A DNA stretch of 63,972 nucleotides, filler included, from Thermoplasmatota archaeon (GCA_041623215.1; 8 parts of 8 records of this genome joined end to end with filler, not necessarily neighbours in it); one strand, 5' to 3'. Positions 1 through 63,972 are shown, numbered from the whole stretch's first letter. Translations and numbers: made by a program. Notes: a model not told the origin generated them from the letters alone.

Positions 1-72
1 ACGGGCTGGTTTGCAACCTACCACGCCGTGGTTGACTTGCCGGACGTGGAGACCGCTTAGGAGGCAACTACC

Positions 73-1485
73 ATGGCAGGTGCACGTGGCGAATGGAATA
101 GCCGATTCGGCTTCATCATGGCCGCCGTTGGGTCGGCGGTCGGACTTGGCAACCTGGTTCGATTCCCGCGGGAATTGGCCGACAACGGCGGGGCGGCGTT
201 CCTGTTCGTTTACCTCCTTCTCTTGCTCTTCGTGGGCCTTCCCGCCATCCTTGGCGAGATGAGCCTCGGCAAGATGACACAATTGTCCCCGGTCCAGGCG
301 TTCACCAAATTAGGTGGACCGCACGGCAAGAAATGGGCGGTCCTCGGCGTTTTCGGGATGCTGGCAGCCGTCTTCGTGCTCTTCTTCTACACGGTCATGA
401 CCGGGTGGACCCTGCGCTTCTTCTTCGCGACCTTCACCGATGGCTGGTGGGATGACCCCCTCGGCTTCTACGACAAAGTAGCGTACGGCCCCTGGGCCAT
501 TTTCTGGCATGCCGTGGTGGGAGCCGTCGTCATCTACATCGTTGCCCGCGGCGTTGATGCAGGTATCGAGAAGGTGGTGACGATCATGATTCCCGCCTTG
601 TTCGCCATCGTCGGTGGCATTGTCATCTATGCCCTGTTCCAACCCGGCATGGGTGCTGGCTACAAGGAAATCTTCAGCCCGGACTGGGGTGAATTGACGC
701 CCAACAACATCGCGGCCGCCGTTGGCCAGGTGTTCTTCAGCCTCAGCCTCGGCCAAGGTGCCATGCTGACCTATGCGTCGTACATGGGGAAGAAGCAGTC
801 CGTCACCAAAGACGGCACCATCACCGCCTTTGCCGACACGGGCGTCGCCATCTTAGCGGGTATGATGATCTTCCCCGTCTTGGCCTTCACGGGGCTGCTG
901 TATTCCCCTGACATCCAGGCCACCCTGAGTTCCGGCAGCTTTGGCACGGCCTTCATCGCCCTGCCATCGGCCTTCATTGAAATGGGCGCCGTGGTCGGTC
1001 GCATTGTTGGTGGCCTCTTCTTTTTGGGCCTGTTCTTCGCTGCCCTGTCAAGCGCCATCAGCCTGCTCGAGGTGCCCACCAGCGTGCTGGTGGACAACCT
1101 AGGCATCAGCCGCGCCAAGGCGGCTACGATTGCGGGATTGGTCGTGTACACCTTCGGCGTAATCTCGAGCGTGTCGGAAACATGGTTCGTGCTGTTTGAT
1201 GAGATTGCCATCAATTTCTTCATCGTCATTGGCGTTGCCTTCACGACGTTCTTTGCTGGCTGGATTGTCCCGGGCGTTGCCAAAGAGTTGGACAATGGCC
1301 TGCGCAGCCGCATCGGCATCTACTTCGTGTGGCTCATGCGGACCATTACACCGCTCGCCATCGTGTTCGTCTTCATCTTTGGCGGCCTCTACGGCACCAA
1401 TGAAGCTGGCGACATCACGTTCTGGGCCGAAAACGCGGGTTGGCGTGAACTCGGAGCCGAGTTCCGCCATGCCTTCGGCGGCTAG
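73..1485 (+). CDS. Sodium-dependent transporter, NSS/SNF family
   Basis: Signature WNSRFGFIMAAVGSAVGLGNLVRFP...NGGAAF; QVFFSLSLGQG; about 11 hydrophobic helices. Confidence 0.95.
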   Translation: MAGARGEWNSRFGFIMAAVGSAVGLGNLVRFPRELADNGGAAFLFVYLLLLLFVGLPAILGEMSLGKMTQLSPVQAFTKLGGPHGKKWAVLGVFGMLAAVFVLFFYTVMTGWTLRFFFATFTDGWWDDPLGFYDKVAYGPWAIFWHAVVGAVVIYIVARGVDAGIEKVVTIMIPALFAIVGGIVIYALFQPGMGAGYKEIFSPDWGELTPNNIAAAVGQVFFSLSLGQGAMLTYASYMGKKQSVTKDGTITAFADTGVAILAGMMIFPVLAFTGLLYSPDIQATLSSGSFGTAFIALPSAFIEMGAVVGRIVGGLFFLGLFFAALSSAISLLEVPTSVLVDNLGISRAKAATIAGLVVYTFGVISSVSETWFVLFDEIAINFFIVIGVAFTTFFAGWIVPGVAKELDNGLRSRIGIYFVWLMRTITPLAIVFVFIFGGLYGTNEAGDITFWAENAGWRELGAEFRHAFGG

Positions 1486-1657
1486 GCCCCCGGACCGACA
1501 CGGCGGCTCGCCGCGGCACCTCTACCCAGCTAACGCTAGGACAGGTTCGTCAGAGGTTGTGCTGTAACGACAGGCGCCGCCAATCCAAGCCCACCGGGAC
1601 GTGGCGCCACGGCCGACCGGCGTCCGCCGGACCCTAGAGTTGCGTGGTCCGCACGCC

Positions 1658-1813
1658 TTAGTTTCCGCTCAGGAAGCCGCTGAGGAGGAACATACCGATG
1701 ATGACCAAAATTGCCATGACCCCGAACACAATCAACGTGTTGCGGTCGCGGCGCTTCTGATCCTCTTCGCTCAGTTGAGCAGCGGCGTCCTCTTGCCGTT
1801 TGCTGTCGGCCAT
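1658..1813 (-). CDS. Small (51 aa) C-terminally anchored membrane protein, not in the ORF track
   Basis: Manual translation MADSKRQEDAAAQLSEEDQKRRDRNTLIVFGVMAILVIIGMFLLSGFLSGN*; TTAAG box 28 nt upstream. Confidence 0.7.
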   Translation of the reverse strand: MADSKRQEDAAAQLSEEDQKRRDRNTLIVFGVMAILVIIGMFLLSGFLSGN

Positions 1814-1958
1814 GCCGCGGCGACCTTGAGGGCCTTCTTAAGCGCCACGCGCCGCCTGCCGGGGGCGTAAACAGGGGCCGCGTCAGGACCATGTGCCCAA
1901 GCCTTTTCATCACCTTGCCCCTGGGGCCATCAAACAGGCCTTAGAGCCGGGGTGCACC

Positions 1959-3089
1959 ATGAAGGACATCATTCGCGAAGCCGTAGCACGCGCAGAAGAA
2001 GAGAGCCGCGTCACCATGACCGCGGGCGCAAACGGCCACAGGACACAAATCAGCAATGCAGGGGACCAAGAGCTCAACGACATGTTGCATGCTCTTACCA
2101 CCAAAATTACCGTCGTCGGGTGCGGTGGCGCTGGCACAAACACCATCACCCGCTGCACCGACGAAGACCTCGGCGATGTGGCGTTGGTGGCGTGCAACAC
2201 CGATGCGCAACACCTGCTGATGACGAAGGCACCTCACAAGATTCTCATTGGCCGCCACCTGACCCGTGGCCTCGGAGCAGGCAGCTTGCCCCAAGTGGGC
2301 GAAGAAGCAGCCATGGAAACCGAAGAGGACATCCGCCAGGCTGTCGGCGGCGCCGACATGGTCTTCGTGACGTGCGGCCTTGGTGGCGGCACGGGCACCG
2401 GCAGCGCCCCGGTCGTGGCCAAGATGGCTCGCGAAGCGGGCGCCTTGACCATTGCCGTCTGTACGCTCCCCTTCAGCGTAGAGGGCGCAGTCCGCATGGA
2501 AAATGCCGAAGCCGGCCTTGCCCGCCTTCGCGAAGTGTGCGACACCGTCATCGTCATCCCCAACGACAAGCTCTTGGAGATTGCTCCCCGCTTGCCCATG
2601 GCGGCCGCGTTCAAGGTTGCCGACGAACTGTTGATGCGCAGCATCAAGGGCATTACCGAGATGATTACCAAGCCTGGCCTTGTCAACCTCGACTTTGCCG
2701 ACTTGAAGACCATCATGAAGCGTGGCGGCGTCGCCATGATTGGCCTTGGCGAATCCGACGGCGACAACCGCGCCGTCGAAGCGGTGCTCGAAGCACTCAA
2801 TTCGCCGCTGCTGGATATTGACATCACAGACGCCAGCGGCGCTCTTGTGAACGTGGTTGGCGGCAGCGACATGACCTTGTCGGAAGCCGAGCGCGTCGTC
2901 GAGGAAATCTACAGCCGCGTCAACCCGGACGCCCGGATTATCTGGGGTACCAGCGTTGACCCAACCTTGGACCGTACCATTCGCGCCATGCTCGTCATCA
3001 CGGGCGTCAAGAGCCGACAAATTCTGGGCCCGCAGGCAGCTGGCCGCAAGTCCAGGGAGCAAGAAACCGGCATCGACTTCGTGCTCTAA
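1959..3089 (+). CDS. ftsZ: Cell division protein FtsZ (archaeal FtsZ1-like)
   Basis: [24 protein letters not shown] tubulin signature, NLDFAD; start moved to the ATG of [10 protein letters not shown]-terminal IDFVL. Confidence 0.97.
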
Positions 3090-3217
3090 GCGACACGAGC
3101 CTGCATCCCGACCTGGACCAGAAACCGTTGTGCGAGCCGCTAGGCCCAGATTCGCAGAGGCAATTACCGGCGCGAAGCGCCACAATCGTTAAGCCTCTGA
3201 ATTTGACACGCGCAATC

Positions 3218-4534
3218 ATGTCTGCGAACCGCATCCTTCTCCTGTGCCTAGCGGCAATTGCGCTTCTGGCCATGCCGGGCGCAGCCGCTCAGCAGGTGGG
3301 GATTCAGAACCCCAACCAGTCCACGCCGGTTACCTTGTACATGCACCTGGATGGCATCCAGGATTTCCCCATTAACACCCAGCCGCCCGACGACCGTTAC
3401 CAGACCTCGGAGGCTTTCGGTAGCGCCACAAACAGTTTGGGCTGCGTGCCGGAAGTCCCCGGCGCCAACGTGGCGAGCAAGGAATGGCACACCTACTACG
3501 GCTATTCAACACCGGGGTACGTCGAGTACGACTTCGAGGAGGAAGGCGGGCCGCGCTACCACAAGGAGCGCGGCATCAGCTTCGATGTGGAACTGGATAC
3601 GGGATCGCCGTTCATGCTCTATTGGTATCTCGAGACCCAGGCGGTAAGCGGCGAGGCCGGTGCCGCCGACCCCAACACGGTGCCGGTTGTGGTTCCCAAC
3701 GTGGTGGTTCGAGCCACGATGCGGACGGGCGATGACGTCGGTGTCGGCGACGCCGCGTTCAACTCGGGCAGTATCATTGCCCAAGGTCAAACGGAACCCA
3801 TCACCCTGTCGCCCGAAGCGAGCAACCACGTGGCCGTGGGAGAACACCACGCCTACGAATTCGCCGTGCCCATGGCGTTCTCGATGGACCGAATTACCCG
3901 GGATGAGGCGTTCAACATTCGCATCGATGTGTACATGGACAACCCTGCCTGCGACGACCCGGATGCAGGCTACATCATGCCGAACACGGTTCGCCTGCAC
4001 ACGAGTCCTGAATTGCGGCCCCGCATGGACTTCGCAATCATGAACCCCATCGTCATCAATTACATTCATCCGCAATTCGTCGGCGATGAATTGGTCATCC
4101 ATACGGAGATGAACAGCCCTTGGGGCAACTACGACGTGGACGAAGAAGGCGATGGAATTCTGGTTTCCGTGGAAGGCCCCAGCAATGCCGCGAGCCTGGC
4201 CAGGGCAGCCTTCGTGCAACGCCACCATGAGCACTTCTTCCACCAAGAGCCCGTCGCCGTGACTTACCTATGGCCCTACCTCAACGACGGCGCAAAGGAC
4301 GGCACCTACACGGTCAAAGTGGAGGCGTGGAACGACCAGCGGACGGCCAAGGCGGTCGGCGTGGCTGGTTTCGACATTGGCCGCAATGTCGGCATTGCGG
4401 ACGATGGCTCCGAGGTTGAATCCATCAACACGGGCCCGTCCGAGAAGGAGAGCCCCGGTGTGGCGCCTATCATGGCGGCCATAGCGCTTGTTGGCGCGGC
4501 CGCCTTCGTGGCCCGCGGGAGGCGGCACGAATGA
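3218..4534 (+). CDS. Secreted surface protein with PGF-CTERM-like sorting signal (ESPGV-TM-RGRR)
   Basis: Signal peptide MSANRILLLCLAAIALLAMPGAAA; tripartite C-terminus; TTAAG 29 nt upstream of ATG 3218. Confidence 0.85.
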   Translation: MSANRILLLCLAAIALLAMPGAAAQQVGIQNPNQSTPVTLYMHLDGIQDFPINTQPPDDRYQTSEAFGSATNSLGCVPEVPGANVASKEWHTYYGYSTPGYVEYDFEEEGGPRYHKERGISFDVELDTGSPFMLYWYLETQAVSGEAGAADPNTVPVVVPNVVVRATMRTGDDVGVGDAAFNSGSIIAQGQTEPITLSPEASNHVAVGEHHAYEFAVPMAFSMDRITRDEAFNIRIDVYMDNPACDDPDAGYIMPNTVRLHTSPELRPRMDFAIMNPIVINYIHPQFVGDELVIHTEMNSPWGNYDVDEEGDGILVSVEGPSNAASLARAAFVQRHHEHFFHQEPVAVTYLWPYLNDGAKDGTYTVKVEAWNDQRTAKAVGVAGFDIGRNVGIADDGSEVESINTGPSEKESPGVAPIMAAIALVGAAAFVARGRRHE

Positions 4535-5493
4535 ATTCCATGCCGCGCGCCCTACTGGGCGTCCTCCTCTTGGCCACCGCCGCGCTGGCCGGCTGCGCGG
4601 ACGACGCGCCCGTAGAGGAAAGGGATGACGATCCCGATTTGGAAGGCCTAGAATTAGCCGCTGACGATGGCCTAGGAGTCATCCGGGGCGTCGTCGTTGA
4701 TGCGGCCATTCGACCGCTATCCGGCGTTTCCATCAGCGTTGTGGTGAATGCCGACGATGCCACGACGTTTAGCAACGAGGCGGGTGCCTTCGGCTTTAGC
4801 AACGTGCCGCCCGGCCAATACGTCATCGAGGCCTCCAAGGCAGGCTACTTCGCTGGCCAAGCGACGGCCAGTGTGGTCGCCGGCGACGAGCGGCCGCCCG
4901 CCGTGAAGATTCAACTGGACGTGGATGCCAGCACCACCCCCTACGTGCAGCCGGAGACCTACACGGGCTTCATTGAGTGCACGACGAGCCAGTTGGTCGT
5001 GTGTGGAGCACCTAACCTGGTCAGCGGCCTCGTCTGCGACAATGACGGGCCGTGCCTGGGCGAAATCACGAAGGACCGATACACTCCGACTATCGACTTC
5101 GACCACAACGCGACGCTCATTCAGACTGAAATGGTGTGGGAATCGAGCCAAGCCTTCAGCCCCGACTTGTTCTTGCAGCAAGAGGCTTTGGAGTCCGGTT
5201 GTGAGGGAAATCGCACCTTACTGCTCAACGCAAAGGGCCCCTCGCCAATCCTGGCCCCGGTCCCAGGTGACATTCTTGCCGATGCTGGAATTGGCGGCGA
5301 AGCGTGTGGCATCTACTACTCCGTCTTTAGCGGCGGCGTCACTCAAACGCCGGATTTGCCTCCCTACGGGCCCCTTGACATTGGATTTACCGTTCAGCAG
5401 GACTTCCAATTATTCATCCATGCATTCTACCATTTCTTGCCCGACGAAGGCTGGCGCTTCACCGAACACGGTGAACCACGCATCCCCAGCTAA
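4531..5493 (+). CDS. Lipoprotein with carboxypeptidase-regulatory-like domain
   Basis: Lipobox LAGC; GVIRGVVVD...PLSGVSI...GAFGFSNVPPGQY...ASKAGY; ATGA overlap with upstream gene. Confidence 0.85.
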   Translation: MNSMPRALLGVLLLATAALAGCADDAPVEERDDDPDLEGLELAADDGLGVIRGVVVDAAIRPLSGVSISVVVNADDATTFSNEAGAFGFSNVPPGQYVIEASKAGYFAGQATASVVAGDERPPAVKIQLDVDASTTPYVQPETYTGFIECTTSQLVVCGAPNLVSGLVCDNDGPCLGEITKDRYTPTIDFDHNATLIQTEMVWESSQAFSPDLFLQQEALESGCEGNRTLLLNAKGPSPILAPVPGDILADAGIGGEACGIYYSVFSGGVTQTPDLPPYGPLDIGFTVQQDFQLFIHAFYHFLPDEGWRFTEHGEPRIPS

Positions 5494-5519
5494 GCCAGGC
5501 ACACGTCGACCATTGCGCT

Positions 5520-7010
5520 CTATCCCTTGACGACACACAGTGGCCGTAGGCGCGCCACCCGGTGGGCAAGGCCAGCCGTTTCCACAGCGTGGACCACTTG
5601 GCTGACATCTTTGTAGGCTTCCGGGGCCTCCTCGGCCGCCACGTTGTCGCTGGCGGCTCGAACCAGAATGCCCCGGGAAGCAAGCTCCGCGATGAGATCC
5701 GCACCGTCCCACTGTTTCTTGGCAGCCGTGCGACTCAAGCGGCGGCCGGCTCCGTGGCAACACGAGCCGAAGGTTTGGTCCATGGCCCCGGCGTCCGCTG
5801 CCAGCAAGAAGGACTGTCGTCCCATATCCCCTGGCACGACCACCGGCTGGCCAATGGTGGCCAAGTCGTGGGGCAATGCCGCGTGGCCGGGCCCAAACGC
5901 GCGCGTGGCGCCTTTGCGATGGACGAGCAGTCGGCGCACGGAGGCGTCATCCGGGTCCTGCGTGGGCGACCGGTGGTGCTCCCATTTGGCAATGTTGTGG
6001 CAGACATCCCACACCACGCGGACCCCGGGCCCTTCGTCCGGGGAGCCGCCGAACAAGTCGGCCAACACACTGCGCGTGTGAGCGGTGGCAATGCTGCGGT
6101 TCACGAAGGCAAAGTTGGCCGCCGCATTCATGGCACCGAGGTACAGGTTCGCTTCTTCGGAATCGAGCGGGGCGCATGCTAGCTGGCGGTCTACTAGGTC
6201 AATGTTGTAGCGCTTGCTGGCGCCTTGTAGGGCACCCACATGGTCTTGGCAAACTTGGTGCCCGAGGCCTCGACTCCCGGTGTGAATCATGATGACTACT
6301 TGGCCGTCGTGGACGCCAAACGCCTTGGCCGCCGCCTCATCCCACGTGCTATCGACCTGTTGAACCTCCAGGAAGTGATTGCCTGAGCCAAGGCTTCCAA
6401 GCGTACGCCGCCCCCGGGTTCGGGCTCGCTGGGAGACGGCCTCGGGTTGCGCGCCCTCGAGGCAACCGCCCTCTTCCATGCGAGCCACATCGGCCGGCTT
6501 CGCATAGCCCTCCTGCACGGCCCATGACGCTCCCTGCACCATGACCTCGTCCAATTCTTCCTCGGTGGTGCCGGTGCCACCGCGCTTGCCCATGCCGCAG
6601 GGGACGCGCGCAAACAAGGCGTCGGCTAATTCGGCTAGCCGGGGGCGAACCTCGTCAACCTGTAGATCGGTCGCCAGCAATCGCACGCCACAATTGATGT
6701 CAAAGCCAACGCCCCCGGGACTCACGACACCGCCTTCGGCCGGGTCGAACGCGGCCACGCCACCGATGGGAAATCCATAGCCCCAATGTACGTCCGGCAT
6801 AGCGAGGCTCGCGCCCACGATGCCCGGCAACGTTGCCACGTTGGCCACCTGCTCAGGGGCCAGGTCGTCGGCAATGTGTGGCAAAAGGCCCTCGTCCGCC
6901 ACGATGCGTCCCGGGACGCGCATGGCTAGATTACCATCTCGCCCCCGGTAGGTGCTCGGGATTTCATGGATGCCGGGCGCCACCTCATTGAGGGTTCCTT
7001 GCCAGCTCAC
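5520..7010 (-). CDS. rtcB: RNA ligase RtcB (tRNA-splicing ligase)
   Basis: MPDVHWGYGFPIGGV, GFDINCG, GSGNHFLE, HTGSRG, HRKGAT, HGAGR; likely GTG start (VSWQG). Confidence 0.97.
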   Translation of the reverse strand: MSWQGTLNEVAPGIHEIPSTYRGRDGNLAMRVPGRIVADEGLLPHIADDLAPEQVANVATLPGIVGASLAMPDVHWGYGFPIGGVAAFDPAEGGVVSPGGVGFDINCGVRLLATDLQVDEVRPRLAELADALFARVPCGMGKRGGTGTTEEELDEVMVQGASWAVQEGYAKPADVARMEEGGCLEGAQPEAVSQRARTRGRRTLGSLGSGNHFLEVQQVDSTWDEAAAKAFGVHDGQVVIMIHTGSRGLGHQVCQDHVGALQGASKRYNIDLVDRQLACAPLDSEEANLYLGAMNAAANFAFVNRSIATAHTRSVLADLFGGSPDEGPGVRVVWDVCHNIAKWEHHRSPTQDPDDASVRRLLVHRKGATRAFGPGHAALPHDLATIGQPVVVPGDMGRQSFLLAADAGAMDQTFGSCCHGAGRRLSRTAAKKQWDGADLIAELASRGILVRAASDNVAAEEAPEAYKDVSQVVHAVETAGLAHRVARLRPLCVVKG

Positions 7011-7033
7011 GGGTCGGACCACGCACGGGGGCG

Positions 7034-7468
7034 TCAAATATCCAGCAGCACCCGCAAGTGCCATTTGCCATCCACCCCGCGGCGACCGCTCTCCACATCA
7101 TGGTAAGTAACTGCCTTGACCTCAACCCCCGCACCGTGGCCAGTGGGGTCCCAAGTGACGGCATTGCCCCGCGCAGTCGCCCGAATCCCACCGGGTCCGT
7201 CGCTAATGACCACACCTCCTCCTTGCCACAGTAAGTCGCTCGACTGCTGTAGCCAAACCAGCTCAGCTAGCCATGCCACCGCCAAGGACTCATGGTCAGG
7301 CGCCTCCACGAAGAAAGCAACTTCGTCGCTTGCGCGTCCGAGGCGTCCCGTGGGGTGGTCCGTCAATAGCGCCGTCAATGCCAGGCCCGCTTGCGCCAAC
7401 GCCACCGCTTCGTCCGGGGCAGTCACCTCAATGGCGACATCGGCCGTATGCGGGGCAAGCCTGAACAC
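7034..7468 (-). CDS. Archease
   Basis: HTADVAI N-terminal motif, EVKAVTYH, C-terminal LLDI; directly upstream of rtcB. Confidence 0.93.
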   Translation of the reverse strand: MFRLAPHTADVAIEVTAPDEAVALAQAGLALTALLTDHPTGRLGRASDEVAFFVEAPDHESLAVAWLAELVWLQQSSDLLWQGGGVVISDGPGGIRATARGNAVTWDPTGHGAGVEVKAVTYHDVESGRRGVDGKWHLRVLLDI

Positions 7469-7469
7469 A

Positions 7470-8297
7470 TCACCACCAAGCCAGCGCTGCGCTTGGGTCT
7501 TCCGCCGACATCATGATAGCGGCCGAGAAGGCTGCCAAATCGAACAAGGTGTGCGCGACAATAGCGCCCCAGAGACTGCCGGTGCGGCGGACCAAGTAGC
7601 CAAAGAACAGGGCCAACAGAGCCGGCACAGCCACCTGCAGGATGGTTCCATAGCCAATATGCGCGAGTCCAAACACGGCCGCTTGTCCAAAGACGCCAAG
7701 TCGTCGCATCAAGATGCCCCGAAAGAGAATCTCCTCGCCGACGCCCGCAGCCAAGCTCATCACAATCGCCAAGGGCCACGTAATCTCGGATGTAAGAGCA
7801 TCAAGAGCAGGATTGTCGGTGGAGCCTCCGAGCGCCTCGTAGCCCAAAGCAAAAGCCGCCGTCGCTCCGAGAAGCGCAACCGTCCACAACACGCCGTAGG
7901 CGGCGTGCGGCCAGAAGCGCCGCAGCAGAAGGTAGTCCCAGGCGCCCTGCCACCCGCCAACGCGCGTGCCAACGGCCCACGCAAACGGAATGACCGCAAA
8001 AAGGAGGATGGAGAGCGCCGCCTGAGCCCACAGAAGCTCCACCCCGACGGCTACCGATTCGTCTGCCTCCGGCAGGTTTCCACCGAGGCCTGCTAGAATT
8101 CCTGCCCCGACCAAGCCGATGGCAAGAAACGCCAAATCCAGGCCCAACAGCACGTCCCAGCCGCGTCCCCCGACTCGCCGAGCCGCGCCGGGCGGGTCGC
8201 CGTCGGTGACAGGCGCAGCAGTGGCTTGAACCGGCGGCGTGCCAGGGAAGCTCGCTGAGCTAGCCCCTCGCGGGGGGCGCCATTCGCGCACGTTCAA
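7470..8297 (-). CDS. CPBP (CAAX protease/Abi) family intramembrane metalloprotease; start uncertain
   Basis: EEILFRG, FGLAH, AHTLFD motifs; several TM helices. Confidence 0.9.
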   Translation of the reverse strand: MNVREWRPPRGASSASFPGTPPVQATAAPVTDGDPPGAARRVGGRGWDVLLGLDLAFLAIGLVGAGILAGLGGNLPEADESVAVGVELLWAQAALSILLFAVIPFAWAVGTRVGGWQGAWDYLLLRRFWPHAAYGVLWTVALLGATAAFALGYEALGGSTDNPALDALTSEITWPLAIVMSLAAGVGEEILFRGILMRRLGVFGQAAVFGLAHIGYGTILQVAVPALLALFFGYLVRRTGSLWGAIVAHTLFDLAAFSAAIMMSAEDPSAALAWW

Positions 8298-8536
8298 CCC
8301 CACCGGTGCCAGGCGGGGTGACCTTCCTCGACGGCCACAAATGTGCCCGTGCAGGTGGCGGTAATCTTGCGGCCGCGGGGGGTATCGGCCCAGATTTCAG
8401 CGCGCACCTTGCAAAGGCGGTCGCCGTCGCCGGACGGGGACTCGGCCCATGCCTTGACGGTGAGTTCTTCACCGGCAGGCGTTGGCGCACGCAGCTTGAC
8501 GTGAAAGTCCGCCGTGACCGTACACATCGCTTCGCC
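8294..8536 (-). CDS. PaaI/hotdog-fold thioesterase, 5'-truncated by contig end
   Basis: CTVTADFHVKLRAPTP...ATCTGTFVAV...HPAWHRW pattern. Confidence 0.7.
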   Translation of the reverse strand, partial: GEAMCTVTADFHVKLRAPTPAGEELTVKAWAESPSGDGDRLCKVRAEIWADTPRGRKITATCTGTFVAVEEGHPAWHRWG

Positions 8537-8636
8537 NNNNNNNNNNNNNNNNNNNNNNNNNNNNNNNNNNNNNNNNNNNNTTAATTAATTAANNNNNNNN
8601 NNNNNNNNNNNNNNNNNNNNNNNNNNNNNNNNNNNN
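8537..8636. other. Artificial contig linker
   Basis: N44-TTAATTAATTAA-N44, with stops in all frames. Confidence 0.99.
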
Positions 8637-8706
8637 GAATTGCCAGGCTTACTTAGGCAACCTAGTCACAAATGCCGACAATCAAACAGTTTCACAATGG
8701 ACCTGT

Positions 8707-9252
8707 TCAGGCCAGAATTTGCAAATGGCCGCCGCTGGCAACGGCGAGTTCGAATTGCTGGAGGTCACCCTGGCCCGGGCCTGCTAGCTGTTGGCCTGTG
8801 CGAGCGTCCCATCGCCCCCAGTCGCACGGGTCAACCAATACGTGGTCGGGTTGCGGCAATTCGTTTGGAAGTTCGTAGCCAGCTATCAACACGCAGCCTC
8901 GGAGATTTGATTGTCCGTTGAATGCAACGATGATCCACCCTTCTTCGGGGGCGGGAATCGCCTGCTTGGCCACTTGCGTGGATACGCTGCTTTCGGGAAG
9001 CCTCACCAGCACTAGTACTGGCGTGCTGGATGTGGCTCCGTAGGTGAAATGATGGGAGTCGCGGCCGAAATCCTGCAACGTTAGAGGCTGGTCCTCAGCG
9101 GTGGGTCCGGCGCGGTACCTGAACCCGTCGGCGTCGGTTGCATAAATGGTCCACTCGGGCTCGTCGTGGGGGCTCGGTGGAAAGGTAGCCCACACAGCGA
9201 GCAGGGTCAATGTGGCAACGGCCAGCAAGGTGCCGGCGGTGCGGACGTTCAT
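8707..9252 (-). CDS. Membrane-anchored Rieske-like protein lacking Fe-S ligands
   Basis: N-terminal hydrophobic helix; AFNGQSNLRGC and LVDPCDWGRWD...TG...GP align to Rieske boxes. Confidence 0.6.
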   Translation of the reverse strand: MNVRTAGTLLAVATLTLLAVWATFPPSPHDEPEWTIYATDADGFRYRAGPTAEDQPLTLQDFGRDSHHFTYGATSSTPVLVLVRLPESSVSTQVAKQAIPAPEEGWIIVAFNGQSNLRGCVLIAGYELPNELPQPDHVLVDPCDWGRWDARTGQQLAGPGQGDLQQFELAVASGGHLQILA

Positions 9253-9323
9253 ATCTAGCACTCAACCGGGGCCATCATAAGTTTCACCATCACCCTTTCA
9301 AGGATGCCCGGGTCGCCCCTCCC

Positions 9324-10313
9324 ATGAAGCTGGCCACAATTCCGGACCCCCGTGGCGGTCGCGACGGACGCCTCGTCGTGGTCGACGATGACGCCTCGTG
9401 CCTCGCGCTGGTGCCCGAGGAAATTGCGGGGACCCTGCATGATGCAATCTCCGACTGGGCGCGGGTCGAGGGGCCGCTGCAGCAGTTCGCGGCGCAGGTG
9501 AAGGAGGGTTCCGTCTCGGACACGCAGCCCTTGGATGGCCAGGAATTCCTGGCTCCGCTGCCCCGTACCACCTGCTGGATTGATGGCTCGGCCTATATCC
9601 ACCACATCATGCTCGTGCGCAAGGCACGAAACGCCGAGCCGCCGGAAACCCTGCGAACAGTTCCCCTCATGTACCAGGGCTGTGCCGACCCTTGCCTTGG
9701 CCCAACCGACGATGTAGTGGTCACATCCGAGGATTATGGCATTGACTTTGAATCCGAAGTTTACGTGGTCTTGGACGAGGTGCCCATGGGCACCAAAGCC
9801 TCCGACGCAGAGCAATACATTCGCTTCATCGGAATTCTCAACGACGTCAGCCTTCGCAACCTCATCCCTGCTGAGCTCAAGGCCGGCTTCGGATTCTTCC
9901 ACGGCAAACCCCCCTCAGCGCATGCGCCCTTCGTCTGCACGCCTGATGAGCTTGGCGAAGACTGGCGCGACGGGCGTGTCCACTTGGACCTCAACACGCA
10001 CATCAATGGCAAGCTGCATGGCAACCCCAATGCAGGCCCCGAGATGTTCTTCAATTTCCCGCAGCTGATTGAGCACGCGGCCAAGACGCGCCCTCTGCCG
10101 GCTGGCACCATCCTCGGAAGCGGCACGGTCAGCAACGAAGACCCTGAACGGGGAAGCAGTTGCTTGGCTGAAACCCGCATGCTCGAAATCATTGAAGAAG
10201 GCGAAGCGAAGACACCCTTCTTGTCCTTCGGGGACCGTATCCACATCGAAATGTTCGGCCGCGACGGCAAGAGTCTGTTTGGCGCCATTGACCAGAAGGT
10301 TGTCCAAGCATGA
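9324..10313 (+). CDS. Fumarylacetoacetate hydrolase family protein
   Basis: GGRDGRLVVV, IDFESE, NDVSLR, GTILGSGTVSN; TTTCAAG 28 nt upstream. Confidence 0.92.
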   Translation: MKLATIPDPRGGRDGRLVVVDDDASCLALVPEEIAGTLHDAISDWARVEGPLQQFAAQVKEGSVSDTQPLDGQEFLAPLPRTTCWIDGSAYIHHIMLVRKARNAEPPETLRTVPLMYQGCADPCLGPTDDVVVTSEDYGIDFESEVYVVLDEVPMGTKASDAEQYIRFIGILNDVSLRNLIPAELKAGFGFFHGKPPSAHAPFVCTPDELGEDWRDGRVHLDLNTHINGKLHGNPNAGPEMFFNFPQLIEHAAKTRPLPAGTILGSGTVSNEDPERGSSCLAETRMLEIIEEGEAKTPFLSFGDRIHIEMFGRDGKSLFGAIDQKVVQA

Positions 10314-11242
10314 CCGCTGCTTTGGACACGGTTGTCCGAGGCCTCTTCGACTATGCCGGTATGTTTCCGCCAGCCGCGCTTGGCTTTGATGACATGCTGG
10401 CCGAATCGGCAAGGTTTGGCGGCCTGCATCGGCCGTTTCTTGTGGCTAATGACGCGGTGGTCACTTGGGAGAACGCGCAGCGCATTAGTGCCGATGCGCT
10501 AGCTATGGCGCGCTACCCGCGCAAGACCTGCGACATTTGCGTCGTGGGCGTGGGTGCCGGCGAAGCCGAAGCGGTCATGGGCGACATTTTGGCCTGGAAC
10601 GAAGCTGCCCGTGCAGAGCAAGCGCCGGTCCATCGGCGCATCACAACCCTCGAAGTTGGCGTGTCCGAATTGTCCCACGACGCGTCGGCCGCTGTGGAGG
10701 CTGCCGCCGCCGAAGGCTACCACGAAGGCGTTTCTCTGTACGCTGAACCGCTGCTGCCTGACCATGAGTGGCGCGGGCGCGACGAAGACGTGTGGGCTTT
10801 CATGGACGATTTGCAATCGACCCCGGTTGGACTCAAGGTGCGTGGCGCCGGGGCCACCGCCCTCGGCCCCGGCACGTTGTCGGCCATCATCCCAGAAGTC
10901 GTGCGACGTGGTTGGGCCTTCAAGGCCACCCAGGGTCTACACCACCCCATGGTTGAGGCCGACCGCTATGGCAACGCTCTGGGCTTTCTGACTTTGGCCC
11001 TGGCACTCCGATTTGGCGACCGCCTAGACGACCAAGCGCGACTCGAATTGCTCCTGGAGAGCGACGCATCGGCGCTGCGCTTCGACAATGGCATCAGTTG
11101 GCGCCACCACCGATTGTCGGCGCAGCAGGTGCAAGACGCAGCGGCGGCAACGCCGTTTGCGGTGGGGTCGTGCAGCTTGTCCGAGCCCGATGCGGACCTT
11201 GTGCGGCTTTGGCCGCACCGTGCCCCAAGCATTCTCGATTAG
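10310..11242 (+). CDS. Conserved hypothetical protein (DYAGxFPPA / FKATxGLHH family)
   Basis: GLFDYAGMFPPA, GLKVRG, FKATQGLHHP, GSCSLSEP; ATGA-coupled to the FAH gene. Confidence 0.8.
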   Translation: MTAALDTVVRGLFDYAGMFPPAALGFDDMLAESARFGGLHRPFLVANDAVVTWENAQRISADALAMARYPRKTCDICVVGVGAGEAEAVMGDILAWNEAARAEQAPVHRRITTLEVGVSELSHDASAAVEAAAAEGYHEGVSLYAEPLLPDHEWRGRDEDVWAFMDDLQSTPVGLKVRGAGATALGPGTLSAIIPEVVRRGWAFKATQGLHHPMVEADRYGNALGFLTLALALRFGDRLDDQARLELLLESDASALRFDNGISWRHHRLSAQQVQDAAAATPFAVGSCSLSEPDADLVRLWPHRAPSILD

Positions 11243-11354
11243 GGGCAGGCGACGCAGAACACCTGGTTTGACCCTCCACCCCACGTGGCCACGGTCGCCG
11301 GTTCTTTCATCAAGTCGGGCGCAGCCCTTACCATGCGTACGCGCTTCCCGGGCC

Positions 11355-12017
11355 ATGGGAACGTTTGGCCCCGGCGCACAGCGTTTTCTTGCTGAACTTG
11401 CGACGCACAATGACCGGGCCTGGTTCGAGCAGAACAAGGACCGATTCGAAGCGGACGTCCGCTCCCCAGCAATCGACTTCATCGAAGACGCCGCAGGATG
11501 GCTGGAAATGGCCGGCTACCCGTACCGCGGGGAGGCCAAAAAGGTCGGAGGGGCTCTTTCAAAGATTCATCGCGACGTGCGCTTCAGCACGGACAAGACG
11601 CCGTTTCACCGTCACATTACGATTCATTTCAAGCACGCCCAACAGTCCAGCACCAACGTCTTGCCAATGGTCGGCCTACGAATCGAGCCTGCTTCCGTCG
11701 GCATGGGTGGTGGAATTTGGGCCGGCCAAACGGCGACACTGAAGTGCATTCGTGACGCCATTGTTGAGGACCCGCACGCTTGGGCAGCAGCAACCCGTGG
11801 GGTGGAGCTTTGGGGAGATTCCCTCAAAACAGCACCGCGAGGCTACGACGCGACGCATCCAATGATTGCTGACTTACGGCGCAAGGCGTTTCTGGCGTCC
11901 GTGCCGATACCGGCTGCCGCCTTGACCGGGGACTTGCTGGCCGCCTTCCAACATGGTATGCAAGTCCTGCAGCCGTTTCTTGAATTCCTGGAGGGGGCGC
12001 TGCTTGAGTCTGCCTGA
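11355..12017 (+). CDS. DUF2461 (TIGR02453) family protein
   Basis: FLAEL..HNDRAWF..NK, IHRDVRFS.DKTP, LKTAPRGYD..HP...LRRK. Confidence 0.9.
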   Translation: MGTFGPGAQRFLAELATHNDRAWFEQNKDRFEADVRSPAIDFIEDAAGWLEMAGYPYRGEAKKVGGALSKIHRDVRFSTDKTPFHRHITIHFKHAQQSSTNVLPMVGLRIEPASVGMGGGIWAGQTATLKCIRDAIVEDPHAWAAATRGVELWGDSLKTAPRGYDATHPMIADLRRKAFLASVPIPAAALTGDLLAAFQHGMQVLQPFLEFLEGALLESA

Positions 12018-12270
12018 CGTGGTTGCTGCCTTCTTGGCGTCGCCGACTCCTGTGCCTGGCAAAATCAACGGCGTCACGCTTGCTGGCTCACAAGTGCAAG
12101 AGCAGTTGCAGAGCCTTGGCCCGGTGAAGGTGGTTGGGCACCTGGCACGCTCAGCGACCGATCTCTCCGTGACCTGGAAAACGCCGCAAGGCGTCGTGGG
12201 AGCGACGCGATTCACATTGGATGTCAAGGGCAACATCGAAGCGGTGGCGGTGCGGTGGGAGGACCTATGA
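12004..12270 (+). CDS. Small hypothetical protein
   Basis: Fills the gap between DUF2461 and SRPBCC genes with overlapping start/stop; TTG start inferred. Confidence 0.55.
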   Translation: MSLPDVVAAFLASPTPVPGKINGVTLAGSQVQEQLQSLGPVKVVGHLARSATDLSVTWKTPQGVVGATRFTLDVKGNIEAVAVRWEDL

Positions 12271-12710
12271 GAGTCACGGCGAAGGCGCGGCTGGGCGGTC
12301 CGCTTGACCAAGTGTTCGACTTCGTTGCCGACCCCACAAATGACCCACGCTGGGTGGATACCACGCCACGTGTCTGGCAAACGAAAGGAAACGGTCCGGG
12401 CGTCGGGGCGGAATATGCCTTCGAACAAGGCGTCAAAGGAACCGTTGCAGAAGGCCAAATTGTGTTCGTTCGCTATGAAGCGCCCCACCATATCGCCTTC
12501 GAGGTCGAAGACCGTTTTCGCCGCAGTGCCATTACCTACGACTTGGTGGCGACCAAGCATGGTGGCACCGTCTTGACCCAAGTAAGCCGGCCGAAATGGA
12601 AGCCCCTGCGCCTGCGCCGCCTGGCTTGGCTAACATGGGGGCCCGTGCGAAAACAATTGAAGAAGCAAATGCGGGCCCTCGAAGCGGAGCTGAACCAGCC
12701 GAAGGCGTGA
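12267..12710 (+). CDS. SRPBCC (polyketide cyclase/START-like) protein
   Basis: VFDFVADPTNDPRW, GPGVGAEY; ATGA overlap. Confidence 0.85.
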   Translation: MRVTAKARLGGPLDQVFDFVADPTNDPRWVDTTPRVWQTKGNGPGVGAEYAFEQGVKGTVAEGQIVFVRYEAPHHIAFEVEDRFRRSAITYDLVATKHGGTVLTQVSRPKWKPLRLRRLAWLTWGPVRKQLKKQMRALEAELNQPKA

Positions 12711-12777
12711 AGGAATCGGCAAGGTACGGGCGCCCTTGGCGGGGGGCTTTACATGCCAGTGTCACAGAATCGTTCGC

Positions 12778-13587
12778 ATGAACGACCGCCTCGCAAATGG
12801 CTTTGAACCGGTCAACGCGAAGGAGTGGGCCATGGTTGGCTTGGCCGGGCTGAACCTGCTTGTCTTAGCCGGAGCCTCCTATCTTGCCTGGCTACCGGCT
12901 TGGATTCAACCGGCCTTGGTCTATGCGGACCTAGGCATTCTGGCCATCTTTGCAATCGAGTTTCTTGGGCGACTAATCCGCACTAGGCAGCGGCGCCATT
13001 TTCTTGTTACCCATTGGTATGACGCTGTTGCCTTGATTCCGGTCGCTAGTGGATCGATGCGGGCACTTCGTCTGTTGCGGTTGGCACGCATGTACACCGT
13101 TGCACGCCTGCCTACCGAAGGCGAAACCAATTGGATGGTGGTCCTCTTCAAGCACGTCTTAACCAAGAACCTTGCACCCATCTTGGCCGTATTAACGCGC
13201 CCCTTGCTGGGCGCAATGATTGCGGTTGTCGAGACGCCAATTCGCAAGGCTCGCTTTGCGGCCCTTGTTGGAACGGTCCTCGACAAGCAACGTTCGGGCA
13301 TCGAAGCGGCCACCATTGCCAGCCTTCGGGCAATTAAGCCAACCAAGGCGATGGCAGACCTTGACGTAACCAAGAAGGCGGTGCACCTCATCACGGACAC
13401 CGTGCTGGATACGGTGACGGATGTGCTTCAGTCGGACGAGCTCAATGATTTGATGGCGGATGCCATTGGTGATGTCTTGCGTGCCGCTAGTGGAGGTGTG
13501 AGTGGATCGAACACAACCCTCGCCGGGGATGAGGATGCCGTCGCGACATCTCCAGTCCCGGCTCGGGCCGCCGTTGCACCGGTCTGA
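12778..13587 (+). CDS. Ion-transport-like protein with voltage-sensor module but no pore domain
   Basis: DLGILAIFAIEF, HWYDAVALIP, S4-like MRALRLLRLARM; no GYG filter. Confidence 0.8.
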   Translation: MNDRLANGFEPVNAKEWAMVGLAGLNLLVLAGASYLAWLPAWIQPALVYADLGILAIFAIEFLGRLIRTRQRRHFLVTHWYDAVALIPVASGSMRALRLLRLARMYTVARLPTEGETNWMVVLFKHVLTKNLAPILAVLTRPLLGAMIAVVETPIRKARFAALVGTVLDKQRSGIEAATIASLRAIKPTKAMADLDVTKKAVHLITDTVLDTVTDVLQSDELNDLMADAIGDVLRAASGGVSGSNTTLAGDEDAVATSPVPARAAVAPV

Positions 13588-13628
13588 CGAGCCCACCTGA
13601 TTTGAATCGGCGTTCGGGCGCACCGCGG

Positions 13629-14105
13629 TCAGGATGCAGAGGGCCCTTCCAACATGGATTTGATGCGCAGCAGCAAATCTCCATCCGACTTTTCGCACCA
13701 TGCAGCCAGTTTGTCCGCCACCTTCTCGTTACCTTCGTATTTGCCGACCCCCCTGAATTCAGCGGTCAGTTGGACATGACTTGTGCCAGCCTCTTCGCCT
13801 TCGTCCACGGTAAAGGTGTAGGCCGCCCAGTTGCAGCCATCATCGGTTACGCTGCGGTAGCTGCGGCCCGGTTCAAACTGGTCGATGGTAACGGTAGCCG
13901 AGGCTCGCAGGGGGATGAAGCCAAGCAGCTTCATGGTGCGCGTTTCTTTCCATCGAAATCCTTCGCCCATTGGCCGGTCAGTTAGCGGCTGGACCTTCAC
14001 CAAATCCGGCATGAATTGCTTGAATCGGTCCGGGTCGGTGATGGCAGAAAAAACGGCCGACGGCGCGGCGTCGATGGTGGTCTCCCGCTGAAAAGATGCG
14101 GCCAT
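13629..14105 (-). CDS. SRPBCC family protein
   Basis: TTIDAAPSAVFSAITDPD.F..FMP; GFRWKETR. Confidence 0.85.
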   Translation of the reverse strand: MAASFQRETTIDAAPSAVFSAITDPDRFKQFMPDLVKVQPLTDRPMGEGFRWKETRTMKLLGFIPLRASATVTIDQFEPGRSYRSVTDDGCNWAAYTFTVDEGEEAGTSHVQLTAEFRGVGKYEGNEKVADKLAAWCEKSDGDLLLRIKSMLEGPSAS

Positions 14106-14178
14106 GCTGTTTGATGGCTGGTGTCATTCTTGAGTTGCTAGGGTCGGGTTGAAGTTGGATGAGCGACAATGGTAGCTG

Positions 14179-14631
14179 GTGTATATCGAACGGCAATGGT
14201 ATTTGTCCAACCCCTTTCTCGCGGCGGGTGTGGCCGCGCTCGTTGTGGCGGTGGCAGCTGGTTGGTGGTTTGGCGAGGCGCCCGCGCCGGTTGCGTTGCT
14301 GGCTCTGCTGCTGGCGGTGGTGTTGCTGGCAAGTTTGCGGCAGCGAGTGGAAGTGAGACCTGCCGAATTGATGGTTGCGATGTGGCCGTTTTGGCGACGG
14401 ACCGTGTCGCTGGCGGATGTTGAGGAAGCCTGGCAGGAGGAGTACCGCTGGTACCGTTACGGCGGGTGGGGAATTCGCTTTGGAGGCGGGGCCGTGGCCT
14501 ATGCGGTTTGGGGGCGGGGCGCGGTTCGGTTGCGACTTCGCGGCGTTAAGCGCCATCTGGTCATTGGTACCCGTGATGTCGACGGCCTTCTCGCTTCGCT
14601 GCGTGCTGCCGGGGTTTCCGTCAAGTTTTGA
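14179..14631 (+). CDS. Membrane protein, two TM helices plus bacterial-PH-like domain
   Basis: YGGWGIR motif and LVIGT after two hydrophobic helices. Confidence 0.7.
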   Translation: MYIERQWYLSNPFLAAGVAALVVAVAAGWWFGEAPAPVALLALLLAVVLLASLRQRVEVRPAELMVAMWPFWRRTVSLADVEEAWQEEYRWYRYGGWGIRFGGGAVAYAVWGRGAVRLRLRGVKRHLVIGTRDVDGLLASLRAAGVSVKF

Positions 14632-14652
14632 GGGTCGGCGCGATGCACAAGC

Positions 14653-15078
14653 GTGCCTCGGATATCGGTTCCCCCTGCCTTACGCGTGGTTTTCTTCCTA
14701 TTCGTCGCCGGCCCGGGAATGGCGCTGCTGATGGGTGCGGCTTGGATGGGGGCCTCGCCGACTTGGCTGCTGGTTTTGAGTAGCTTGGCGGGGGTTCTCG
14801 TCGCCATCTCGGTCTCGCTGGCGCGTCGGCAGGTGTCCTGGGATGCTCAGCACTTGTATTGCCGGGGGCTTCGCCAGTCCAGGGTTGCCTGGGTCAACAT
14901 TGAACGTATCGAACTAACGTATCACGACGGGCATTATGGTCTTCGGGTCGCGGGTGGAGGGCGTGTAGCCCGGATCGCTCTGACCCCGTTTACTGCAGGG
15001 GACCGGCAGCGCCTCCAGGATGCCTTGATTCGGTACGCGCCGCCGCATGCCCAAGTGGGCCAGAAAGCCGTCAGATGA
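14653..15078 (+). CDS. Membrane protein, two TM helices plus PH-like domain
   Basis: Two TM segments then RVAWVNIERI pattern. Confidence 0.55.
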   Translation: MPRISVPPALRVVFFLFVAGPGMALLMGAAWMGASPTWLLVLSSLAGVLVAISVSLARRQVSWDAQHLYCRGLRQSRVAWVNIERIELTYHDGHYGLRVAGGGRVARIALTPFTAGDRQRLQDALIRYAPPHAQVGQKAVR

Positions 15079-15117
15079 CGGTAAATGTGTAAAGGTGGGA
15101 GAGTCCATGGTGAAAGC

Positions 15118-15807
15118 ATGCTCCAGGCCACATTGGCGGTTGAACACGGCTGTGCGCTCTGCGAACTCACCACCGAGTGTCCCGAGGCGCGCGTTGCCTT
15201 GTGGTGCAACTATCACCACGATGCCATCGAATTAACCGTTGAAGGGGATGGTGGCCGATGCATCGACGCGTTGTGGCGCCGGGCGCCAGGTGCCGCCATC
15301 AAGCAGGACCCAGGCAACCCGCATCGCTACCATGCAGTGTTCCCGTGCATCCACAAGCGCGACGAGGGTGGCGTGCAGGCGACGGCCGAGCGGCTCCACT
15401 GCATCGCGCTATCACCCATCATTTACGAAGCAGGCTGGGAAACGCACCGGGTCGTAGCCTGGGACGACGACGCTTTTGCTCGCTTGTACCAAGAAGTGGC
15501 CGCAGATTTTTCGGTGGACGTCAAATCGAAGCGGCAACTGGAAGGCAGTCTGTTTGAGCATTCCATGATTCTTTCGGCCAATGACTTGTTGGGTAATCTG
15601 ACCGATCGGCAGTTGGGTGCGGTCGAGCAGGCAGTCAGCGCGGGCTACTACGAAACGCCACGGCAAGCTCGTGTCCAGGACATCGCCGAAGCGGCCGGCG
15701 TGCCGCGCACAACCTTCCAGGAACACCTGCAAAAAGGCGAGGCCAAGCTGCTGCAGGCGGTTGCGCCGCTGCTGGGGCTTCGTCGAGCAGGGCGGTCCCG
15801 GCCATAG
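15118..15807 (+). CDS. Bacterio-opsin-activator-type (HTH_10) transcription regulator
   Basis: LTDRQ..AVE.A...GYYETPR......IAE..GV.RTTFQEHLQKGEAKL. Confidence 0.9.
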   Translation: MLQATLAVEHGCALCELTTECPEARVALWCNYHHDAIELTVEGDGGRCIDALWRRAPGAAIKQDPGNPHRYHAVFPCIHKRDEGGVQATAERLHCIALSPIIYEAGWETHRVVAWDDDAFARLYQEVAADFSVDVKSKRQLEGSLFEHSMILSANDLLGNLTDRQLGAVEQAVSAGYYETPRQARVQDIAEAAGVPRTTFQEHLQKGEAKLLQAVAPLLGLRRAGRSRP

Positions 15808-15907
15808 CGGCGGGGAGCCGTTGTCGCCTCCAAACCGCTTACCGCGCGCTTACGAATCGCGCTCCAATGATGCGGCTCGCTGTTTGGATCATGACACAGG
15901 GTGCCGG

Positions 15908-16288
15908 TCAAGCGCCCCAGACTACCCAAGCCGCCAAGCCTGCCACCAACACATCATAGACGATGCAGAAGGGCACGGTCATGGGGTGAATCTTTGTCGC
16001 GATGGGCCCGGGTTCGTGTAGCAAATCCCATGCCGGGTGCAGCAGCCATGCCAACGGCAACAGCCATGCCCAGTTCGCGGAAAGCAGTGTCAAAGCGAGT
16101 GCCGGAATGCCGCCCACCAGTTCCATCCGGACCGCTCGGCCTTCATCCATGAGGGCCATGCCAACGTAGATACCGACGGTTAACCACAGGAGGCCCGCCA
16201 GCAAGGGTAGGCGAAGAGCGGAGGGCAACGCGAGCGTGAGAAGGGCGGTAATGACGGCGGCAGCGAGGCCGGCGAGTGCGGGGCGCAT
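15908..16288 (-). CDS. Small membrane protein (DUF6010-like)
   Basis: WLLHPAWDLLH and PFCIVYD motifs; hydrophobic. Confidence 0.65.
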   Translation of the reverse strand: MRPALAGLAAAVITALLTLALPSALRLPLLAGLLWLTVGIYVGMALMDEGRAVRMELVGGIPALALTLLSANWAWLLPLAWLLHPAWDLLHEPGPIATKIHPMTVPFCIVYDVLVAGLAAWVVWGA

Positions 16289-16402
16289 GAGCGGCGAGAG
16301 GACGTATTGCTCCTAGTCAATTCTCCTTTACGAATGGAAAAATGCCCTGGGTCGCGAAGGCCCGCGCCGCCGCTGCACTTCGCGTCGCCATCACGACATC
16401 GG

Positions 16403-16882
16403 CTAGCGGTTGAGCCACCAAACGCTTGCATTGAGCGCCGTGGCAAACAGCACCCATGCTAGATAGGGAGTCAGCAACCAAGCTGGCCAGCCCAAGTTAC
16501 GAATGCGAAGGAGCATGGCGGCCAGGACGACATCGAGCGCGCAAATGATTGCCAGGGCTGCACCGCGCAGTTCCCAGGCGAAAAAGACGGGTGTCCAAGC
16601 CGCATTGAGCGCCAACTGACCGAGCCACAATTGGCTCGGGGTTTGCCAGCCGTAGGAAGTCCAAATCCTCCATCCAGCCACGGCAATCGTGGCGTAGAGG
16701 ACGGTCCATACAGGACCAAAAAGCCAGGGCGGCGGGGCCCAGGCCGGTTGTTCCAGGTCCTCATACCTGGCCGCGGCGTCAACGGCGGCGAAGGACCCAA
16801 TCAAGGCAGCGGCAGTCGTCAAACTAGCAATTACTGCAACCGGTATCCAGCCGGGCAGAGCCGGCGGGCCATCGGAGCTCAT
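16403..16882 (-). CDS. tspO: TspO/MBR tryptophan-rich sensory protein
   Basis: Y..L.QP.WAPPPWLFGPVWT.LY, QLALNAAWTPVFF, PYLAWVLFATALN. Confidence 0.95.
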   Translation of the reverse strand: MSSDGPPALPGWIPVAVIASLTTAAALIGSFAAVDAAARYEDLEQPAWAPPPWLFGPVWTVLYATIAVAGWRIWTSYGWQTPSQLWLGQLALNAAWTPVFFAWELRGAALAIICALDVVLAAMLLRIRNLGWPAWLLTPYLAWVLFATALNASVWWLNR

Positions 16883-16991
16883 GGTGCGGTAGAGGCCATC
16901 CACCACATCAAATGTGGTCTCGCCCCGGTTCGTCCAACCTCATGAACCAGCGGGGGGTGAAAGCGCGTGGACTGGGTCGCAGGCCGCTAGC

Positions 16992-17091
16992 NNNNNNNNN
17001 NNNNNNNNNNNNNNNNNNNNNNNNNNNNNNNNNNNTTAATTAATTAANNNNNNNNNNNNNNNNNNNNNNNNNNNNNNNNNNNNNNNNNNNN
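16992..17091. other. Artificial contig linker
   Basis: N44-TTAATTAATTAA-N44. Confidence 0.99.
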
Positions 17092-17434
17092 CATACAGGC
17101 CCATGGCGCCAAAGGTTCCCACGCCAACGCGTTCGAAGAGACTCATCTCAGGGTAACTCATGAGGGCAATCGTCAACAGACCAATCTGGGCCAACGTGCC
17201 CACCATGACAAGGATTTCACTCGTGGCAATGAAACGACCCCAATGCCGGAATGCTTCCCGGCCATGTTCCAAGAAAGTGGGCCCAACCAAGATGGCTAGG
17301 GCGAATACCGCGAGAAACGCGATGACCCCGGCCGGCCCCCAGACCCACTCGTTGCCGGGGTGCAGCAGACCAAGGGCCAAAAGCCCCCACAGGCCAAGGG
17401 CCAGAAGGAAACGCCTGGCGATGTGACGGTTCAT
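17092..17434 (-). CDS. Membrane protein, 3'-truncated
   Basis: Several hydrophobic segments from MNRHIARRFLLALG; runs into the linker. Confidence 0.55.
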
Positions 17435-17521
17435 GCCTTGCCTCTGGGTGCGCGACTTACTTGGGATTTTGCCAACAGGACAGGGCCTAAGGTCCAAGAA
17501 GCGCCCGTGCGTTGGCTACGC

Positions 17522-18079
17522 GTGGGCGACCAGAATCTTTCTGATGCGGCAGTGCAGAAAGCCACCGGCCGCACGTGGGCGCAATGGCGGCAATACCTAG
17601 ACGAGGCGGGCGGCGCGGCGCGGAGTCATCGGGCACTCGCCGCGTGGCTGCAGGAAGCGGAACCAGCCCTGAGCAGCTGGTGGGTGCAAATGGTCGTGGT
17701 GCAGTACGAACGCATGATTGGGCGGCGCGTCGTTGGCCAAGCAGCCAATGGGTCCTTCCAAACGGCTGCATCCAAAACCGTCCCGGGGACGCTCGACGAA
17801 TGGTTGCAAAAATGGCATGACGCGTTTGCAGCCAGTGCGGGGGTAGATGGCGTCGCCTTCGCGGGGAGCCCTCGCGTGAGCGATAGCGAAGCGTGGCGTT
17901 ACTGGCGCTGCGGTCTCGATGACGGAAGCAAAATCGTGGTAACCATCGGCCAGAAGCCCGGCAACAAGGTCACCGTGGCCGTGCAACACGCGGGGTTGGC
18001 AGACGCGGCGGCAGTCGCCCGCTGGAAAGCCGTGTGGCGTCAGTTGCTGGATAACCTGGCTGCCCCGGCGGGCAGCTAA
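17522..18079 (+). CDS. Conserved hypothetical protein (DUF4287-like N-terminus)
   Basis: DAAVQKATGRTWAQW...WWVQMVVVQYER...KAVW pattern; GTG start inferred. Confidence 0.75.
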   Translation: MGDQNLSDAAVQKATGRTWAQWRQYLDEAGGAARSHRALAAWLQEAEPALSSWWVQMVVVQYERMIGRRVVGQAANGSFQTAASKTVPGTLDEWLQKWHDAFAASAGVDGVAFAGSPRVSDSEAWRYWRCGLDDGSKIVVTIGQKPGNKVTVAVQHAGLADAAAVARWKAVWRQLLDNLAAPAGS

Positions 18080-18131
18080 GCTGGGATTCCCGGGTCGTTG
18101 ACCTTTTCAAGTGGTCCTCCAGTGAAACGCT

Positions 18132-20798
18132 ATGCGTCAGCAGCCCGCGTGGGCCATTTTGGTGGCCCTGCTGTTTGTCCCTCTGGCTATGGCCGGTGGG
18201 CCCGAAGAGCCCAGTAACCAAGGTCAGATTCCAGAAGACAACCCCGGCCGCGGCATGATTTACCGCGACCTCGCCATGGGGCGAGCCGGAACTCTCTGTG
18301 AGGGGCTGTATGAGATTACAGGTGGCCGCGCCCAGGGTGAGCCCATGGCTTGCACCCATGGACCTGATCCTGCGCCGGAGGGCGTTGACATCACTACGTC
18401 GGCGGCTCCTGCCACATCCGAAGACATTGCCCAGAGCACACCCATCGTTTGCGAACCGGGTGACGATGGCACGAGTGGGCTTCGCGTGCACATGCTGTAC
18501 GTGTACGAAGCGGATGAGCTGAACAGGTACGCCCAGTACGAAGCATCCTTCCCTGTGTGGGCTGGCAACGTAGAAGCAGCCTACGCGGATTCGGCCGCCG
18601 ACACTGGTGGCGAGCGCCACGTGCGGTTTGTTCACGATGGCAACTGCAACCTAGTGGTTGACGTCGTGGAAGTGGCCGACGGCGAATTGGGTAGCATCGG
18701 CAGCATGCGCACCGCCTTGTCTGCCCTAGGTTACAACTCGCCATCGCGCAAGTACCATGCCTGGGCGGACTCCAGCGTGTACTGCGGCATCGCCTACATT
18801 TACGGCGATACCAACCCGACGACCTCCACCTACACCAACAACAACGATGGCAAGTACTCCATGGTGGCCCGAACCGACCGCGGATGCTGGGGCAGCACGA
18901 ACTCCGTCGAAGCACACGAACTCATGCACAACATGGGCGGCGTCCAAACAGCGGCCCCGCACGCAACCAACGGCTGGCACTGCTACGACAACGCCGACCG
19001 CATGTGCTACAATGATGGCGGGCTGAAGGCCGGCGATTCAATGCAGAATATCTGCCCTAGCAGCTACGAGCGCCTGTTTGACTGCAACCACGACGACTAC
19101 TATCACACCAATCCACAGCCGGGCAACTGGCTCTATGACAATTGGAACTCGGCCATGAGTCGCTTCCTGTTCGAATCCGCCGGCGACACGAGCGCCCCAA
19201 GCGGACTTACCGCTACCGGCACGAGCACCACCACAATGGACCTGGCCTGGACCGACAACTCGGCCGACGAGACCGGCTTTGAAGTGCAACGCACAGCCGC
19301 CGGCGGCTCCACATGGACCACCATTGCGACCACCTTGGCCGATGCAACCAGCCACGCAGACGCCGGACTTACCGCAGACACCAGCTACGACTACCGCGTG
19401 CGTGCCCTGCGAGCCGCCGCCAACAGTGGTTGGAGCAACACCGCCACTGGAACCACATTCGGTACACCTCCTGCGGCCCCCTCGGCCCTGACCGCCACGG
19501 CCACCTCTGCCTCAACGGTTGCCCTTGCCTGGACCGACAACGCCGCCAACGAGGACAGCTACGTCGTGCAGCGGCTAAGCGGAGCCACCTGGACGACGAT
19601 TGCGACGCTGGGCGCCGATGCAAGCAGCCACACGGACACGGGCCTAGCAGGATCAACAGAGTACAGCTACCAAGTGTACGCGAGCAACAGCTACGGTGAT
19701 TCCGCCGCGGCCGGGCCTGCCAGCGCGACAACGGATTCGCCGCCGCCATTCACCGACCATGCACCCTTGACCTCCAGCACGTCGAGCGGCTCGAGCTCTG
19801 GCAGCATCAATGACCTGGACACCGACGATGGCTTGGGTCAGACCATCACAGAGCAAGCGAGCAACGGCAAGCCAAGCAACCGCCGCAGCAGCCTGCAAAC
19901 CGTGTGGACCTTCGAAGTTGGCGCGGGCGCTTTCCTGGAAGTCCTTGGCACTGGCACCGTGAGTGACAGTGGCGAAGGCGATGACATGCTGTTTGAATGG
20001 AGCAACGACCAAGCCACGTGGACGCCAGCCTTCACCATGGCGGCCGGCTCGTCCGGGAGCCACAGCAGCACCATGGACGGCGCCTCGACGGGTACGGTTT
20101 ACGTGCGTGCAACGGACGCTGACCGGACGCGTGGCAGCCAGGCCCTGGACACCTTGTTTGTGGACAGCCTCCTCATCCGCGTCCACAACTCGCTGCCCGC
20201 TGCTCCCGCAGCGCCCAGCGGCCTGACCGGTTCGGCAAGTAGCACCACGGTGTCCTTGTCGTGGACCGACAACGCTGACGATGAAACGGGCCAACGCATT
20301 GAGCGCCGCACTGGCGGCGGCGCGTGGGAAACCGCCGGCACGGTCGGCGCCGATGTCACGAGCTTCGAGGACACCGGCCTTGCCCCCAACACGGCGTACG
20401 ACTATCGGGTCTTTGCTACCAACGTTGGTGGCGATTCGACAGCCAGCAACATGGCTACGGTCACCACGGGTGACTTGCCTCCCGCCATGCACGTGGGCGA
20501 CCTTGACGGGTCTAGCAATGGCAAGAAGAAGTGGAAGGCAACGGTCAGCATCTTTGTGCAAGACACCGGCGGCGCACCGGTTTCCGGCGCCATCGTGAGC
20601 GGGCAGTGGGGCGGCGGCGGGACCAGTTCCTGTACAACCGATGGCACCGGCTGGTGCAGCGTCCAGGACGGCGGCAACGGCGGCGCGACGGAGAGCTTCT
20701 CGGTCACCGACATCACGGGCAGCCTGACCTACATGAGCAGCCTCAACTCCGACCCGGATGGCGACTCCGACGGCACCACCATCACTGTCGCTCGGTAG
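18132..20798 (+). CDS. Secreted zincin-type metallopeptidase with three fibronectin type III domains
   Basis: Signal peptide; HELMHNMG; three APSxL..W.DN..E...Y.YRV/QV FN3 repeats; C-terminal HVGDLDG domain. Confidence 0.85.
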   Translation: MRQQPAWAILVALLFVPLAMAGGPEEPSNQGQIPEDNPGRGMIYRDLAMGRAGTLCEGLYEITGGRAQGEPMACTHGPDPAPEGVDITTSAAPATSEDIAQSTPIVCEPGDDGTSGLRVHMLYVYEADELNRYAQYEASFPVWAGNVEAAYADSAADTGGERHVRFVHDGNCNLVVDVVEVADGELGSIGSMRTALSALGYNSPSRKYHAWADSSVYCGIAYIYGDTNPTTSTYTNNNDGKYSMVARTDRGCWGSTNSVEAHELMHNMGGVQTAAPHATNGWHCYDNADRMCYNDGGLKAGDSMQNICPSSYERLFDCNHDDYYHTNPQPGNWLYDNWNSAMSRFLFESAGDTSAPSGLTATGTSTTTMDLAWTDNSADETGFEVQRTAAGGSTWTTIATTLADATSHADAGLTADTSYDYRVRALRAAANSGWSNTATGTTFGTPPAAPSALTATATSASTVALAWTDNAANEDSYVVQRLSGATWTTIATLGADASSHTDTGLAGSTEYSYQVYASNSYGDSAAAGPASATTDSPPPFTDHAPLTSSTSSGSSSGSINDLDTDDGLGQTITEQASNGKPSNRRSSLQTVWTFEVGAGAFLEVLGTGTVSDSGEGDDMLFEWSNDQATWTPAFTMAAGSSGSHSSTMDGASTGTVYVRATDADRTRGSQALDTLFVDSLLIRVHNSLPAAPAAPSGLTGSASSTTVSLSWTDNADDETGQRIERRTGGGAWETAGTVGADVTSFEDTGLAPNTAYDYRVFATNVGGDSTASNMATVTTGDLPPAMHVGDLDGSSNGKKKWKATVSIFVQDTGGAPVSGAIVSGQWGGGGTSSCTTDGTGWCSVQDGGNGGATESFSVTDITGSLTYMSSLNSDPDGDSDGTTITVAR

Positions 20799-20829
20799 GC
20801 CAACTCGGCCCTACCCGCATTGAGCTTGC

Positions 20830-21678
20830 CTAGCGCTTGGCTGGGCGGTCGAGCTCGTGGCGCAGAATGGCTTCAACATCTGACGGCTCCTCAACAACGA
20901 TGCGTTGACTCGATAGCAAGAGCGCCTCGCCTTGTTCGCCAAACAGAAGCTTGACAATGAAGCGGGGCAGAGGAGCAAACGCTGGCCGCCGTAGGACCCG
21001 ACCGAGGATGCGGGCAAAGTCCCGCTGGCGCAGCGTCGCACTAACGAGATGAACCGGCCCCGATGCACGGTCATTCTGCGCCAGGTCGGCAATCCGCGTC
21101 GCCAATTCGGTGCGGCCAATCACCGGCATCCACTGCCGCCCGCCCGCCATGGGCCCGCCGAGACAGAGCCGGAAGGGCCACAACATGCGAGCAAGTGCCC
21201 CGCCATTCTTGGCCAGCACAATGCCCGTTCGCATGTGGACGACGCGCGTCTTGGTGCGTGCTGGATCACATGCCGCTTCCCACTGCTGCACCACGCCGGC
21301 GAGGAAGTCCTGGCCAGGTGAAGCGGCCGTCGTGAGCTTGTCATCGCCTCGGTGCCCGTAATAGCCCACGGCACTTGCGCAGAGGAAGGCCGGTGGCCGC
21401 TCAAGGCTGGCGATGGCATTGGCCAGATCTCGGGTGGGTCCGACGCGGGAGGACAGGATTCGTTGCTTCTTGGCTTTCGTCCAACGGCCCGTACCCACTG
21501 ATTCGCCGGCCAAGTGGATGACCACGTCCAAGTCCTCCAGAGACTGCCATGTTGGTGGCATCCAACATCGAGGCCCGGGAGTTCGCGTCAGCGCTTCTAC
21601 GTGGTGTCCGCGCCGCGTCAATTCTTCTTGCAAAGCCGTGCCAATGAGACCGGTAGCCCCCGTGATGCCAACGCGCAC
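20830..21678 (-). CDS. TIGR01777 family NAD-dependent epimerase/oxidoreductase
   Basis: ITGATGLIG, HLAGESV..RWT..K..I..SRV, ASAVGYYG. Confidence 0.92.
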   Translation of the reverse strand: MRVGITGATGLIGTALQEELTRRGHHVEALTRTPGPRCWMPPTWQSLEDLDVVIHLAGESVGTGRWTKAKKQRILSSRVGPTRDLANAIASLERPPAFLCASAVGYYGHRGDDKLTTAASPGQDFLAGVVQQWEAACDPARTKTRVVHMRTGIVLAKNGGALARMLWPFRLCLGGPMAGGRQWMPVIGRTELATRIADLAQNDRASGPVHLVSATLRQRDFARILGRVLRRPAFAPLPRFIVKLLFGEQGEALLLSSQRIVVEEPSDVEAILRHELDRPAKR

Positions 21679-21762
21679 GCCTAATTCTTGGCCGTCGTTT
21701 GATTTGATGCTTGCGCCGTTTCTGATGGGACGAGCGTTAAGGCCCAGGCGTGATGCGTCAGC

Positions 21763-23574
21763 GTGGGCGCATTCGAAGTCGCGGTCGTGCTCAGCCTTGT
21801 TGCCCTTGTGCTGTGGCTCTTCGTCCGCGAGGTCTTGCCGGTGCCCGTGACGGCGATGCTGGCGGCAGCCATCCTGATGCTGGTGCCAGCTCAGTCGTGG
21901 GACGGTGCCATTCTGAGCCCCGAGGAGGGGCTCAGCGGGTTCAGTAGCCAGGCAACAGTTGCCATCTTGGCCATGTTCGTCCTGTCAGCAGGCGTTGAGC
22001 GCTCCGGCGCCGTGGCATTCATCAGCAACCGTTTGAGCCGGGTGGCCGGCCGTTCACCGCGCCGCCAAGCCGTGACGCTGGGCGCCGTGGCTGGCCCCTT
22101 ATCGGGCTTCGTCAACAACACGCCCGTGGTGGCCGTGTTGATGCCGGTTGCGTCGCGCCTGGCACGTGAAGCCGGGCACAGCCCCGGCCGCCTGCTGATG
22201 CCGCTGTCATTCTTCGCCATGCTCGGAGGCACATTGACGCTGGTCGGCACCAGTACGAGTCTCCTTGGCAACGATTTGTTGCCTGGCCTCGGCATCAAGC
22301 CGTTTGGCTTCTTCGAGTTCACATTGGTTGGCATCGTAGGGCTGGCCGTGGCGATGGTGTACTTCGCCACGTTCGGCATGTCCTTGATGCCACGACGCGG
22401 CGACGGGGACGCAGTTGCCCGCTTTGATTTGCAGGGCTTCATGGCGGAACTGGAAGTGGCCGGGGATTCCCCCAGCGTCGGGCTGGACCTGCATGACGCG
22501 GGCTTGACGCGCAAAGATGGGGTGCAGGTGGTGCGCATTTTCCGCGGCGACCGCGTCATCTCGTCTCCTCGGCACATGTTTCGCCTCGAGCCAGGCGATC
22601 TGCTGATGGTGCAGGGCAGCCGCGACCGCTTGGAAGCACTCCCGGAGAAGACCGGCCTTCGCAGTTTAGCCGAATTGTTGCACAGCCTTGACGACATCAA
22701 CCCGGGCGTTCGGCAGGAAGCGGTCGGGACTGCAGAACTGATTGTTCCGCCCGGCAGCACCGTCGTAGGGCGGTCCTTGCGGCAACTTCGCTTCCGGGAC
22801 CGGTTCGATGCATTGGTAATCGCGATTCGTCACCATGAACGCGTTGCGTTTGGCACCCTGGCCGACACGGTGCTGCGCCCCGGCGATGTGCTCTTGGTGC
22901 AGGGTCATCCAGACGCCTTGGCGCGCCTCGAAGAAAACGCCCTGTTCTACTTGAGCCGCGAGCGCCACCAAGAGGTGTTTCGCCACGACAAGATTGCCAT
23001 CGCCCTCGGCATTTTGCTGAGCGTCGTAGTCTTGGCGGCCCTGGGCTGGACGCCGCTCGTAACCGCCGCGTTGGCCGGCGCCGTCGCCATGGTCCTCACG
23101 GGATGCCTACGCATTAACGAGTTTCTTGGCTCCATCCACTGGGACATCATTCTGTTGCTGGCCGGCATTATCCCCCTCGGGTTAGCGGTGCAAAAGAGCG
23201 GCGCATCCGACCTCCTTGCCAGCGGCCTAGCCTGGGTAGGCGGGTACTTGCCACCCCTGGCCTTCCTCATCTTGGTCTTCCTTGCCACCAGCCTCGTCAC
23301 CGAAATGGTGAGCAATAATGCCAGCGTCGTCCTGTTGGTGCCGGTGGTGGTGGCCGCGGCCATTAGCCTCGGCTTAGACGGGCGTCCGTTTGCGCTTGCC
23401 GTCATGCTATCCGCGTCTACCAGTATGCTCACGCCCGTCGGCTACCAAACCAATACCATGGTGTACGCGCCCGGCGGCTACCGGTTCACCGATTACCTGC
23501 GCGTTGGTGGACCGCTGAACCTAATCCTGGTCGTGGTGCTGCCGCTCATGATTGCCTGGCTCTTCCCCCTGTAG
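21763..23574 (+). CDS. SLC13 family permease with two TrkA-C domains
   Basis: SGFVNNTPVVA, GGTLTLVGTST, SNNAS, TPVGYQTN.MVY.PGGY.F.DY. Confidence 0.93.
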   Translation: MGAFEVAVVLSLVALVLWLFVREVLPVPVTAMLAAAILMLVPAQSWDGAILSPEEGLSGFSSQATVAILAMFVLSAGVERSGAVAFISNRLSRVAGRSPRRQAVTLGAVAGPLSGFVNNTPVVAVLMPVASRLAREAGHSPGRLLMPLSFFAMLGGTLTLVGTSTSLLGNDLLPGLGIKPFGFFEFTLVGIVGLAVAMVYFATFGMSLMPRRGDGDAVARFDLQGFMAELEVAGDSPSVGLDLHDAGLTRKDGVQVVRIFRGDRVISSPRHMFRLEPGDLLMVQGSRDRLEALPEKTGLRSLAELLHSLDDINPGVRQEAVGTAELIVPPGSTVVGRSLRQLRFRDRFDALVIAIRHHERVAFGTLADTVLRPGDVLLVQGHPDALARLEENALFYLSRERHQEVFRHDKIAIALGILLSVVVLAALGWTPLVTAALAGAVAMVLTGCLRINEFLGSIHWDIILLLAGIIPLGLAVQKSGASDLLASGLAWVGGYLPPLAFLILVFLATSLVTEMVSNNASVVLLVPVVVAAAISLGLDGRPFALAVMLSASTSMLTPVGYQTNTMVYAPGGYRFTDYLRVGGPLNLILVVVLPLMIAWLFPL

Positions 23575-23907
23575 GGCCAAAGGACACGGGCACGGTTTGG
23601 CCGCCAGGAGTCGCCATTGCTCGTCAAGCGGGTCCACGAAGGCGTCTTGCTTTGCCTTCGAATGCTTGGCTAGGCGGCCCTCAAGCGGGCTGGCATGACG
23701 GTAACCGCGCGCCACCATTTCCGCCACCAACAATTCATGGCGTGCTAGCAAAGCAGCCTCCTTGCCTACCCAGCGAAGCGTCTCCGGGTGCTTCGCGTAA
23801 CCCTGCTTACCTTGCGTCAAGACATTCCACAACCCATGCAACTCTCGGTGCTCGCCCAACAAGTGCTGCCGACAAAGCGCCTCCGGAGGAACGTCCCATA
23901 TGCGCAC
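23521..23907 (-). CDS. Pyrimidine dimer DNA glycosylase (T4 endonuclease V-like)
   Basis: (M)RIWDV...L.RQHLLGEHRE...GYAKHPETLRW...EMVARGYRH. Confidence 0.85.
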   Translation of the reverse strand: MRIWDVPPEALCRQHLLGEHRELHGLWNVLTQGKQGYAKHPETLRWVGKEAALLARHELLVAEMVARGYRHASPLEGRLAKHSKAKQDAFVDPLDEQWRLLAAKPCPCPLALQGEEPGNHERQHHDQD

Positions 23908-23950
23908 AAGCACCCTTGTCCTTGGGCCCTCAAGAAAGCGTCGACAAGGC

Positions 23951-24589
23951 CTACCGATTGGACTGATGCGCCGCCAGCGCCTCGGCGCGCGCCTTGGCCC
24001 GACGCTTGGCCGCCACGCTTTGCCGAATGGACCACACAATACGAAGGCCATACTCCATCAAGACAACGAAGCCGAAGTACATGGCCAAAATAGCCGCATG
24101 ATCGACCAAGCGAAGCATTTGCTCCACGGCGTCCACGAACGTCGTAAACTCCTGCTGCACAAGGAACACACCCAGCAAACCCAACGGGAGCATCTTAGCC
24201 AAATCGTGACTGGCTGGCTCCGAAATGTAAGCACCAACGCGCACCGCGACCAAAATCGCCATGCTCGTCGTGAAAATCACCAACGCGTCGCGCTCCGGGC
24301 CACCTAGGAACAACAGCGCCGCCGATAACAGGAGAAAATAGGCCGCCCCAATCAACGGAAACGTCGCCAAATGCAGAAACGCACTCGTACCGTCCCCCAC
24401 GACGCGCCGCCCATCGGCCAGCTTCTTGCCAAACATCACACGACGACTAATCACCTGATAGAACGCATTCACCACCAACGCGTAGGTTAGAATCCCCATG
24501 GCAATGAGCCCCAGGCCCTGCAATGCCGGCCCGTATTGATCCCAAAAGGACGTCGCCGCATCCGTCGCCGCAGCCAATGGGCTAAACAC
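23951..24589 (-). CDS. Hypothetical multi-pass membrane protein
   Basis: About 5 TM helices; VRVGAY...HDLAKMLPL. Confidence 0.75.
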   Translation of the reverse strand: MFSPLAAATDAATSFWDQYGPALQGLGLIAMGILTYALVVNAFYQVISRRVMFGKKLADGRRVVGDGTSAFLHLATFPLIGAAYFLLLSAALLFLGGPERDALVIFTTSMAILVAVRVGAYISEPASHDLAKMLPLGLLGVFLVQQEFTTFVDAVEQMLRLVDHAAILAMYFGFVVLMEYGLRIVWSIRQSVAAKRRAKARAEALAAHQSNR

Positions 24590-24613
24590 GCAGCAAACTC
24601 CCCGCCTGAACGC

Positions 24614-24885
24614 TTACCCCTGGCGGCTGGGGTCGATGCCCAGACGGGGCCACTGGACAACGGGGCCTCAGCACCCAAGCTCAAGCCAACCACCCCAACA
24701 CTTCAATACAAACGGGCAAACCGGGAATCCTCGACGAGCAACCGGCCGCACACGAGGGGAGGGCCCAATTCTTGCTAACCGAAATACGGCCAGCACCCAC
24801 GCAGCGTGGCCGGTTGTTTGTCGTTCATGTTTGGCGGCCGCAGCGCGTTGGGTTGGCACCCGATACCTGGCCGGAGTTGGGGTAA
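24614..24885 (+). ncRNA. Candidate structured non-coding RNA, family unknown
   Basis: 20-nt arms 24732-24751/24804-24823 pair at 19 of 20 positions with 3 G-U; outer pairings 24614-24620/24879-24885 and 24624-24631/24866-24873. Confidence 0.4.
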
Positions 24886-24970
24886 ACCCAGCAAGCGAAG
24901 CGACGAAACCATTGGACCCACCGCCCGATTCAAACGACAAGCCCATGATGGGCTAGGCGGTCGCCAACGC

Positions 24971-25191
24971 ATGACGACCGAGGTCTCCGGGTACCGTTTG
25001 CTTCGCCCCCTCAAGGGCAGGAACCCGGACGAAGCACACCGAGCCGCCACGCCACTGGAGCTGTTCTTTGACCTCGTGTTCGTGGTCGCCATCGCCCAAG
25101 CAGCCGCCGGCTTGCACCACGGCATCGCCGAGAACCACATGACGGACGCGATTGTCAACTACTTGCTGGCGTTCTTTGCCATTTGGTGGGC
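24971..25191 (+). CDS. ltrA: Low temperature requirement protein A family, 3'-truncated
   Basis: HRAATPLELFFDLVFVVAIAQ...FFAIWW. Confidence 0.9.
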
Positions 25192-25291
25192 NNNNNNNNN
25201 NNNNNNNNNNNNNNNNNNNNNNNNNNNNNNNNNNNTTAATTAATTAANNNNNNNNNNNNNNNNNNNNNNNNNNNNNNNNNNNNNNNNNNNN
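25192..25291. other. Artificial contig linker
   Basis: N44-TTAATTAATTAA-N44. Confidence 0.99.
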
Positions 25292-25327
25292 CCGGCGTCC
25301 ATCCGCTCCCAGCCTCACTTCGTTCGA

Positions 25328-25353
25328 ATGGGACCGGCCGGGATCGAACCGGC
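25328..25353 (-). repeat. Exact 26-nt direct repeat of the tRNA-Phe 3' end
   Basis: atgggaccggccgggatcgaaccggc at 25328-25353 equals 25434-25459. Confidence 0.95.
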
Positions 25354-25410
25354 TGTCGCTCGTTGCCTGTGTCAACTCGCTCCCACCGCTTCGATGCCCG
25401 AACGCATCAG

Positions 25411-25430
25411 GCGCCATGCATGCATGGCGC
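25411..25430. repeat. Perfect 20-bp palindrome immediately downstream of tRNA-Phe
   Basis: gcgccatgcatgcatggcgc is its own reverse complement. Confidence 0.9.
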
Positions 25431-25434
25431 AGTA

Positions 25435-25507
25435 TGGGACCGGCCGGGATCGAACCGGCGACATCCAGATCTTCAGTCTGGCACTCTCCCAACTGAGTTA
25501 CAGTCCC
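25435..25507 (-). tRNA. tRNA-Phe(GAA), no intron, CCA not encoded
   Basis: GGGACTGTAACTCAGTTGGGAGAGTGCCAGACTGAAGATCTGGATGTCGCCGGTTCGATCCCGGCCGGTCCCA folds as a cloverleaf. Confidence 0.97.
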
Positions 25508-25542
25508 AAGGAGGTAAGGCCCGCCGATTCTGGGGTGCTATA

Positions 25543-26436
25543 TCACCGCTTTGACCGGGCCAGGGCGCCAAGCAAGCCAAGAACGGCCACAAACGACCAC
25601 GCCGGCACGCCGGGCGCGTCGTTGGAGGAATCGCTGACGCCGGGCTCCGCCTCGCGGTCCGGGGTGGCGGCCTCTGATGACGGCATGAGCAGAAGAGTCG
25701 TGTCAGCGGCGGGTTGCGCTACGCGGGCGACCACGTAGTGAACACCCGTTTCGGCCGGTTCGATGTCCACTTCGAAGGCGCCCACGGCGTCGAAGGATTG
25801 CAGGATGGCAAAGTCGTCCGGCCAGACGCCTGGCACCTCACTGGTGCGTGTTGCCACCCAGACGTTCATGGCCAAGTCAGCCGGCACATCCGTTGGCTGG
25901 AAGTCTTCGTCCATGGCGGCGACATTGAAGGCTACGTGAAACGGCGCGCCTTGGGTCAACTGCCAATTGAAAATGACGTGGGCTTCCGCGACGGAGGTCC
26001 ACTTGGCCGTGCATTCGCACGACTGGTCAAACACGAGTTGGAATGTGGCTTCGTCAGCACCTAGGTTACTGAGGCGAAGCACGTAGTGGCCCGTTTCGGG
26101 GAAGGTTACGGAGGCGAGGCCGGTGCCTTGGGACCAAGTCCAAGCCGCCACGACCGTTTCGTTGTCGGGGGCCACAAGGGTTGCGTCAAGATTCGCTCCA
26201 GCGACCACGTAATCAACCAACAGGACCCAGCCGGCAAGCAGATTCGCGTCGGATGTGAAACTAATGGGCACATCCAGCGAGGTCCCCGCTGGTACCGTGC
26301 CGCTCTGGGGGCACAAGTGGGTCAGATGGGCCGTCGTTGTGGAGATGCAATCGCCCCAGCCATCCTCATGGCCTTCGTGCGCGGAGGCGGTCGGCAGCAA
26401 AGCGAGGCCAACGGCGACGGCAATGAGTAGCTTCAA
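25543..26436 (-). CDS. Secreted surface protein with C-terminal APGV-TM-RSKR sorting signal
   Basis: Signal peptide MKLLIAVAVGLALLPTASA; tail NDAPGVPAWSFVAVLGLLGALARSKR. Confidence 0.8.
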   Translation of the reverse strand: MKLLIAVAVGLALLPTASAHEGHEDGWGDCISTTTAHLTHLCPQSGTVPAGTSLDVPISFTSDANLLAGWVLLVDYVVAGANLDATLVAPDNETVVAAWTWSQGTGLASVTFPETGHYVLRLSNLGADEATFQLVFDQSCECTAKWTSVAEAHVIFNWQLTQGAPFHVAFNVAAMDEDFQPTDVPADLAMNVWVATRTSEVPGVWPDDFAILQSFDAVGAFEVDIEPAETGVHYVVARVAQPAADTTLLLMPSSEAATPDREAEPGVSDSSNDAPGVPAWSFVAVLGLLGALARSKR

Positions 26437-26645
26437 TCTTGGTCCTCCGCGGCATCATCGGCGTTGAGGCGGCGCCACATGAGCCAACCGGCGAGGCCCA
26501 GAAGAGCCACCACGGCCACGATGATGACGGCGGTCCACACGACGGGAAACTCCGATTCCACGCAGGCATGCAAGACGCTCGTTCCCTGGCGGGCGGCGTC
26601 TTCGGGGCACTCAGCGAGGATGCGTGGCGGGGCCATGGCGGTCAC
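26433..26645 (-). CDS. Small single-pass membrane protein
   Basis: TM VVWTAVIIVAVVALLGLAGWLMW followed by RR; TTGA overlap with the next gene. Confidence 0.6.
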   Translation of the reverse strand: MTAMAPPRILAECPEDAARQGTSVLHACVESEFPVVWTAVIIVAVVALLGLAGWLMWRRLNADDAAEDQD

Positions 26646-26694
26646 CCAAGCCCAGGTCGTTTATGGGTTGTGGTCACGACCGGTGGCCGTGTTG

Positions 26695-27234
26695 CTACCG
26701 GAAGCGGATGCCAATGGCTTGGCCCATTTCGTCGTAGGGGTCGTCGGGGAAACCCAGTTCCTCCTCGGGCAAGCGGTCAAACCATTGGTAGCGGTCGATG
26801 ACGCGGTCCTCGATTTCCCGCACCTTGGCCCCGAGGTGCCCTTTGAACACGAATGCCGTGCCGTTGGGTTTCTGAATCTTGGTGACGAATTGAGGTTCGG
26901 ACAGCAAGTGCCCGGTTTCTTCGCGAAACTCCCGTAAGGCGCAATGGACGGGGCCTTCCATGCCCTCGAACTTGCCCCCGGGCAACTCCCAGCCACGCTC
27001 CGGGTTGTGGACCATCAGAAACTGCGTGTCGCCGCCGTTCCCCCGTGTCGCCACGATGATGGTGTATTCGCCCACGTCCTCGGTCGCCGGGTCGGCATCC
27101 TGGGCCGGTGCAGACTTGGTCGTCTGTGCTGGGCGTTCGGGCCGATTGGGCGCTACGGTGCCGCCACTCCACTGTGCTTCGTCAGCCGCGGCCGTCGCGT
27201 CGTCATTGGTCTCTGAGGTAGGCGCCGAGGTCAT
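26695..27234 (-). CDS. NUDIX hydrolase
   Basis: WELPGGKFEGMEGPVHCALREFREETG Nudix box; start inferred at MTSAPT. Confidence 0.9.
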   Translation of the reverse strand: MTSAPTSETNDDATAAADEAQWSGGTVAPNRPERPAQTTKSAPAQDADPATEDVGEYTIIVATRGNGGDTQFLMVHNPERGWELPGGKFEGMEGPVHCALREFREETGHLLSEPQFVTKIQKPNGTAFVFKGHLGAKVREIEDRVIDRYQWFDRLPEEELGFPDDPYDEMGQAIGIRFR

Positions 27235-27757
27235 GCGCGGAGCGCACAGCTTCCCTGTCACCCTTGAACCTGCCGACGACCGTACCCAACCCGAGCGCGT
27301 CGCCGCGGGGGTCGCAAACGACACAGGTGTCGCCGACGCGCAGTTGCCCGTCGTACCACAATACGGAGCGGCCCAAAATGTGGCGGCCGTAGAGAAACAG
27401 GCGCGCGGCGCGTTCGGTGACCCGCACGGTCCCCGCTTTGGTGGCATCGGCCCACAACACAGCGCCTTGCAGGTCGACGCCGAAGCCTTCAGCGTCCACG
27501 GCCCCCAGGGGCAGCCCGGCGGCCACAGCGTCCGCAAGGATTCCCGGCGGCAATTCGGCCGCTTCAGGAGATACCAGGGCCAGCGTGTATTCTGGCCCAG
27601 CCTCTTCGCCTTCTGAGTCGTCCGGCACCGAGCGGTCCGGCGTCTCGTAGGCGACGACATCGCACTGGGCGATGATGCGCCCAGCAAGTCCCTTCTCGAC
27701 GCCGTTCAGGGCACGCTCCAAGGCGCGCAGTTGCTCCGCGTTTGCTGGCTCGATCAT
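27203..27757 (-). CDS. Nip7-like PUA-domain ribosome biogenesis protein
   Basis: AARLFLYGRHIL and C-terminal DLGAYLR; coupled to the NOP2 homolog. Confidence 0.75.
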   Translation of the reverse strand: MIEPANAEQLRALERALNGVEKGLAGRIIAQCDVVAYETPDRSVPDDSEGEEAGPEYTLALVSPEAAELPPGILADAVAAGLPLGAVDAEGFGVDLQGAVLWADATKAGTVRVTERAARLFLYGRHILGRSVLWYDGQLRVGDTCVVCDPRGDALGLGTVVGRFKGDREAVRSAHDLGAYLRDQ

Positions 27758-28788
27758 GGGTCGCCCCCGGATGGCTTTCGAAGCTTAGCAACAAAGAAGC
27801 CCAGGGTCGGATGGATACCGGGGAAGAAGCGGCGACACCGGTCCATGACGGGGTCCAATTCCAAGCCGGGCCATTCCGTCACGCCATGGGCCAAAGGCAC
27901 GTCGCCGCACCGGTCGAAGGGCAGCGGTTCCAGGTGGTAGCCGTGGTTCAACATGCGCTGCACCATGCCTTCATTCTCCTCCGGACCAAGGGTGCAGGTG
28001 GCATACACCAGCGTGCCGCCCGGCTTCAGCACCGCGTCGGCAGCTGCCAGCAGGGATTGCTGCGTGGGCGTCACTTGAGCCACCTCTTCGATGCGGCCGC
28101 GGCGACGCTTCGGGTCCTTGGGCATGGTGCCTTCGCCCGTGCATGGTGCATCCAGTAGCACCCGGTCGGCAAACGGTTCGCCCCCCGCCAAGCCGGGCAA
28201 TTCCTCGCCCCGCCTCTGAAGAATCACGGGACACGTCGCCCCGGCGCGCTCAAGATTGAAGCGAAGGGCCCTGACGCGGGCCGGTTCTGGGTCCACACAC
28301 ACCAAGGCGCCTCGGTCTTCCAGGTCGCCGGCAATGTGGAGGGACTTGACGCCGGGAGCCGCCGCAAGGTCCACAACCACCTCGCCTCGCTGGGTCCCGA
28401 GTGCCAAGCCGGCGCTGGCACTTGCCAAGTCCTGCGGCGTCGTCATGCCAAGCAAATGTTCCAGGGTCGCACCAGGACTAAGCGGTGCGTGCATGACCTG
28501 CAGCACATTGGGGTCGAGGTCGGTCTTGGCAAATTCAAAGCCACGAGCCTCCAGCCGCTTGCGAGCCTCGTTTACGTCGGCCCGAAGCGGGTTGACACGA
28601 ATGTAACGCGGAGGACGTCGGAGCAAGCCATCGAGCGTCGCCTTGGGGCGAGGGGACACTTTGGCAATGCGGGCGGCCATCCACTCGGAGACGCCGCGCG
28701 CACGCGCCCACTCACGCACCTTGGGCGAGGCCGGCACGCGAGCGGCCGGAATGGGCGCCGGCGAATCCAGGCTCTGGGTCTCAGGCAT
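27754..28788 (-). CDS. RsmB/NOP2 family RNA m5C methyltransferase
   Basis: IRVN, QDLAS, DLAAAPG, DRVLLDAPCTGEG, LVYATCT..PEENE, GFFVAKL. Confidence 0.93.
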   Translation of the reverse strand: MPETQSLDSPAPIPAARVPASPKVREWARARGVSEWMAARIAKVSPRPKATLDGLLRRPPRYIRVNPLRADVNEARKRLEARGFEFAKTDLDPNVLQVMHAPLSPGATLEHLLGMTTPQDLASASAGLALGTQRGEVVVDLAAAPGVKSLHIAGDLEDRGALVCVDPEPARVRALRFNLERAGATCPVILQRRGEELPGLAGGEPFADRVLLDAPCTGEGTMPKDPKRRRGRIEEVAQVTPTQQSLLAAADAVLKPGGTLVYATCTLGPEENEGMVQRMLNHGYHLEPLPFDRCGDVPLAHGVTEWPGLELDPVMDRCRRFFPGIHPTLGFFVAKLRKPSGGDP

Positions 28789-29440
28789 GGCTCACCACAT
28801 GGTAGACGAAACCGTCGCCGCGTTGGCCTTCGATGTTTCCCGATGGGTCGGCCACGAGGCGGTTCCAGGTGCGCATGTCCGTGACATCCTGCAAGCCAAG
28901 CAAACTGCCTTCGCGCGTCGTTTGCGCCGTGGCGACGGCCACCACGCTGGTTCGGCTGATGCCGTCATGCCACGCTTCGCCAAGGATGCGTACCGATTCG
29001 CCGTCGGCAAAAACGCCGCTTGTGCCTTGTACCGTGCCCCGGCGCGTGAACCACTGACTCGTAGCGCCACCCGCCGTCGTGCGTGTGCCATCGGAACTGT
29101 GCCCCGTGTCAAGGTCAATGCCTTCTTCGACGGCAAACCGTTCGACGGCGTCCTCGGCGCGGGCCAGAAGTTCCTCCACTTGCAGTCGGGACAAGCCGCG
29201 AATGGAAAACACCACTAGCACGCCGGTAAAGGGTGGCTCTTGGTCGGCCGACGGTTCGAAACTGTAGCGCGTCGAGGTCACTTTGCCGGCAAGGATGGAG
29301 CCTTCCGTCTGCGAGACGCGGGTTTCCCAGGCCGGATGGTGCGCTAGCACATCCGGGTCCACATGGGCCATGAACGGGTCCAGACACCCGGGGGACGCGA
29401 TTGCGCCGATGACGAGAAGTGCCAAGGCCCATCGCTGCAC
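28781..29440 (-). CDS. Putative lipoprotein
   Basis: Hydrophobic leader ending IASPGC; GTG start inferred. Confidence 0.65.
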   Translation of the reverse strand: MQRWALALLVIGAIASPGCLDPFMAHVDPDVLAHHPAWETRVSQTEGSILAGKVTSTRYSFEPSADQEPPFTGVLVVFSIRGLSRLQVEELLARAEDAVERFAVEEGIDLDTGHSSDGTRTTAGGATSQWFTRRGTVQGTSGVFADGESVRILGEAWHDGISRTSVVAVATAQTTREGSLLGLQDVTDMRTWNRLVADPSGNIEGQRGDGFVYHVVSHA

Positions 29441-29488
29441 AGGCGGTCGAGGCGACGATGCCTTTAGGACGTTGGCGATGGAACCGCT

Positions 29489-30019
29489 GTGCTTGAAGTG
29501 GAAGTGAAACTGTGGTTGGACGACGTTGAGGCGCTCCGATCGCGGCTTCGCGAAACAGGTGCCACGGAGCACGGCACCACCCACGAAGAGGACATCTACT
29601 TCCGGCATCCCTGCAGGGACTTTGCCGCCACGGACGAGGCCCTACGCATCCGTAACGGTAGCATCTTGACCTACAAGGGGCCCCGCGATGCGGCCGCCGA
29701 GGTCAAGGTCCGAGCCGAGCACGAATTGCCCGTTCCCGACGAGGCAGCTTGCCGGGCGCTTCTGGCGGGGCTGGGCTTCGAGGCGGCGGCAACGGTCCGA
29801 AAGCACCGTGCCACCTTCCACCTCGATGGCGTCGTGGTCACCCTCGACCACTTGGAGGATGTGGGTCACTTTGCCGAGATTGAAGTTGTGGGGGCGGACG
29901 CGCAAGCGGCCATCAAGCACATCGAACACATCCGTGAACAACTGGGACTCTCAGGTGCGCGCATGGAGCCAGCCAGCTACCTAGAACTGGCCATGGCTGC
30001 CAAGCGCGCCAAATCCTAG
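29489..30019 (+). CDS. cyaB: CYTH-domain protein (class IV adenylate cyclase-like)
   Basis: EVEVK, DIYF.HP.RDF..TDEALRIR, LTYKGP, SYLEL. Confidence 0.9.
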   Translation: MLEVEVKLWLDDVEALRSRLRETGATEHGTTHEEDIYFRHPCRDFAATDEALRIRNGSILTYKGPRDAAAEVKVRAEHELPVPDEAACRALLAGLGFEAAATVRKHRATFHLDGVVVTLDHLEDVGHFAEIEVVGADAQAAIKHIEHIREQLGLSGARMEPASYLELAMAAKRAKS

Positions 30020-30047
30020 GCCCCGTGCCGCCGCGCGTCGTTAGCCT

Positions 30048-30449
30048 CTACGCTTCAACGCGGATGTCGGCCACAACGACGGGGCAGCTTAGGACGCGAC
30101 TGATGGTGCACACCTTGTCGGTCATGCGGGTCACGGTTTCCGCTTGCTTGTCGTCGATGCCACGAAGTGTCCAGCGAAGGCGCACCTCGCTGATGTCGTC
30201 CGCGTCATCAAACACCAGGTCGCCGTCCAGCCGCACCACTTCCGCCTCGGGCATGCGGCGCTTGTCGGCGACCTTGCGAAACGTACTGAGTTGGCACGAC
30301 AACAGGGCGACGAGCAAATGCTCGCTTGCCATGGCGCCTGTGTCCTTGCCGCCAAACTCCGCTGGTTTGTCTTGCACAATGACGTGGTCTCGAGCTGTGA
30401 CGGCGGCGCTAACGGGGGACCGGGGTGTGGCAAACGCGCTTTCAATCAT
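30048..30449 (-). CDS. OsmC family protein
   Basis: QDKP.EFGG.DTG....EHLL.AL.SC and KVCTISRVL cysteine pair. Confidence 0.85.
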   Translation of the reverse strand: MIESAFATPRSPVSAAVTARDHVIVQDKPAEFGGKDTGAMASEHLLVALLSCQLSTFRKVADKRRMPEAEVVRLDGDLVFDDADDISEVRLRWTLRGIDDKQAETVTRMTDKVCTISRVLSCPVVVADIRVEA

Positions 30450-30507
30450 GGCTGCGGCAATGGTGCTGGACTTGTTGAAACCCGCGCCTGCCTGTGGCGC
30501 TTGGCCG

Positions 30508-31647
30508 TCAGGCGGGGGGCTCTTTGGCGACGCGCACCATGCGGGTTTCCCCGTACCCGCACGTGATGCGTAAAAAATCCGGGGCGGCCGCGTCAAAGGC
30601 CGGGTCGCCCGAGTCGATGTGAATCGACCGCAGGCCAACCAATTTCTCTGGTGGCGCGGCGATGTGGATGTGGCTCCAGCCAATGGCCGCCAGCGCGTCC
30701 GGGGGCAGCACTTGGGTGCCACGGCCAAGCAGGACACCTTGGCCACCAATCAGCGACAACAAGATTCGAACCGGTTTGCCGGCGGCCTGGGACTCGGCCA
30801 CGAGTTGACGAACTTGATGGGCTGCCAAATCGTTCGCCACCAGGCGATTGCCGGAAATGGCATCAACACCCAGCAGGGTCGGTTCCCCCCAAAACTGCGC
30901 CTTGACCGCACGGCACACAGCGCCGGCGCCAACGAGCCACACCGCATCGGCGTCCCAATCGCGAAGGACTTGCTCTACGAGGCCTTCCAAGTCGGTCTCC
31001 ACGGTGGTCGCCACCTTCCCCCCCTGGACCGCCGGCGACAGCGGCACGCGCAAGGCGCCCGTTAGATGGGTGTCGAGGCGTCCGTCGCGGTACGCGTCTT
31101 CGTCGAGGTCCGTAACGTCGCGCACCGTGCATTCAAAGCCGGGTGCCAAACGATTCACAAGCCATGCAGCCTCGTCCAGGTCGTGGGCGAACACGGGGCT
31201 CGTAATCTTGACGCCAGCTGGAATGCCGAGGCATGGGATGCCGGCTTTGCCGCCTGCGGGAGTGCCCGGTCCGAGGGTGTTGGCAACATCGGTGGCGGTG
31301 CCGTCGCCGCCAAGAAAGCATACCAAGTCCACGTCGGCTGTTGCAAGAGCTTGGCAGACGCGCTTGGTGTCGTCGGCCGTAGTGGTGCCCAGCTCGAAGG
31401 TCTCATCGGCAAGGACCAAGGTGGGCTCAGCCACGTCGGCCTCCGCTAACGCCGACGCGCCCATGGCTCCGGGGGCCGCGACCCACGTAACGTCTGAATT
31501 TACGGCGGCAAGGAAGCGCTTGGCACGCGCCGGGGCCGTGGCAGCGGCGCCATCTGCCAGCAAGCGCGCGCCTTCGCTGTCGCTGCCTTTGGCTGCCGCC
31601 GGGCCGCCGATACCGGCTAGCGGATTGACGACGAGGCCAAGGCGCAC
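30508..31647 (-). CDS. ATP-NAD/AcoX kinase family protein
   Basis: GLVVNPLAGIGG, GGDGTATD, GIPAGVKI.S.VF, GGQG.LLGRG.Q. Confidence 0.88.
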   Translation of the reverse strand: MRLGLVVNPLAGIGGPAAAKGSDSEGARLLADGAAATAPARAKRFLAAVNSDVTWVAAPGAMGASALAEADVAEPTLVLADETFELGTTTADDTKRVCQALATADVDLVCFLGGDGTATDVANTLGPGTPAGGKAGIPCLGIPAGVKITSPVFAHDLDEAAWLVNRLAPGFECTVRDVTDLDEDAYRDGRLDTHLTGALRVPLSPAVQGGKVATTVETDLEGLVEQVLRDWDADAVWLVGAGAVCRAVKAQFWGEPTLLGVDAISGNRLVANDLAAHQVRQLVAESQAAGKPVRILLSLIGGQGVLLGRGTQVLPPDALAAIGWSHIHIAAPPEKLVGLRSIHIDSGDPAFDAAAPDFLRITCGYGETRMVRVAKEPPA

Positions 31648-31686
31648 GACCCTGCCTATCCGGGCCTGTTCATGACCGTGCCGGGG

Positions 31687-32106
31687 CTAGGCGTTTAGGT
31701 GGGCCCGCAACTTCCAAGCATGCTCGTGATGGGCTCGGATTCGTTCAATGGCCAAATCGGCGCTCCCCGGATCCCCTTCCCGCGTGCAATGTTCCTCAAG
31801 GCCATGCAGGAGGGCCAAGAGTCGGTCATGGCCTGCCACCACGGCCTCCACCATGGTCTGCCAGTCGCCGCTCACGGTGGGGGCCTCCGAAGCCAACGTG
31901 TTGGCCGGAACCATGTGTCCCAAGTGCCGGTGGCGCTCCGCTAACATGTCGAGGCCCAAGCCAATCTCATCGTATTGCTCACCCAGCAATTCATGCAGAG
32001 CGATGAAATTTGGTCCCGTGATGTTCCAATGCGCTAGCTGAATGGCAAGGCGAAGATGGTGGGTGGCTTCGATGGCATCCGGCAACGTTGCGGCGGCGTT
32101 AGACAT
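31687..32106 (-). CDS. dps: Dps-family ferritin-like protein
   Basis: HWNITGPNFIALHELLGEQY, DMLAER, HAWKLR. Confidence 0.92.
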   Translation of the reverse strand: MSNAAATLPDAIEATHHLRLAIQLAHWNITGPNFIALHELLGEQYDEIGLGLDMLAERHRHLGHMVPANTLASEAPTVSGDWQTMVEAVVAGHDRLLALLHGLEEHCTREGDPGSADLAIERIRAHHEHAWKLRAHLNA

Positions 32107-32210
32107 GGAGGGTTCACCTGAGGCACCGCCAACTTGGCGCAGTGCCGCTCTCCTTTGAACCTGGACACATAAAACGTGTCGCCCAGCGCCCCGGGTCGAC
32201 CCAAGTTGCT

Positions 32211-33305
32211 TCAGCCTTCGATGCGGTCCATGGTATGCCACCGCAGCACTGGCTTGCGGGCCGCAGTTGCTTCGTCCAGGCGACGCACCGGCGTCGTAAT
32301 CGGCGCGCGCTTGACTTCGGCGGGGTCACTGGCCGCGATGTCCTTGACGGCGGCAACAAAGCGGTCCAATTCCTCCTTCGACTCCGATTCTGTTGGCTCG
32401 AACATCAATGCCTCCTCTACGATGAGAGGGAAGTACACCGTGGGGGCGTGCATGCCTCGGTCTAGAAGCGCCTTACCCACGTCGCCGGCCGTGATGCCGG
32501 TTCGCTCCTTCAGGCCTGCCGCCGAGGCGACAAATTCATGCTTATTGGGGCCGGGGTGGGGAAAGTCAAGGGTATCGCCTAGCTGGTGCTTGACGTAGTT
32601 GGCGTTCAAGACGGCGATTTCGGCTGCCCGCCGGATGCCGTCACGGCCGAGTAGACACATGTAGGTGTAAGCTCGAATCAACGCGGCCGACTGGCCGTAA
32701 TGCCCCTTCACTTTGCCAATGGTTTGGGGGTGCTGCTCGGCAAATTCGACATCGAACGACCCGTCGGTGTCCTTGACGATGCGGGGCACCGGTAGGAAGG
32801 GTCGCAGGAATGCCTTGACGCCAACCGGGCCGCTGCCGGGTCCACCGCCGCCGTGGGGGACGGCGTAGGTCTTGTGGAGGTTGATGTGGACCATGTCGAA
32901 GCCCATGTCGCCGGGGCGCGCAATGCCTTGGATGGCCTGGAGATTGGCGCCGTCGTAATACAAGAGGCCGCCGGCTTCGTGGACAATCTTGGCGATTTGC
33001 TCGATGTCCGCCTCAAACAATCCCAGGGTGTTGGGGTTGGTGAGCATGAACAGGGCGGTCCTGTCGGACACCGCAGCCCGCAGGGCATCCAAATCCACGC
33101 GGCCATCGGGGCCCGATGCAAACTCCACGACCTTGTAGCCAGCCATGCCAGCGGTTGCCGGATTGGTGCCGTGCGCGGTGTCGGGCAGAATCACTTCGTC
33201 GCGGTGCCCTTCGCCGCGCGACTCGTGGTAGGCGCGCGCCAACAAGCAACCCAAGAATTCGCCTTGCGCCCCCGCTGCCGGTTGCAAGGTCACGGCGTCC
33301 ATGCC
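32211..33305 (-). CDS. gcvPB: Glycine dehydrogenase subunit 2, 5'-truncated
   Basis: QPAAGAQGE, AHGTNPA, TNPNTLG, HINLHKT...PHGGGGPG, EPTESE. Confidence 0.95.
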   Translation of the reverse strand, partial: GMDAVTLQPAAGAQGEFLGCLLARAYHESRGEGHRDEVILPDTAHGTNPATAGMAGYKVVEFASGPDGRVDLDALRAAVSDRTALFMLTNPNTLGLFEADIEQIAKIVHEAGGLLYYDGANLQAIQGIARPGDMGFDMVHINLHKTYAVPHGGGGPGSGPVGVKAFLRPFLPVPRIVKDTDGSFDVEFAEQHPQTIGKVKGHYGQSAALIRAYTYMCLLGRDGIRRAAEIAVLNANYVKHQLGDTLDFPHPGPNKHEFVASAAGLKERTGITAGDVGKALLDRGMHAPTVYFPLIVEEALMFEPTESESKEELDRFVAAVKDIAASDPAEVKRAPITTPVRRLDEATAARKPVLRWHTMDRIEG

Positions 33306-33306
33306 G

Positions 33307-33406
33307 NNNNNNNNNNNNNNNNNNNNNNNNNNNNNNNNNNNNNNNNNNNNTTAATTAATTAANNNNNNNNNNNNNNNNNNNNNNNNNNNNNNNNNNNNNN
33401 NNNNNN
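33307..33406. other. Artificial contig linker
   Basis: N44-TTAATTAATTAA-N44. Confidence 0.99.
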
Positions 33407-34541
33407 TGTGTCGCTGGCTGGCGGTCAAGTGCGTTGCACTGGGGAAGGTTTCGATTTGGCGGCCCTGGGTGTCTTCGACCCAGGCGGCCATGCGCGTCGA
33501 GTCACCGAAGGTGCTGAAGCTGCTAGGGTAGAGCTTCTTGTCAGCGTGCAGGATGGCTGCACCTTCGGGCATAGTAACATCAATGCCGATTCGTTGGCCG
33601 GCCTTCAGCTGGATTGGGTCGGGTGATACGTTGGGGATGCCGAGCTTCAGGCTGCCTTTGTAGACGCTTACAGGCCCCGTCCCGACGGTATCGTCAGCCG
33701 TGTTCGCGTTGGGTCGAAAATCGACGAACAGCTCCGGTTCGTGGCGTTCCAACACCATGGTGGCGTAGGAGTCGTGTACATCACAAGGCAGAACGGCGGA
33801 ACCGCCCTCCCAGCAGCTGGGATTTGCATCGATGCGGGTTCCGTCCACGTCAATGATGTGTACGCCGACGTGGAGTTCGCTCGAAGTGGCCATGGCGCCA
33901 GCGAGCGAGGTGGCGTAGAACACCGCTTCCAGATCGGTAATCGTGTGGCATGGGTCCACGAGAGGGTCGAAGCCGGAGGCCGCCGGACATTTTGCCGTGA
34001 GGGGCGTGGGCAAGTCGAACGTTGCCACGCTCGTTTGAAGGACGGTGTTTCCGCGGGCATCGGAATCGGCAAGGAATTGGTCCAAGGGATCGTAGATGCC
34101 ACTCACGTCTGGGATTTGTGGTCCATTGGCATCACGGCCAATGACGATGAACTTGTCCGTTTCGTGGCTCGGAGTTTCTGGACCTTGGAACGGTCCCAGA
34201 GGAACATGGAACTCAGCCGTCGGCTTTCGCAGGTCGAGTTGGAACCGGAAGTCCGGCTGGTAGGGGCCAACGGGGTCAATTTCGTCCGGTACCTCTTCTG
34301 GGTACTCGAGTTCGGTTGGGTCCACTTGCCCTGTGCCCACGCCGATGCGTCCGGGTGTGGCGATTTCCTGGCTGTGCAAGTAGAACGTCGTCCACTCGTG
34401 GCGGGTTTGCAGGTCGTCTCCCAGTTGGGCCAACAAATTGTCGACGGGGTTCTGGGCCGTGGCCGCCGGCGCCGTAACTAGTACGGTGGGGAGGGCCAAG
34501 AGCATCACTGTAACTGCCGTCATGAGGCGTCGAGTTTGCAT
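33407..34541 (-). CDS. Secreted hypothetical protein, 3'-truncated
   Basis: Signal peptide MQTRRLMTAVTVMLLALPTVLVTAPAATA; long open frame to the linker. Confidence 0.75.
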
Positions 34542-34622
34542 GATACACCTAAGTGTGGTTTGGGGAGGCCACGCTAGCACTCCCTTGCTACTCCCGTTCG
34601 TGGGATTGCCACTTTAAAGCGG

Positions 34623-37064
34623 TTATGGTCCGCGGGGGTGGCGTCGGGAGCCAATCCAGGCAACCGCGCCCAAGAGGGCCAGCACGGCTACCAAGCCGAC
34701 GCCTGGCGAGCCGTTGTCGCCGTCGCCGCCCGTTTCGTCCACGCCGGCGGGTCGAACGAGGCCCAATAGGACGTTCTTGCCAATGGAGCGTTCGCCGTCG
34801 CCTTGGCTGGTGACCTTGACCAGCATGGGCACGGTAACAGCGTCAGCGGCGTCGGCGGGCGGCTCGACGCGCACTTCAATGCGAACTTCGTCGCCTGGTT
34901 CCAAGTCGCGAACCACGGTGGAGCCTTCGTCGGCTGCCACCAGAACGCGCCAGCCCGAGGGCAGGCTGCCGGCCGTCAGGACGTAGGAGTCGCGGGCGTT
35001 GCCGAGGTTGGTCACGGTGACGTTGAAGGCGCCAAGGCCGCCAATGGGGACTTTGACGGAGCTGGGTGCTTCGAGGCCGGGTTGGAAACTGGCATCAACC
35101 GTGGCGGAAACGGTGGCGGTGAGGCCAGGCACTTCCGCGATGGTGAGGCGGGCCGTGGCGGTTTCGAGTTCCGCTGCGCCGTTGGGGGCGCGGATGTCCA
35201 CGTGGACGGTCTTGCTGCCGCCTCGCGGTACGTCCACCTTGGGTGGTGCGACAGAGGCCGTCCAGCCGGGCTGGTCAATGGTGACGCTGAGGGTGGCGGT
35301 TTGCGCGTCGTTGCCGTTGTTGGAGATGACGACGGGGAAGCTGGCAAAGCCACCTGCTTGGACCGCCAGGCTGGCAGGGCCGTTGACGGCCATGGCGAGG
35401 TCGGAAACGAACGGAACTGAAACGTCAATGCGCTTGGAGGCGCTGCCGCCACTGGCCAGCGTGTGGTTAATCCACACGGGGAACGTGCCTGGGGTCTGGT
35501 CGGCGGCGACGACAAAGTGGGCTTTGACGGTGGCCGAGTCGCCGGCTCCCAAGCCCAGGTCACTTTGCGTCAAGTCAAGGGCGTCCTTCGACAAGTTGAG
35601 GAACCAGTTTTCGGGGCCATCAATGGTGAAGGAAATGGTCTCGTCACGGTTGCCGCGGTTGTTCACGGTGAGGCTGACGTCCTTGCCTTCCTTGGGGGCA
35701 ATGTCCACGGTGCCCGCGGCTTCCAAGCGAACATCGTGCGATGCCTGGTAGACAACGACCTTTCCGCCGGCGACGATTGCAATGAGGTCTGCGGGGGCAT
35801 CCATGGAGAGGTCGGTAATGGTGCTGGAACGGGTGTCGCTCCACAGGCGGTCCAAGCCATTGTCACTGACACCGAACAAGTGCAGGGTGCTCTTGGTGCT
35901 GCCACTGGCTGTGGCGGTCGACACGACGGCCACGTAGGCGCCATCACGGCTGAATTGAACGTCGTCAATGGTGCCGGTGAAGCGGACCTTGTCGGAAAGG
36001 AGAATCATCTTCTCCGCGGCGCTGCCGTCAATGGCGAAGAACCGAACCACGCCTGAGTCGTCGCCCATGACGGCGTACTTGCCGTCGCTGGAGATGTCGC
36101 CGGCAGTCTGGGCCCGGCTGGTGAGCTTCATGCCAAACTGGAGCTTCTCGGCGTTGTTGTCCTGGTAGATGTTGATCTTGCCAGACTCGAAGCCGGTGAC
36201 GCTCCAGTAAGGGTGGACATCGGCCACGCCAATGGCGCGCGCGTCGCTGTCGGTTTGGGTGTCGGTTTGCGCAACGCCGTCATTGAGGCGGATGAATCGG
36301 TGCGATTCGTCGGCCGCGACGACGATGCGTTGGCCGTCGCTGCTGAAGTCTAAGTCTGCGGGGGCACCGGGCAATCCAGTTCGCGCCCAATCTGGCTGGC
36401 CATCGGTGACGCCGAACGGGAAGGCGTAGACGTTGGTGGTGGTCCGCAGCTGGGCGCTCAATTGCGTGAGTGCGATGACGGAAATTCCTTGGTCATCCAT
36501 GGCGAGATGCTTGATGGCACCCTCAATGGTTGCCGTGCGGGCCCCGCCTTGCTGATCCAAGAAGGTCACGAGCGAGCGAGCGTTTTGGCCGCCGTTGTCG
36601 CCGCCAGAGATGAGGCCGCCTACAGCGAAGCGTTGGCCGTTGGCGCTCATGGCGACGAGGCCAGCTGGCGTACTGCAGTCCTCGCTGGCATCGAAGCCCT
36701 GCGTGAAGACGTCACTGCAACTGGGTGGGTCGGCACTGTTGAAGTCGCGGAGAGTACCGTCGCGCTGCCACAGATGCCACACGTCTACGTCCGGGCCCTT
36801 GCCGGGCGGGTATTCCACATCGCCTTCGCCAATGTTGATGCCGCCTTCTTCTGTGGAAGGCGTGTCGCCTAGGCTCCCTGGGTCGGTGGTTCCGCCAACC
36901 ATCCAGGCTCCGCCGGCGGCAACAGCTACCGAGAGGAACGTTGAGCCGGGGGCACCCTCGAGCTTGGGCTCGGCGCGTTCCCCGGGACCTGATGTTGCCA
37001 TGGCCAGGGAGGCCATGAGAAGCAGGAATATCGTGCCGACTGATATGGTGCCACGCAGGTGCAT
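34623..37064 (-). CDS. Surface protein: beta-propeller, three NEW3/CARDB-like Ig domains, SPGV-TM-RR tail
   Basis: Repeated D.S.DG blades; three V.N.GN..D/E units; tail NGSPGVGLVAVLALLGAVAWIGSRR. Confidence 0.85.
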   Translation of the reverse strand: MHLRGTISVGTIFLLLMASLAMATSGPGERAEPKLEGAPGSTFLSVAVAAGGAWMVGGTTDPGSLGDTPSTEEGGINIGEGDVEYPPGKGPDVDVWHLWQRDGTLRDFNSADPPSCSDVFTQGFDASEDCSTPAGLVAMSANGQRFAVGGLISGGDNGGQNARSLVTFLDQQGGARTATIEGAIKHLAMDDQGISVIALTQLSAQLRTTTNVYAFPFGVTDGQPDWARTGLPGAPADLDFSSDGQRIVVAADESHRFIRLNDGVAQTDTQTDSDARAIGVADVHPYWSVTGFESGKINIYQDNNAEKLQFGMKLTSRAQTAGDISSDGKYAVMGDDSGVVRFFAIDGSAAEKMILLSDKVRFTGTIDDVQFSRDGAYVAVVSTATASGSTKSTLHLFGVSDNGLDRLWSDTRSSTITDLSMDAPADLIAIVAGGKVVVYQASHDVRLEAAGTVDIAPKEGKDVSLTVNNRGNRDETISFTIDGPENWFLNLSKDALDLTQSDLGLGAGDSATVKAHFVVAADQTPGTFPVWINHTLASGGSASKRIDVSVPFVSDLAMAVNGPASLAVQAGGFASFPVVISNNGNDAQTATLSVTIDQPGWTASVAPPKVDVPRGGSKTVHVDIRAPNGAAELETATARLTIAEVPGLTATVSATVDASFQPGLEAPSSVKVPIGGLGAFNVTVTNLGNARDSYVLTAGSLPSGWRVLVAADEGSTVVRDLEPGDEVRIEVRVEPPADAADAVTVPMLVKVTSQGDGERSIGKNVLLGLVRPAGVDETGGDGDNGSPGVGLVAVLALLGAVAWIGSRRHPRGP

Positions 37065-37140
37065 CCGGGCCTCCATCCTCCTTACCACGGTAAAAAGGCA
37101 TTGTCTTCTTTCTAGAGGTATTGCCCCAACCCAACAAGCC

Positions 37141-37956
37141 TTAGCCTTGGTCCGTGAGGTGCCGTGCCATTCGGTGGCGAACGGCCGCCAAATTAGCGGC
37201 GTTGTCGAAATCCACGCGCCCCTCGGCGCCGCTTGGCGCTCCCGGATGGACCTCCCCGCTTTGCAGCGCGGCGGCCAGGAGCGTGGTGGCTCGGGTCAAC
37301 TCGTCCACAATGGTCACGTGGGCAGTCTTGGCGGTCCTAGAAAGCGGGTTCAAATCAATCGTAATCACGGTCTTGCCAGCCGCCCGGAGCGCTTCGCACC
37401 GGTCGCCATCCTCCAGGGGAACCACCACCACGTCGGCCCCTCCAATGCCTGCCTTGCAGCAAAGTGCACGGTCGCTTGCCAAGCCCGGGATGCGGTCATC
37501 CGGTTCACGGCCCAGAACGGTGCCAGGTGGCGCACCGGCCTCCTCGAGTGCGTCAATGAGTCGACTCATTCGCTCGGGCGTGCGGTGGAACAAGTTGACC
37601 TCGAGACCAAGGCCTGGCCACGATTTTGCAACCGCCAAGCATCCGGCTGCATCCAGCGCCACCACATTGCCGTTGAGGGACAGGACCGGTTGGCGGGCCT
37701 GCCGAATCAGCCGCGAAGCTTCAGCCACTGCCGCGTAAGCCTCAGGAGGGCTGTGCTCGCCAAGCAAATAGTCAAACGCCTCGCCGCGGCCATGCGCAAT
37801 GAGGCCCGTCGGGTGAACCAGGCCCGCTTCCACTGCTTGCTTCATCCGTTCTCGGGTCCGCAGGCTAGCGGCGCGCGGGTGGTCATCCGGAATGTTGGTT
37901 TCCCCGTCCGCTGCGGCAGCGGGCGGCGACCGCTCGTCCAATCCTGTGCCAGTCAT
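37141..37956 (-). CDS. Archaeal 4-phosphopantoate--beta-alanine ligase (phosphopantothenate synthetase)
   Basis: HPRA.SL..RE, GLIAHGRGEAFDYLLGE, VPLEDGDR, IDLNPLSRTA. Confidence 0.95.
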   Translation of the reverse strand: MTGTGLDERSPPAAAADGETNIPDDHPRAASLRTRERMKQAVEAGLVHPTGLIAHGRGEAFDYLLGEHSPPEAYAAVAEASRLIRQARQPVLSLNGNVVALDAAGCLAVAKSWPGLGLEVNLFHRTPERMSRLIDALEEAGAPPGTVLGREPDDRIPGLASDRALCCKAGIGGADVVVVPLEDGDRCEALRAAGKTVITIDLNPLSRTAKTAHVTIVDELTRATTLLAAALQSGEVHPGAPSGAEGRVDFDNAANLAAVRHRMARHLTDQG

Positions 37957-37960
37957 GGCG

Positions 37961-38803
37961 TTACGCCCCCCAATCTAGGCCCACGTCCATGGCGCGGGCA
38001 CCGTTCGTGAGTACGCCGAGGCTAATGCGGTCGGCCCAACCATAGTCCGTGATAGATTCGGGTTGAATTCCTCCGCTGGCTTCGATGCGGATATCAGGGT
38101 GATGAGACCAAACGGCTTGCGCCCACGACCGTCCGGTTTCGGCGTCTTGATTGTCAATGAGAAGCCAGTCGGCCCCAAGCTTGGCAGCAGCCAGGGCGTC
38201 TTGCAGCGATTCAACTTCCACCGTGAGTTCCAAGTCTTGGTGAGCCGCGCGCACAGCTTCCACGGCCGCCTCGATGCCGCCCGCCGCCGCAATGTGGTTG
38301 TCCTTCACCATCGCTGCGTCCCAAAGACCGGCGCGATGGGGGTCGCCGCCGGCCAGGCGCACAGCTTCCTTTTCGAAGGAACGGAACCCGGGCGTTGTCT
38401 TCCGGGTCGCTGCCACGCGAGCCTGGCTTCCCGCACCGGTCAATTGTTCCTGCAATACTCGAGTCATGGTTGCCACCCCACTCATTCGGGCGACCATGTT
38501 GAGTGCCAAACGTTCGGCGACCAAGATGCCGCGAACAGGGCCATCGAGGCGCAAAAGCTCCGCTCCCGGCTGCACCCAGGACCCGTCATAGGTCTCACTG
38601 GATACTTCCACGCCTTGGCGCTCGAACACCTCCACGGCGTGCCGGAGCCCTGCCGTGAACAGCTCCTCCCTAGCAACCATGCGAGCGTGGCCCGGCTCGT
38701 CCGCAGCGAAAATGGCGCTTGACGTCACATCGCCGTGTGGCCCAAGGTCCTCTTGCAGGAATCGCTCCAGTGCGTCGCCGTCATCGGTCGGGGGTGCAGC
38801 CAC
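37961..38803 (-). CDS. nadC: Quinolinate phosphoribosyltransferase
   Basis: EDLG..GDVTS, AER.ALN...RMSGVAT, ATRKTTPG, HR.GL.D..MVKDNH, EASGGI; GTG start inferred. Confidence 0.95.
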   Translation of the reverse strand: MAAPPTDDGDALERFLQEDLGPHGDVTSSAIFAADEPGHARMVAREELFTAGLRHAVEVFERQGVEVSSETYDGSWVQPGAELLRLDGPVRGILVAERLALNMVARMSGVATMTRVLQEQLTGAGSQARVAATRKTTPGFRSFEKEAVRLAGGDPHRAGLWDAAMVKDNHIAAAGGIEAAVEAVRAAHQDLELTVEVESLQDALAAAKLGADWLLIDNQDAETGRSWAQAVWSHHPDIRIEASGGIQPESITDYGWADRISLGVLTNGARAMDVGLDWGA

Positions 38804-38879
38804 AGGCCCTCCACGACGGACCGGTTGTTGAAACCGTCGCGCCGGAACCTCCTTGATGAAGGCAGAATCTGACCGGTGC

Positions 38880-39818
38880 ATGTCGTCTCGGCTCGGCGCC
38901 GCCGCCCTGGTTATGATTGGGCTGATGATTACTGGCCTGGCGCAGGCAAGCGGAGCCATCCAGATTGACGCGGTGACCCTGCCCATCGAGCCCATGGTGC
39001 CCGATGTCCCCGAGCCATTCGCCGTCGGCGTTCTACTGGATTGCCGAGACGTTCTGGAGCGAGCCGCTTTGGCAGGACCGGGAGGTCCCGGCATGACGAC
39101 TGTAGCCCTGCGAGCTGACAGCTCAGAGTTCGTTCCTGTCGTGTTGGATGCGGCCGAAAAGCAGGTTGGTGCCGACGCCTGCCCAGACCCGCAACGCACC
39201 GTAACCGTCCCCTTTGGCGGCACCGTCGCCGTCAGCCGCGATGCCCCCGCAATGGTTGCCCTGCCCATCAACTTGACCGTAAGCGTGTCCCCCGACGTGC
39301 CAGGTCGAAGTGGGCCCCCGCCGGCAGCTGCGACCGTGGTTGTTCGGGCGGCCTACGTTGCTCTTCTTCAGGTGGCAACGGACAGCACGGTCGCGACAAC
39401 CTCGGACCAAAAAGCCACCGTGCCAGTAACGCTCACCAACTTCGGCAATGGCCCAACCAGGGTCCAGTTCCTACTGGCTAATGCCGCCACGTTGCCGGCG
39501 GGTGTTCAGGTCGTACTGCCCTCCTCGACCGATTTGACCGATGCCGGCACCAACGGCTCCAGCCAGACGGTCCTCCTCCACGTCCACGTCGGTCCGCTGG
39601 CCGGCCGAGGTGAGTTTCCCGTCCAACTGGAAATAACGCCCGCCCTCACGGATGATCCGTCGTTGCGCGGCGACCCTGTCACGCTCACGGTCTTGATTCG
39701 CCACGACGAGGGACTCCCACTAGGAAATGCACTCGCTTCCGCCTCCCTGCCGGGCCTGCTTGCCCTGCTTGGGGTTGGCTTGACCGCAGCCGTGGCCAAG
39801 GTCCGCCACCGGGCTTAA
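38880..39818 (+). CDS. Secreted Ig-like surface protein with LPG-TM-basic tail
   Basis: Signal peptide; VTLTNFGNG; tail SLPGLLALLGVGLTAAVAKVRHRA. Confidence 0.75.
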   Translation: MSSRLGAAALVMIGLMITGLAQASGAIQIDAVTLPIEPMVPDVPEPFAVGVLLDCRDVLERAALAGPGGPGMTTVALRADSSEFVPVVLDAAEKQVGADACPDPQRTVTVPFGGTVAVSRDAPAMVALPINLTVSVSPDVPGRSGPPPAAATVVVRAAYVALLQVATDSTVATTSDQKATVPVTLTNFGNGPTRVQFLLANAATLPAGVQVVLPSSTDLTDAGTNGSSQTVLLHVHVGPLAGRGEFPVQLEITPALTDDPSLRGDPVTLTVLIRHDEGLPLGNALASASLPGLLALLGVGLTAAVAKVRHRA

Positions 39819-39842
39819 ACCGCTGCCCGCCTCGGCGCATCC

Positions 39843-40616
39843 ATGGGCCTACGGGTCGGCATCATCGGCTGCGGCGCAATTGGCTCGGAGATTGTGCGTG
39901 CAGCCTCGGTGATGGAAGGCATCAAGGAAATCGTCATCCACGACATCGATGAAGATGCCCTTACACTACTGGACGGAACGCCCCGGACCACGGTCGCCCG
40001 CGACGGCGAAGCTGTTGTGGCCGCATCCGACCTAATCATCGAGTGTGCCACCAAGGCAGTTGTCAAGACGCACATCCGCGACGCGCTCACAGCGGGCAAG
40101 TCCGTGATGCTGCTCACCATTGGGGCCCTAGCAGACGACGACTTGCGTCAGGAGTTGACGGATCTGGCGCGCACGAACGGCGGCAAAATTTACCTCCCGA
40201 GCGGCGCGGTCATGGGCCTAGATGGCGTCCGGGCTGCGGCCGAGGCGGGCCTCAAGTCGGTAACCTTGGTCACCACCAAACCGCCGGCGGGGCTTGACCA
40301 ATCGGTGGACAAATGGACACTGCTGTTCAATGGCCCCGCGCGCGACGCAGTCAAAGCATACCCAAAGAACGTCAACGTCGCCGCCAGCATCAGCCTGGCC
40401 GGCCTTGGATTTGACAAGACCTGGGTGCAAGTGGCGGCCGACCCGCTGGCCACCCTCAACAGTCACAAGGTCATCTTGGAAGGCGACTTTGGGCGCGCCC
40501 GCATTGAAGTTGAAAACTTGCCCAGCCCAAGCAATCCCCGGACCAGCCACCTGGCAAGCAAGTCCGCCATCGCCCTCCTACGGCGCATTGTGAGCCCCAT
40601 TGAAGTGGGCGCTTAG
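39843..40616 (+). CDS. nadX: L-aspartate dehydrogenase
   Basis: GIIGCGAIG, ECA, PSGAV.GLD, TKPP, P.NVNVAA, N.PS.SNPRTS; near nadC. Confidence 0.93.
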   Translation: MGLRVGIIGCGAIGSEIVRAASVMEGIKEIVIHDIDEDALTLLDGTPRTTVARDGEAVVAASDLIIECATKAVVKTHIRDALTAGKSVMLLTIGALADDDLRQELTDLARTNGGKIYLPSGAVMGLDGVRAAAEAGLKSVTLVTTKPPAGLDQSVDKWTLLFNGPARDAVKAYPKNVNVAASISLAGLGFDKTWVQVAADPLATLNSHKVILEGDFGRARIEVENLPSPSNPRTSHLASKSAIALLRRIVSPIEVGA

Positions 40617-40700
40617 CTGCGACGACGCTTGAGCACGCCCGCCCATTTGTTGGCGCCTTTCAACATAAACGCCAAGTAATCCCGGCCTCGTCGCCGACTT

Positions 40701-41267
40701 ATGCGTGTCTTCCTGGCCCTCGTGGCCACCGCCCTCGTGCTGGTCGCCGTACCCGTGACCAGCGCCCAAGATGTACCTGCCACCGGCATCGTTGTGACGC
40801 CGGAAGCGCCCCTGGCGCCCATTGCCCCCGGTTCGGCAGGCTCTCAGGCTTTCACCGCCGAAGTGGGCTGCTTCGAGATGGTGCTCGGCGGCGGCAGCAC
40901 CACCCTCAACATCTCCGTCGTGGGGCCCTCTTGGGCAGGTGCATCCGCCCAATCGATTGAACTGTCGCCTGCAGACTGCCCCACCGCCTCCGGTGTCCTC
41001 AATGTCACCGGTAGCATCGACTACGCCATCTCCGCCAGCGCCCCTGGCATGGCGCCCGAATCCGTTGAAGTGACGGCCAGCATTGGCGACTCGCTTGGCA
41101 CCGCAACGACCAGCGTCACCGCTGGGTACCGCGGCACCTACACCCTGGGCACCGACACTGAATTCCCTGTCCAAGTGACCGAAGACACGGTGACCTTCAA
41201 CATCCTGCTCACGGTTGACGCCAACGCCGATACCATGGTCATGTTTGCCACGGACGACGAGGTGCAA
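40701..41267 (+). CDS. Secreted hypothetical protein, 3'-truncated
   Basis: Signal peptide MRVFLALVATALVLVAVPVTSA. Confidence 0.75.
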
Positions 41268-41367
41268 NNNNNNNNNNNNNNNNNNNNNNNNNNNNNNNNN
41301 NNNNNNNNNNNTTAATTAATTAANNNNNNNNNNNNNNNNNNNNNNNNNNNNNNNNNNNNNNNNNNNN
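41268..41367. other. Artificial contig linker
   Basis: N44-TTAATTAATTAA-N44. Confidence 0.99.
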
Positions 41368-41931
41368 ATTAGCGATGTCAAAGCCCAGGCCTGACGCCTT
41401 GCTTGTGAGCGTGCCCCACAGCGCCTTCTGTTTCGCGCCCCAGCCAAGTTGATAGTGCTGGTCGCCGCGGCGAATAACGGGAATGCCCCGCCGCCGGGCT
41501 TCGTCGAGCAGGAGGTTCAGGCTCGGCTCCGGCGCATGCGCCTTGACGGCCTCGTGGACACGCCTGATGGCCGCATCAACGTCGGGGGCCTCACCTGCAA
41601 CCACTTGGCGGATGAGGTCGCGAGCCGCAATACCAGCAGCTTCGCCGGCGTGTTCATGCTGGAAATCATGGACGCAGAACCAGTCGCCGTCCCCATCGAG
41701 CCAGCAGTCGAAGAAATTGGCCTCCAATCCAGCGGCCCGTTGCAATTCCACGCATGTCGCCGCGAGAACTTGGCCAAGATTGTCCGCGCGAACGCCCTTC
41801 AAGCCGGCGGCTTGCAAGCGCCTTGCAATCTCGGCGCCGTCTGCGTCAATGGCCTCGGCAATGACGACCCAGACGGGGGCATCATGGTACAGGTTGGGCC
41901 CTCGAATTGGACGGTGGCCGTACAGTTTCAA
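41368..41931 (-). CDS. Second cyanophycin-synthetase-like protein, 3'-truncated
   Basis: HRPIRGPNLY, VELQRAAG, EARRRGIP, YQLGWG.KQK parallel the CphA N and G domains; TTGA overlap with the cphA stop. Confidence 0.8.
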
Positions 41932-44588
41932 GCCAGCACCTCCTTCCGCCCCGCCTCGGCGTCCCGCTCGGCGTCAACCTCCGCTTGCAACTCGCGAACG
42001 CGGGCGACGAATCCTTTGTGGTCTTCGCCTTGGAAAATGAGCAAGTCGCCAGGCTGCGCGGCCTCGAACATAGCGTTGATGCAATCCCACTCATCGACGT
42101 GGCAGGTCACTCGGTCGGCCGGGAGTACCGTAAGCGCTCCTTGCGCGATGACCTGGCTCGTGGCCCCCTCCTCGCGCCCCCGCGGATCCGGGTCGCTAAT
42201 CCACAGGTAATCCGCCATCTTTGCCATGGCTACGCCTACCTGCTGGAGGTCGCCGTCCAAGCGGTTGCCCGCGAGGTAGCCCACGCGCAGAATGCGACCG
42301 TCAGGCCGCGGCTTGAGATGCGGTAGCACTTGGTCCAGTGCCTCAAGCGCCGGTACATTGTGGGCGAAGTCCAACAGGACCCTGGTTTCGCCCATATCGA
42401 AGACATTGAGGCGCCCGGGATTTTGCGTGAAGGACGAGTCGAAGGTTTGCAAGGCCGTGCGGGCGGCCTCTTCCGGAATGCCGATGGCGTAAGCCGCTGC
42501 TACGGCGGCCAGGCAATTGGCGACGTTGAATTGTGCGTTACCCGCCATCGTGATGGGAACGTCGCGCACTTCAGCTACCCGAAAGGCAGCGCGTCCGCGC
42601 TTGAGCACGATTGCTCCATCCTCTTGGGTCACGACAACGTTCTCTGAATCGGCGGCCAAGTGCTTGGCAAGAAACGGGTGTGCGGAGTCAAGGCTGAAGG
42701 GGATGATGCGCTTGTCCCGGAAGCCCTTGTTATGCCTGAGGCCTAGAACCAACTCATCATCCGCATTGAGGACGGCCGTGGCAGCAGCATCCGGGACTGT
42801 GCCCTTGAGCCGCGTCAAGTCTTCCAAGTCATGGATGTCGCCCTCACCGATGTGGTCCCGGCCGACGTTCAACAGAACGCCCACATCGAGGCGGTCCACC
42901 CCAAGTCCCCTACGAAGGATGCCGCCCCGGGCTACCTCGATGGCCGCAGCGGTGACTCGAGGGTCGCGAAGGACCATCTGGGCCGCCACCGGACCCGAGT
43001 AGTCGCCTCGGTCCACCACTTGGTTTTCGATTTCCACGAAACCCGTGCAGGCTAGGCCGACGCGGTGACCAGCCATCTTCATCATGTGAGAAATGAGGCG
43101 CACCGTGGTCGTTTTGCCATTGGTCCCAGTCACCGCCACCGTGGGAACTCGACCATCTGTTTCCTCACCCGCCCAGAGCATATCCACAATGTCTGCGGCT
43201 ACGTTTCGGGGCTGGCCATGCGTCGGTTCCAGATGCATCCGAAGACCAGGGCCGGCGTTCACTTCGACGATGCCCCCGCCCGTTTCTGTAAGAGGAGCAC
43301 GAAGGTGGGGAGCCACGACATCGATGCCCATAATGTCCAATCCAACCATGCCGGCAACGCGGCGAGCCATGGCAACGATGGATGGGTGAACATCATCCGT
43401 CACGTCCGTGGCGGTGCCTCCGGTGGAAAGATTGGCCGTTGACTTCAATACCACTTCTTGGCCGTTATTTGGCACAGAGTCAAGTGTCAATCCTTGCACC
43501 GCCAACATGCGTTTGGTGTTGCCGTCGATGTGAATCATCGTCAGCACCTTCTCGTGCCCGAAGCCCCGACGCGGGTCCGCGTTGGTGGCATCGATGAGCT
43601 GCTGAATGGATTGCTTCCCGTCGCCCACGACGTGGGCCGGGTCTCGCCTCGCCGCCGACACCAGTCGTCCGCCAACTACTAGCAGGCGATGGTCGCGGCC
43701 CACCAGGAATCGCTCTACGATGACGGTGTCATGGTGCTCGTGAGCTGCATCATAGGCCGTTCGAACTTCGTCAGCACTGTGGATGTCAGTCGTGATGCCG
43801 CGTCCATGGTTGGCATCCAAAGGCTTCACGACGACGGGAAACCCAAGTTTTTCCGCAACACGCACAGCTTCATCGGCATCTGCTACCGGACGCCCCTTGG
43901 GAACCGCAATGCCGGCCTCGTCAAGGAGTCGCTTCGTCCATGACTTATCGGCGGCAATCGCGACGCCCAAAGCCGTTGTTTGATTGGTCATGCTGGCCTG
44001 GATGGCCCGCTGCTTGTGGCCTTGACCAAACATGATGTGCGATTGAGAATTCATTCGCATCCATGGAATGCCACGCGATTCCGCTTCCCGCACAATACTG
44101 CCCGTGCTGGGGCCAAGCAGGCCACGCTCGCGTAGTTCCCTCAACTCCTGCACCAGAGCTTCAATGTCCGTGGTGTTGCCATCGATGAGGTCCTGCAACA
44201 ATCGCACCGCCATCTCGCCAGCCCGCAATCCGCAGTGCTCGTCGAGGTGCTTGTACACTACCGAGTAAATGCCGCGCTCGGTTGTCTCGCGCGTCTTGCC
44301 AAAACCTACGTCCATCCCGGCCAGATTTTGCAATTCGAGGGCGATATGCTCAACGATATGGCCGGCCCACGTGCCCCTGTCCAGCCGTTGGAAAAAACCG
44401 CCTGGGACGCCAGGCGAACAGCGGTGCGCGTGGAGACTGGGGAGGGCCTCCTTGATGCGTTGGGGAAGACCCGGAATCTCGTCACTGGGGGAGTCTTCCA
44501 GGGCGCCGATGTCCAGCTTCATGTAGGTCACCGGAAACCGGGCGTAGAAGTTGGGGCCGCGTAGCGCGCGGTGTTCCAAGATGTCCAT
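41928..44588 (-). CDS. cphA: Cyanophycin synthetase (CphA1 architecture: N, ATP-grasp and Mur-like domains)
   Basis: LRGPN, Cx19HxxEH, LGPST, KPLDANHGRG, ANLSTGG, EVNAGPGLRMH, GTNGKTTT, EVARGG, DFAHN; 886 aa. Confidence 0.95.
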   Translation of the reverse strand: MDILEHRALRGPNFYARFPVTYMKLDIGALEDSPSDEIPGLPQRIKEALPSLHAHRCSPGVPGGFFQRLDRGTWAGHIVEHIALELQNLAGMDVGFGKTRETTERGIYSVVYKHLDEHCGLRAGEMAVRLLQDLIDGNTTDIEALVQELRELRERGLLGPSTGSIVREAESRGIPWMRMNSQSHIMFGQGHKQRAIQASMTNQTTALGVAIAADKSWTKRLLDEAGIAVPKGRPVADADEAVRVAEKLGFPVVVKPLDANHGRGITTDIHSADEVRTAYDAAHEHHDTVIVERFLVGRDHRLLVVGGRLVSAARRDPAHVVGDGKQSIQQLIDATNADPRRGFGHEKVLTMIHIDGNTKRMLAVQGLTLDSVPNNGQEVVLKSTANLSTGGTATDVTDDVHPSIVAMARRVAGMVGLDIMGIDVVAPHLRAPLTETGGGIVEVNAGPGLRMHLEPTHGQPRNVAADIVDMLWAGEETDGRVPTVAVTGTNGKTTTVRLISHMMKMAGHRVGLACTGFVEIENQVVDRGDYSGPVAAQMVLRDPRVTAAAIEVARGGILRRGLGVDRLDVGVLLNVGRDHIGEGDIHDLEDLTRLKGTVPDAAATAVLNADDELVLGLRHNKGFRDKRIIPFSLDSAHPFLAKHLAADSENVVVTQEDGAIVLKRGRAAFRVAEVRDVPITMAGNAQFNVANCLAAVAAAYAIGIPEEAARTALQTFDSSFTQNPGRLNVFDMGETRVLLDFAHNVPALEALDQVLPHLKPRPDGRILRVGYLAGNRLDGDLQQVGVAMAKMADYLWISDPDPRGREEGATSQVIAQGALTVLPADRVTCHVDEWDCINAMFEAAQPGDLLIFQGEDHKGFVARVRELQAEVDAERDAEAGRKEVLA

Positions 44589-44711
44589 CGGCTCTCTGGG
44601 AGTCTACCGTTTGGTCAAGAAGGCTGCGGGGACTGCGTTAGCGTCCGCCGGGTGTTTTGAAGCGCATGCTAAGCCGCTCGAAACGCCGGTGCCTGCCTGT
44701 GGTCGCGGCGA

Positions 44712-46886
44712 CTATACGCCAAACTTACCCGCTAACCGGCTCCCTTCAGGCCAGCCAGCCGAGTCCGCCTCAACTTCCTCGCCGGGCCGAATGGCGTCGG
44801 TGGGGCAAGCATCGAAGCAGGCGCCATCGGCGATGCAGAGGTCGCGATCTACGCGGGCAATGTCGGTGACAATGGCGGCGTCCGTGGGGCAGGCGGCCTC
44901 ACAGCCGTTGCACACGATACAGTCGGCCGCGAACACCCATGCCTTGTCGGCTTCCGGCGTGTTCTTGGCCATCTCCAGCACCTGCTCCTTGGTCATCTTG
45001 CCGTCGTCGCCGCCGTCGCCGCCCGTGGCAACATCGACCGCCTCTTCCACCACTTCAACAGCCTTGACGTCGAGCTCTACGCCGGCGGCGGTGACTTCCC
45101 TGCGCAAGGCATCGAGGACGGGTTGAATCTTATCAAAGTCAGGAGCGACCGTCGCTTCCTCGAGGGCAGGGTCGGCTACGTCGAGTGCCGGCTTCAGGGT
45201 GGCCGGGTCCGTAATCTTCGATTGACAGAACGCCTTGGCTAGGACCATCTTGCCGCGCACCGTGTGCGTCATCGGCAGATTGCCGGGATTGGGAAGCGCC
45301 TGCAAGCTCGGCAAGTCGCAGCCCCAGACCTGGTCCGTGAACAACGCCAATTCGCCGCCACGCGACAAGTCGCCCGCCACATCGGCTGCTTTGACGCCGA
45401 CGGTCTTGTGGCGCTGGTAGGGCATCATTCCCCCCGCCATTTGGAGCATGGGATTGCCAGCCCACAATTGGAAACCCAAACTGGGCGCGGGGACCGGTTG
45501 CTGGACGGCCGCTTTGTGGATGAATTCGGGCACGGGCGCGGGCATGGGGAAGACGGCGCCGGGATTCATGAGGTTGCGGCGGTCCATTTGCCGCTTGGCA
45601 TCCTTCATGCGAGCATACCGGGCCTTGCCGAAGATGCTCTTCGATTCCCATTGCAGCCATACACCCGATTGGTAGGCCGTGCCGCCGAGTTTCTTTGCCA
45701 ACGCCAGAATCCAGGCGCTGGTCCCCCAGCCAAGCGGGTAATTGGGGCGCCGCTCGTCGTCGAGGCCGTAAATGAAGAAGTAAACGCGGCCATCGTCCGT
45801 GACATGGCCTTCAACCGCCAAGTCTGCGACGGCGACCTTCGCCCGCAGCCGCTTGAGGTAGGGCGCGAGCTTGGCCAAGGGGACAAAGACCTCGCCGGCG
45901 ACGAGACTGGGGCCCAGTGGCTTCGCCCGAATCGGGTAGAAGCGCTCGGCCCACTCGTCAGCGGCAAGCTTGTCGGCGGCAACCGAGCCACCGTTGCGAG
46001 CAGCTAGTCGCTCGACTTCGTCATCGCTAGGGGCGTTGGCATCGCTGAAACACAGCAGCACCGCGTCGCTGGTGCCAAGCGGGTTCTTCTTGACACCGAG
46101 CGCTTCTGAGCGGAGTCCAAAGAAATCGTTGTTTCGCAGCATCGCGTGCTTGGGTTGCCAACGGCTCGTTGCCTCTTCCAAGACCGCCTGCGCGGCCTTG
46201 ACGCCCGGCACCTGGATGAGTACGGGCTTGTCGGCGGTCGCTTCTACGACCCGAAGTTTGATGCTTGTAATCACGCCGGTGGCACCGGCGGCACCGACCA
46301 GGAGTTCTTTTTCGGGTGCGGAACGGCTACGGAATCGACGCCCGTCGGCCCCGATGCCTTCGCATTCCAACACCCATTTGCCAATGTTGCCCGCCCGGGT
46401 AGCGTGGATGCCATGCCCGTCGGTGGCGACGAAGCCCCCGACCGTGGCGGCCAAACCGCTCGTGGGATAGCAGGGGAGTTCGAGTCCCACCTCGAGTAGC
46501 TTCTGTTGTAGGTCCCACACGACGACGCCGGCATCGACGTTGACGGAGAGGTCTTCCTCGTCGATGTCGATTTGCTTCTTGAGGCCCGTGAGGTCCAACA
46601 CAACGCCAGCGCGCTTGGGCACGGCTCCACCCAGGGCAGAGGTGGCGGCGGCCCGAGGGGTCATAGGGATGCGGCGCTTGCGGCAGAAATTGACCACCAT
46701 TTCCACGTCGTCAATGTCGCTGCAACGGACCACTGCATCCGCCTTCCGGTTGACCAGGAGGTCGACAATCATGGGCGGCGAGCCAATGTCGCTCGAATAC
46801 ACGATGAGGTCCGCTTCGGACGTCAGGACGTTTTCGGCGCCCATGCGCGCCTTGAGTTGCCGGATGACGGAGGGCTGGAGGGCCAC
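44712..46886 (-). CDS. FAD-binding oxidoreductase (GlcD/Dld-like) fused to a C-terminal 2x[4Fe-4S] ferredoxin
   Basis: PRAAATSALGG, ATVGGFVA..G.G, GATGVIT, D..NLMNPG; CIVCNGCEAACP and CIADGACFDACP. Confidence 0.85.
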   Translation of the reverse strand: MALQPSVIRQLKARMGAENVLTSEADLIVYSSDIGSPPMIVDLLVNRKADAVVRCSDIDDVEMVVNFCRKRRIPMTPRAAATSALGGAVPKRAGVVLDLTGLKKQIDIDEEDLSVNVDAGVVVWDLQQKLLEVGLELPCYPTSGLAATVGGFVATDGHGIHATRAGNIGKWVLECEGIGADGRRFRSRSAPEKELLVGAAGATGVITSIKLRVVEATADKPVLIQVPGVKAAQAVLEEATSRWQPKHAMLRNNDFFGLRSEALGVKKNPLGTSDAVLLCFSDANAPSDDEVERLAARNGGSVAADKLAADEWAERFYPIRAKPLGPSLVAGEVFVPLAKLAPYLKRLRAKVAVADLAVEGHVTDDGRVYFFIYGLDDERRPNYPLGWGTSAWILALAKKLGGTAYQSGVWLQWESKSIFGKARYARMKDAKRQMDRRNLMNPGAVFPMPAPVPEFIHKAAVQQPVPAPSLGFQLWAGNPMLQMAGGMMPYQRHKTVGVKAADVAGDLSRGGELALFTDQVWGCDLPSLQALPNPGNLPMTHTVRGKMVLAKAFCQSKITDPATLKPALDVADPALEEATVAPDFDKIQPVLDALRREVTAAGVELDVKAVEVVEEAVDVATGGDGGDDGKMTKEQVLEMAKNTPEADKAWVFAADCIVCNGCEAACPTDAAIVTDIARVDRDLCIADGACFDACPTDAIRPGEEVEADSAGWPEGSRLAGKFGV

Positions 46887-46970
46887 GGCCGCGCGACTCC
46901 TGGATGGTTCTTAAGGGATAGGGGGGCCAGTTCGACCGAGCGCGAGGCCACCCCCGTCGGCGGCGTGCCC

Positions 46971-48104
46971 CTAACGATTGAGAATGGAATCTAGGAACCC
47001 TTTGCGCTTGGGTTTGACTTCCACTTGCAATTCTTCGGCCATGTCTTCCAAGAGCTCCCTGACCTTGTCGCTGACCTTGTCGGGCACCACGACTTTGATT
47101 CGAACATGCAGGTCGCCGCGGCCCGCGCCGCGCAGGTACGGCATGCCGTGGCCCTTGATTCGTAGGCGCTTGCCCGTTTCTGTGCCGGCGGGAACCTTGA
47201 GGGCGACTTGACCATCCAGGGTGTTCATGTCCACCGTGGTCCCCAGGACCGCTTGCGGGAAACTAATGGGGAGCTCGGTGAGCAAATCAGCGCCATCGCG
47301 GTGGAATACGTCGTGCTCCTTAATGGCCACCTCGACCAAGAGGTCGCCGGGCGGACCCCCGTGTTCACCCACCTCGCCGCCGCCGGCCACTCGCAGCACC
47401 TGGCCATGGTCGATGCCCGCCGGGAAGCGTACGTCCACCGTTCGTTCACGACGCTCATGCCCTGATCCATTACAGGCCTTGCAGGGCGTCTTAATGCGCT
47501 GGCCGCGACCTCGACATTCGGGGCAAGCGACGATTTGACTCATGACGCCAAACGGTGTCCGCTGCTGCGTACGCACCTGGCCGTGGCCATTGCACGCCGC
47601 GCAGGTTTCTACCGCGCTGCCGGGCTCGGCACCCTTGCCGTCACAGGTGCCGCAGTGCTCCATCCGAGGGTAGCGCAATTCACGGTCTACCCCTGCAAAG
47701 GCCTCCTTGAGGGTGATGGTGGCGCGCATCTGCAAGTCGCGCCCCCGTTGGGGGCCATGACCGCGACCGCCGCCGAAGCCGAATAAGTCCCCGAAAATGT
47801 CCGCGAAGCCGCCCATGCCGCGGAAGATGTCTTGGAAATCGGCGCCCCGGAAGATGTCCTCGGCCGAGTATTGCTGGTCAATCCCGGCGTGCCCGAATTG
47901 GTCGTACCGACGCCGCTTTTCGTCGTCGGACAGCACGGCGTACGCCTCAGAGACCTCTTTGAACTGGTCCTCCGCCCCGGCCTCCTGATTGCGGTCAGGG
48001 TGGTACTTGATGGCCAGTTTCCGGTACGCCTTCTTGATGGCGGCCGCGTCGGCCCCTTTGTCGACGCCCAGCACCTCGTAGTAATCGCGCTTACCTGTCG
48101 CCAT
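46971..48104 (-). CDS. dnaJ: Chaperone DnaJ
   Basis: RDYYEVLG, HPD, G/F region, four CxxCxGxG repeats. Confidence 0.97.
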   Translation of the reverse strand: MATGKRDYYEVLGVDKGADAAAIKKAYRKLAIKYHPDRNQEAGAEDQFKEVSEAYAVLSDDEKRRRYDQFGHAGIDQQYSAEDIFRGADFQDIFRGMGGFADIFGDLFGFGGGRGHGPQRGRDLQMRATITLKEAFAGVDRELRYPRMEHCGTCDGKGAEPGSAVETCAACNGHGQVRTQQRTPFGVMSQIVACPECRGRGQRIKTPCKACNGSGHERRERTVDVRFPAGIDHGQVLRVAGGGEVGEHGGPPGDLLVEVAIKEHDVFHRDGADLLTELPISFPQAVLGTTVDMNTLDGQVALKVPAGTETGKRLRIKGHGMPYLRGAGRGDLHVRIKVVVPDKVSDKVRELLEDMAEELQVEVKPKRKGFLDSILNR

Positions 48105-48239
48105 CTCTGAAGTCGGGTTCATGCGCGCTTCTATAAAACTCGGACGCCGGGGAAGCGCGGCAGCATTCGATTCACGTCACGTGCGCAGCAAACGGCACAG
48201 CACCACAGACTCAAACGGCGACCGGCGTTCCGCCCCCCC

Positions 48240-48752
48240 ATGACCTCCCCGGTGGTACAAGCGCTTCTTGACGGGAACAGCCAGTTTCGGCGCGAGGAAT
48301 GGGACCCACGTGACGCCACCCACAATGGCCGACCCAGCCGGCGTCTCGCCGTGGTCGCCTGCATGGATTCGCGCTACAGCATCGAGCGCGTCCTCGGTTT
48401 GGCACACGGCGACGCCAAGATCATTCGAACCGCCGGCGCCGTCGTGGACGAGGGCGCCCTGCGGTCCCTCGTGGTAGCTGTGCACGGCATGGGTGCGACC
48501 GACGTGGTGCTGCTTCCCCACACAAAGTGCGGCATGTTGGGCGTGGGAAACGGCGACCTGACGATTGCCAACGCCACCGGCGGGGACCCAGATATTGTGC
48601 AGCCGTGGCTAGACGGCTTCACAGATCTAACGCAACATTTGCAGGAAAGCCGACGTCGTATCTTGGAGCATCCTTACCTTCCCGACACCCTCAACGTGCA
48701 CATGTTGTTGTACGACAACGACACGGGAGCCGTCAGCGAGGTCCAACTGTGA
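48240..48752 (+). CDS. Beta-class carbonic anhydrase
   Basis: CMDSR and HTKC zinc motifs. Confidence 0.9.
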   Translation: MTSPVVQALLDGNSQFRREEWDPRDATHNGRPSRRLAVVACMDSRYSIERVLGLAHGDAKIIRTAGAVVDEGALRSLVVAVHGMGATDVVLLPHTKCGMLGVGNGDLTIANATGGDPDIVQPWLDGFTDLTQHLQESRRRILEHPYLPDTLNVHMLLYDNDTGAVSEVQL

Positions 48753-49057
48753 CGCCGCCTGAGCCGGCGCCGGCAGGCCCCACGCTGGACGATCTGCCCC
48801 CCAACCCCTACGACGAAGCCATGGGCCACCGCGTCACCAGCATCGGCCCAGACCATTGCTCCATGCAGACAGAAACCGGCACCACGTTTCACAATCCCAT
48901 GGGAACGACGCACGGCGGATTGTTGGCCGGCCTCATGGATTCCAGCATGGGATTTCTGGTAAGCAGCAACAACCCCGGCACAATCTGCACCAATGTTGAC
49001 TTGCAAATCTCGTTCGTTCGGGCCCGCCGCAAGGGGACGTTGACGGCAAAGGCAGAG
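48749..49057 (+). CDS. PaaI family thioesterase, 3'-truncated
   Basis: HNPMGTTHGGLLAGLMDSSMG; GTGA overlap. Confidence 0.88.
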
Positions 49058-49157
49058 NNNNNNNNNNNNNNNNNNNNNNNNNNNNNNNNNNNNNNNNNNN
49101 NTTAATTAATTAANNNNNNNNNNNNNNNNNNNNNNNNNNNNNNNNNNNNNNNNNNNN
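49058..49157. other. Artificial contig linker
   Basis: N44-TTAATTAATTAA-N44. Confidence 0.99.
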
Positions 49158-52100
49158 ACGCAGCAACGCGTCGTGGGGGACCAGGATGCTGTTGGCATCC
49201 GTTGCACCCGTGATGTTCATCCATGACGTTCCGTTGTCGCTGCTCCACTGCCACACGCCGTTTCCGGTGGCGTTGGTGACGGCGATGCCGATGTCCTGGG
49301 CGGGCAGGTCCGAGTCGGTTGCGATGCCGGCCAACAGGGTCGAGACGAGGGTGCCATTGGAGTCCAGGTCATCTTCCGTGATGGTCGCCAAGGCAGCGCC
49401 GCCGGAGAGGACCGGGGCGGCGTTCACTTCGATAATCGTGGAGTCGATGGGGACACAGACCGTTTGCGACGGCAAGCCGGCCACAGGCGACGGAGCGGTT
49501 GTGTTGTCGGTGGCGCAGACGTAGAACAACGCGGGGCCATCTTCGTCTTCGGCGGGCGTCCAGGACAGGACCCCGGTGGTCTCATTGATGGTGGCGTTGG
49601 ACGGAATCACGCCGGAAGGTGCACTCGGTTCGGTGCTCTCGGTACTCAAGAAAAAGCGGATGGCGGTCTCGTTGTCCGTGGCGTTCACGTCGTGCGTGAC
49701 CGTCACGTGCTCATCAATCGTGGCGGGCGGGAAGTCACCCAAATCCTCGAAGATGGGCGCATCGTCCACCAGGGCAACCGAGATTTCCACGAGGCGGCAA
49801 ACACTGATTTCAGGGTCATCCGGCAGGGGCACGGTCTGGTTGTCCGTGATGCAGACGTAGAAGGCGTAGTCGCCGGCCTGAGTGCCATTCGGCGTCCACG
49901 AGAAGTTGCCCGTGGTCAAGTTCATGGCAGCGCCTGCGGGAACGGCCCCGGTCGGGCCGCCGTCATGTGGGCCGCCGCTCAAGAAGAAGGACACCGGGAG
50001 ACCTTCGGGGTCGCTGCCGTTGAAGTCGTGGCCCAAAACGTCATGCTCGGACACATCCACCGGCGGGAAGCCGGGCGACGGGTCCAGAATGGGCGGGTCT
50101 TGGACTTCAAGGACATTGAGCCAGATGTCCACCGTTGCGGCGTCGCTGCCACCAGCGGTTGCGTTGGCTCGCACTGTGACGGTGTAATTGTTGGCGCCGT
50201 GGGCTTCACCCGCAAGCAGGCTGAGAAGACCCGTGGTGTTGTCAATCGTGGCACCGCTGCCATCATCGTCGACGATGCTGAACCAGACGGCGTTGCCCTC
50301 GGGGTCGGTGGCCGAGACGCTCACGTTGAGCCAGGTGTGCTCGGGGCCTGTGACCCCGCCTTCACCCAAATCGCCGAACACCGGCACATCGTCAATTTCG
50401 GTCACGTTGAACCAAACGTACACAGTAGCCAGGTCGGCCGCGCCGGCCGTGGCGTTGGCACCCACAGTCAAGGTGATGTTCATGCCACCCAGGGATTCAT
50501 CGCCCCACAGGGAAATGGCACCAGTTGTGTTGTCGATGGTGGCATTGGTGCCAGCGGCATCAACGAGGCTGAACCAGACGTCGCCTCCCTCGGGGTCGAT
50601 GGCCGAGACGCCAAAGAACAGCATGCTGTGTTCGGGGCCAGTCACGCCGCCGTCAGCCAAGTCGTCAAAGACGGGTGAATCGTCCACCTCGGTGATGTTG
50701 AACCAAATGGCGGTGCTGACGGCATCGGCACCGCCGAGCGTACCGTTAGCCTGCACGGCAATGGTGTAGTTGGTGCCACCGTGGACTTCACCTGTGGCGA
50801 AGCTGATGAGGCCCGTGTTGTTGTCGATGGTGGCCCCGGAGCCGCCATCGTCGGTGATGCTAAACCAAACCGGCCCACCGTCGGGGTCCGTCGCGTTCAC
50901 GTCAAAGGTGAGCGTCACATGCTCGGGCCCGGTGACGCCGCCGTCGCCGAGGCCGCCGAAGATGGGGGAGTCGTCCACTTCGGTGACGTTGAACCATACA
51001 GTAGTGAGATTGGTGTCCGTGGCAGAGCCATTCACGGCCACGGTCAACGTAAGGTTGGACCCGCCCAGCGACTCGGCGCCCCACAGGGAAAGGATGCCTG
51101 ACGAGGCATTGATGGACGCGTTGGTTCCTGCAGCGTTGGTCAGCGAGAAGGACACCGTTGCGCCTTCAGGATCGATGGCATCGACGTCCAAGGTCAGCCA
51201 GCCGTGCTCCGGGCCGGTGACGCCGGGCGGCGTGGTGATGTATGGCTTGTCGTCCACTTCGGTGACGTTGAACCAGACGGTGGCGCTGGTGAAGTCGGTA
51301 GATGCACTGGTGCCGTAGACGCCAATGGTGAATTGGTAGTCGCTGCCTCCGTGGATTTCTCCAGTGGCGAACGTAATGACGCCGGTGGCGTTGTGGATGA
51401 AGGCGCCGGTGCCGGCGTCATCAATCATGCTGAACCAGGGGGTTCCTCCTTCTGGGTCGGTTGCGTTGACGTCAAGGGTTAGAACGACATGCTCAGGGCC
51501 GGCCACATCCATGATGCCGCTGAAGACTGGAACATCGTCAATTTCAACGACGAACAGGGTAAAGGTCAGCGTGTTCCATCCACCAACACCATCGGTGGCG
51601 TTGACAGTGAAGGTGGGCGCCGTGCCGCCATCAGCCTCCGTGATGGGCCACGTGATGACGCCCGTCGTGGCGTTGATGGAGGCGCGGGTTGGGCCGTCAT
51701 CCAAGCTGAACGTGACCGTGTCGGGCACCGGCTTCAGGTCCGGGTCGGTGGCATTGACATCAAGCGTGAAGGTGATGTGTTCCTCGGCCGGCGGGTCGCC
51801 AATCGACTCAAAGCCCGGCACGCGGTTGACCTCTTCCACGTTGAAGATGACGGTCGTCGTGTTGGCGACGCCTGATGTGGTGTTCGCCTCCACCGTGAAG
51901 GTGTAATTACCGGGGCCGAACGCCTCAGATGGCCACCAGGTGATTGCGCCTGTCGCCAAGTCAACCGTGGCATTGGATGTGAAGTTTGTAGCCATCCCAT
52001 CGACGAAGCGGGATACGTTCAGTTGTCCGCCCGGCGCGTCCCCGCCGATGAGGGAAAAGAAGACAGTTTCGCCCTCGGGGTCCACCGCCGTAATGGGGCC

Positions 52101-53078
52101 GGAGGAAAGGAGCGTCATTTCGGGGCCGGTGACGGCGGAAACGGTGCCCAGTTCGGGCGCGTCGTCCACTTCGGTGACGTTGAGGAAGAAAGTGGCAGAG
52201 TCACTGGTGAGGTTGAGTGGGTCATCCCATTCACCCGCTTCCGAGGCCTCGACGCCAGTAAGGGGCCGCTGGTCTTGCACCGTCACCTGGAAGGGGTTCG
52301 TGCTGCCACCGGCCGATTCGCCGGGCGTCCACCTGATGAGGAGTTTGTCGCCAGTGGGCGTCGCCGTTGCGCCGGCGGGCAAGCCGGTAACGTTCCACAC
52401 CAAGGTTTGGGCGTCCTTCGGTGCGACGGTGATGTCCATGTCATGGGCATCGATGGTCTTGGACAGCGCGAAGTGTTCCGGAATGGTTTCGCCCCACACT
52501 TCTAAGTTGACGGCGTCGTTGTCGTCGTCCAGGATGAGGCCTTCCCCGTAGTGATCGAGGATGGTGACGGAACCGGATGGGGTGGCATCGTAGAGGAAGA
52601 TGCCAAACGCCTCGTCGCGCTCCGAGAGAGTGTCACCGTTGACTTGTACTTCGACAGTTTGTAGCGTAATGCCAGCGGCAAAAGTGGCGCGCCCACACGC
52701 GATGTCGTAGTCCCCGTGGCCTGAGCGCGCCTGGTAGCTGGCCGTCACCCATTCGACGTGGCTGACCACGCTTTGCGCGTCGCTTAATTCAATGTCAAAC
52801 GCGAACTGCTGCTGGCCCGAGTCACCCTCCAATGCAGGGGTCGCATTGCGGATAAAGAAGCCCGCGTTCCCTGATGCGTCGTCTTGGACCAAGTCTTCGG
52901 GCCCGACTTGGCAAATGATGTTAGCCAAGGGATTGTTTGGGTCCACTACGGTCCCTTGATCGGGATCGGCACCGTCATCGTGCTCGGCACTCCCAGGAAG
53001 TGCCCAAATGACAATCGCCGCGACAGCAACAGCCGCCATTACCAGCTTGACACGGTTACGCCGTGCAACAGCCCTCAT
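49158..53078 (-). CDS. Giant surface protein: Calx-beta domain plus about 10 cadherin/He_PIG-like repeats, 3'-truncated
   Basis: Signal peptide; V.V.GDT..E.DE.F...G.I.DDD; repeats ATDPEG...IDN.TG...NVTEVDD.P. Confidence 0.88.
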
Positions 53079-53184
53079 ACAGTGGGCCACGGAGCAGCAT
53101 ATCTAAACTGCTCGCCACGGGCACCCAAGCTTCGCGTGGAAGCCATCGGCAAAATGCCTTCAACAACGGCCGAATCGGCGCCCC

Positions 53185-54018
53185 GTGGCCCTGACACAGG
53201 ACGAGCTCGCCGAAAAGGCCCGGAAGCTCCGCATCGAAGTGCTCAAGATGACCCATGCCGCCGGCAGCGGCCACCCGGGCGGCTCGTTCAGCATGGCTGA
53301 ATTCCTGTGCAGCTTGTATTACAATCACGCCAATATTTCGCCCACCAGCCTCGATGACCCGGACCGCGACGTCATCATTCTGAGCAAAGGCCACACCGCC
53401 CCCGGCCTGTACGCCGTGCTAGGCGACCTCGGATTCTTCGACGAAGCGGAGTACCCCCGTCTGCGCCGGCTCGGAGGCCTTCTACAAGGTCACGCAGACC
53501 GCAAGATTCCCGGCATCGAAATGAGCACGGGTAGCCTCGGCATGGGCCTCGGATACGGTAACGGGGTTGCCCTAGCCAAGCGCATGGACGGCCAAGGCGG
53601 CCGGGTCTTCGTCATCCTAGGCGACGGCGAACTGCAGGAAGGCAACATCTGGGAGTCAGCCATGACGTCGGCCCATAGGGGCCTTGACAATCTCGTTGCC
53701 CTTGTGGACTGGAACAAGATTCAGATTGACGGCCATCTGGACGATGTCAAGGCGGTCGCACCCGTCAGCGACAAGTTCGCCGCGTTTGGCTTCCACGTCA
53801 TTGAAGCAAACGGCCACGACTTTGCGGCCATCGAAAACGCCTACCAAGGACTCGCCGATGCACCCGCCGGTAAGCCCGTGTGCATCGTGTTTGACACGGC
53901 CAAAGGCCACGGCGTCTCGTTCATGGCCGACACCGCCGAATTCCATGGCCGGGCCCTCACAGACGACGAAATGGTGCAAGCGCTGGCCGAACTGGGCGAA
54001 ACGGCCCGCGCGGCCTAG
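53185..54018 (+). CDS. Transketolase, N-terminal (TPP-binding) subunit
   Basis: SGHPGGS, LSKGH, LQGH, STGSLG.G, GDGELQEG...N, KG.GVSFM...FHG. Confidence 0.93.
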   Translation: MALTQDELAEKARKLRIEVLKMTHAAGSGHPGGSFSMAEFLCSLYYNHANISPTSLDDPDRDVIILSKGHTAPGLYAVLGDLGFFDEAEYPRLRRLGGLLQGHADRKIPGIEMSTGSLGMGLGYGNGVALAKRMDGQGGRVFVILGDGELQEGNIWESAMTSAHRGLDNLVALVDWNKIQIDGHLDDVKAVAPVSDKFAAFGFHVIEANGHDFAAIENAYQGLADAPAGKPVCIVFDTAKGHGVSFMADTAEFHGRALTDDEMVQALAELGETARAA

Positions 54019-54446
54019 GCCGAGAACGACACGGTGGTTGCACGTCGGCGCTGCAGCGTGCGCTCCACGCCGATGGCCGCAATGGCAACCAGCAGCCCCC
54101 AAACGGCCACCGTCAGCGCCCACGTTCCCGTCAAGTAGCCATAACCGAAGATGTTGTTGGCAATGACGAGTCCGTACAACACGTCGCCAGCGATGATGGC
54201 TGCAGGGACGTAGATGTCTTTGCCGGGATCTAGGGCCACAGCCCCAAAGGCCAAGGCCATGACGGCAAACTTGGCCACGGTCAACGACGCATCCCCTCCA
54301 TTGCCGAGCAAGGCCCCTGCCACGGGGTTGCCTTCGATACCTCCGGCGGTCAAAGCCAAACGCGTCGTCAGGACATCCAAAGCCTGGAACAACACAAGAA
54401 CCATCAGCGGGAATCGGACTCGCCAGATTTTTTCCGCGACGCGCAC
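54015..54446 (-). CDS. DUF5658-like membrane protein
   Basis: LDVLTT...G.IEGNP...K...NN pattern. Confidence 0.7.
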   Translation of the reverse strand: MRVAEKIWRVRFPLMVLVLFQALDVLTTRLALTAGGIEGNPVAGALLGNGGDASLTVAKFAVMALAFGAVALDPGKDIYVPAAIIAGDVLYGLVIANNIFGYGYLTGTWALTVAVWGLLVAIAAIGVERTLQRRRATTVSFSA

Positions 54447-54489
54447 ATGAGAACGTTTACTCCATGGGCTTTAACGTTGGTGTAAGGGG

Positions 54490-54502
54490 AAAAAGGAAGA
54501 AA
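54490..54502 (-). terminator. Possible archaeal T-rich terminator
   Basis: TTTCTTCCTTTTT about 10 nt after the FG-GAP gene stop. Confidence 0.4.
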
Positions 54503-54512
54503 GCACCACGCA

Positions 54513-56228
54513 TCAGAGCGGCAACGGCAACGCCGTCGCCGGACCCAAGGGCGTGGGAATCGAATACGGGTTCAACGGGTCGCTGCCGCCATCCACTTCC
54601 TCGCCATCGGTGAAGCCATCGTTGTCGGAATCGGTGTCATGCGGATTGGTCCCCGCAGCACGCTCGGCGCCGTCATCGAGGCCGTCGCCATCAGTGTCGG
54701 CGTCGTCCGGGTTGGTGCCGGCAACCGCTTCATCAGCATTGGAAACGCCGTCGCCGTCCCGGTCATCGTCGCACGGGTCGCCGACGTCATCTCCATCGAG
54801 GTCCTCCTGGTTCGCGTTCGGCGTGGCCGGGCAATTATCCTCGCCGTTAACGATGCCGTCTCCGTCCAGGTCGTCATCACAGGCATCACCGGTTCCGTCT
54901 TCGTCGGTGTCAGATTGGTCTGCATTGGCGATGTCTGGGCAATTGTCGATCCATCCGACCACGTCATCGTTGTCAGCGTCCAGGCCGTACACATACGCGG
55001 CTCCGTCATCGTTTCCCACGTCATCGTCCAGCGGAGCTCCAATGACAAGTGTGTGCTCGGACAACGCCACCCCGCGACCGTAGTCATCCTGGCCAAACGC
55101 ATCGCTCGCCGTAATGGTGGACGACAGCTCCCAGGCGCCGTTGGCGCGTTCAAACAGGTGGGCTCGGCCAGTGTTCGGCGAGGTTGAGTGGTCGTTGGGA
55201 GCCCCTATCAAGGCACGCTCGCCATGAAGGGCAACATCAACGCCGAATTGACTGCCAGAGACCCCATGGCCCAGTAGCTTCTGCACTTGTTGCCACTCCG
55301 TACCGTTCCACGAGAAGACGTAGGCGGATCCATGGTCACAACACACCCCGATGTCGTCGCGGGGGGCGCCGACGAGCAAGGTATCGCCCGCCAAATCTAC
55401 CGACTGGCCGAAATTGTCGCCGCTGGCGCCGTCAAGGGCAACAACGCGCTGCGTCGCAACCCAAGCACCCTCGATGAAATCAAAGACGACGGCGGCACCA
55501 TCATCAGAAGTACCGGAATCGGCCCGGTCAGATCCAACCGCGACGCGGTCGCCGTCAACAGCCACGCTGCGGCCAAACTGTCCGTAGTACTGCGGTACCG
55601 GATCCGTTAATTTCTGCGTTTCAAGCCAAGCCGTACCGTTCCAATCGAACACGTAAGCTGACCCGCCATTGGTCGTGCCGTCATCGTCCTGGTGCGCACC
55701 CACGATAATGCGATCGTCGTCGATTGCCACGCTGACGCCAAAGCCATCCGCATTGGCCCCATCACTGGCGGTCAACCGCTGAATTTCCACCCAAGAAGTC
55801 CCATCCCACTCGAAGACATAGGCGGCGCCCCTGTCGTATCCCCCTGCATCCTCTTGATGGGCGCTGGCCACGAGGCGATTGCCGTCCAGCGCTACATCAA
55901 ATCCAAACAGCATGCTGTACGACTGCACGGCCGGCACGATTCGCTGGGGCGCACCCCAGGAATCGCCATCGCGCTGGCTGACGAACACGGCCCCTGTGTT
56001 CCACGTCACCTCGTCCTCTAGGTACGCGCCAAAGGCAACCCACTCGCCTGACGTGGCGACGCTGAACCCGCCTTGCCCTCCGTTGAGATGGAATTGGCTG
56101 GTTAGTTTGGTCTCGGCCGGCGCCACGCTAGCATCTACCGGTAGCGCAGTCAACAAGACGACACTTGCCAGGACGGCACTTAGCAGGCGTTTTCTTCGAT
56201 GATTCAGCTGGTTGAACAATTCCACCAC
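54513..56228 (-). CDS. Secreted FG-GAP (integrin-alpha-like propeller) protein with thrombospondin type 3 repeats
   Basis: About seven FG.SVA..G....VGA..DD...G.AYVF blades; DNCP..AN.DQ.D.D.DG.GD.CD repeats. Confidence 0.9.
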   Translation of the reverse strand: MVELFNQLNHRRKRLLSAVLASVVLLTALPVDASVAPAETKLTSQFHLNGGQGGFSVATSGEWVAFGAYLEDEVTWNTGAVFVSQRDGDSWGAPQRIVPAVQSYSMLFGFDVALDGNRLVASAHQEDAGGYDRGAAYVFEWDGTSWVEIQRLTASDGANADGFGVSVAIDDDRIIVGAHQDDDGTTNGGSAYVFDWNGTAWLETQKLTDPVPQYYGQFGRSVAVDGDRVAVGSDRADSGTSDDGAAVVFDFIEGAWVATQRVVALDGASGDNFGQSVDLAGDTLLVGAPRDDIGVCCDHGSAYVFSWNGTEWQQVQKLLGHGVSGSQFGVDVALHGERALIGAPNDHSTSPNTGRAHLFERANGAWELSSTITASDAFGQDDYGRGVALSEHTLVIGAPLDDDVGNDDGAAYVYGLDADNDDVVGWIDNCPDIANADQSDTDEDGTGDACDDDLDGDGIVNGEDNCPATPNANQEDLDGDDVGDPCDDDRDGDGVSNADEAVAGTNPDDADTDGDGLDDGAERAAGTNPHDTDSDNDGFTDGEEVDGGSDPLNPYSIPTPLGPATALPLPL

Positions 56229-56333
56229 CGATGGGCAAATGACCTGCTCTTACAAACATATTTGGTAGGGCCAGGCGGCGGCTTCCTGTTGCTGCCCTGA
56301 AGCCTTAATCTTGGACTTTGGCTGCGGCGCCCC

Positions 56334-56819
56334 GTGAGCACTTGGACGCTTGGTGACAAGGTCGCCATCCGAGACGGATATGGCAAGGGACTGGTTGCTT
56401 TGGGCCGTGCCCATCCGGAGGTAGTCGCCCTCGACGCAGACCTAGCCGGAAGCACGCGCGCCGCTTGGTTCGAGAAGGAATTCCCAGACCGTTTCTTCCA
56501 GATGGGCATTGCCGAGCAGGACATGATTGTCACCGCTTGCGGCCTTGCCCATGCGGGGAAGGTGCCGTTTGCCTCCACGTTTGCCATATTCCTTCAGCGC
56601 GGCTGGGAACAAGTGCGAAATTGTGCCGCACGGCAGGGCCTCAATGTCAACTTGTGCGGTTCGCACGGCGGCCTCATGACGGGCCAAGACGGGTCCAGCG
56701 CACACGCGCTAGAGGACGTAGGCATTTACCGCGGTTTGCCCAATTTCCGCGTGGCGGCGCCAAGTGACGCGGTCGAGGCCCGCGAAGCAGTTGCGGCCAT
56801 GTACGCCTACGACGGGCCG
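56334..56819 (+). CDS. Transketolase, C-terminal subunit, 3'-truncated
   Basis: LDADLAGST, GIAEQ, STFAIF, EQVR, G.DG.SAH..ED. Confidence 0.92.
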
Positions 56820-56919
56820 NNNNNNNNNNNNNNNNNNNNNNNNNNNNNNNNNNNNNNNNNNNNTTAATTAATTAANNNNNNNNNNNNNNNNNNNNNNNNN
56901 NNNNNNNNNNNNNNNNNNN
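56820..56919. other. Artificial contig linker
   Basis: N44-TTAATTAATTAA-N44. Confidence 0.99.
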
Positions 56920-57055
56920 CGGGGCCAACCGCCACCAGCGCGGCAACGGTGAAGCCGCAGGCTAACCAGTAAAGGTGGCGACGGGGGTGAGGGTGGCCCT
57001 GCACGGTCAATCGACGGGGGACCTTGGTTTTACCATTTGTTGGTCGCTCCGCCAC
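56920..57055 (-). CDS. Possible start of a membrane protein, 3'-truncated
   Basis: Basic N-terminus then hydrophobic LYWLACGFTVAALVAVG running into the linker. Confidence 0.35.
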
Positions 57056-57093
57056 GGATTCCTGGCACGGTCGGCCTTCGTCATGGCCTCGGA

Positions 57094-59307
57094 TTAGAGG
57101 AACTCCATGCCGCTGCCGCCGGTTGCGACCTTCTTGACCGCCGTTTGACCTAGCTGTTCGGCCAGGCGGTCGTAGTACTTGATAATCTCATCAGTGACGC
57201 TGGAGCGCACGGTGCGCAAGGCTTCCTCGAAGTGATTCTTGGTCACCTGTTTGGACTTCTTGTCTTCCCGCAAGGCAATGATGGCGGCCTCGCGACAAAG
57301 GGACTCGAGGTCAGCACCGACGTAGCCGTTTGTCAGCCTGGCCAGTTCGTCCATGTCCACGTCCTTGCCAAGGGGCATGTGTTCCGTGTGGACCTTGAGA
57401 ATCGCCAGACGGGCTTCTTCATCCGGGGCGGGGACCTTGATGAGTCGGTCAAAGCGACCGGCGCGAAGCAGACCCGTGTCCAAGATGTCAGGACGATTGG
57501 TAGCGCCAATCACCACCACGTCCTCCATACCTTCCATGCCGTCCATCAACGTAAGCATTTGATTGACCATGGACTCCGTCACATGGCTACCTTCGTAGGC
57601 GCCGCGGCGAGGAGCAATGGCATCAATTTCATCGAGGAAAATGATGGTGGGCGCCGACTGCTTGGCCTTCTTGAAAATCTCGCGAATGGCTTTCTCCGAT
57701 TCCCCAACCCATTTGGACAAGATTTCCGGACCTTTCACGGAAAGGAAATTCGCCCCTGATTGGTTTGCCACGGCCTTTGCCAACAGGGTCTTACCGGTGC
57801 CTGGGGGACCATAGAGCAGGATGCCCCGTGGCGGCCTGATGCCCATGCGAACGAACGCCTCGGGATCCTCGAGCGGCCACTCGACGGCTTCTTTCATTTG
57901 CTGCTTGACATCTGCCAGACCGCCGACGTCTTCCCAAGTGGTGTTGGGGACCTCCATGAGGAATTCTCGCAGGGCCGAGGGGTCCACAATCTTGAGCGCC
58001 TCTTTGAAGTCGTCCATTTGGACGCACATCTTCTCCAGCACCTCTGTGGGAACCGGCTCATCGAGGTCAATTTCGGGCAAGTAGCGCCGCAGCGACTTCA
58101 TCGCGGCCTCACGGGCTAGCGCCATCAGGTCCGCGCCCACAAAGCCGTGCGTCATGTCCGCCAACTCGTCCAAGGACACATCGTCGTCCTTGGGCATGTT
58201 GCGCGTTTGAATCATCAAGATCTCCATGCGACCAGCCTTGTCGGGAACGCCAATTTCGACTTCGCGGTCAAAGCGCCCCGGGCGTCGCAGCGCCTCGTCC
58301 ACGGAATCCGGTCGGTTCGTGGCGCCGATGACGATAATCTTGCCACGGCCCTTCAGGCCGTCCATGAGGGTGAGCATTTGGCTAACGACACGGCGCTCAA
58401 CCTCACCTTGGACTTCCTCACGCTTGGGCGCAATGGAATCCATTTCGTCGATGAAGACAATGCTGGGCGCATTCTTCTCGGCTTCCTCGAAGGTCTTCCG
58501 CAGGTTTTCTTCGGATTGACCGTAGAATTTGCTCATGATTTCCGGGCCGTTGATGGTGAAGAAGCTCGCGCCGGCCTCGTTGGCCACTGCTTTGGCAATC
58601 ATGGTTTTGCCGGTCCCCGGAGGCCCGTGCAGCAGCACCCCCTTGGGCGGGTCAATGCCGAGGCGTTCGAACAGCTCGGGATGCTTGAGGGGCAACTCAA
58701 TCATTTCGCGGACGTTTTGCAATTCATCGCGCAGGCCACCAATGTCTTCGTAGGAAATGCTAGGGCCCTCGACGGCGGCGCTGTCGGCAGCCTCCTCGCT
58801 GACCTTGATTTGCGTCTCCTCGTTGATGAGGACGATTCCCTTGGGCGTGGTCTGCGTGATGCTGAAGGGCAAGGCGTTGCCAAACAGCGCAATGTTGGGG
58901 ACCACCACAATGTCTGCTTGGACCACCGGGCGCTTCAGTAGGCCCCGCTTGGCCAGCGCATCAATACCTTCGCCGAACTGAATCTGCTGGTCCTGGCTGA
59001 TGGCAGGGGCGAGGACGACCTTCTTGGCGGCTTTGACCTCGGCCTTGCGGATGGTGACCTTGTCACCCAGTGTGACGCCCGCGTTTTTGCGCGTCAGATT
59101 GTCAATGTGAATGATGCCTTTGCCCTCGTCGCCTGGGTGGCTTCGCCATACGACCGCTGCGGTCGATTTTTGGCCGCGAATCTCGATGATGTCTCCGGGG
59201 GAGAGATTGAGTTCAATGCGGGTTTGGCCGTCAAGGCGTGCACGGCCGTAGCTAACATCCTGCTGTAGGGCTTCGACGACGCGCAAGGTGGCTTCGGTTT
59301 TTGGCAT
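57094..59307 (-). CDS. cdc48: CDC48/VAT family AAA+ ATPase
   Basis: N-domain plus two AAA domains (GPPGTGKT twice, FIDE/FLDE, RPGRFDR/RAGRFDR); C-terminal EFL. Confidence 0.97.
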
Positions 59308-59481
59308 GGAGGTCCATCCGTGATTGGTCAGCGCTTCTATAAAATAGCTTCGCTGCTGGTCCTAGTTGAAGATGGCCTAGTCGGTTCAAAAGGGATGGCG
59401 TGCGAGTCCGGGACGGACAGAGCCCGGCTTGGCGGCTCGTATACCAATTCTTCCGCGATGCACGACGCCAGCAGCCCGACT

Positions 59482-62400
59482 TCACGCAGGAGCAAAGGAA
59501 CTGGAGAACGCCTCGCCGATGATCAGCGACTCGCCCGCAAGGGGCCCATCAAGCCAATCCACGCGAAGGGCGCGTACTGCCATGGTCGGGGCACCGGGCG
59601 AGCCACCTGGTTCTTGTTGGTTCAGGGTGACGCGGAGGCCCGGCAGGTCGATGGTTTCGTTGACTCCCACTGGATGGGACATGGCCACGCCCGCGATCTC
59701 TAGGTCGACAAAGTGAGCTCCGCCATCCCGCAGCAGGCCGGAGGTGCCGGCCGCAGTAGCTGCAAACACATCGACCCCGGCAGCCGAAATCAGACACTCG
59801 GTCGCTCCGGGCAGAAGGCAGGTCGAAGTGATGCGGGCACTAGCGGTGTGCCAAGCGTCTTGGTCATCCGCCATGCCTGTACTACGCGACGATCCCCCCG
59901 CCAGCGCAAAGCGGCCAGCCGAATCCTGATACGCTCCGACATCCGACGACTGGTCGCCCTCGGGGCCATCCACGCTGGCTACCCCGATCGGGTCCATGAA
60001 GGACCCTGTGACGAGGGCGCCGTGGCCAGCCACGTTGCCCACGGCAGGCTTGCTGCAAAGGGGTGTTTGGGGGAAGGTGGCACTGGCCTGCACCTCGCCA
60101 ATGCGAATCTCAACCGGTTGGTCGCCGGGCACTGTCAAGTCGCCGTCGACAAGGTAAACGTGAATCATGGTGACGCGCACGCTCGCCGTGTACTCCCCGC
60201 TCACCGCCGACGGGGCATGGTCCAGTTGCTCCTCACGTTCGTAGAGCGTCACATGACTGCCCAATCCGAACTGCGGCAGTGGAATCATGGTTCCAGGTTG
60301 AACATCTGTTGTTGCGACACCATCAATGGTGAGACCGTCGAAGTGCCCATTGGATGCATGCCAAGCATCGTCGCCGGACGCGAAGGCGGATGCATCAGCA
60401 CGAACGCTCGTGGCCTGCACGAGGCCATCCAACAGGCTCACATGGGACGCCTCCGCCCAAGAGGTCGAAAGGGCACCGTTGTCGTCGATGGCCTGGGCAC
60501 TGGAGCCGGCGGCTGTGCCAACGTGTGCCACTGTGCCATAGCCCTCAGGGATGTCTACGGTTTCGGTGAACTGTGCAAACGCTTCGTCGTCGCCCGCGCC
60601 AGCTTGGCTGCTCGCCGCGTAACCTCCCTGCTCATTGACCAAAGTGCCAACACTGACACGGAAGCCAAGTCCATGGCCGGCGGCAACGGCAGTATCGGTG
60701 TCCGGGCCGATGCGCAAGCAGACTTCTTGGCTGGACACGGTGTCCGTCTGGTCTGTCGTAAGATTAGCCACATTGCAAAGCTCGCAAACGGCGTGGGTAC
60801 TAACCGTCGCGCTGAAGAGCGCAATAACGACGGGGTCCTCCCCGAATGCGCCGGCATCCAACGTACCGAGGTCAAACGTGATATTCTGGCCATCGACCGT
60901 GCAGGTGGGATTGCAGGATGCGCTGTCAATGGCAAGGCCTGGCGGGACCGCATCCTGGAGGATTGCTCCCGTTGCGTGGGCATCGCCATGATTCGCGGCC
61001 GTGAACGTGTAGGTGACCACGTCACCTGGGCTGGCCACAGCCACATCCAGCGATTTTGCCAGCGTCAAGCTGGGTGCTGCGTTGACAGTGACATTGGCAA
61101 AGTTGCTCATCACGTCCTCACCTTCGGCGTTGTTGGCGGCACCTTGGTTGGGAATCGTGGTGGTGCCGGCCGGGAACACGGCGTCCAGCTTGACCGCAAA
61201 GGTCTGAGTGACCTCGGCGCCCGGCGCGACCAGTAGATGGGTCCACACCGGGGTGGCCGCGACATCGCAGGCAGGGCACGTTCGCAGCGTCGCGTGGGGC
61301 ACCACGCTGTCGGCGACGCGAACGCTGGTTGCGTTAGCATTGCCGTCGTTGCGGTAGGTTAGGCGATATTCGACGACGTCGCCCGTCGTAGCGGCCAGGT
61401 CTGTACCCCAGCCACTGGGATCATCGATGATTTCCCAGCCGCTTCCAGCATCGCCAGGGTCAGCCGGCGGCGGTGTGGTGTCCGGGTTCGGGTCGTACAT
61501 GGCCGCGGCCACGGCTTCCGCCACGGTGAACGTGGCACCGAGCGCCTGCCCAGCGACGGTATCGGGCACCGTGACGACGAGCTCAAGGGCTCTCACTTCG
61601 ACTGCCATCGTTCCCGTCAGGGCATCAGGCGCGTAGCGTTGTTGGTTGAGCACGAGGTAACCGACACCGGGGACCTCTACGACCGTATTGGGCGCAACAT
61701 CTGTGTCCACCGGCACTCCGAAAATGGTCAAGCCCGCTACATCGCTGCCGGAACCGCTTCCGGACAAGGTAGATGCGGCATAAGCATGAGCTGTTGCCGA
61801 CACCGCCTCGGCGGCGACCGCGCAGCCGTCAGACGACATGAGCAGGCACACCCCATGGGCCTCGGCGTGGGAAATTGCCAACGTGAAGTCGGGGTCGAGG
61901 GCCCCAACCGTGCGTGCGTGGCCGCCCTGTCCCTGAAGGCGACCCGTGCCGGGCGGCTGCTGGTAAGAGCCAGCGTCGACGCGGTGTTCGCTTCCATCAG
62001 AGGTCATCGTGGCACGGCCCGCTTGCGTTGACGGGCCGTCGCCGGAAGTAGAGGCAACTGACGCCTGCCCAGCCACTTCTTGGTCGGCGACGTCGTTGCA
62101 CCGGGGCGTTTGGGCAAACGATGCAACGGCAGAGGCCTTTGCGACCTCAATGGTCAAGGGCTGCGCTCCAGGCGAAACTGGGTCAGCATCAGCCAAGACC
62201 AGACGAATCATGGTCACGCTGATGTCTGCCGTGAAGGTGCCTGCGGTCAAGCTGTGAACCGGCGGTGTGGAAGCCTCCGTAGCACGAAGCACGATATGAC
62301 TGCCCTCGCCGAACACGTCACCCGGGAGGTCAATGCGGGTGTTGGGTGCAACATTGTCAAACGCCACTCCATCCACCAGCAGGCCGTCGAAACTGCTGCC

Positions 62401-63972
62401 AACGGCCGAGACGGCCGAGTGGTGGCCGGAGGCGCGGGCATCGGCGACAGCTCGAATCTTGTCAGCCGTAAGGAAGCCATCGAGAATGTTGAGGCCAGTG
62501 ACCTCGGCGACGCTTCGTTGGCTGCTGGTGTAGGTATCGTCATCGACCGTTCCCGCCGTGAACGCGATGGCAGCGTCCGCAGTGGCGGCTCGACCATCGG
62601 CAGGTGGGACCCCAATGGGGCCGGCCGTATCTTCGTCGCTAGCACTGCCTGGCCCCGTGCGGCTGCTCGATGCGTCGCCTTGGCGCATGGCCCCTACCGC
62701 GAGGCTCGTCGCTCGTCCATCAATCATGGCCGTCGATGCATCCGGCCCAATGCTCACAATGACTTCGGGCGACGCAATTGTGGCCCCGTCGTGGTGATTG
62801 GCACTGGTGGCTGTTGCTTGATTCCTAATCTGGCACGAGTCGTGGCTGACCACGAATGCGTCCAGGGTAACGACCACTGCTTCGCCGGCCGCCAGCGACG
62901 AGATTGTCCAGGTGGCCGTGTTGCCAGCCATGACGCAGCCGCCGGTGCATCCGGCTAGGGCAACTTCGCCTGGTAGGATGTCCTTGAGGAGCACGTCCTC
63001 AACGCCGGTCGTGCCGGTGTTGGCGAGCGTCAGCGTGTACTGAATGGCGTCGCCGGGGCTTGCCGTCGCACGGTTCGCCTCTTTGTCCAGCGTAAGCCGG
63101 TTGTGTTCGGCTTGAGCCACTCGCACTTCCTTGATGAGTGAGGATTGCGGCGCTGCGTGGACCAGCACCCAGGCCACATTGCTAGTCTTCTCTCCATCCT
63201 CAGTGCTCGTCATCGCGGCAGTATTCGTGAGGTTGGTTGCCCCGAAGGGGAAAACAGGGTCCAGTCTAACGGTGAAGTTGACAGTGGCCACACCAGTAAG
63301 AGCGTCCAATTGGCCGAGGTTCCAAGTCATGTTGGTGCCCCAGCGACCGCCGCCACTCATCGTGCAGCCATTGCAATCCAGCAACGTTTGGCTTGGCCCA
63401 ATCACGTCGCTGACAACGACGTTCGTGGCATGGGCGTTGCCTGTGTTACTGACTTGGAGCGTCCAAACGACAATGTCAGAGGGCTCGGCGGAATCATTGA
63501 CGCGTAGCGTTAGGTCGGGACGAACGGACACGCGCTTGACAATCTCCGTGTTGGGCCCCGCATAGACCCGGACCTGGACCGTGTTACTGACCACATCGTC
63601 GTCTTCTGATTCAGCCGTGGAAGCGGCGGCCGTGTTGGGCAAAATCGTTTCGCCGTTGGGGAAGATTGCATCCAGTTTGACAGTAACCGTCACTTCACGG
63701 CTTTCACCCGCTTCGACCGTGCCTAGTTGCCAAATGATTGTCGAGCCCGGCCCACCACCCGGCGTTGCGATGCACCCATGACTGCACGACACAAAGCTCG
63801 CGCGGTCAATGACGCGGTCCATCAGGGTCACCTGCGTTGCATCGGCGTTGCCGCTGTTGGTGTAGTTGAGCCGGAACGACACGAGGCCGTCGGTGGCGCC
63901 AACGTCGTCCACGCCGAAGGTGCCGCTCATCGCCTTGACAGCCTTCACGAGGTTGGAGACAGGTTGCGCCAC
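59482..63972 (-). CDS. Giant extracellular protein with DUF11 repeats and choice-of-anchor-P-like domains, 5'-truncated by window edge
   Basis: Five GD...Y.L...N.G...A..V...D DUF11-like units; four V.PNT.I.LPG-type domains. Confidence 0.85.
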   Translation of the reverse strand: MAQPVSNLVKAVKAMSGTFGVDDVGATDGLVSFRLNYTNSGNADATQVTLMDRVIDRASFVSCSHGCIATPGGGPGSTIIWQLGTVEAGESREVTVTVKLDAIFPNGETILPNTAAASTAESEDDDVVSNTVQVRVYAGPNTEIVKRVSVRPDLTLRVNDSAEPSDIVVWTLQVSNTGNAHATNVVVSDVIGPSQTLLDCNGCTMSGGGRWGTNMTWNLGQLDALTGVATVNFTVRLDPVFPFGATNLTNTAAMTSTEDGEKTSNVAWVLVHAAPQSSLIKEVRVAQAEHNRLTLDKEANRATASPGDAIQYTLTLANTGTTGVEDVLLKDILPGEVALAGCTGGCVMAGNTATWTISSLAAGEAVVVTLDAFVVSHDSCQIRNQATATSANHHDGATIASPEVIVSIGPDASTAMIDGRATSLAVGAMRQGDASSSRTGPGSASDEDTAGPIGVPPADGRAATADAAIAFTAGTVDDDTYTSSQRSVAEVTGLNILDGFLTADKIRAVADARASGHHSAVSAVGSSFDGLLVDGVAFDNVAPNTRIDLPGDVFGEGSHIVLRATEASTPPVHSLTAGTFTADISVTMIRLVLADADPVSPGAQPLTIEVAKASAVASFAQTPRCNDVADQEVAGQASVASTSGDGPSTQAGRATMTSDGSEHRVDAGSYQQPPGTGRLQGQGGHARTVGALDPDFTLAISHAEAHGVCLLMSSDGCAVAAEAVSATAHAYAASTLSGSGSGSDVAGLTIFGVPVDTDVAPNTVVEVPGVGYLVLNQQRYAPDALTGTMAVEVRALELVVTVPDTVAGQALGATFTVAEAVAAAMYDPNPDTTPPPADPGDAGSGWEIIDDPSGWGTDLAATTGDVVEYRLTYRNDGNANATSVRVADSVVPHATLRTCPACDVAATPVWTHLLVAPGAEVTQTFAVKLDAVFPAGTTTIPNQGAANNAEGEDVMSNFANVTVNAAPSLTLAKSLDVAVASPGDVVTYTFTAANHGDAHATGAILQDAVPPGLAIDSASCNPTCTVDGQNITFDLGTLDAGAFGEDPVVIALFSATVSTHAVCELCNVANLTTDQTDTVSSQEVCLRIGPDTDTAVAAGHGLGFRVSVGTLVNEQGGYAASSQAGAGDDEAFAQFTETVDIPEGYGTVAHVGTAAGSSAQAIDDNGALSTSWAEASHVSLLDGLVQATSVRADASAFASGDDAWHASNGHFDGLTIDGVATTDVQPGTMIPLPQFGLGSHVTLYEREEQLDHAPSAVSGEYTASVRVTMIHVYLVDGDLTVPGDQPVEIRIGEVQASATFPQTPLCSKPAVGNVAGHGALVTGSFMDPIGVASVDGPEGDQSSDVGAYQDSAGRFALAGGSSRSTGMADDQDAWHTASARITSTCLLPGATECLISAAGVDVFAATAAGTSGLLRDGGAHFVDLEIAGVAMSHPVGVNETIDLPGLRVTLNQQEPGGSPGAPTMAVRALRVDWLDGPLAGESLIIGEAFSSSFAPA

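Follow-up and report, generated by a model that had tools for sequence, protein, structure and literature searches.

Paired cphA genes in a Thermoplasmatota archaeon: a CphA1-like protein and a predicted arginine-ligase-only partner

The cyanophycin synthetase CphA1, whose structure has been solved from Synechocystis sp. UTEX2470 (7LG5/7LGJ/7LGQ/7TXV) and from Trichodesmium erythraeum (7WAC-7WAF), is a single-gene homotetramer that carries the lid motifs GDRRD and EDDD(K/T)R and a glutamate at position 215. A Cx19HxxEH motif has been defined as its primer site (PMC9262961). In a bacteria-only survey, 49 of the 153 genomes that possess cphA1, cphB and iaaA cluster all three genes (Sharon and Schmeing, PMC10206079). 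Tandem bacterial cphA copies have also been described (PMC10687191; Price et al., 10.1101/072470), and the betaproteobacterial pairs among them often occur without cphB and with an ABC exporter plus DUF1854 module (10.1101/072470). As far as archaea are concerned, genes for cyanophycin synthesis and degradation were found in the Heimdallarchaeia LC_2 and LC_3 (Bulzu et al., 10.1101/385732, a 2018 preprint), archaeal cyanophycinases were reported without experiment (PMC9723716), and one study calls CphA specific to bacteria in its own data set (PMC11915815). Further cyanophycin context is given in 10.1101/2023.01.09.523336 and PMC7495880. The literature matches listed for cyanophycin in combination with archaea, primer or Mur ligase, a search with most subscription journals outside its scope, contained neither a Thermoplasmatota CphA nor a paralogue retaining only the M domain, and those listed for 'CphA3' were beta-lactamase-type and unrelated papers; a cyanophycin polymer in an archaeon was not reported in the literature searched.

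The DNA analysed here (the window, 63,972 nucleotides) consists of eight separate contigs of one genome (G000) joined by N linkers, and the locus described below sits on one of these, contig C76 (window positions 41368-49057). It contains two cphA-type genes, copy A (cphA) and copy B (cphA'), with the following features:

41368-41931, (-) strand: cphA' (copy B), first 187 codons; runs off C76 at 41368, whole protein ~788 aa, the rest on contig C157 (positions 1-1944)
41928-44588, (-) strand: cphA (copy A), 886 aa; core residues of the N (primer endopeptidase), G (Asp ligase) and M domains all preserved, lid of M changed to YLAGNRLD
41939-41943, (-) strand: GGAGG ribosome-binding-like site, within the end of copy A and ahead of the TTG start of copy B
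42255-42269, (-) strand: M-lid motif GNRLD of copy A; both copy B and the single-copy relatives have GNRRD, and the CphA1s of known structure have GDRRD
43104-43127, (-) strand: M-domain P-loop GTNGKTTT
43797-43826, (-) strand: G-domain P-loop KPLDANHGRG, with catalytic His261 (= His267)
43959-43961, (-) strand: Ala210 of copy A, in the place of Te/Su Glu215, a residue with a role across the G-G dimer; copy B has Asp here
44346-44420, (-) strand: Cx19HxxEH primer-generating metal site; C57, H77, E80 and H81 correspond to Su C59, H79, E82 and H83
44712-46886, (-) strand: GlcD-like FAD oxidase with ferredoxin domain; context, outside the cyanophycin system
46971-48122, (-) strand: dnaJ; context, outside the cyanophycin system; the order of 44712-48122 is also found upstream of cphA in the relative G003

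Copy A has all 11 G-site residues (K220, K261, H267, R309, R323, N394, S396, D431, E450, G456, R458) and all 10 M-site residues (N497, K499, T500, T522, E558, R561, D585, H586, R731, H748), R561 being one that we take to belong to the M site. The original prediction of a complete 886-residue CphA with an intact Cx19HxxEH motif was borne out on both counts: the open reading frame scores 1057 bits on TIGR02068, a model of the full N-G-M protein with a cut-off of 850, and the metal site reads C-x19-H-x-x-E-H exactly. In addition, the predicted model of copy A matches the TeCphA1 structure 7WAE with a TM of 0.81 (Foldseek). The residues checked other than R561 were taken from PMC9262961 and PMC9427784, and all were transferred by alignment. 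By its sequence, copy A resembles CphA1 in all these respects except one: Glu215, the guanidinium contact from the partner protomer, is missing, and Ala210 stands there. In its M lid, the first Arg and the DPDPR motif are kept, and the second Arg is replaced by Leu and preceded by Tyr-Leu.

Of the reading frame of copy B, the window contains 187 codons and C157 contains 647, 46 being common to both, which yields a protein of ~788 residues. Its TTG start (41931-41929) overlaps the TGA stop of copy A, and a GGAGG near the A/B junction is also present in the nine relatives printed. This overlap and the ribosome-binding-like site support the translational coupling that had been claimed, but the partner is not the plain second CphA it had been taken for, as its N and G sites are gone. 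Copy B is without an N site and without an active G domain with its G-omega, falls below the TIGR02068 cut-off, and has an intact M domain with the ancestral lid GNRRD. Judged from these sequence features it is neither a CphA1 nor a CphA2; the latter assignment was ruled out because CphA2 combines an active G domain with a truncated M domain devoid of P-loop and lid, the reverse of copy B.

An exact 141-bp overlap, unique in the genome, joins the end of C76 to the start of C157 (the G000 assembly has 54 comparable contig-end overlaps), and the resulting gene order is cphA-cphA'-iaaA-cphB. In G003, the same order is present on one contig: dnaJ, glcD-like, cphA, cphA', iaaA, cphB. The two genes added by the overlap lie outside the window:

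C157 ~1979-2878: iaaA-like gene, Ntn hydrolase
C157 2881-3747: cphB; 236.9 bits on TIGR02069 against a cut-off of 126.6; GTSAG present

GTSAG is the serine motif of cyanophycinase. A search for cphB and for an isoaspartyl dipeptidase had been suggested as a check; cphB was found outright, and the second search ended with a gene beside it whose product contains DTVG and GRVGD and has isoaspartyl peptidases as best PDB matches, but reaches 114.7 bits where the equivalog model requires 567. The locus is complete, with these two genes downstream and the primer motif intact, and it is archaeal, in line with the original prediction; production of a polymer from it is predicted. Since argG and arginase are present in the genome, the organism can likely make and use arginine. 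C157 also has a 38-bp end match with contig C51; no archaeal marker was present in 10 of 12 C51 ORFs scanned, and this link was left unused.

In a set of 61 relatives, 15 genomes (counting G000) exceed the cphA cut-off, 14 of the 32 in the family plus one in the order, and one more family genome has a partial gene. A match to cphA at E 1e-60 is present in 41 of 401 genomes sampled from the phylum, 35 of them above the cut-off, and cphB adjoins cphA in all 22 new phylum loci fetched. Among 38 genomes searched, cphB was found in 13/13 with cphA and in 0/25 without it.

How the active sites are divided between the copies was followed across these relatives, which are kin, so that counts among them are not independent. 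The A set (n = 25: P0001-P0024 and P0032) was picked from the CphA tree, the B set (n = 9) excludes the second copy of G006 except where n = 10 is given, and the single-copy set (n = 23) was counted after G280 and G292 (a separate clade) and G157 (an internal stop) had been dropped. The N motif and all 11 G residues are present in each of the 25 A-type proteins, and all 10 M residues in 23 of them, M-site residues having been lost in P0021 and P0032. In the B set, all 10 M residues are found in 9/9 proteins and the equivalents of K220, H267, N394, S396, E450, G456 and R458 in 0/9; the N motif is deleted, and G-omega measures 1-11 aa versus 75 aa in A. The columns that are invariant in the 23 single-copy archaeal CphAs follow the same split: A keeps 23/23 of those in G-omega, 46/53 in the N domain and 25/33 in the M lid, and the corresponding figures for B are 0/23, 9/53 and 32/33. 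A B-type gene accompanies the A-type gene in 13/13 genomes, in several of them on a separate contig (in G001, A ends one contig and B starts another), and no second cphA copy was found in the four single-copy genomes of the family. The complementary active sites suggest that A and B likely function together as one two-part enzyme.

On the M domain, A and B form one clade (support 99/100 with 41 rows, 99 with 72 rows), apart from the betaproteobacterial pairs, and the stem of A is long (0.29) compared with that of the core B clade (0.10). Support for monophyly of the archaeal CphAs is 68/63, and the tree gives no direction for the transfer between Thermoplasmatota and Halomonas-type CphAs. The second copy of G006 is a half-way form in which the N site is lost, G-omega is kept, and H267, N394, S396 and G456 are changed; the A copy of the same genome retains both RR in the lid and Glu215. 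The series from single copy through G006 to the full pair reads as the record of a duplication dividing its jobs.

Purifying selection still acts on the catalytically dead G domain of B (dN/dS 0.085-0.16 in three pairs, by simple counting and with dS near saturation), and four G-core positions, Su 191, 210, 215 and 218, are retained in B and changed in A. At position 215, Asp or Glu is present in 10/10 B-type proteins and Glu in 23/23 single copies, versus Glu in 6 of the 25 A-type proteins. In TeCphA1 this glutamate is supplied by the partner protomer (PMC9427784), and an Asp in its place works in CphA2 (PMC10273328). Position 215 alone is documented in trans, and the other three positions may act across the dimer as well. 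The argument from Glu215 is weakened by the fact that an acid is missing there in 71 of 72 Halomonas-type CphAs (copy number checked only in the locus L039) and that the E215A substitution left SuCphA1 with about half of its activity (PMC9427784). A predicted complex of the two G domains, in which the B piece was without the first few G-core residues, received a score of 0.01 and a mark of 0.32 and speaks neither for nor against binding.

Taking these data together, we consider it somewhat probable that A and B form a hetero-oligomer which makes Asp-Arg cyanophycin and is encoded in a four-gene cluster (cphA, cphA', iaaA-like, cphB). Copy A would make primers and extend the backbone, and copy B would carry out most or all of the side-chain (Arg) ligation. 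The two would pair via the G core, B lending its acid, the Glu215 equivalent, to the active site of A; in such an A-B dimer, the residue that A itself has at position 215 would face the dead G site of B. The polymer would serve as a nitrogen store, from which CphB and the IaaA-like enzyme would release Asp and Arg. Some observations run against this division of labor. The M core of A is not dead, given that its 10 residues are complete in 23 of 25 A-type proteins and that its dN/dS amounts to 0.07-0.09 (simple counting, dS near saturation), and the new lid motif of A is itself conserved, which agrees with a function kept or gained no less than with decay.

A could instead be a self-sufficient CphA1, with B as an independent auxiliary or regulatory protein, for example a scaffold or a ligase that adds arginine by itself, that needs no stable complex with it. 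Copy A passes the CphA1 equivalog model with every checked catalytic residue kept, the A copy of G006 still has the ancestral lid RR and Glu215, and CphA domains can work in trans (PMC9262961). We nevertheless regard this reading as doubtful, as it leaves unexplained the strict co-occurrence of the two genes, their start/stop overlap, and the retention by B of G-core residues that A has lost.

The lid of A may bear on the identity of the amino acid that is added. The original prediction held that GNRLD, as it differs from GDRRD, might alter this choice. The GNR part of that argument did not stand: its Asn is found in 22 of the 23 single-copy Thermoplasmatota CphAs and in 72/72 Halomonas-type CphAs, and the MurE of M. 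thermoresistibile (8G6P) has GGNRD at the aligned lid place. What did stand are the changes specific to A, namely the replacement of the second Arg (Leu in 22/25) and the preceding Tyr (21/25) and Leu (20/25), copy B having kept GNRRD. As no arginine-bound M-domain structure was found in the structural literature on CphA, as far as its excerpts extend, the lid residues are interpreted by comparison with MurE. DPDPR, identical in most A, B and family single-copy proteins, aligns with DDNPR of MurE; DDNPR and GNR are, we assume, the MurE motifs that bind the incoming amino acid.

On this basis, A and B might be two side-chain ligases, B adding arginine and A, through its remodelled lid (YLAGNRLD...CEDH), another amino acid, so that a mixed polymer would result; this narrows the earlier idea to copy A. 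The M core of A, intact in nearly all A-type proteins and constrained, the spread of the lid changes across the A clade, the long stem of its M domain, and the known ability of CphAs to accept Lys, ornithine and citrulline (PMC8050183) all speak for it. On the other hand, DPDPR is alike in the two copies, all 25 A-type proteins retain the Arg of GNR, the lid of A evolves faster than that of B (dN/dS 0.21 versus 0.075 in G017/G013, the one measurable matched pair, by simple counting), and two A-type proteins are without M residues. It is simpler to assume that the A lid has relaxed as B took over, and we consider a second side-chain specificity unlikely. Less likely still is the fuller proposal of an obligate two-subunit synthetase of archaeal origin that couples a stand-alone side-chain ligase to an A lid adding another amino acid, with a mixed Asp-Arg/Asp-X store as its product and G006 as a half-way stage.

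Production of a polymer for export or for the cell surface, proposed for the betaproteobacterial tandem paralogues (Price et al., 10.1101/072470), is highly improbable here. It was proposed there on the strength of an ABC exporter, DUF1854 and missing cphB, whereas cphB co-occurs with the archaeal pair, and a scan of 104 flanking proteins against NCBIfam alone named no ABC exporter.

The host of this locus is a marine Thermoplasmatota archaeon. Its bin has a completeness of 88% and a contamination of 0.04%, and contains an archaeal rpoB gene, which was taken for identity because no 16S gene was found in the bin. The GC content and tetranucleotide profile of C76 are ordinary for the genome (r 0.979, median 0.964), and read depth along C76 is flat (~7) in run X1, a marine metagenome that may itself be the source sample of the genome; in this run, a single contig spans 41368-43860 and continues 671 bases beyond the end of C76. 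The closest named CphA matches are labelled Thermoplasmatota archaeon, among them P0006, which is the protein of G006 from the same family. Orthologues occur in 15 of the 32 family genomes (one partial), where, among the 104 flanking proteins, their neighbors include Spt5 and archaeal SecE (G001, same genus), aIF-1A and an arCOG04150 KH protein (G022, G029), and GGGP synthase (G007). The contig belongs to the bin, and the caveat voiced with the original prediction, that C76 has no strictly archaeal marker, holds for the six C76 genes scanned. This caveat and the ~50% identity of Halomonadaceae CphAs are what would favor C76 being bacterial contamination, a reading effectively refuted by the composition, depth, matches and neighbors just given. 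A sigma-70 promoter scan upstream of cphA, with a model that does not cover archaeal promoters, was empty.

Although descriptions of cyanophycin continue to present it as bacterial (PMC11915815), roughly one in ten sampled Thermoplasmatota genomes matches its synthetase. In the locus, two naturally occurring M domains whose main difference lies in the lid stand next to each other, so that a comparison of A with B would directly test how CphA picks arginine, a choice that matters for tailored polymers. B-type proteins can carry a MurE mislabel (P0126), and this could suggest wall synthesis where none exists.

Compared with the CphA1 enzymes of Synechocystis and Trichodesmium, copy A has the same N-G-M architecture at 42-45% identity and shares the primer motif and the checked G and M catalytic residues; the archaeal locus differs from them by the coupled M-only paralogue, by Ala at position 215 in A, and by the lid motifs GNRLD and DPDPR. 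CphA2 (Stanieria 8FXH/8FXI, Gloeothece 7TA5) is, like copy B, a CphA paralogue with one active site left, but it keeps G and has a truncated and inactive M domain (PMC10273328), so that copy B is its mirror image; a subunit with M alone would round off the series of reduced CphA forms. The betaproteobacterial cphA/cphA' pairs (Cupriavidus, Acidovorax; 10.1101/072470) likewise consist of two tandem paralogues with complementary losses; they are of independent origin and are split into N and G+M, versus N+G (possibly with M) and M in the archaeal pair. Across 35 loci with two copies, 34 of them titled betaproteobacterial, the N motif is present in 35/35 first copies and the Asp site in 0/35, the M counts of these copies being affected by trimming; the second copies are without the N motif and have the Asp site in 35/35 and the M site in 34/35. 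Assignment of the archaeal pair to this betaproteobacterial module was ruled out by clade, by split, by the presence of cphB and by the lack of a named ABC exporter among the flanking proteins scanned. The Heimdallarchaeia genes are archaeal as well, from another phylum, and the excerpts of the preprint (10.1101/385732) contain no enzyme analysis. Bacterial cphA1-cphB-iaaA clusters bring together the same three functions, and, unlike the archaeal cluster, no M-only paralogue is described for them in the excerpts of the survey (PMC10206079). An archaeal cyanophycin locus in itself extends a known case; the new point is the A/B pair with its predicted arginine-ligase-only partner.

Beyond the genomic surroundings of the cphA/cphA' pair, our analysis covered additional synthetase copies and the contig next to that of cphA in the window:

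Window 37141-40616: gene scoring as archaeal phosphopantothenate synthetase, nadC and aspartate dehydrogenase, on contig C75, placed next to the cphA contig (C76) in the window
Window 44712-46886 (-): GlcD-like FAD oxidase with a fused C-terminal 4Fe-4S ferredoxin domain
L029:44-8486 (G035:C31): cphA/cphA' pair, adjoining a LysX/LysW-type operon for lysine-arginine biosynthesis in a tail-to-tail arrangement
L026:11198-13750 (G006:C8): second CphA copy of genome G006, between full CphA and the B type
L148 (G131:C218): unlinked second CphA, N motif absent, G loop and lid motifs present

The GlcD-like oxidase-ferredoxin gene also lies upstream of cphA in the relative G003. In the profile scan, the archaeal phosphopantothenate synthetase score on C75 fell under the equivalog cut-off and over the subfamily cut-off.

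Residue comparison of the second G006 copy revealed that it is without the N site, that its M site is intact, and that it retains the G-omega subdomain, yet four catalytic residues are altered. This copy represents an intermediate stage; cphB is present on the same contig, about 36 kb away. The A-type proteins P0021 and P0032 have decayed M-domain catalytic residues, while their N and G sites are intact. The B-type protein P0126 is annotated at its source as a UDP-N-acetylmuramyl tripeptide synthase.

The A/B pair is also present outside the window's class (L143 and L151 of genome G116, family f15; 56% identity to the B protein of G001), a distribution that suggests either that the pair moved between archaea by transfer or that it arose earlier. 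GDRR-type CphAs of another Thermoplasmatota family (L120 of G292, L124 of G280) fall outside the clade that other Thermoplasmatota CphAs form with bacterial ones (see below) and were likely acquired separately.

The GNRR/DPR lid is common to CphAs of Thermoplasmatota and of Halomonadaceae, Roseovarius and Salinisphaeraceae (L039, P0040, P0044, P0065, P0086, P0114), and these enzymes form one clade in the tree (support 100/100). An archaeal donor of the bacterial GNRR/DPR-lid CphAs is possible.
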